NCBI GenBank assembly: GCA_024679065.1
Contig: JAGIQG010000015.1
Coordinates: 77,562,001-77,626,000 of the forward strand
DNA length: 64,000 bases
Source: Sphyrna mokarran
Lineage: Eukaryota
Direction: 5' to 3'
Every line of letters starts with the position of its first letter. Position 1 is the first letter of the stretch. Under the pieces are notes generated by a model, which saw nothing but the letters and a program-made list of their open reading frames with translations, was not told the DNA's origin and made no database searches. This document shows positions 1 to 64,000 of the stretch, piece after piece. The position numbers were made by a program, and so were the translations under genes.

Positions 1-24912: not shown

Positions 24913-27900
24913 TTTTTATTAGAAACACAAGCACATAACATCAGAACTAGAACATTCAGCAACGTAATGAAGTGATTGATTACACAAAAGAGTATTAGAA
25001 ACCTGGATTATTCCCCTCCTACCTATAGGCAGTGGGCTCTCGCTCAGTTGGCCCTGGGAAAAGAGAGATTGATAAGGTTTTTAATAGCTTAGGGCGTCAG
25101 GGGATTATGAAGCTACGTCTGGTAACGGGTGTTGAGGTGCAGATTGGCTGTGTGATCAACTTGAGTAATGGGGCGGGCTGAAGGGGGTGGGGGGGGGCGG
25201 TGGTGGAAGTAACTGTTCCTAATGCTCCAATTCCAAACCACGCCAGAACTGAGATGAAACTGTACGGCTAGCATCACGAGTCTGAGGTGTTGAAGGAGTA
25301 TGATTTTCTGGGTTAGTGTACCCGTGTGATTAGAACCTCTTCCGAGCCAGTGCTCATTGTCACAATCCTGGGAGTTCAGCGAGACTTTTTTTTAATGCCT
25401 TTCAGGCCAGGAACAACTGCTGACCTGTTCTAGTTGGCAACTTTTCAAGCATATTTTGCTCCCGGGGTACCATTGGATAGAATTGCCAGACAGATCAAGT
25501 CACTTTTAGATTCCTGCCATTATATATTTTCACTGCTCTTAAGATAATACTCTGCAGCAATTGCACAAAGTGTTGTATTTTGGAAGGAAAATAATCAACC
25601 CTGCTGTTGTTGGAAGGAAAAGGGGAGCGCAGAGTCTAAAAGGAATTTGAAATGCTTGCAGTTGTGTATCAGAGCACCTGGCGGTTTCACATGCAAGAGA
25701 ATATTTCAGAGTAATTGGTGACGACACTGATAGCTTGTAGCAAGCAAACATTTAAGCTGGGACAGCGTGTTTGGCAAAAAAAAGTGAAGATAAATTGAAT
25801 TAAAGAGGATTCCACAAAAAGGTCTGATGTTATCAAACCTGATCAACCACTCTGATAGAGGCTGTGGGTTGTGAATGTGTTAATTAAACCTTTCCTGAGC
25901 TTGAATGCTGCCCATAGATTTTCAACGTTCAGGTAGTGGAGGAACCACGAAATCAGATCATTTTTGGTCACAGGGGTTTTAATTTTTTGCGTAAGATTAC
26001 TAAGTTACTGCAGTTGGCTCTTTGAAGCCATGCACTGACTCCAGTTTAAATTGGCAACTGAACAGAGTTTCGGAGAAAGTGTGCAAATATTAATAACGAG
26101 TTTTGCTAGATACTTAGGGAACAAGCTGGGGACTAGTCACCTGTCTTCAGTGGTTAAGTCTAGTCACCAGTTCCTGATCCCATGTGTGCGAACATTTGGC
26201 CTCTGATAATAATGAATCAATAGAAGGAAAGAAACAATTTAATATTCAAAATGAAGAACTACTTGTCCAGTGCAAGGAAAAAGTTGGAAGCCACTCAATT
26301 TGTAACCTGGTTTACTTTCTGCCCTGATGTTTAACTACAGTTTAGAATTTGTTTTAGAATTTGTACCAGCTGGCATTGGACCCAGCTCCCTTCTTGGAAA
26401 CAAAAGATATTGAGAAATTTAGAACTTCAGTACTTCAAGGTTGTCCATTATCTTTTATCTTTTAGTCGGATATGAGAGTTCCATCAAAGTAGGTCAATTC
26501 CTTCTCTTTTCTCTAAATACTGAAAGATAAGTCATTTGTTTGATAGTCTCAGCTACAGGGGCTGCTGAAGCCTATAGGAGAATTCATGGTGGGATTGACA
26601 AGTCTAAAATATCGCCCCCTTTAGGATATTTCAGCTATTATCACTTTAACCTTGTCTAAACTTAGTGGATATGGAAAAGAACTAATTTATTGATATAATT
26701 TGATGACGCGGAGGACACACATTATAATCTTGATATCTGGTGTGGTTATGTAAATCTACTGTGTGTGACTTCAGTGAGTGGCGAAGAGGCCAATTTGAAT
26801 GGTGCTCATCAGTCATGTTTGTGACTCAGCACTGCCTCATTACATCACATTTATTCTTCTGCTCAAAAACCACGATGGCTGGGCAGATCATTCAGGCTAA
26901 CAGCAAGGAAGCTTCCTCTCTTAGTTTCAAAACCTCGGTTTCAATGACAGAGATTGGTGAGCGAGAGAGGGTCATAAACTAACATCAACTCCAGGAGTCT
27001 GGGTACCTCTGTTGATGAGAGTGACTCATCATCAGAATATATATATTTTTTTAAATGCCTTGTACAAATGTTGCTCATTCTTGAATTTCAGTGTGAATTA
27101 AAACAAGTTAGCACTTGGAGAGGAGTGTTTTTCACACAAATTGCAGGGGTGAATAATAGAGAAAGCACTGTACGCCACCAGTGTTGTAAGACTCTGAAAA
27201 TTTGAGTCAGTGGCCTTCGGGACAAACCTGACACACCAGCTCTACAACCAGTATCTGCTTTCATTTGTACTTTCTTGACAGTTAGGCTTTGTGACTTTTG
27301 CCTTGGGATTTGTGAGCAGTCTGACTGGTCTGTTGTTTCAACCCAACGCTATACCAGCAGGTACAAATATAGCTTCTGATCCCACTTTCATGTTGAACGC
27401 TTGTATTTAATTCTGCATTCGGAGCCTACAGTATGTTTTACAGTGGAGCAGTGAATAAATTCAGCCTCAATTCTGACGCGACGCAATTGTACATCTTTTG
27501 ATTAGGTTGTTGATGATCATTGCTAGCTGTGTAGATGTGTTCCTTGTATAGGAGATACTTAACAGAGACTCAGGCAGAGTGGGTGTTGAAAATGAAGTTT
27601 GAGTAGGGGCTGTTGGGCTTAGGAATGATGTTGGGTGTTATTGATCAAACAATTATCACTTTGTCCTGCCGCTGTTGCTGGCAAATAATAATTCAAAACT
27701 CTGCTGACACTCCAAGCTGCTCACTGTAATGACAGAGCAACAACTCTCTGTGGAGTCAATCAGTCCCATAATTGAGATATTTTCCACTCTGCCCCCTGAT
27801 TCACTGCTCTTATTCCAAATAACACTTGCAGGAGTACTTGGAGGTCAGGCAGTTCAGTTTATTGACCGGAACTGGTGGTTTTAAAAGTTTGTAAGGTACA

Positions 27901-28809
27901 AAAGAAAAGCAAGTACATTATTTACTGTTGCAAAATATGAAAGGCTACAATTAAAATAGAAACCATTCCCTGCGCTGCTGTTATGTACAAAGTTAAATCA
28001 TGCCTATCTCAAAATTAAATATAAGAATTGAGCACCATCCCAAAAATGTTGAACTCTGGATTTATTGTATTTAAATCTATTGATATAATCTTGAATCCAA
28101 TCGAGTAACTCAGCATGACTGAATGAATGATTGATTATTATTTTTAGCATTTATTATCATGGATGATTAATAGCAAAGTATCTTAGCCGCATCAGATTTA
28201 TCTATAAAGGAATGGTATACATTAAGTCATCCAAAATTATTTCAAGGAAACCTTCTATTGATGCCATACTGTGGAAGCTATGAGCTGAAGTGAGTGATGT
28301 ACATGGTAACATCTGGCAGTAGTGAAGAGGCTGATTTTCCTTCAGCGATATACATGTCAAGATATCAAATGTCAACATTTTTGGACTCGGGTTAATGGAG
28401 CTTCCCCTAGAATAGGGATCTTCATTCTGATTTGTTCCCGGGATCCTGAGAGATTCTTTTCCCCCTTCTGACTGACAGACAGACAAATATAAAATAACCT
28501 CTTTAATCCATGTTCTTTAGGTCTTATAGCCTTAATAAATAAAAAAGGAAAAATGTTCTTGACTGTGAATCAGGCTTGAGAGGTCAACGGAAAAATGAAG
28601 TATACTTCAGGCAAAATTTGCCATTGGGGAGAATTGAGCATTCTTTCATGGTATTGCAATGGATAGTGTGTGCAGGTTGGACTAGATGGTTGCCACAATA
28701 AGGCTCCTTTCATACAGGTGTGTTTATGCCCCAGGCGTGTTGGCCACAGTCCATTCAATGTACAGAAGTTAAATTGAACAATAACAACTGAATCTCGAAA
28801 GGTGAGCAT

Positions 28810-29090
28810 CAGAGGAGATGCCTAAGAGCTGTCTCCCAGCCAACGAAAGCCTGTTGCAGTTGTCAGAGCTTGTTGATGTTGCAGTGAACAGAGCAGTTTT
28901 GCACCAGATTTTGTGGTTCTGCCTTAGGAAAGAGAGCAAAATAGAACAGAAGAACAAAGTCCTGGTACATAAATCAGCAGCTGCTCTTTGCCAGATCAAA
29001 GCAGTGACATTCTCGCTCCTGGTCTGCATGTCCACTTCAGGTGGTTGATAGACAGTTACCAGCTGCCCAACTGAGCCATGACCATTTTTT
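28810..29090. promoter_or_regulatory. Candidate conserved intronic enhancer
   Basis: CATAAATCA (28968), AGATCAAAG (28993), GAACAAAG (28952), TGATAGACAG (29046) and two CAGCTG E-boxes. Confidence 0.5.
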
Positions 29091-30120
29091 TTGTTTGGAA
29101 TTAATAAGGAAACATCATGATTTGAAATGGTAAAAATGTTAAAGGAAAAGTGAAAGTATTAAGTTATGCTAATGCCTTTACTTTAAGGCCAAACCTTGGA
29201 GGAACTAAATTACCTCCTCTTCCTAATCATTCACTGAACTACATTGGAATTTTATCCGCTAATTTGTGCTTCTTGTGTTATTGAGCCAAGATGTAAGTGC
29301 TGTCCCATCAAATTCACCACTGGCGCAAAGATGTTTGGGTTTAAATTATTTTATTTTTGTTCACTTCTTAATGAATACCTACACTTTCCCATTCGGGACC
29401 TCATTTAATTTGTTGTATCTCTTACAACTGTAATTACTGTGTCTCATCCTTGTTTATTACGGTACAGGTTAAAAAATACATAACTTTCCCCGCACAAATG
29501 GTTATCTTTAACCACCAATAGGCTAAAGCAGAGTATTCTTAACCATTCCTATCAAACAATAAAGTACAGTTTGCTGGATTCCATCACATTTTAGTGCTGT
29601 ATCTGCAGTTTTGGAATATATTGTTAATTTTGAAATCGTATAAATAATTAACACAAAAGGCTGCGGCAACAGTTTAATTAACTGCGTTGCGGTGGTGTTA
29701 TACATGATGTTATTACATTTTGGAGCACTGAATGTTTATTAAATATAAGTCTGATTAATGCATTAGAACTGTAATCATCTACAAATTAAAATGTGAGTAC
29801 GTTTAAAATCGAAGTCATTGCAAAATTCAAAAGACATAAAAAGTAATTAACACATTTAATTAAAAGATCAATGAAATAATGCTCTTTTTAAGAAACGAAG
29901 GAACTTCCATAAGGCAGGGTGAATTTAGTTGATTAATTTAATTCATGAATATTACTTCTGGGAGATTCAAAATTACTTTATGAAGGAATTGTTGTACTTG
30001 AATATGAAGCTGAGAGGATGAATGAGCTTGAATTGATGAATTGTCCAATTTATAAAATTAAACATATTTATTCACAAACTTCTGTTTGAATATATCAATA
30101 TAGCTGTTGTTTAAAAACAG

Positions 30121-30295
30121 CGGGCGATATTTTCCAGCTTTGCAGCATGTGTTTCCCACCAGCGGGAGTAGTGCGTTGTTTGCTAGCGGTGGAATTCTCT
30201 GGTTCCACCCCTGTCAAAGGGAATCCCATTAATGTCACTCTAGCTGACAGGACACTCACAGGTGGGGGTGCGCTGCCGGTGGGACTGGAGAACGT
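30121..30295. mobile_element. MITE-like element (family 2), degenerate
   Basis: gggcgatattttccag left end; internal similarity to the 9726 and 20270 copies. Confidence 0.55.
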
Positions 30296-31276
30296 ATTGT
30301 CTCTGCATCAAATCTGTCCAACATCTCTCAAGTTAAACTTGTCCAGCTTAAAAATCAGGCGGTGACATCTTACCATTTGAAATATAGCAGGTCAGAGCAT
30401 CCTCCTGTCTGGCAAAGAGGTCACTCAATCCCATCCCAAATATTAGGGACAGAGATCCTTGAATAAAAACAAGATTCATTCTTGGCTGTTATGGTGTAAC
30501 AGAGGCACCTGCTGTGTAGAGTACAGCAAGGCCTGAAGATGAAGATATGAGATTACCCCATTGCGTTGGCAATAAATCCTGTTGTTGTTAGGGGGAGGTG
30601 ATCTGCATCAAATTCCAAAAATAAACCTGAGCTGCCTCCAAACAAATGTAGGTTGGGACAATCAGAGGTCCAGTGGGGTAGGATTCCCAGGTTAGCCAGA
30701 GAGCACACCCAGACATGGTGGGACTTAAGCAGGGCAGGCAAATGAAATGCACTTCACACCTCACCACTCTCTACCCCTACCCTGTACCACCAGAGAGATT
30801 TGCTTTTTCCTGAAGCAGCAACCCAATGATTTCGATCCCTTTTTCAATCTCTGGCAGAATCACATTGAAAAGTGGAGCCATTGCCTCATGACAAGAGTGT
30901 GATCCCTGGGTGTTGAATTACCTCCTTCAAATGACTATTCATGAATGGGTTTATCTAAGATAAAGGGTAACATTGCCAAGTCTAATCCTGTTCTCAGATG
31001 GGATCTTTGCCTATACTTACCAGGAATAATCACTGGATAACAATCAGAAGTGGAAACTCTGGTTATCTTGCTGACTAGATATCTTAGATGACCCCTTGAG
31101 CCACCAGGACCACAGGATTTTTTGTTCATCTAATATGATTTGCAATATGTTCATAATATGACATAATCAAACAGTGTCATTGTGTGCTGTCATATCATTC
31201 TTTCTCAACATTATTACTTGTTCGTTCACATTGTTCTCACTTCTTGCCACTCTTTTTCTCAATTACAAACAGAACA

Positions 31277-31575
31277 GGGCAGTGCAGTGGTTAGCACTGT
31301 TGCTTCACAATGCCAGGTAACCAGGTTCGATTCCCAGCTTGGGTCACTGTCTGTGTTCTTCCTGTGGCTGCGTTGGTTTCCTCCGGGTGCTCCAGTTTCC
31401 TCCCACAGTACAAAGATGTGCAGGTTAGGTGGATTGGCCGTACTAGATTGCTGTTTAGTGTCAAGGGGACTAGCTAGGGTAAATGCATGGGGTTATAGGG
31501 ATAGGGTCTTGGGATTGTGGTCAGTGCAGACTTGATGGGCCGAATGGCCTCCTTCTGAACTGTAGGGATTCTGTG
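31277..31575 (+). mobile_element. HE1-like V-SINE, tail type A
   Basis: gtggttagcactgttgc head, ggttcgattccc B-box, core, tail gatgggccgaatggcctccttctgaactgtagggattct. Confidence 0.9.
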
Positions 31576-31834
31576 AACATTGAATTCACATCTGTAAAAA
31601 AAAAATCTATAGCCAATAATGCATTTACATCACTCTTTTAAACACTTTCACAGGAGCTTTATAATATAGGAAAGTTGATAATTCATTATGTCATTGGATA
31701 AGTATATATTTTTTGATTTGATTTTATTTAACATTTATATTTGTAACTATAATTGGTTATATTGTATGCTGAGTAGGTGGATTATCATCAGGTAAATTCG
31801 ACAGCACAGGGTTCCATCTTCTGAGTGAAGTTAG

Positions 31835-32026
31835 GATGCTCCAGTTTCCTCCTACAGCCCAAAGATGTGCAGGTTAGGTGGATTGATCATGCTAAATTGT
31901 CCCTTAGTGTCTCAAGATGTATGGGGTAGATTTGTGGAGTTATTGCAATAGGGCCTGTGCTGGAGAGTTGGTGTAGTCTTGATGGGCTAAATAGCCTTCT
32001 CTTACACTTAGGGATCCTATGATTCT
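31835..32026 (+). mobile_element. V-SINE 3' part, tail type A
   Basis: gctccagtttcctcctacagcccaaagatgtgcaggttagg ... gggatcctatgattct. Confidence 0.8.
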
Positions 32027-32354
32027 AAGTTTAAATGTTTAAATGCTTTAAATACTTAGTTGGAAGTATCTCAATCTTGGGGTCACTTTACCTGTTTTCC
32101 AAATGTGTGTGATCACAAAATATAACTTCATTATCAATATTATTTCCATTAATCAAGTAGCATTATTACAAAATCTGTAAGGTTTTGAAATGTAATAGAT
32201 TCACACTACACCCCGCACGTAGCACAGACAAAAACTTGCTTAATTGTAGATTTGCATAAAAGAGGAGTGACTGTACCAGTACAAACAAGCTGGGACCTGA
32301 CCAGAATGTGTGAGTCATCTTCATTCCTGGATCAACATAAGCCAAGGGTATAAG

Positions 32355-32470
32355 AAGAAAGAACTTGCATTTATATAGCACCTTATCACATCTCTTGGGT
32401 CGTCCTAAAGTGCTGCATCCATTTTGGATTACTTTGAAGTCACTCTGTTCGTAAATGCAGCAGAGATCAT
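32355..32470 (-). mobile_element. Old SINE/L2-type 3' tail fragment
   Basis: aagaaagaacttgcatttatatagcacctt terminus, as at 21278. Confidence 0.55.
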
Positions 32471-33555
32471 TGGAAATACCAGGATCATTAACAGATTCAG
32501 AATGTTGTTCTGGACACATATTGCTCTCACTAAGTGTGTCATCTCCTTGTATTCCCACGATGTACAACTTTGCCTCTCACAGGGCGCTTGCGAATCTGTG
32601 GTGATCTTTTAAAGCAACTTACATTATGAAAATAATTACTGCAAGCAACTCTGTGACGGATAATAGCCCATAGCTGTAATTCTGTCAACCTGGTGCCTGA
32701 GATTCTACCTCGGGGACTTTATGAGATGAGAGTAGTGCATCACAACCTTCTAAAGGCAAACTTGAAGATTACCACTTTTAACACAGTGGTCACACAGACA
32801 TGACACTTATCAAGGGAGATGAGTTATGATACAGTCGCAGGAGCAGAACAATATCCACCAACTCTGCTGCGGGGGGCGGGGCGGGGGGGGGGTGCGGTAG
32901 GCGGCAGTGGTGATAGGGTGGGATCAGGATCTTGCACCAAGCATGAGTATAGCAGAGATTAAGTTTTGCTGTTTCACAAACCCGCTGAAGTGGAATGCAG
33001 TCCCTATCGTCAGAGGGTCTGGTGTTTTTTTAATTCATTCCTGAGATGTGGGTTTTGTTGGCAAGAGCAGCATTGTTGCCCATTGCTGGTTGCCCTGCAG
33101 TGCGTAATATCATGAACTATATGGCTAGTTCCGTGGCACTGTCCTTGGCACTGCATCACAATGTTTCTGTGTCTGAGCACTGATCCAGAATTTTCCGAAT
33201 GATGCAAATCTCTTGTGTAAGAACCTGGATATTGCAAGCCTAGTGTTTAACCCGTGTGAGAGGCAACATGCGTACAGTCATTAACAAGAAGGAAGCATTA
33301 CCCTTATTACAACAGGTCTGTTTTTACTATTGACGGAATCGAATCATTTTTCAAAACCTCTTTGGCCAGAGAATGCATGCAGGGATTTCTGCAGTTTCTT
33401 CATCCTGCGATAGAAATTTTGGTGAAAACTAAATTACAACTCTTTGGAGGTTAAATTGACATTCTACAAAATCTGTACTTAAGTCTGATTTTGCTTAATC
33501 AAGTGTATAATATCTTACATTTATATGGCACCTTTCACATCAAAATATCATTGAA

Positions 33556-33760
33556 TCACTACAGTACAGAAAGAGGCCTTTAAGCCCATCAGGCTTGTAA
33601 TGACAACAATCCTTATCCTTTTGGCCCCACGTATTTATCCGCTCATCCCCCTGACACTAAGGGGCAATTTAACATGGCACATTTTTGGAATGTGGGAGGA
33701 AACTGGAGCATCCAGTGAAAACCAGTGCAGACACAGAATGAATGTGCAGACTTCACACAA
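33556..33760 (-). mobile_element. V-SINE 3' part, tail type A
   Basis: ctacagtacagaaagaggcc...tgtgggaggaaactggagca. Confidence 0.8.
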
Positions 33761-33819
33761 GTATCTATGTCTCTAGGGAGAACACTTATTCAATAATGAT
33801 TACTGTATCAAAATGCTTA

Positions 33820-34612
33820 GGTTGAATATGGAAGAGGGAAATCAGGAGGGCAAAAGGCGGGTATGAGCTGGATCTGGCGGGTAAGTTTAAAGAAAATCCC
33901 AAGAGGCTCTATAGGTAGATGAAGAGTAAAAGGATGTGTAGAGAGAGAATGGATTCCCTTAAAAATCAGCATGACTGACTGTGTGTGGAACTACAGGAGA
34001 TGGGTGGAATTTTTAATGAATATTTCTTCTCGGTGTCTATTGAGGAGAAAATCATGGGTGCTGAAGAAATCAGGGAAATGAGCGATGATGTCTTGGGCCA
34101 CGGGCATATTATTAGGGAGGAGGTATCTGCAGCCTTACAGTGCACTAAGGTGGATAAATTCCCGGGGCCCGACCAAGTGCATCCTTGGATCTTGTGGGAG
34201 GCTAGGGAAGAAATTGCAGAAGCCCTTGCAGAGAACTTTGCTTCATCTCTTCCTCCTGGCAAAAGTTCCAAAAGGTTGGAGGGTGACTATTGTTTAAGAA
34301 GGGTGGCAAAGACAAGCCAGGGAATTATAGGCTGGTGAGCCTGACATGAGTGGTGGGAAAGTTAGGGGATTCTGAGAAGCAGAATATACCAATATTTGGA
34401 TAGTTAAGGTCTGATTAGCAATAGTCAGCATGGTTTTGTCCATGGGAGATCCATGTCTGATGATCTTTGAGTTTTTCAAAGAGGTAACCAAGAGGATGGA
34501 TGAGGTGTATGTAATCTTCCAAAAACATTTGATAGAAGTGCGACATAACAAGCTTGCAGCCAAGAGAAAGCGCTTGGAATGAAAAGGACAGTAGCAGCAG
34601 GGATGCAGCATT
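33820..34612 (+). mobile_element. CR1 LINE ORF2 fragment (tether plus start of reverse transcriptase), pseudogenised
   Basis: Reads KREIRRAK...KENPKRLY, FNEYFFSV, KVDKFPGPDQVHPWILWEAREEIAEALA and FKKGGKDKPGNYRLVSL, with stops and frameshifts (ORF track 33985..34338). Confidence 0.9.
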
Positions 34613-34867
34613 CCAAAATCAAAATCCAGGATCTTTGACCTCGGCTGAGGTTATTGTTGTGTGTCCTCTTGGCAGTCTCAACCTCGTGAATCCTCTTGGG
34701 ATCTTCAGTGCATTTTGATGTTTGTACAGCTTTGTAAAGCGTCTCGTACAGTTAACATAGAAAGCAATGGGCAGAAATTGCTGGACGTTGATCACTCCAG
34801 TGGGGGCACCCTGCTCCACATGGTTGGTCTATAGTTTGGTTGGGGTGTCACTTCCCTTGGCATGGAG

Positions 34868-35166
34868 TTTTATTTATTAGTATCACAAGTAAGGCTTACA
34901 TTCACATTGCAATGAGTTACTGTGAAAATCCTCTAGTTGCCACACTCTGGCGCCTGTTCGGGTACACTGAGGGAAAATTTAGCACAGTCAATGCACCCTA
35001 ACCAGAACATCATTCAGACTGCTGGAGAAAACTGAAGCACCCGGAGGAAACCCAGACAGACATGGGGAGAATGTGCAGACTCTTGACAGATAGTGACCCA
35101 AGCCAGGAATTGAGCCCAGGTCCGTGGTGCTGTGAGACAGCAGTACTAACCACTGTACCACCCACA
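34868..35166 (-). mobile_element. V-SINE, tail type B
   Basis: tttatttattagtatcacaagtaaggcttacatt tail (reverse complement), then core and head. Confidence 0.88.
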
Positions 35167-35614
35167 GAGCTACTCTGTTTCTGTGTCGTTTCACTAACTG
35201 GATGTTTGGGGTTTATTTTGTACTGCAGTTTGCTTTCTCCCCTTTCACCTGGATTTGTGCTGCAAGTGAATTTCAGATTGTCTGACTATCTGGTTGATTT
35301 TCTGGAGGGTCAGACCATCCTTTGCTTGCAGCATGTCTGAGAGAGTATTGTCCATCACCATTCTATCCCTGAGATTTCAGATCACTGCAATTACAGCCTT
35401 CAGCAAGTCCAAACAGTTCATTTATGAAGGAGTCGACGGGTTCTCCTGGCTGCTGGAAATGTTTATTGAATTTAACCCTTACAGGGATTCTGTTACTTCT
35501 GAATGACAAATGATTTTAAAACATCATTAAATCTTGAGGATGATTCAGTGACTCTAGATATGAAATCACTGGTTATCAAGCTGAAGGGCGCAGTGCATTA
35601 ACTACTGTGGCACT

Positions 35615-35928
35615 GTGGGTGGCAGAATGGTTAGCTCGCCTGCCTCAGCACCTGGGACCCACATTCGATTCCGGCCTCGTGTCACTGTCAGACATGGAGT
35701 GTACACATTCTCCCAATGTCTGTGTGGATTCCCTCTGGATGCTCCAGTTTCCTCCCACAGTCCAAAAATATGCTGGTTAGGTTGATTGGCCATGCTAAAT
35801 TGACCTTAGTATAAGGGAGATTAGCAGAGTAAATCTGTGGTGTTACAGGAATAAGATCAGGATGGGATTGTGGCCAGTGCAGACTCGATGCTGAATGCCC
35901 TCCTTCTGCACTGTAGGGTTTCTGTGAA
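35615..35928 (+). mobile_element. HE1-like V-SINE, tail type A
   Basis: Degenerate head, core cctcccacagtccaaaa...ggttaggttgattggccatgctaaatt, tail ccttctgcactgtagggtttctgtga. Confidence 0.85.
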
Positions 35929-36384
35929 CTCATTTATCTCTGTCTTTTTATTTAACCTGAAGCAACCCTGTATCTAAGGAATTCCTTTCTTCAAAGTCGA
36001 GTATTGTGATTGTTCTGGAAGAGTCGATTTCTGGTCCATGGTTAAAATGCTTAAAGTACAGGTTCAATGTTAAATGGTTTCTAAAACTCCCAGATGGTGA
36101 CACTGCACAAAGGATTTTACAGTGCTTGATAGTTTTGGCAGGCTCCCACGGTCATGGCATTTTATCTCAACATTTAAATATTTTCAATCCTGTCTGTCTG
36201 GATTGATTGGTCGGAGTCTTACCTGCTCTGCTACAATAATCCCAGGTGCTGGAAGCTTCCAATCCCAGATTTTCCTACACTTTTAAATCCATGCTTATTT
36301 GTTGTTAATTTTTAATACACTTTTTTTTATCTATGTTTGGCAGTCGGTGTTTCAGCTGCCAACTTGGAAATCGGGTCTTCCAGA

Positions 36385-36525
36385 CTGTCACCAGAATTCT
36401 CCGACCCTTCATGCCCCATCACTGCTGCTGGCAAGAGTGGAGAATTTGGCACTCAGCCAAATCTCCATTCATGGCAGTGGAACTGGAGAATCTCAGTTCT
36501 GGGCAAGGTCAGAGAATCCAACCGT
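36385..36525. mobile_element. MITE-like element (family 1)
   Basis: agaattctccgacc ... ggcactcagccaaatctccattc ... ggtcagagaatcc. Confidence 0.65.
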
Positions 36526-37096
36526 GGGACTTAAACAGAATTTCTAACCACTTAAGTATTTAATTTTTTTCAGGACTGGCAGGAATTTTAAATGTTTAGC
36601 TAACCCCTCATTGGTTTGTTGAGTTTGCACATTCTGGGTATTGAAACTGGACTTCAGAATGATTCTGCTGCAATGAGAAATTTAATTTCTGCCTTCAGCT
36701 TCCAAGCCTTTCTTTTGTGTTTTTCTCTGGTGATTTATTTCTGCGCCTTTGCTTCATCAGCTTTTCTCCAGAATTTTAATTTTCTTCTGCAGTTTCTTTG
36801 AGGTTTGAATTGTTCCATTCACTGCCACCATGTTGTAAAGTGTCGGGTGGGTCTTTCTCAGCTATTTGTAGCCTTAGGTAGTATAACAGTAAGTATTTAT
36901 TGATCACTAGAAACTGTATACATCAATACAGTAAAAGATTCACCTTAGAAGCTGTCTGCACGCTTGCTTGTGCAACACTACACTGCACTACATGTGCAAA
37001 TCATGTGTCTGTATCACTTTGTGGTGGCACTGGACCCAGTCCCATGTTAACCCATTATGTGCCAGATCGTTATGCTATAGCTATTGAAAGAGAAAT

Positions 37097-37293
37097 AAGT
37101 TTAAGTTTATTTATTGGTGTCACAAGTATGTTTATATTAACGCTGCAATGAAGTTACTGTGAAAAGCCCCTATTTGCCACTCTTTGGTGCCTGTTCAGGT
37201 ACACAGAGGAAGAATTTAATATGGCCAATGCTAAACCTAACCAGCAAGTCTTTTGGATTGTGGGAGGAAACTGGAGCATCAGAAAGAAACCCA
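37097..37293 (-). mobile_element. V-SINE 3' part, tail type B
   Basis: aagtttaagtttatttattggtgtcacaagt...gcaatgaagttactgtgaaaa...gtgggaggaaactggagca. Confidence 0.85.
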
Positions 37294-37737
37294 AGGGAAT
37301 AAGATTGCAGGGCGCCAAAGGGGTGGGGACGCAGCTGGGATGAACAGAAGTGCTCTTGAAGAGTGCGAGCACAAATGGCCAGCACCCCTACTGTAACCAT
37401 TCTGTGATTCAACATGGAAGTGGGTGGTGTTGTCAATGGAAAGAATTATCTGGTCAAAAGCTCATCTCAGTGTCAAATGTGACACCAAGGTGGTAAACAG
37501 TTTGAAACTGAAACTTAACGTCAAATATAAAGTAAACCCAAATGTTTCAGCGGCAGATATCTGAGGAAGTTCTGGGGAATGGGGAACCCTCTTCACCATT
37601 GATGTACCTTCAACCCATTTCAATTGATACACTTTACCCATGTCTCCATCTGCTGAGTGGAGATGAGAGAGGAGTGATATTATTGCAACACCTTACCATA
37701 ACTAATTGTTTATTTTCCCCCAGTGGTAGTCACTCTG

Positions 37738-38150
37738 TCTTTGATTTGATTTATTATTGTCACATGTATTAGTATACATTGAAAGTATTGTTTCTTGCAT
37801 GCTGTACAGACAAAACGTATTATTCATAGAGAAGGAAAGGAGAGAGTGCAGAATGTAGAGTTACAGTGGTAGCTAGGGAAAGGTCAACTTAATGCAAGGG
37901 AATTCCATTCAAAAGCCTAACTGCAGCAGGAAAGAAGCTGTTCTTGAATCGCTTGGTACGTGACCCCAGAATTTTGTATTTTTTACCCAACAGAAGAAGG
38001 TGGAAGAGTGTCTGGGGTGTGGAGTCCTGAATTATGCTGGCTGCTTTTCTGAGGAAGCAGGAAGTTAGATGGAGCTAATGGATGGGAGATTGATTTGCAT
38101 AATGAACTGGATTATGTTCATAACCCTTTGTGATTTCTTGCGGTCTTAGA
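37738..38150 (-). mobile_element. Rex1/Babar-type LINE 3' end with ORF2 C-terminus remnant
   Basis: Minus strand reads DRKKSQRVMN...LPSI and FHLLLLGKKYKILGSRTKRFKNSFFPAAVRLLNG, the Rex1/Babar C-terminal motif; (aatca)n tail. Confidence 0.85.
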
Positions 38151-38461
38151 CAGTAATTTACATTGAGGAATTAGTCAATTGTACCTTCACCAACCAGTGT
38201 AAACCACTGGTATCCAGGATGTCTACTTCATATATAACAGTAGGATATGTAGAAGATGTCATTGTCTCACTTGTTCCATTATTATTGTATAATATAATAT
38301 AAAACCCAGACACAAAATGGATGCAATAAGAATGGTGCAAGAGCCCAGTGTGATCAAACCCTGTGCAAATTCCATTACAGGCCAACCTAGAAACGCGATT
38401 CATACCTTTGACCCCTGAATTTTCACCCTGATTATGTCTTCAATGTTAATAGCAGGATGGG

Positions 38462-38816
38462 GAAGGCAGTGGTAGAGTGGTATTGTCATCAAGACCCAGG
38501 GCAACTGCTTTGGGGACTTAAGTTCAAATACCACCATGGCAAATGGGGAAATTTGAATTCAGTAAAAACCTGTATTTTAATGATGACCGTGAAACCATTG
38601 TCCGAAAGACCCATCTGGTTCATGAATGTCCTTTAGGGAAGGATATCTGTCATTTTTACCCTCTCTGGCCTATATGTGAATCCAGACCCATAGAGATGTA
38701 GTTAACTCTCAAATGCCCCTCTGCAATGGTCCAGCAATCCATTCAGTTCAAGGGCAATTAGAGATGGACAACAAATGTCAGCAGCACCCATATCCCCTAA
38801 AAGAACTTAAAAAAAG
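38462..38816 (+). mobile_element. tRNA-derived SINE of a third family (possibly MetaSINE-type)
   Basis: A-box-like gtggtagagtggt, B-box-like agttcaaatacc, core acccatctggttcatgaatgtcctttagggaagga, tail gggcaattagagatggacaacaaatg...aaaaaa. Confidence 0.7.
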
Positions 38817-38987
38817 TGAATGGGTATATTAATATCTCCAGCCTTACCTCAATAAAGAGGGAAAGAATTCCTCATCTTAATTTTTTTGTCATTCTGGTTA
38901 CAAGTGCTGATTTTAACCTACAAGCAGTGCTTTCTTTAACATTGGATTAATATTCTGCAACTTAGCACAATCATTTCTTGCAGTTTA

Positions 38988-39195
38988 ACATAGAACATTA
39001 CAGCACAGAACAGGCCCTTCAGCCTTCGATGTTGCGCCGACCAATATAAAAAGCAATGCCCCTCCAAACTAAACCATTCCCTTCTCTTCCATATACTTAC
39101 CAACTAACCTCTTAAACGCCACCAAACTTGGCGCATCTACAACCGCTGCAGGCAGGGCATTCCACTCCCGAACCACCCTTTGGGTAAAGAAGTTT
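38988..39195 (-). mobile_element. CR1-type LINE 3' end
   Basis: acatagaacattacagcacagaacaggcccttc terminus and gcagggcattccactc (WNALP motif on the minus strand). Confidence 0.8.
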
Positions 39196-40153
39196 AGGGA
39201 GAAGTTTTGCAAAAAGTTTGGTTGTTACAAATTCTGTGAAGGGAACTATCTCATTGGCATGCACGTACTTCTCTGATCCGACATTTGCTGTTCTTGGGTT
39301 TTGAAGGAAATGAAGGGGCGCAATTCTGTCTGCCACAGATCTTAACAAGACACAATCTTTTTACCTGATAAATAGCATATGATATATGAGAACATTAACG
39401 AGAAAAAAGATCATTCAGTTTTTGTTATGAATCCCGTTGAAACCAAAAACTTTTAAAAAGAAATTCAAACTTCCAGAAGCTGAAAGGATGACTTAATGTG
39501 ACTTCACTTTTTAAGACATTTACTGTAACAAAAGCACTATTGACAAAATACAACCTTTGTATGCAACTAATGTTTTAAAATACAGAACAGAAAACAGAAT
39601 TTTTAGCACAACATAAAAAACACAATTTGCAGTAATATGTTGACACCGTCCTTTAAGTAAACATTCAGTTCTCCCGAAATACTTCTTAGCTCCTGAGTGT
39701 TAATTTCTGTTCTTTTCCTTTCTCAGTCTGATAACTTCAAACCACAGAAGAATACATCATGGTGAGAGTATTCCTAGAGATAATCCCTTTAGCACGAGCT
39801 AGATGAATCTTCCAGCCTTGTTTTATCACTTCACCAATTTGGCCTTTTCAGTTTGAGTGTGAACTTGCATACATGTGGACCATAGAGACTTTTGACCTCT
39901 CGCTGCTCTCTTTCTCACTCAAACCCTGAAAGACTGTGTCTCTCTTTTTGGTGGATACAGTAAAAATCCTTCTTCTCTCAAATCAATTCCCTTGACAACG
40001 TGAATCTTATGGGCCTTGTATCTGGGCAGAAATGCTGATTAGCTATCCTCGAGGGCCCAACTCTCTTCCATCTTGGAACTAGGCAGACAACATAAAGAAC
40101 AGCACTTTATAACCTAACATTCCCAACACTTTTCAGGGATTTTGGAGATTCAT

Positions 40154-40272
40154 GGGGCGGATTTTCCTGTTCTGCTCACCACAGGAATTGTAGCAGCGAG
40201 TGACAGACCATGGAAAGGTCCATTGACCTTGGGTGGAATTTTCTGGGCGAGGCTGACCCAGAAGTCCCACCC
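40154..40272. mobile_element. MITE-like element (family 3); related copy in opposite orientation near 20668-20800
   Basis: ggggcggattttcc ... gaagtcccaccc ends. aaaggtccattga matches the reverse complement of tcaatggaccttt at ~20724. Confidence 0.55.
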
Positions 40273-40599
40273 ACAGAATACCCTGTAGCTGCTGCCACTG
40301 TCTTCGAGTGTTTTCATTTTGTTACTTGTTCCCAGTAAAACAGTCTAGACCTTCCTTTAGTTTCTAGCAGTTTCATCAACAAGATCTATTATCAGGAAAA
40401 ACCTCAGTGCAGGTCACATGACCTCCTCCATTTGAACCTGAATTTAAAGTCACAGTCCCAGGGCACAACGAGCTGACAAACCGTATATCCATAACACTGA
40501 GAAAAGTAGTAGAATTCAATTCCTTTCTAATTGCTGCATATTCTCTAGACTTAGGTCTGCATAGAATATGTTTATTCGTTCATATTTATTATGTTAAAC

Positions 40600-40735
40600 T
40601 GGAACCTGTAACACTACATTCTGCACTCTCTTTTCCTTCTCTATGAACGGTATGCTCTGTCTGTATAGTATGCAAGAAACAATACTTTTCACTGTGTACT
40701 AATACATATGACAATAATAAATCAAATCAAAATCA
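40600..40735 (+). mobile_element. Rex1/Babar-type LINE 3' UTR fragment
   Basis: ctgtaacactacattctgcactctc...gacaataataaatcaaatcaaaatc, the reverse complement of the 37738 copy. Confidence 0.85.
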
Positions 40736-41193
40736 ATAATCTGAATTTTATGGGCAAAGCGTTATAATTTTCTGAAATTAGTTAATGCAGGAAATTGGTT
40801 TATTTTTTGGCAAACAGGAAAATTTAAATCCATTCTAAATTTTTTTTAACATAATCTCAAGCTACCTGGGTGAGAATAACTAAAGAGAAGCCACATGAGG
40901 GTGGTCGGGCTGGGAAATGGAAGCAATGATACAATGGTACAAGATAAACTAAATCCTTTAAAGGGATAGACATCCCTTGTGGCTTCCTCATTGGATTATC
41001 TGGTCAGTGTCAGAAAAGATTACACCAAGCTACCAACTAGGGCACAACCTATTCCCTTCATCATTTTACCGACCCCAATCAGATCATTCTTAACCTAAAC
41101 CCACTAAAGTGGTGAGTGCTAACTCTTTTAGCCTATCTGGATAAGCAAGGTGCTTTGTTTAACAGCCCTCCTAAACTACAAGGGTATACCACA

Positions 41194-41497
41194 CATGGTG
41201 GCGTGCTGGTTAGCACCTTGCTTCACAATGCCAGGGACCCAGGTTCAATTCCAGCCTTGGGTCATTGTCCGTTTGTAGTTGGCATGTTCTCCCTGTGTCC
41301 GTATGGGGTTCTCTGGGTGCTCCAGTTTCTTCCCACATTCCAAAAGGTCTGCGGGTTAAGTGGATTGGCCATGGTAAATTGCCCTGTGGCGACAGGAGGA
41401 TTAACAGGATAAATAGATGGGGTTACGGGGATTGTGGGTTGGTGCAGACTCGATGTGCTGAATGGCCTCCTTCGGCACTGTGGGGATTCTGTGATTT
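41194..41497 (+). mobile_element. HE1-like V-SINE, tail type A
   Basis: Head, ggttcaattcc B-box, core, tail gaatggcctccttcggcactgtggggattctgtga. Confidence 0.88.
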
Positions 41498-41936
41498 CCG
41501 ATGGCATTTAATGATAGCAGGCTAATGTGGCCATTGGTTTATGTGGATACAGCAAATCCAGAGGTCAGGAACTCTTTTTCTGAAGATGGTTCTCCAAATT
41601 CCCTTTTGTTAATTTACAGAGAGGTTTCCATGTTTGCAGCCCTCCTTCCTGTGTCCAGGTGATCCAAACAACCTGGGAGTAGAAACTGGAAAATCCAGCC
41701 CATCAGTTTACAGCAGCTTTGTAGCTCTAGTAGCTGAACTGGTGGTAAATAATTAATTACATTATTCCAGTTTGAAGTGTATTTGTTACGATCTACTCAA
41801 TAGAAGATTTAACAGAGGTTATTAGTCCTTGCTGCTTGCTTAAGCTTCAGACATTCATATTTTGACATGGGGAGATATCAGATTGCACTGCGTCCAAGCC
41901 AGCCAAAGAAAGTATAATTCCACATAAATACATCTT

Positions 41937-42210
41937 GCACAGTGGTTAACATTGCTGCCTCACAGTGACGGGGACCTGGGTTCAATTCCCAGCTTGGTCA
42001 CTGTGTGGAGTTTGCTAGTTCTCCCTGTGTCTGTGTGGGTTTCCTCTCACAGTCCGAAAGATGTGCAGGTTAGGTGCATTGGCCGTGCTATATTCCCTCT
42101 CTGTGTACCCAAACAGGTGCCAGAGTGTGGCAACTAGGGGATTTTCACAGTAATTTCATTGCTTATATTTAATGTGAGCCTACCTGTGACACTAATAAAT
42201 AAATTTAATC
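41937..42210 (+). mobile_element. V-SINE, tail type B
   Basis: gcacagtggttaacattgctgcctcacag head; tail ggggattttcacagtaatttcattgc...gtgacactaataaataaa. Confidence 0.88.
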
Positions 42211-45200
42211 TTCATTCTTTTAAAGTGTTAAAAGCTCATTAGCATATTCAGGGTAAGATTTTTCTATCTATGACAGACCCTAATAGGCATGTTACTCAGC
42301 GAATAGGCCCAATCCCAGTTATCAACTACAAGGTTTCACAAACTGGTTAAGCAACTTCATTTTCGGGGATAGTTTGCTTAAGTAGAAATGACGGTCTGAA
42401 TTGGGCTGCGTTCCAGATAAATAGGATTTGGCATTAAGATTTCTCATGGCAAGAATGCTAAAAATAGGACGACGTTGCCAGGTGTGGTTTTGAGTCATTG
42501 AGGCAGAAAAACAGGGTGGTATGCATAAAGGGAGAACTAAGTTCCATTAAACTGGGACACAAACACAGACACACACACACATGCACATAAAGTCTTGTGT
42601 AATTCTTAAAGGTAAATGCAGAGGGATTACTATTGATTTTGTTGGGATCAGTTAGTGTGTGCATTAAACCTGAGAGTGTTCAACTTTCAGCGTTATTTAT
42701 TTGGACATTTGCCTTACTGTTTTGCCTTTTAACGTGCCCATTTCCCATTCTTTAAACCCCTGGAAACACTTTTAAAATCCCTGCATGTTAAATGAGCCAC
42801 TGTTCGCCCTAATGTAAACATTTTGATGAGTATCCAAAGATATGACCTCCATGTGACCCCTTAACCTTGCCTGTAATTATTTGTTTGAAGACAGTATGGA
42901 GTTCCCATGCTGTGAGGGACTATAATGGTTTGCAGCTCTGCACAGTTCTATGTGCAAGTGTGTGCGAGAGGAGCAAGAGAGACTTTATAATAAGGAGACT
43001 ACCAGATGTAAATAATAAAAATGGTTGGGGGTAAAAAGAAAAACCTAGTAATTTAGTCCAGCCCATTACTTGGAGAGCGGCAGGGTGAAATGAATGGGGG
43101 AAGGGAAGGAGGAGGGTGCATTACTCTGTGATGTGATACAGGAGCACATGAAGTCTCCTTCTCATCTCTGGAGTTCTTTTTGTGTGTCATGTGCATACAC
43201 CATTAGCGACTCTTGGGAGGAGAGAAAACAGTCTTATCTGCTTGGTCTGATAATCTCAATTGGCCGTATTCTGATTGATAAAAGGGAGTGTAGCTACAGA
43301 GCTTTGAACCAACTCCCAAAGGGACGCAACACATTAGTCTGCCAGTGAGTCTAGTATGGGGAAGGTTACAGTGCTCAAAATGAGCAAGTATGGACACCGA
43401 AAGATCTGAAGCATAATTTACACTACACCTAACAAAACCTCTTCCCAGTTGAAATCCAGAAAAGGAACTCACAAATTTTAAATGTTTAAATGCAAACTTG
43501 AAAACCAAAGGAAATGAAAGGACAATGTTTACAATGCAGCAATCCTGTCGTATTTTATACCCTAGGCTTGTTCAACTGGTTTCATTTGGATGTGCATTCC
43601 TTTTGCTCTTAATCAAATTATTAAGTATAGGTAATGTAAGTGAATGTGTTCCAATGTTAGATCAGAATACAAACAGCCACCTTATAATGTCACTTTAAGC
43701 TCAGTTTGTCGAGAGGCTGAGGAGGTGCATGATATTGGTAACTGGGTAGGTCGGTCTAAGGAGTTAGCATTCCCACTAATGGGACAGTGTTAGCTGAGTA
43801 AAATGAAGGAGATATAGAGTATGTCATGTTAAACACAGTCTGGTGCTAGTGAGTGTTAAGACAGATTTAATCTCCCATTTGGCTAAGTCATTCTGTCAGA
43901 ACTGGCATCAGCAATGGGCAAGGAGCAAGTGATGCAACCTTCTCTCTTTGTCACAACAGACACTGAGATTGCTTGCAAAGAGAGAAATTGGGGCAGGAAC
44001 AGATACAGATCCTGAAATAAAAATCAAATGAAACCTGCTGACATTTAATACGAAAAGTCATTCCCAAAAAATCTTTCTCTTCTGAAATAATACAATGTGG
44101 TCGGAGGTCACTCAACCCATCATGATTGCTGGACCTTTCAAAGAACTATCCAATCGTCCATTGGCTGTAGCTCTGCACATTGTGCCTCTTTAACTATCTG
44201 TCAAAGGCACTATTGCTTATACTTCCACCAGCCTTTCAGGCAGAACATCCCAGATCAGAGCAGGCTGTTGTGGCTTGGATAAGTACCACTTGTTTATGTT
44301 TAAACCCTCTGGGGTGACTGGGTGTGTTTGCTTATTCCCACAAGATCATCATTCCTGCTTGTGGCTGCTCCACAGTGAATGTTTCAACTGGACAAGAAGA
44401 CTCAGCACTCATCTTCCCTTCCCCCCAGTGCAGATTCTCCTTACTGGTTCTCAGTTCAGGAGGTGAACCTCTTGCATGCGGGACACAACACGAGTTAGTG
44501 TCAGCCTATCCTTTTAATCTGGCCCACCTATGTGATACTTCCTCCATTAGGCAAGAGAACACTGAGATGTGGAATTCTCCAGTGCGGCTGTGAATGTTGA
44601 TCTGTGGCTGGACACCGGGAGACACAGTTCAGGGGGTGGGACGTGACCTGCTAGTTCTTTTCCAGATGAGTGACTAAATGCTGCTCTTGCAAAGCCCACC
44701 ATCTACTGGCCTGCTCGAGAACTGACAGCCACTTTAAGGATCCAGTTTCAGAGTTGTGAACTCAGAAGGTCCGGACAAGTTACTAAAGTGACCTGTCTCA
44801 CATTGAGGGGAGGGGGGGAAATAATCTAAAAGTTTTTACTTGAAAATTGTAGTTTGAAAACTACCCATGAAAAGCCCGCATAAAAACTGAAACGTTTTAA
44901 AAGCTGGAATGAAAATTGAAATGCATTTAGGGTGCACACGAACTTAAAGCTCATTGAAATCAAAAGTATATCTGCACAAAGTCATGTCACACGCGCAACC
45001 TGACAGCAGAGTGTGTATACCGCAAGTGATCCAGGCTGGTGGCAAGTCTGAACATTGGGATAAATTGAATTCGGTTTGGATCTCGTAATCATAAAGTGAA
45101 CTGGCTCCCATTCGGAGCAGGGTCACTGTGTGTATTCCGACAGTGGAACAGAGCTTTGTTTACTGACGATTTGATTTAATGATAGCAGTGCTGCTTGTTA

Positions 45201-46732
45201 TAAAGAACCCCTCGCCATCTCCCTGAAGAACATTTCTTTCTTCGGTTGCTTAACTAGTTTTCATGCCGGGAGCAGCTTTTGAACTGAAGCTTAGGCAAGA
45301 CAAGTAATTGCGTTGGGTGACATCTTGTTGACAACAAAGGCGGAATGCAGATCTTTGGAGGATTTCCCTTCCAATAACCTGAGTATAGATCGAGAAATAA
45401 TTCATAATGCAGTCGCCAAAGCATTGGCGAAATTATTGTAGGTCCTTTTAGAAGGTGCATTCTGAAATAGCAGTGCTTTCTTTAGGATAACAAGCGATTT
45501 GACAATGGCAATTTTGCGTCAGAAGTCTGTCAGGGGCCAGGAGGGTTTTTTTTGGGCTCCTGGTTCACTTCTCCCCATCCCCCAGTGTCACAACCATGAG
45601 ACATTTGTTACATGCCATTCGTATGAGTTCTCTTTCTTGCACTTACTTAGACATAAAAGACAGTGGAGCAACTTGGCTGTGTTTCAAATGCAAACATTTG
45701 GCTCCACACACAGATTGCTAACATTTTAGATAGCAAAAAATGTGAGGGATTTTTTTTTGGATGGAGGGTTAGCTTGTGCCGATAAATTAAAGACAGGCCT
45801 GAGATGATTAATTCCTCGGATTTTATAAATGATTTTAACTGGCTGTTTGGGAAGAGCAGGGGAAGTGCCAATTTTCTCTTAAAGGACCATCAAGGTGTAT
45901 TATTATTTGACAAATCAGAACTGAAATCCAAGGTTAAATGCAGCACTTTGATGGTGTTCCAGAATAATGATTGTCCAACTTTTATTTAATTTTAGTTTTC
46001 AAGACACTCATGACGCCAACACCATTTTTAAAAAATTTTTCTCCAATATTTGTTACCCAAAAATGGCAAAGTGTATTAGTGCATTGTTAACCTCCAAAAT
46101 AAAAAAGGTACGGCGTGTTGAACTGTAGAAAGAAGTCATCTATTTTCAGATGTCTTTTAGTACCCACATTCCTGATGGGCATCTACCCACCCCCCACACT
46201 GGGTGTGGAAATCTTTGGTTGAAAAGGTCACTGTTGCCAGTCGCTAACCTCTAAATGACCTCTTGACTTTACAGTCTAAAACTGCAGGAGCTGCGAATGA
46301 GCATGAGCTTTTCTGTACCAGCACTTACTTGCTGCTGTGGTGATAAAACTTCAGACAGCCTAATTGATGGGCTTTCTGACATAACAATACCTTGTGAAAG
46401 TAGAGAGTGGCAAATGCCTGGTCTTCATTTATGGACAGCTGGAACAGGAGTTGCACCACCCCACCCTCCCCCAGCCACCCCATGAGGAGAAAGCAACCTA
46501 TTTAAGGCAATGAACTTTTACTATGTTTGTGACTCTTATACAGGCAGACATTTCGTTTTAAACACTAACATTTGAAAGAGCTGATGTCAGTAACCTTTAA
46601 ATCAACAGATGACAAAATGTGCTTGTATGCAGGTGTCTTTTTTTTAACACTTTCAACAAATTAAAAGCGTGGGGGTCCTGAAGTTGAGTTTGCAAACTAA
46701 GGAATTAAAATTTACCCTTCTTATCGTTGCAG

Positions 46733-46791
46733 GTTCATTAACGCCAGGAGAAGGATAGTACAACCCATGATCGACCAATCAAATCGAGCAG
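46733..46791 (+). CDS. MEIS2: MEIS2 coding exon (59 nt; homeodomain helix 3; equivalent to human exon 10)
   Basis: Acceptor ttgcag|g. Completes the W codon of the previous exon and reads (W)FINARRRIVQPMIDQSNRA. Donor is cag|gcaagt (GC-AG intron). Phase fits both neighbouring exons. Confidence 0.97.
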
Positions 46792-47019
46792 GCAAGTCCC
46801 AAGTAGTAACTAGATTCAGATCCTGCAAGCATAAATCTGATTCAAATTATTCCTGACAAGTTCCTTCACCTGGTAGATAAAACTGACAGCTCGGCATTCT
46901 GGAAGAGTTTTCACTTCAGAATCCCAATGTGATCTCAGCTAAACTGCTGCCAACGGATTCCCCTCACTCTTACAGAAGTTGCTTTTATTTATTTACTCAC
47001 TTATTTATCAGTTAATTGA

Positions 47020-47210
47020 TTAACATCGCAAGTAGGCTTAACATTAACACAGCAATCAAGTTACAGGTACACTGATGAAGAATTTAGCGTGACCAATGCA
47101 CCCAACCAACACGTCTTTCAGACTGTGGGAGGAAACTGAGAACCTGGAGGAAATCCATGCAGTCACCCAAGCTGGGAATCAAACTCGGGTTCCTGGCACT
47201 GTGAAGCAGC
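47020..47210 (-). mobile_element. Internally deleted V-SINE, tail type B
   Basis: caagtaggcttaacattaacac...gactgtgggaggaaact...gtcacccaagctgggaatcaaactcggg. Confidence 0.75.
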
Positions 47211-49027
47211 TGGTAGCTGGGTTAACAGCCTTGCACCACAGACAGCTTGCCAAGTGTGTATAGCTACTGACAATCTGGCTATCTTCCTTGGCCATTATTG
47301 CTTTCTTATGGCTCAGGACCTCTTGGTGAACTTATTTCCCCATTAGTGATAGCCATGGATTGCTTGCAAAAAAAAAATTCAAGTTCACCATAACGTACTT
47401 GCTGTTTACCAGCTGGTTGGGTGAAACATGAGGAACATATTTTGCTCCAGTAATTCTCCAGAAAATGTAGACATGAGTATAAAGCAGTGTACAATGTGTC
47501 CGCTTATATCTTTCCCAAAGTTCATCAATGGGCCAAATAGCCTTTTGCTAATATAATTTCACAATTATATGAACCCTCAACCTTCAAATTCAGTCCCCAG
47601 TTTGTTGTTACATTGTTTGAATAAAAATTCTAACTAGGATGAGTATATTGCAAATTAATCCCCCCTGAAAAAATGCAAAAATCAATTTGATTTTTTTAAA
47701 ATTTGGCTTATTCACAATATTTAAACAAAGGATATGGTGTGCTGACTGTGGAGTTCTGTCCTTCTGTATTGGGTTGGGATAAGCTTTATTGAAGTTTTGA
47801 TTCTCATACTGTTTTGATTTGATGTTGATTTGCACCCACTGCTGTTATTTATTCATGGGAATCGTATGCAGCCTGCTGAACATGGCCCTCTGCTGGGATC
47901 AGGGATGGTACTATAGTGTGAAACGGAACAGGGAAACCAGAGCACTTGCCTTAAGTGTTCTGAGAATTCTGATTTTATTGGGCAGGTTAAAAATTAATTT
48001 CAAAGATGTGCAATAAAAATCAGTGAATTCTAACCAGCATAAGAACACTTCCTGCACTCCCCCCTGATGACAGCACTGATTCCAGCTGGGATATATATAC
48101 ACAAGTTGGTCTCGATGTATCTTCACACCCTTTTTGTTTATTACCCTTTGGGGAATGGTGGGGGAAGGATTCTTGAGCCGATTATAGCCTGTTGAACCAC
48201 ACTGAATGCTTCTTCCATGACCAACAAGTCCTGGCATTGGACTTGAACCCTGAGCTTCCGATCCAGTGGTTGGGGTGCTATCCACTGTGCCATAAGATTT
48301 CTTAGATCCACAAGTGCCTTCTGAGTATCTTGCCCAAGTGGCTTTTTCCATGCAGGAGTCTATACAGAGGGTGTTATCGGGTGTGTGAAGAATCACAGTC
48401 AAACCTAATGCTTTCATTCCCCGGATCTACATATACATAAAAACATACTATTGCAAAGAAACTAAGACTGGGAGGCTTGTCTGAATTTTTAACAGATTCT
48501 CCCCTTCTCCCTAGCTCAGAGGTACTGAAACCATTTTCAGTGCTCAGGTTACCTGGGTGAACATAGACTACTGGTTGAATCCTTAACAGACATTAAAAGG
48601 GAAGTGTTATATTTTAGAAGATAATTCTAGGAACAGAGGGCTGGCACATGCATAATGGACCAAATAACCTTTCACTGGACTGTAATTTCTCAATTAATAT
48701 GGACCTGGAACCCTCAAATTCAGTCCCATATGGAAAAAATGCATTTAACAAGTGCAAGAGCTGAGGAGATGCCCAGATTATTTATATTTGGTCATTGCAA
48801 TGTTAAATCATTGCACAGAAATTATAAGCATTATGCATCAAGTCTTGCATAACTTGATATTTAAATAAATACATTCCACATTAAGTCTTTATGCTTCGAA
48901 TGCAATTAAAGGAAGTCCTACAATTAGTAACGGAATCTATTACTTATAATCTGGGCACAGTGCCCTGTTTTGTAATCTTAGAATAAAAAGATACGGGGCA
49001 AATTCTCCCAAAACATGTCTAAGCATT

Positions 49028-49154
49028 GGCTGAGATTCTCCGAAGTTGCTACAGCTGTCAGGGAGAATGGAGAATTTGACACCTAACCAAAACTCCATTC
49101 ACAGCAGCGGGACCAGATAACTCCAGCTACGGACAAGGTCGGAGAATCCTGGCT
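49028..49154. mobile_element. MITE-like element (family 1) nested in a larger GC-rich TIR-type remnant (~48995-49720)
   Basis: ggctgagattctcc ... ggagaatcctggct, flanked by att on both sides. Confidence 0.65.
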
Positions 49155-50167
49155 ATTGTTCCCAGTGTGAAAACCAGTGAAATTCCCACTGGGAGCCTCA
49201 GAGCGATTCAGTTCGCAATCCAGCCACACTTAGGAAATTTTCTGATGCCCGAGGAAATTCTCTCCTCTCACATTTAGAACTCTTTCTGGGTTGGGGACCT
49301 AAAGCCGCTGGCTAAACCATCCCCTCAGTGATCAGGGGTGATCCCAGAGTAAAGTTGAAGATCCCCTGCGGACATTGTGACCCCAATAATATGGGGATTA
49401 CCACCAACCCTTGATCCTGGAGGGGTAACATTCCCCTCATCATTAAATGTCCTGGTCACACCGTCCAACCCCCACCCCCAACAGCCCACAGGAATGAGAG
49501 TCACTGCCCAGTCAAGTCCCCAACCATTTGGGAGTTTCAACGTCCTTTGAACCCCCTCTTCCCCCCGGCAAGACCACCATGTCTGGTCTCCATTTGTGGT
49601 GTTTCTCAGCAGGTTCCCGCTGCCCCACTGGCAATGATTATTGTAAGGTACTAATCTGGTTCATGCCCCTGCGGCATGTGAACCAGGTTATGTCTTGGTG
49701 TGATGGGCTGGGAGAATCCCAAAGGATGTTCTCCCCGGTGCTGAACAGGCTGTGACCCCAATTCTGTGCATCCGTGTGGCCCCAGCGCTTTGTGCAGGAG
49801 TGTGCACGCCTGGAGAACTGCAGCCATGGACTCTACAAGCACAAGAAAATGTCTTATTCTTGTGTAAGTTTCCAAGTAATCTTGCTTTGGAGGTGAGCTT
49901 TTACATGAGTTCTTACACTGTCCTTTTACAGTAGATGGCTGCAGCTTTGATATCTTTCCACCTGTCGGTGGGGGGGATGTTTTGAGGTGGGGGCAGAAGG
50001 CGAGGGGGCGGTGGTGAATGTATTGGGTGCTGTTTCTTTAATTATGGCATTTGCCACGTACATTTCTGGTGTTTGACAACGTATTGTGTTTGCTGTTCCA
50101 GGAGTAACTGCTGATTGTTTGGTATGTCTTTTCTTTCTCCTCTGTGTCTACGTTTGACTACAATCAG

Positions 50168-50278
50168 GTTTTCTTCTTGATCCTTCAGTAAGCCAAGGAG
50201 CAGCGTACAGTCCAGAGGGCCAACCAATGGGAAGTTTTGTATTGGATGGTCAGCAGCATATGGGAATCCGACCAGCCG
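50168..50278 (+). CDS. MEIS2: MEIS2 coding exon (111 nt; 90 nt when the second acceptor at 50189 is used)
   Basis: Translates (G)[36 protein letters not shown](G), diagnostic of MEIS2 rather than MEIS1/3. Acceptors aatcag| (50167) and cttcag| (50188); donor g|gtaagg. Confidence 0.97.
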
Positions 50279-50542
50279 GTAAGGCCAGTCTAATCCTTCC
50301 ATTACCCTCAGTGTAGCGTCATTACTCTGTCTATCCTTCACATCCACTTCACCTGTCATGTCCCACCATCACAGGGTCTTCCTCTCTGCCTGCTGCCTGC
50401 CTTGCCTGTCTTCTTTGCACCCACGGGGAAACAAATCCTTCAGACAAGAGATTTGTGAGGAGTTTATCCACCCCACGGATCCTAAAATACAAAAAAAAAT
50501 TCTAAGGGATCTTTTTCACTATCAAGCAGTCGACCTTGCTGA

Positions 50543-50638
<96 letters not shown>

Positions 50639-50769
50639 CCTCCATCTAGTTAACCAATCGCAAAGCACGGGGGAAGTAAGTACGATCAGGCTGTTTATTC
50701 TGTCTGTTACTGTAGTGCAATTTTTTTTAAAATTCCCCCCCCGCTCCAATTTTTTTTCCCCTCCTTGCC

Positions 50770-51180
50770 CCTATTTGCATGCTATTCCAATAAAGGGCCA
50801 GTTGTAATGATTTATCGCATGACATTTGACACCATTTCGCAAGCTGCAAAAGGTCAGCTAACTAATTTACAGTATACAGAGCAAATTAGGTCTGGAGTAA
50901 TTCTGTTTAATTATGAAGCTTTAAGAATCAAACTCAAGCAGCAAATGAACAATTGGGACATTTAAGGGAAAAGAAACATCTTCAGGGCAGCAATTGACTT
51001 GAGAGAAATTAACCAGGCTTCATGAAGCGATAAAAACGAGAAGTGAGACTGTCCTTTGAGTGACATAAATCTGTCAGGAAACGATTGATGCATGAATGAT
51101 CTTATATGCAAAAATGAAATGTTGCAGTTGGCAATCTGCAGCTGAGATAGATGGCGATATATGGTGATACAGTGCATTCC
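50770..51180. promoter_or_regulatory. Candidate highly conserved element in the last intron
   Basis: Repeat-free and motif-dense: ATTTGCAT (50773), CCAATAAA (50787), TGATTTAT (50808), TGACA cores, CTGTCA (51071). Confidence 0.55.
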
Positions 51181-52978
51181 GCAACTGGGAGCCCCCTCCC
51201 CAACCCCCAACCCCACGGCTGAAAGTATATCCATTGCCTCCTGTATGAGACGAAAATAAAAAGAAAAGAAAATGTAAAACTAAACAGTAACAGACATTAT
51301 GAGATGACTAAAAGTGAAGGAATGGAATCAGCAGAGAAGCCGATTGGCTGCAGTCTAAATAATCCATCAATTGGAGTGTGTCCAATGTATGCGATGTTTC
51401 AGGAATTCAGATACAGCAAACAGCAATACATCACATCACTGAAGCATCGGAGCATGAGGTTTTATTTAATAACCGAAACTCTTTGCTACCATTGAGCTTA
51501 ATGCTTACATTTGAGAAAGAATGGCAGACTATTTCATTATTAAATCATCTTCAATCCTTTTGTACTCAAAGTTGTATATCCTACCCACAAAAAATGACTT
51601 TCCCGGCAGTCACTTAATGCCACTGGATTGTTTCAGATTATTTAAAATGATGGTTATAGTTTTGTGAGAGATCTTTATGGGGAGTTGCCTTAGTACATTA
51701 GTGACGGACTCAATATCTTCCTTTCGATGCCAATGCAGTCAAATAAATGTTAAAAGCAGTGTTCCCTAAAACTGTCATTGAGACAACATTTTCTCAGCTT
51801 GGATAATTCTTAATATAGGCCATATAATTTCTGGCCTATTTAATTACATAACATATTTTATGCTTCATAACCAATTACATTAATGGCTTAATACAGATAA
51901 TATTATCCTCCTTTTATTTGATTATGGAGCCACACAATATGGTATATTTGGTACTTAATTATCATCATCCAGTGAGCGTGCCGCTGTGCTGGAATAAACA
52001 GAGTAGAGTTAGACTTATTACACAGTGCAGACAGTATTATTGTCTCAGTATGGTTTTACCACCGTGGTTACTAATGTACTGCTGATCTACTTAAAACAAT
52101 GACAACGGCTTACAGGTCTTTAGATTACTAGCTTACCGTGTCACTAAAAACTGTTCAGCAATTAGGTAGGTAAGTGCTAGTGGATGAATGGAGTTAAAAT
52201 TAATTCACTCTAATTTAGCTCTCTGCATTGTAAACCATATTGAGTTATTTTGTATTGAAATTAGTTCTAGTCAGATGGATGGAATCAATGATCTGATTAA
52301 TATTTACTGGCCTTTCCCAATAAAAGCCCACATGCCACGTTCTTAGAGCAACAGGTACCCCCTGACCCTCTTCTTTCCCTTTTCTGCTTCGAGTTTCAGC
52401 TTTGTATGAGCAGAGTGTCCCACGACAGCTGTAAAAAAAGAACCATAAAACGCCTTGAGAAGCATTCTCCCATTTTACCTGAAAAGACTATTAATTTTAT
52501 GCACTTTTCTTTACCTGGATAAACTGTACGCTGTGTGTGAAAGGGAGAGATCTCATCGCATCAGATTTCTTGCATATAGATGTCTTCTTGGTCCCTTGCC
52601 ATATTTCTTTTAACAATATCTTCTCTAGTTCTACTTAATCTTTAGTTTTTTTTTCTATCGGGCTCTGTATTCTCTTTGCCTGAAACTTGATCTTTTTTCT
52701 TTCATGAACCGATGTATCTCCTGTGACCTATGAGTAAGATTGAACGCATGGTTATTGAATTAATCACTGTGACTAGTGCCTTTGATTTATAATTATGAAA
52801 TATCTGCAAATATGTAATAGCACTTATCCATCAATAATACTGTAACTCTATCTGCACAGAGATAAATGTGCCGACCATATAAGAAAACCACTAATGAGAC
52901 ATAAGAATAAGCTCTTAAGGAATGCATTTTCTTTTGAAAATATTAACACATTGTAATAGTTTGTTCTTGTCTTTTCAG

Positions 52979-53265
52979 GTTTACAAGGCATGCCAGGGGA
53001 CTATGTATCTCAGGGTGGTCCTATGGGTATGAGTATGGCACAGTCAAGTTACACTCCTCCCCAGATGACCCCACACCCTGCCCAGTTAAGACACGGACCC
53101 CCAATGCATTCCTATCTCCCGAGTCATCCACATCACCCAGCCATGATGATGCATGGAGGACCTGCACCTCACCCTGGAATGCCAATGTCAGCACAAAGCC
53201 CCACAATGTTAAATCCTGTAGATCCCAATGTGGGGGGACAGATTATGGACATCCACGCCCAATAG
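52979..53265 (+). CDS. MEIS2: MEIS2 terminal exon, coding part (long Met/Pro/His-rich C-terminus ending DIHAQ*)
   Basis: Acceptor cttttcag|g. Reads (G)LQGMPGDYVSQGGPMGMSMAQ...GGQIMDIHAQ*. ORF track 52990..53265. Confidence 0.98.
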
Positions 53266-54365
53266 TATAAGGGAAAAATAAATGAGAAAAATTGTAAGAC
53301 TTTTAAACTTTGAACAGATGTTGACACTTAATGGAATTCCAGATGAGCTGTGATTTTGTTTTCACTCAATGCCAGCAGAGGACCAATGGCAAGACCAGGC
53401 TAACATGAAGCCAAAAGCTTTCTTCACCTGAAATTAACTCCAATGTAAAGTTCCTCTGGAAACAAAGACTGAAAGATTTATTACTACTGTAGCATAAATA
53501 TAGGAACTAAGTTAACTTGTACATTTCTGTTGATCACTCTATTTCTGTTGCTTCCAATAGTTTTTAGAAAGAAAGTTATCCTTTTTCCACACTATGTGTG
53601 TTGTTCTCAAAATGGTTGTCCTTGTACAGCAAATGGAGCCACATTTCAGACCAGATTGCCCAAGTCCAGCCAACTTGCCATAGAGGAAGAAGCTAAGATG
53701 GAGACTTTTTTTGGGATACGGCCACAGGCGCGAGGTTTTAAGAATGCACTAACATACCTGATTTTCTGGAACAATGCAGCCTGTAGCAACAAATCTGACT
53801 TGGTCCATGTGAAGGGGCCTATGTCTGATCATGCTTCTGGATTGACTCTTCTTCAAAGAGCTTGTTGACGGGAACCTGAGGACGTTTTAGCAGCTTCCTG
53901 CTATGCCTGTGGGGCACAGCATTGAGAAAATGTTGTCACACAAAACAACTCCGAAAGCTCTTGGGCAGACTTTTCTTAATGAAATTTGCTTTTTGCTGGT
54001 CTTGCACCAAAATAGAGACCTTTTTAAATGAACTCAAACTGCTTGGAACAAGCAATGACAAAACAAATCCTGTAACATACCTGGTACAGAGAGTTCAGTA
54101 TATTAATTGTTACATGTTAGATATCTATGTGTTTACCTCAATGAGAAATAACGAATGTTTTGCTAGTATCAAATCTGCTGTGGAATTGGTATTGTATGTC
54201 AATGAATTCCTTATTCTTATCAGCACGTTGTCACAAGAGGAAAATGCTGTTTCCCCTTGCGAGCTTTGTCAGATTACAATAATACTTGTATGAGGACTGT
54301 GACGTATGTTTAAAAGGTGTTCAGTCACAAAATGCCGTAATAAATATTTCATTTTTAGATTTTTT
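53266..54365 (+). other. MEIS2: MEIS2 3' UTR (end approximate)
   Basis: Repeat-free sequence from the stop codon to an AATAAA that is followed by a U-rich tract. Confidence 0.8.
54339..54344 (+). terminator. Polyadenylation signal AATAAA
   Basis: gtAATAAAtatttcatttttagatttttttctgttt, i.e. the hexamer plus downstream U/GU-rich sequence. Confidence 0.75.
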
Positions 54366-57300
54366 TCTGTTTGATAACACACCTGTAATTGCTTCAACTT
54401 TCTTGGGATTTAAAAACAGATTCCTCCAGAAATGTCTGCAGCTAAAGATTTTGATTTTTTTTCTTCTTGTTGGTTAGTTCAGTCCTGTACAGTTCACATT
54501 TAATCAATCCATTGAGATGTGAAGTTTTATATTTGATCCCAGACCACCGAGTGATATTTGAAAGATGTGGTTCTTTGTCACTTCTTCAGATGTGGCCATT
54601 AATTTAAACAAAAGCAGGAGAATTTTTTTTATTTTTTTTTTCCTTTCTGTAGCATGAACAGAAAAGCACCTGGAAACTATAAGCTCAAAGGAAGGGAAGC
54701 GTGTGGAGTATTTTAACAGCGTTAGGGGAAAAAAAAACAGGGTAACTTCTCTGCATAAAAAAATCTACATTGTACAGTGTTTTCAAACACCAACACTTAC
54801 CCAGAGAATGAGAAATCCGGCCTTTCGCGTGAACAACTTTATCAGTAGGTAATGAGTTTTAAATAAATTTGAAACATGATGAGCCACCATATCCAACTTT
54901 ACAAAATCTTTCTCTATCTGTGTCTCGTGATGTTTACATGCCTGCCAATGCCCAGAATTTGTGTTTTCACTGGTTTCAAACAGGCCAATGCCTCACACAG
55001 TTCTCTCCATTTCTACAGGACTCCCACCCAAACCAGCCTGTCAAGTAGCAGCTGATTTCAAACAAGTGTTTCTGATCTTTAAATCGACCAGCCTGAATTT
55101 TCCCAGAGTTTTTGCAAAGTCAGTATGGTGGCAGGATTGGTCAGGGGGCGGGGGGAGGGGGAATAAACCTATTTAATAGAAATGTGGAAAATCAGATTGG
55201 GCAGCATTTGAAGTGAGTTATATTGTATTTAAAATCCTGGAGGTTTCTCCTTTTTGTTTACAGAACTTCTTAATAAAAGTTTATTTAAAAAAAAGAGCCT
55301 GGGTTCATACCATTAGACTGTGTTATGTGCAGTGAGTAATGGATTGAAAGGTTCAGGCATGTTTCAGTATGTTGATCATTTGAACATGGAACATGTGTGT
55401 TGTACTATGAGAACCGAAGCGCTCCGAATACCAAACACTTGGATCATCTGAAGCGTTTAATGAGGATGTTTTTGGGGAACAGGTCTCACTTTCATCCACA
55501 GATGCATTTTCTCCGCATTGCTGTGGATAAATTGCAGCATCTGTTGCAAGTGTGGAAGGCGCTCGCTGCATTCTACGTCCAAACCTGGCTATTGTCAAGG
55601 GAGTTAAACTTTGATTCCAATATTCAAACTTAATAGTCGTTTTTTTTTGCCCTTCCATCTTTTCCTGGTCTCTTCCCAAAGCACTCACTCATTTTGATTG
55701 ACGAATTGCAGTTTGTCTCACCGCAGATCCCCCACTCAAATCCAAATTCCGAGGGACTGTATTTTTCCCCCAGTCACTCTGCTCCTTGAGAAAATGCAGC
55801 TGAGCACTTACATTGAGCTGAGCATGTTGAACTTTGTAACTTGCGCCTGGGTGCAGTACAGCGACTGTGAGTTTTCTACTGAATAAAGGGTTTGTGTCCT
55901 GCGTTAAAAAAAAGTTCTGGGAACTTTTTTTTTAAAAAAAATACTACTTGGAGAATATTCTTCCTATTAACCCGGGAATCCATGTGGACTTTTTTTTAAT
56001 TGACAACAATCGACATGAATCAGAAGATTGCGGGGGGGTTTTTTTTGGAGTGGGTTAAATACTTGTTATTAAACTCGAACAATACATTGTATTAGTTTTG
56101 TCCGTGTGTTCTTTAAGGTCGGATATTATTCGCCTGGTGAACATTCAGCTCTCTCCGCGGGATTGTTAGTTTGCGGTTGCAAAATGAGCAACTGGGTTGC
56201 AGTTTAAAACTGAAAAGGTTTCTTGACCCGTTGCGTTCGAATAACATCACAAAGAGCAATGATTCAAATCTAACGAGTTTTGTGCGAACCCCCCTCCCCC
56301 TTTTGTGTCCCTTTCAAACCTCGCTAACCCAATTCTTACAGGAATATAACCTGATATAATATCTGGGTTTCAACCCTCATTAAAATGAAGAGAGAGATTA
56401 CGAATTGTCCCTTGTAAACACCAAATTCAGGTTGCTTTAAGAAAATAAACCCCACATTAAGGAGAAGTCAAAAAAAAAGTGAGGCGGGGGAACGGTGTTT
56501 TGTGCTGACGGTGATAATATCCTTGCTTTGGTCACTGAAAAGTTTAGCTTAGATTTGCTATCGACTCCCCTGTTCAATGCATTCTTGGGGAAATTGATTA
56601 CAATGAAACAAACAGTTCCACTAAAGTAATTTAAGGGTGAAAATCTATAAAAAAAAATCAAAGCCCAACAAAAATTCCATTTGCATAATTGACAACTGCA
56701 AATGCAAAACTATATTTTTTATCGCAGTAAATAAGAGGGGGGGGGGAGAATCACAACAAGTCATCACATTTCTTTAGATTTGATTACTGGAGCCGGGGCT
56801 GGATAAATTACTGGCCAAATGAATGGCAAGACGGTGTATTTCTTTACACTGCGAACTCCTTTCGCATTGAATAATGTACTCAACATCAGCGAAGGCAAAA
56901 GTAGCAACATTTGAATGGTCCAGTTCTTCTTTCGAACATTTACACATTTTGGAATTTTTAACCAACCATTTTAGTTGTAAACATGTTACTATGGAGACTG
57001 CGTGTATCCCAGCCCCTAGAGCCCCAGTGTGGGTCAGAAAAAACGCCGCTATTTCTGGAGATCATTTATCACTGTCAGGAGATAATGATTCCCGCAGCAA
57101 CCTTCTATTGCCGTTTATAATTGCATTATCTCATATAGAATGATCAATGAAAACGGCAGCCAGGCTTGGGATCATTAGAAAACATTTCCAAACAAAAAAA
57201 AAACTTCCTGGACCCTTTTCAAAAAGTAGTTTTATTTTCTCCCCACTCTTCTCCAAACAGAAACTAACTCGATTTGAGTTCTTGCCTTTTTTTTAAGCCA

Positions 57301-60264
57301 CGGTCACCTTTTATTTTCGAAGCCTCGGGAAGGTTTACTGTTCCCGACGCCTGAAACACACAAAAAAAACCCCTCAAATAACTAATGTGAACAGGAGGGG
57401 GAAAAAACTAAAAAATGAATCAATTCGAATTGTGTTACTGTGTCTCTCGCGGAAGTTGTGACAAATTACTTGCGAACGCTTTCTGGGGATTCTTTGCTTT
57501 CAGTTCGTCCATCGCCAAGTGAATCAATGCAAATAATAAATGTCGGCAATGCTCTTGTCTCTGTCTGTGTTTACAAACAGCTCAAAACACATTCGGGGAT
57601 TTTGCTTTTGTATCTGCCAGGTTTGATTTGCTCATTTGTCTTGCGTTTTATATATTTTTTTGTCCGTTCTTTTGGTTTTTCTTTTATTTTTCAACCTTTC
57701 ATAACCTTCCAAAAATAAATTAACAAGTTAAAAAAAAAACGAACGCGATTTAACGAATCGTTTGATTTAATAACACTTCCAAATAAATGCGTCGCAATTA
57801 GGATCCGCACCCTAAACGTGTTTAAAGTGAGATTTTGCAACTCTTTATGTCTCTCTACAAAATTGCAGACGGAAAATTTACTTCCATCTTCCTGTGGTAA
57901 AACTGAATGAATATGGGAAGAGTGACAGACCTGGGTCTCTGTAAGTTTTTACAATTGTTGTGCAGTTAGTTACATGTAACACTATCAGAAACCGTTGGAT
58001 CAAAAGGAAAGTGGCAACGGGAGAATTGGGAAGGTTGACATTAATTTTTTTTAATGTCAAATCCAAATTTCAGCTTCCCCCCAGTTGATGTATTTTTTAA
58101 AAAAACAAATTCTTGACCCAATCTGTGGATGGGTGTGATATCTATTCAAGTTTTGCGGTGAAGATTTATCGTTTGGTAGGGTTTTTTTACTCTGCTCAGT
58201 GCGATGAAGCTTAGTTAATAGCTCCTGTTCGTGCCCCCCCCCCCCAACCTCCCGAATGTCTTTTATATCCGCTTTACGTATTTGTCTTTTTCTCACAAAA
58301 ACAAAGCTCACGTATTTTCCTGTATCGGTTTGGAAACAATATTCCGCTTAGAATATGAATCCGTCCGATTTTATTGAGGGAACGGCTAATATCGGGGTAT
58401 TGGGGATATTATAGTCACAGAATAGCGAATGATAAAGGGGAAAGTGCCAGTTAGAAGTGAGATGAAATGTAATATTATTAAATATATAAATATGAGCGAC
58501 GTCAATATATATCAGTCTATAAAGACGTCACCTTTTTTTCTGTGTAGGTAGTGCGTATAGTAACACCTAAAACCAGACAAGAAAACTTAGATCATCCACA
58601 CTCCTCATTGCAGGCTTGGGAAGAGCAGATCTGATTTTTAGCCATGCCTCCTCTTTCTCTTCTATCCACTGAAGAAAGCTTGAGTCACTTTTTTACCTAA
58701 CAGATTATATACACAGGCATTGTACACGACCTTGCGATAGGGATGTGAACAATATGAAGCAGCATGCCGGAGTTTGTAATTTACAATGAGCTATCACATT
58801 TGGGAACGGCGAGTTGGTTGGATTAAAAGGGGGGGATTCTATTCTTCACACTCTGGACAATCAGTGATTCACTGGGAAATCTGTACTTCTTAGCCACACA
58901 AAATCAGGTTCCTGGATCTCAACAAATCAGCTCTCAGTTCCGATCCAAATCTAGCATTTTATAAATATATATTGTGTATATAGAAAATAAGCCTCAGCAC
59001 AGTATTCCCGCAGGAAGCTCCCGAGAATTTCTTTGATTTTTGCACAATTATCCCCCGATGCATAACTGCGCACAGCCAGGGAGAGGTTAATTGTGAAATG
59101 AATCTTATTTATCATTTGTTTGCATGATTTTTTCCCCCCACCTTGAAAACGTTAAGATTTGCGGTTCGCGAAGATTCCGATTTGGAAAGCAAACTCGGGC
59201 AAGGAGAGAGAAACGAGCACCATCCAAACCCGTCCCTAAACTCTCTCCTTATTTGTGAATATCTCACACCCTTTCCTTTTCCTTGTTGCGGATGATTTTG
59301 TTATAAAAAAAGAAATGCAAATAAAATTAAAAATGCGCATCATTTTCCCATTAGCAATTTGATTTACAAATACGCTTGGCCAGTCAAAAAAAAAGTATGC
59401 GGCTTGATTTGCAGAATACTCACTATCAATATTATATGGACGATTGCAAAAAAAATTAAATTCTGTTGTAACAAGGAGAGGAACCGAGCTATTAGAAGCT
59501 CTGATTAATAACTAGCTGGATAATGTTCACAGCCTTTTCTGCCCGACTGCTTTTTGAATTAGAGACGCTACCACACTCTCCACAATGCCCATCTTGGAAA
59601 AGAATGAGTGACGGATATTGCCCCCACTCTCTCTCCTCCAATTTAATCATGTAAATATTCTAATTAGTAAATCACATTCGCTGAAGGCAAGACCATGAGA
59701 TCCTTTCTCCCAACGGCGGCCAAGTTTGAGCATTGCACCTAGCTTGGATAATAGGGAAGGGGTTTTTTTAAACAAAGGTATAAAAACTTGATAAAGTTCT
59801 TTCTCGGTGCTTTCGGGAATCTTGGTTATTTTTCAATCTACTGGACTTTAATTAGATGAGTGCCTCCAATAAATACCCCTTTTTTAAAATCTCCCCCACC
59901 CCCCACTCATTAGCTTCTCAGCACAGATCTTGTGGTGTTGGGGAGTTTAACATTGAACCAATTCTGTAACACACCAAAATAAAACACACCATCGCTCCGG
60001 GAGCCGCAGATAAATCGTGCGCGAACCAGCGGAACTAACAGGCGCAAAAATGTTGATAATTTATCCTTACGGATTGTTGCTATTTCGCACCAAAGCATTA
60101 ATATTTAACTCCCCTCTTCAAGAAGGAGGGGGGGGGGGAGTTATAAATATCCCGCGGGTAGTTCAGGGCTAATGTGGGTATTAATTGCATAAAGATTTCA
60201 TGCTAGCTGTAAGTAACTGTTGGATTGAGAAACCTTAATGCTGGCTGGAGTTGTCTGGGAGTGG

Positions 60265-62578
60265 GTGCAGTCTGTCTGTCTGTGCGGGTACTGTCTGTCT
60301 GGGTGAGCGGGTGATGTATGTCTGGCTGGCTGGTTGGGTGAGTGGGTGGGTGCTGTCTGGGTTATTGGGTGGTGTCTGGGTTAGTGGCTGGGTGGGTTGG
60401 TTGGTGTTGACTGGATGAATGAGTTAGTGGCTGGGTGAGTGGGTGATATCCAGATGAGTAGGTGCTGCTTGGGTGAATGGGTGGGCTAGTGGCTGGGTGA
60501 GTGAGTGGTTGCTCTCAGGGTGAGTGGGTGATGTTTGGGTGAGTCGGCCCTGCCTGTCTGGGTCCTGTCTGTCAGGTACAGTCTGGGTGCTGAGTGGGTG
60601 GCTGAATGACTGGGTGCTGTCTGTGTGGGTGCTTTCTGTCTGGGTGCTGGCTGGGTGGGTGAATGTCTGTCTGGGTGCTGTTTATCTGAGTCCTGTCTGG
60701 CTGGGTGCTGTCTAGGTCCTGTCTGGCTGGGTGCTGTTTGTCTGGGTCCTGTCTGTCTGCGTGCTGTTTGATTGGGTCCTGTCTGTCTGTCTGGGTCCTG
60801 TCTGTCTGGGTGCTGTTTGTCTGAGTCCTGTCTGTCTGAGTCCTGTCTGTCTGGGTCCTGTCCGGCTGGGTGCTGTTTGTCTGAGTCCTGTCTGGCTGGG
60901 TGCTGTCTGGCTGGGTGCTGTCTGTCTGGGTCCTGTCTGGCTGGGTGCTGTTTGTCTGGGTCCTGTTTGTCTGGGTCCTGTGGCTGGGTCCTGTCTGTCT
61001 GGGTGCTGTGTCTGAGTCCTGTCTGGCTGGGTGCTGTTTGTCTGGGTGCTGTTTGTCTGGGTGCTGTTGGTCTGGGTCCTGTCTGTCTGGGTCTGTTCTA
61101 GCTGGGTGCTGTCTGTCTGGGTCCTGTCTGTCTGGGTGCTGTTGGTCTGGGTCCTGTCTGTCTGGGTGCCGTTTGTCTGGGTCCTGTCTAGCTGGGTGCT
61201 GTTTGTCTGGGTCCTGTCTGTCTGGGTGCCGTTTGTCTGGGTCCTGTCTAGCTGGGTGCTGTTTGTCTGGGTCCTGTTTGGCTGGGTGCTGTTTGTCTGG
61301 GTCCTGTTTGTCTGGGTGCTGTTTGTCTGGGTGCTGTTTGTCTGGGTCCTGTTTGTCTGGGTGCTGTTTGTCTGGGTCCTGTTTGTCTGGGTCCTGTTTG
61401 TCTGGGTCCTGTTTGTCTGGGTCCTGTCTGTCTGGGTCCTGTTTGTCTGGGTCCTGTTTGTCTGGGTCCTGTCTGTCTGGGTCCTGTTTGTCTGGGTCCT
61501 GTTTGTCTGGGTGCTGTCGGTCTGGGTCCTGTCTGTCTGGGTCCTGTCTGTCTGGGTCCTGTCTGTCTGGGTCCTGTTTGTCTGGGTCCTGTCTGTCTGG
61601 GTCCTGTTTGTCTGGGTCCTGTTTGTCTGGGTCCTGTTTGTCTGGGTGCTGTTTGTCTGGGTCCTGTTTGTCTGGGTCCTGTCTGTCTGGGTCCTGTCTG
61701 TCTGTCTGGGTCCTGTCTGTCTGGGTCCTGTCTGTCTGGTCCTGTTTGTCTGCGTGTGTTTGTCTGGGTCCTTCTGTCTGGGTCCTGTTGTCTGGGTGCT
61801 GGTCTGTCGTTTGCTGGTCCCCGTCTGCTGGGTGTTTGTCTGGGTCCTGTTCTGGGTGCTGTGTCTGGGTCCTGTTTGTCTGGGTCCTGTTTGTCTGGGT
61901 CCTGTCTGTCTGGGTCCTGTTTGTCTGGGTGCGTTGGTCTGGGTCCTGTCTGTCTGGGTCCTGTTTGTCTGGGTGCTGTTGGTCTGGGTCCTGTTTTCTG
62001 GGTCTGTCTGGGTCCTGTCTGTCTGGGTCCTGTTTGTCTGGTCCTGTCTGGGTCCTGTTTGTCTGGGTCCTGTCTGGCTGGGTGCTGTTTGTCTGGGTCC
62101 TGTCTGGCTGGGTCCTGTTTGTCTGGGTCCTGTCTGTCTGGGTCCTGTCTGTCTGGGTCCTGTCTGTCTGGTCCTGTTTGTCTGGGTCCTGTCTGTCTGG
62201 GTCTGTTGTCTGGGTCCTGTCTGGCTGGTGCTGTTTGTCGGGTCCTGTCGGTCGGGTCCTGTCTGTCGGTCCTGTCTGTTGGGTCCTGTTGTCTGGGTCT
62301 GTCTGGCTGGGTGCTGTTTGTTGGGTCCTGTCTGGCTGGGTCCGTTTGTCTGGGTCCTGTCTGTCTGGGTCCTGTCTGTCTGGGTCCTGTTTGTCTGGGT
62401 CCGTCTGTTGTTGGCTGGGTGCTGTTTGTCTGGGTGCTGTCTGTCTGGTCTGTTTGTCTGGGTCCTGTCTGGCTGGGTCCTGTCTGGCTGGGTGCTGTTT
62501 GTCTGGCGTTGTCTGGGTGCTGTTTGTCTGGGTGCTGTCTGTCTGGGTCCTGTCTGTCTGGGTCCTGTCTGTCTGGGT
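60265..62578. repeat. 15-bp minisatellite (consensus GTCTGGGTCCTGTYT / GTCTGGGTGCTGTTT) with a degenerate TGGG-rich left flank
   Basis: Clear 15-nt periodicity from ~60700 to 62578 (roughly 125 units). The + strand is almost devoid of A. Confidence 0.97.
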
Positions 62579-62693
62579 GAGTAGCAGACAGACTGTGGCT
62601 ATGGTCAGAAAGGATGGAGCGACATCCGAGCGCCCCCAACAGGCTGAAACTGAGCGGCGGCCCCAACACGTGGGGGGCGAGCCCGAGACATCA

Positions 62694-62793
62694 CCCCCCC
62701 CCCCCCCCCCCCCGCCACTCTTCCTGCAGAATGTTTGTAATCAGGACAGCTTTAATCATCAATTATGTACACACACACACACACACACACACA
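62694..62793. repeat. Poly-C tract and (AC)n microsatellite
   Basis: Direct observation. Confidence 0.9.
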
Positions 62794-64000
62794 CTGGAAT
62801 ATGTACACAAGCGGGGAGGACAATGCAGCCTCCAATCTGATCATATTACTAAGAAGCCTATCCCCGCAGCTATGTTTCTGCTTAAACAACCCCCAGCATT
62901 CGGCTCTGCAATTGCTAAATATTTATTTTTTTACACGCGGCGGAGAATTAGAATGCGGCTCATCAAATGTGCAGTTTTTTTTTCTGTAAACAATAAAAAC
63001 GAAAGGAAACAAGGCTCGGGAAAGAAAGGGGATGTAACGTGTTCTATTTACCGTAAACGCCGACAAAGATTTCTTGCTGCTTCTGAGAAGGAGGAAAAGG
63101 CAAAAGAAAAGTTAGTGGCACCGTGCAGAGGAAAGTTAATATTCTGGAAGGTTGCAGCAGGCAGTCTCCCGAGGGTGGACTATTTACCTGCAGTTAATTC
63201 AAAACACAATTCACCAATAACAAATCCAACCTGAGACTTCTTAGTATCTGGAAGGTGGTGTCTTTTTTAAGGGAGGGAGAGATGGTGGGCTCTCAGTCTC
63301 ACTTAAATTTTAAAACTTAATAAAGAGTGGATTACAGGCTCCATCTGACACTCGGAGGTAAAAATTAATGATCACATCACACGTTAAGTTAAATTCAATA
63401 AAAAAACACAAAAGGACCCACCCAATTCTATTGATAAGCAGAAGTGTAAGCAGGGCGTTAGTACCTATTCTGATATAATATGTGAACATTATGCAAATAT
63501 CCTGGTTATTATCAAAATTCTATGGTTGAAATATTAAGCCAAGCCCTTCACTTGCGTTCTGATCATTTAACACCATCTTCGCTCAGATTAAGGCTGAACC
63601 ACTCACAATTCCGTCCATATCCGTCTTTTAAAAAAACAGCCAGTAAATTCTTTTGTTATCGTTTACGCAGTGGTAACTGTAGAGGCTTGTCGAGGAATAC
63701 AGTGTTCGGGAAATAATCCACATTAAGTAGAATGCAAGAAGTAACGAGATAGCAGGAGATTTGAACAGCAAACGTGTTGCATTTATTTGTTTGCGCCAAG
63801 CCAGCTTTCACCCTCCAACCCCCTTCCCCGAAAATAAACAAGCATTATTAAACACGGTTCTGCAAAATGTTATGGCTAACCTTTCAAACTTTGATCCCCG
63901 AAATGTTTTGCCAGGATCAAACTTAAATCATTCACTTACGCCGAGACGGTGGGAGTTCTTTACAATCGAATCTTGTGTCGGAATTATTTTAAAATTATTA

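Follow-up and report, generated by a model that had tools for sequence, protein, structure and literature searches.

The MEIS2 locus

The window, as the whole 64-kb stretch of DNA analysed is called here, carries the MEIS2 gene of a shark in its 3′ portion (Table 1). The residues encoded by exon 11 are the same as those of shark MEIS2a at 29 of 29 positions, against 24 of 29 for MEIS1. The exon 10 whose constitutive part is directly followed by the segment analysed here is thus that of a Meis gene. A DNA search found this segment, termed exon 10′ below, in a single copy in the shark's own genome. Towards the end of the window (60610-62577) lies a long tandem array with a unit resembling 15 bases, in which open frames of several hundred codons occur on both strands; it looks like a simple satellite.

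Table 1. Coordinates of the MEIS2 features in the window.
Feature	Position	Strand	Remarks
MEIS2 exon 9 (homeodomain)	13555..13631, start approximate	+	phase-2 GT donor after 13631
MEIS2 exon 10, constitutive part (homeodomain end)	46733..46791	+	identical in 3/3 relatives
Proximal GC donor	46789..46797, cut 46791/46792	+	8/9 consensus positions
Putative exon 10′, alternative extension of 81 nt (27 codons, in frame)	46792..46872	+	diverged, interrupted
In-frame TGA, codon 22 of exon 10′	46854..46856	+	serine in intact shark/ray MEIS2 copies
Distal GT donor	46870..46878, cut 46872/46873	+	6/9 consensus positions
GATAAA over distal donor and TAA	46876..46881	+	AATAAA in three relatives and in MEIS1 (L002:1643-1648)
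TAA	46878..46880	+	intron positions +6 to +8 of distal donor
Exon 11, two acceptors 21 nt apart (50168, 50189)	50168..50278	+	
Exon 12a, coding part including stop	50580..50638	+	
Exon 12b (13), coding part, long activation-domain terminus	52979..53265	+	

Two donors and one extension

Read on from position 46791, the frame of exon 10 continues for 21 codons to a TGA, whose next base is C, and for a further seven codons to a TAA, just as the earlier note had described it. It opens directly 3′ of the GC donor, and its first residues are encoded by bases of that donor. Both donors were scored against the general donor consensus. The GC donor departs from it only at the +2 C, and with this score it is not weak for its class, although it had been called a weak donor. 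The same nine bases form the GC donor of the MEIS1 paralog in this genome. The intron that begins there closes on an AG at 50166-50167.

Absent from the earlier note is a second donor, a GT lying 81 nt past the first and in the same phase, an arrangement which would make in-frame inclusion of the intervening segment possible. The GT occurs at codon 27 both in the window and in the shark's own MEIS1 (L002). Because of its position the last two codons of the frame and the TAA are intronic: what was read in frame as two residues and a stop is intronic sequence belonging to the distal donor. The matching position of the stop in MEIS1 and MEIS2, which had been read as the mark of a conserved C-terminus, arises because the sequence of the second donor dictates it. 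Moreover, the frame runs past this position in 20 protein records, and the stop is therefore not a conserved protein end.

The distal donor scores 7/9 in MEIS1 and, through a difference at 46876, also in the three relatives examined below, all of which differ from the window at this base (donor +4). Judged by this score, the window's species has the weaker distal donor, owing to the base at +4. In the shark's own MEIS1 and in the MEIS2 of the three relatives, the distal donor and the TAA share bases with an AATAAA; in the window the hexamer at the distal donor reads GATAAA and the first AATAAA occurs at 47620. One base, 46876, thus accounts for the weakening of donor and hexamer alike in the window.

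An ancient and already described element

Irimia et al. (2011; PMC3140891) give the name exon 10′ to a stretch of the Meis/hth genes that follows exon 10 on its 3′ side and is bounded by a pair of alternative 5′ splice sites. The segment in the window, which likewise adjoins exon 10 and has a GC upstream donor and a second donor in phase, is very probably this exon 10′, the match being one by description of position, donor and taxonomic range. The element itself is not new, then, having been described in the main text of that paper, according to which GC stands at the upstream 5′ splice site in 46% of the genes surveyed, the segment is coding in cnidarians/non-bilaterians and optional in bilaterians, and its inclusion in vertebrates is very low (inclusion in human is cited there from Xiong 2009). 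At least nine genomic losses are given, including all Meis3 genes, and in chicken Meis2 the segment contains in-frame stops, a sign, in the authors' view, of loss still in progress; its function they left open. The words 'shark' and 'Callorhinchus' are absent from that main text, and the literature searched, which comprised papers outside subscription, contained no account of shark MEIS2 exon 10′ or its function.

The likeness to MEIS1 proposed in the earlier note is genuine. Aligned without gaps to the MEIS1 paralog of the same genome (L002), where the matching stretch is an open 29-codon frame, the window's extension has 13 of 29 residues in common with it, and 51 of 81 bases, whilst in the next stretch of intron only 15 of 81 bases match. 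Thirteen identities were attained by none of 100,000 codon shuffles. When the four residues dictated by the donors are dropped, 10 identities in 25 remain, a level attained by 5 of 100,000 codon shuffles. The claimed figure of 14/29 is reached with two MEIS1-type database ORFs (P0010, P0011), and Nematostella and hemichordate records give 13-15/29. The segment is thus homologous to MEIS1 sequence. Its origin had been placed before the MEIS1/MEIS2 duplication, correctly but too cautiously, for it is far older, being found in protein records of cnidarians, nematodes, molluscs, tardigrades and hemichordates.

The MEIS3-like locus of this genome has a GT donor and 3/30 identities and has lost exon 10′, as have the Meis3 genes covered by PMC3140891. 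Among 57 loci with the exon 10 motif (three of them from this shark's genome; 29 loci without the motif were dropped), five cnidarian-type genomic loci have the segment and no donor at the end of exon 10, one spliced transcript carries it, and 42 loci without it read GT at the end of exon 10. Cnidarian-type loci L007-L011 read GA at the end of exon 10 where the two shark loci (L001, L002) have GC, and one third-base change in a glycine codon could be a simple route from coding sequence to a GC donor. A metagenome scan, in which 80 of 102 loci were kept, mostly invertebrate-like, gave no additional vertebrate DNA among those 80.

Insert or protein end

A third C-terminus made by read-through of the intron had been proposed, and the evidence on this comes from 292 protein records, which are automatic gene models, redundant per species, with counts that cover cluster representatives and up to 15 members per cluster. 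Sorted by pattern, 24 of the 292 lack the exon 10 motif and 72 lack the segment, the pattern having overlooked two segment-bearing records (P0044, P0064) and a separate sorting having put P0055 in the wrong class. Spliced models with the segment, namely those that contain the junction to exon 9 and in which the segment can be recognised, number 130. In 62 of these, exactly 27 residues are followed by vertebrate exon 11; 60 continue otherwise, by way of invertebrate sequence, a skipped exon 11, frameshifts or teleost read-through; and eight end within 40 residues. An end at residue 29 is seen in none of the 130. It does occur in 22 records, every one of which is without the exon 9 junction; these have the appearance of genes called from unspliced DNA, and of seven for which the upstream part was inspected, the six unnamed ones have what looks like translated intron there.

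Further searches gave a similar result. The best 120 of 212 matches to exon 10 plus 10′ of the shark's own MEIS1 include no homeodomain protein ending at residue 29, and ten further clusters (75 records) no homeodomain isoform ending there. A search among proteins of near length for short ORFs ending at this stop returned 32 matches, none of them from this shark lineage. On the evidence of these models, exon 10′ is in all probability an internal in-frame alternative 5′ splice extension and not a third C-terminus.

It could still be that exons 10 and 10′ together serve as a composite last exon, with polyadenylation in intron 10 yielding a homeodomain protein that lacks the activation region and ends 21 residues past exon 10. 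Thirteen teleost Meis1 models, counted by eye (P0012, P0180, P0182, P0244, P0246-P0253 and P0275), run on past both donors to an end within intron 10; P0140 stops at the donor. The thirteen models keep alive the earlier note's idea of a MEIS1 isoform that reads through the intron, albeit not the end at residue 29 that it gave to this isoform. The presence of AATAAA at the distal donor in the shark's own MEIS1 and in the relatives' MEIS2, together with the common stop of the 22 unspliced ORFs at residue 30, also accords with such an exon. The lack of any spliced model ending at residue 29 argues against it, however, as do the teleost tails, which range from 32 to 151 residues and differ in sequence, and the 20 records that run past the stop point. 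The hexamer, too, is commonplace in AT-rich intron starts and reads GATAAA in the window, and the literature searched yielded nothing on intronic polyadenylation of MEIS1. A composite last exon consequently seems quite improbable. The teleost Meis1(b) models that read through are often the first-listed or the only isoform, and their ends in intron 10 are either real intronic ends or annotation gaps.

A number of individual records deserve mention. In the wolf Meis2 model P0044, exon 10′ can be read over all 27 residues and is joined to exon 11, in contrast to the listing of mammalian Meis2 among the losses in PMC3140891; the ORFs P0004, P0023 and P0068 group with it as keeping exon 10′. P0020 is named Meis2 isoform X4 (Scyliorhinus torazame), yet in both exon 10′ and exon 11 it resembles MEIS1, and P0181 and P0286 look misnamed in the same way.

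A premature stop shared within the lineage

The window was compared with DNA contigs of three relatives, obtained from other samples and studies (X2, X6, X7), each of which spans the stretch in one piece. The TGA is unchanged in all three. Its presence in three independent contigs indicates that it is shared by the lineage and is not an assembly error. An assembly error as the source of the TGA is ruled out by these contigs. The broader proposal, that the TGA is either such an error or a private allele and that the extension is intact in the species, can appeal to the fact that the comparison covers contigs of relatives, and so samples other than this species. Against it stand the same three bases in contigs from three other samples and studies, and the seven or eight further amino-acid differences that go with the TGA; its probability is close to nil.

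Among the four sequences, variable sites number 11 of 81 in the extension. Exon 10 has none in 58 (Fisher p 0.003), and the flanking intron has 12 in 207 (p 0.05). Five of the 11 variable sites in the extension are of CpG type, against four of 12 in the flanks. The changes in the extension comprise nine non-synonymous at 58 sites and three synonymous at 17 sites, a pN/pS of 0.88 that is based on 12 changes in four sequences, each classed alone on the window's codon and of unknown polarity. There is no codon constraint on the segment among these four sequences, and a test for such constraint, which the earlier note had put forward as a check, found none. The flanks of exon 10 (46652-46997) are well conserved in the four sequences, at 12 variable sites in 207, in keeping with the conserved non-coding elements that are known to occur near exons of Meis genes.

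The peptide has diverged as well. The window differs from six intact shark/ray MEIS2 copies at 8-9 of 27 residues, while these copies differ among themselves at 0-5 of 27 (mean 1.9), and its peptide is without the basic run that is kept from cnidarians to mammals. The MEIS1 paralog, by comparison, retains an intact copy of exon 10′, which differs at 0-5 residues from the MEIS1 of sharks, rays and chimaeras in 16 records. The TGA, the residue differences and the pN/pS together uphold one of the alternatives offered in the earlier note, that the segment is decaying in this shark's MEIS2.

That the TGA might be read through often enough to yield a full-length protein with a 27-residue insert is a further proposal. 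All four sequences have a C after the TGA, and the frame is then open to the donor. UGA-CUAG is the efficient read-through motif, and only the first C fits this context, the full motif being absent; nothing beyond that single C lends the suggestion support. The encoded peptide, moreover, is free of codon constraint and has lost its basic run, and with inclusion low and read-through low as well, hardly any protein would result. Functional read-through is accordingly very improbable.

The same segment in other sharks, rays and birds

The orthologous 27 residues are present in RefSeq Meis2a isoforms of sharks and rays (XP_043553936.1, XP_059811702.1, XP_051880896.1 and XP_048456392.1), where they are 18-19/27 identical to the window and are spliced to either exon 11 acceptor. 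In these the frame is open, with serine at the place of the window's TGA.

Chicken Meis2, one of the cases in PMC3140891, parallels the window, with the same paralog, the same element and an in-frame stop, albeit in an independent lineage; the stop in this shark lineage is a further, independent case. Intact exon 10′ is found in Meis2 models of duck, passerine and turtle (P0145, P0149, P0151, P0017, P0007), unlike chicken, and likewise in several sharks and rays. Frameshifts within exon 10′ occur in Meis2a models of Manta (P0003, P0136, P0138) and Narcine (P0140) and could be real loss or assembly indels. The Mobula birostris models join the frameshifted segment to exon 11, the model of Mobula hypostoma (P0123) is intact, and the frameshift of Narcine differs from that of Mobula birostris. 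Taken together, the frameshifts in rays and the stops in chicken point to repeated loss via different lesions.

Consequences for MEIS2 expression

The reading that we favour, and hold to be very probably right, is that the segment is exon 10′ between its GC and GT donors, broken by the TGA and likely decaying without selection on the protein. To judge by the genomic evidence it is likely no longer used for protein, which would make it one more unremarkable example of a loss known from other animals. The normal MEIS2 mRNA of this shark would be spliced at the GC donor, so that the segment is dropped. Rare use of the GT donor would leave 16 nt between the stop and the distal junction; with the 90 or 111 nt of exon 11 added, the stop would be 106-127 nt away from the exon 11/12 junction. 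Nonsense-mediated decay acts on stops lying more than 50-55 nt before a junction, and since this distance to the exon 11/12 junction is exceeded, removal of the mRNA is predicted. A transcript that keeps the segment would, with the TGA in frame, end after the homeodomain and lack the activation region, as the earlier note had anticipated. The TGA probably had a single origin, in an ancestor of this lineage; changes of amino acids and at CpG sites would have accumulated afterwards, and the window's species would also have weakened its distal donor at +4.

A shortened MEIS C-terminus is also produced by alternative splicing of exon 12a (PMC3140891; bioRxiv 10.1101/2024.09.09.612108). This is a separate cassette exon, which in the window runs from 50580 onward; it is highly included and Rbfox-regulated in mouse, and is not to be confused with exon 10′.

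Use of the distal donor might, on the other hand, be a regulated poison choice, in which inclusion of the TGA lowers the dose of MEIS2 via nonsense-mediated decay. Such a role needs no protein constraint, and the predicted distances of the stop from the distal junction and, at more than 100 nt, from the next one are suited to it. The TGA and the distal GT are common to all four sequences, the three relatives have no indel within the 81 nt, and positions 46859-46875 are invariant. The invariance and the kept GT fit some retained splicing role, although the counts are too small to be set against chance. Since no more than 11 of 81 sites vary, chance would be expected to leave the three bases of the stop unchanged. 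Poison exons are typically highly conserved, unlike this extension, which is no better conserved than its flanks (11/81 against 12/207 variable sites, with three relatives only). The weakening of the distal donor at +4 in the window's species, and the repeated loss to which the ray frameshifts and chicken stops point, also speak against regulation. It is therefore unlikely that the choice is a regulated one.

A more elaborate scheme would have the distal donor double as a stop and poly(A) signal kept in the MEIS1 and MEIS2 of jawed fishes, providing a three-way switch between skipping the segment, including it and ending in it. Fixation of the TGA would then have made the 'include' arm either a dose-lowering poison or a source of truncated, activation-less MEIS2. 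If true, this would account for the long retention of a rarely included segment, but the chances that it is true are likewise small.

Significance

On the preferred reading, that of a decaying exon 10′, the window adds one more independent loss of this element, in cartilaginous fishes, to the pattern published in 2011 (PMC3140891). A larger importance would follow only if the stop-bearing form were proved to be regulated. In sharks and rays, intact, frameshifted and stop-bearing forms of MEIS2 exon 10′ exist side by side, with MEIS1 intact. This series is natural material, if of modest use, for the question of function raised in the main text of PMC3140891.
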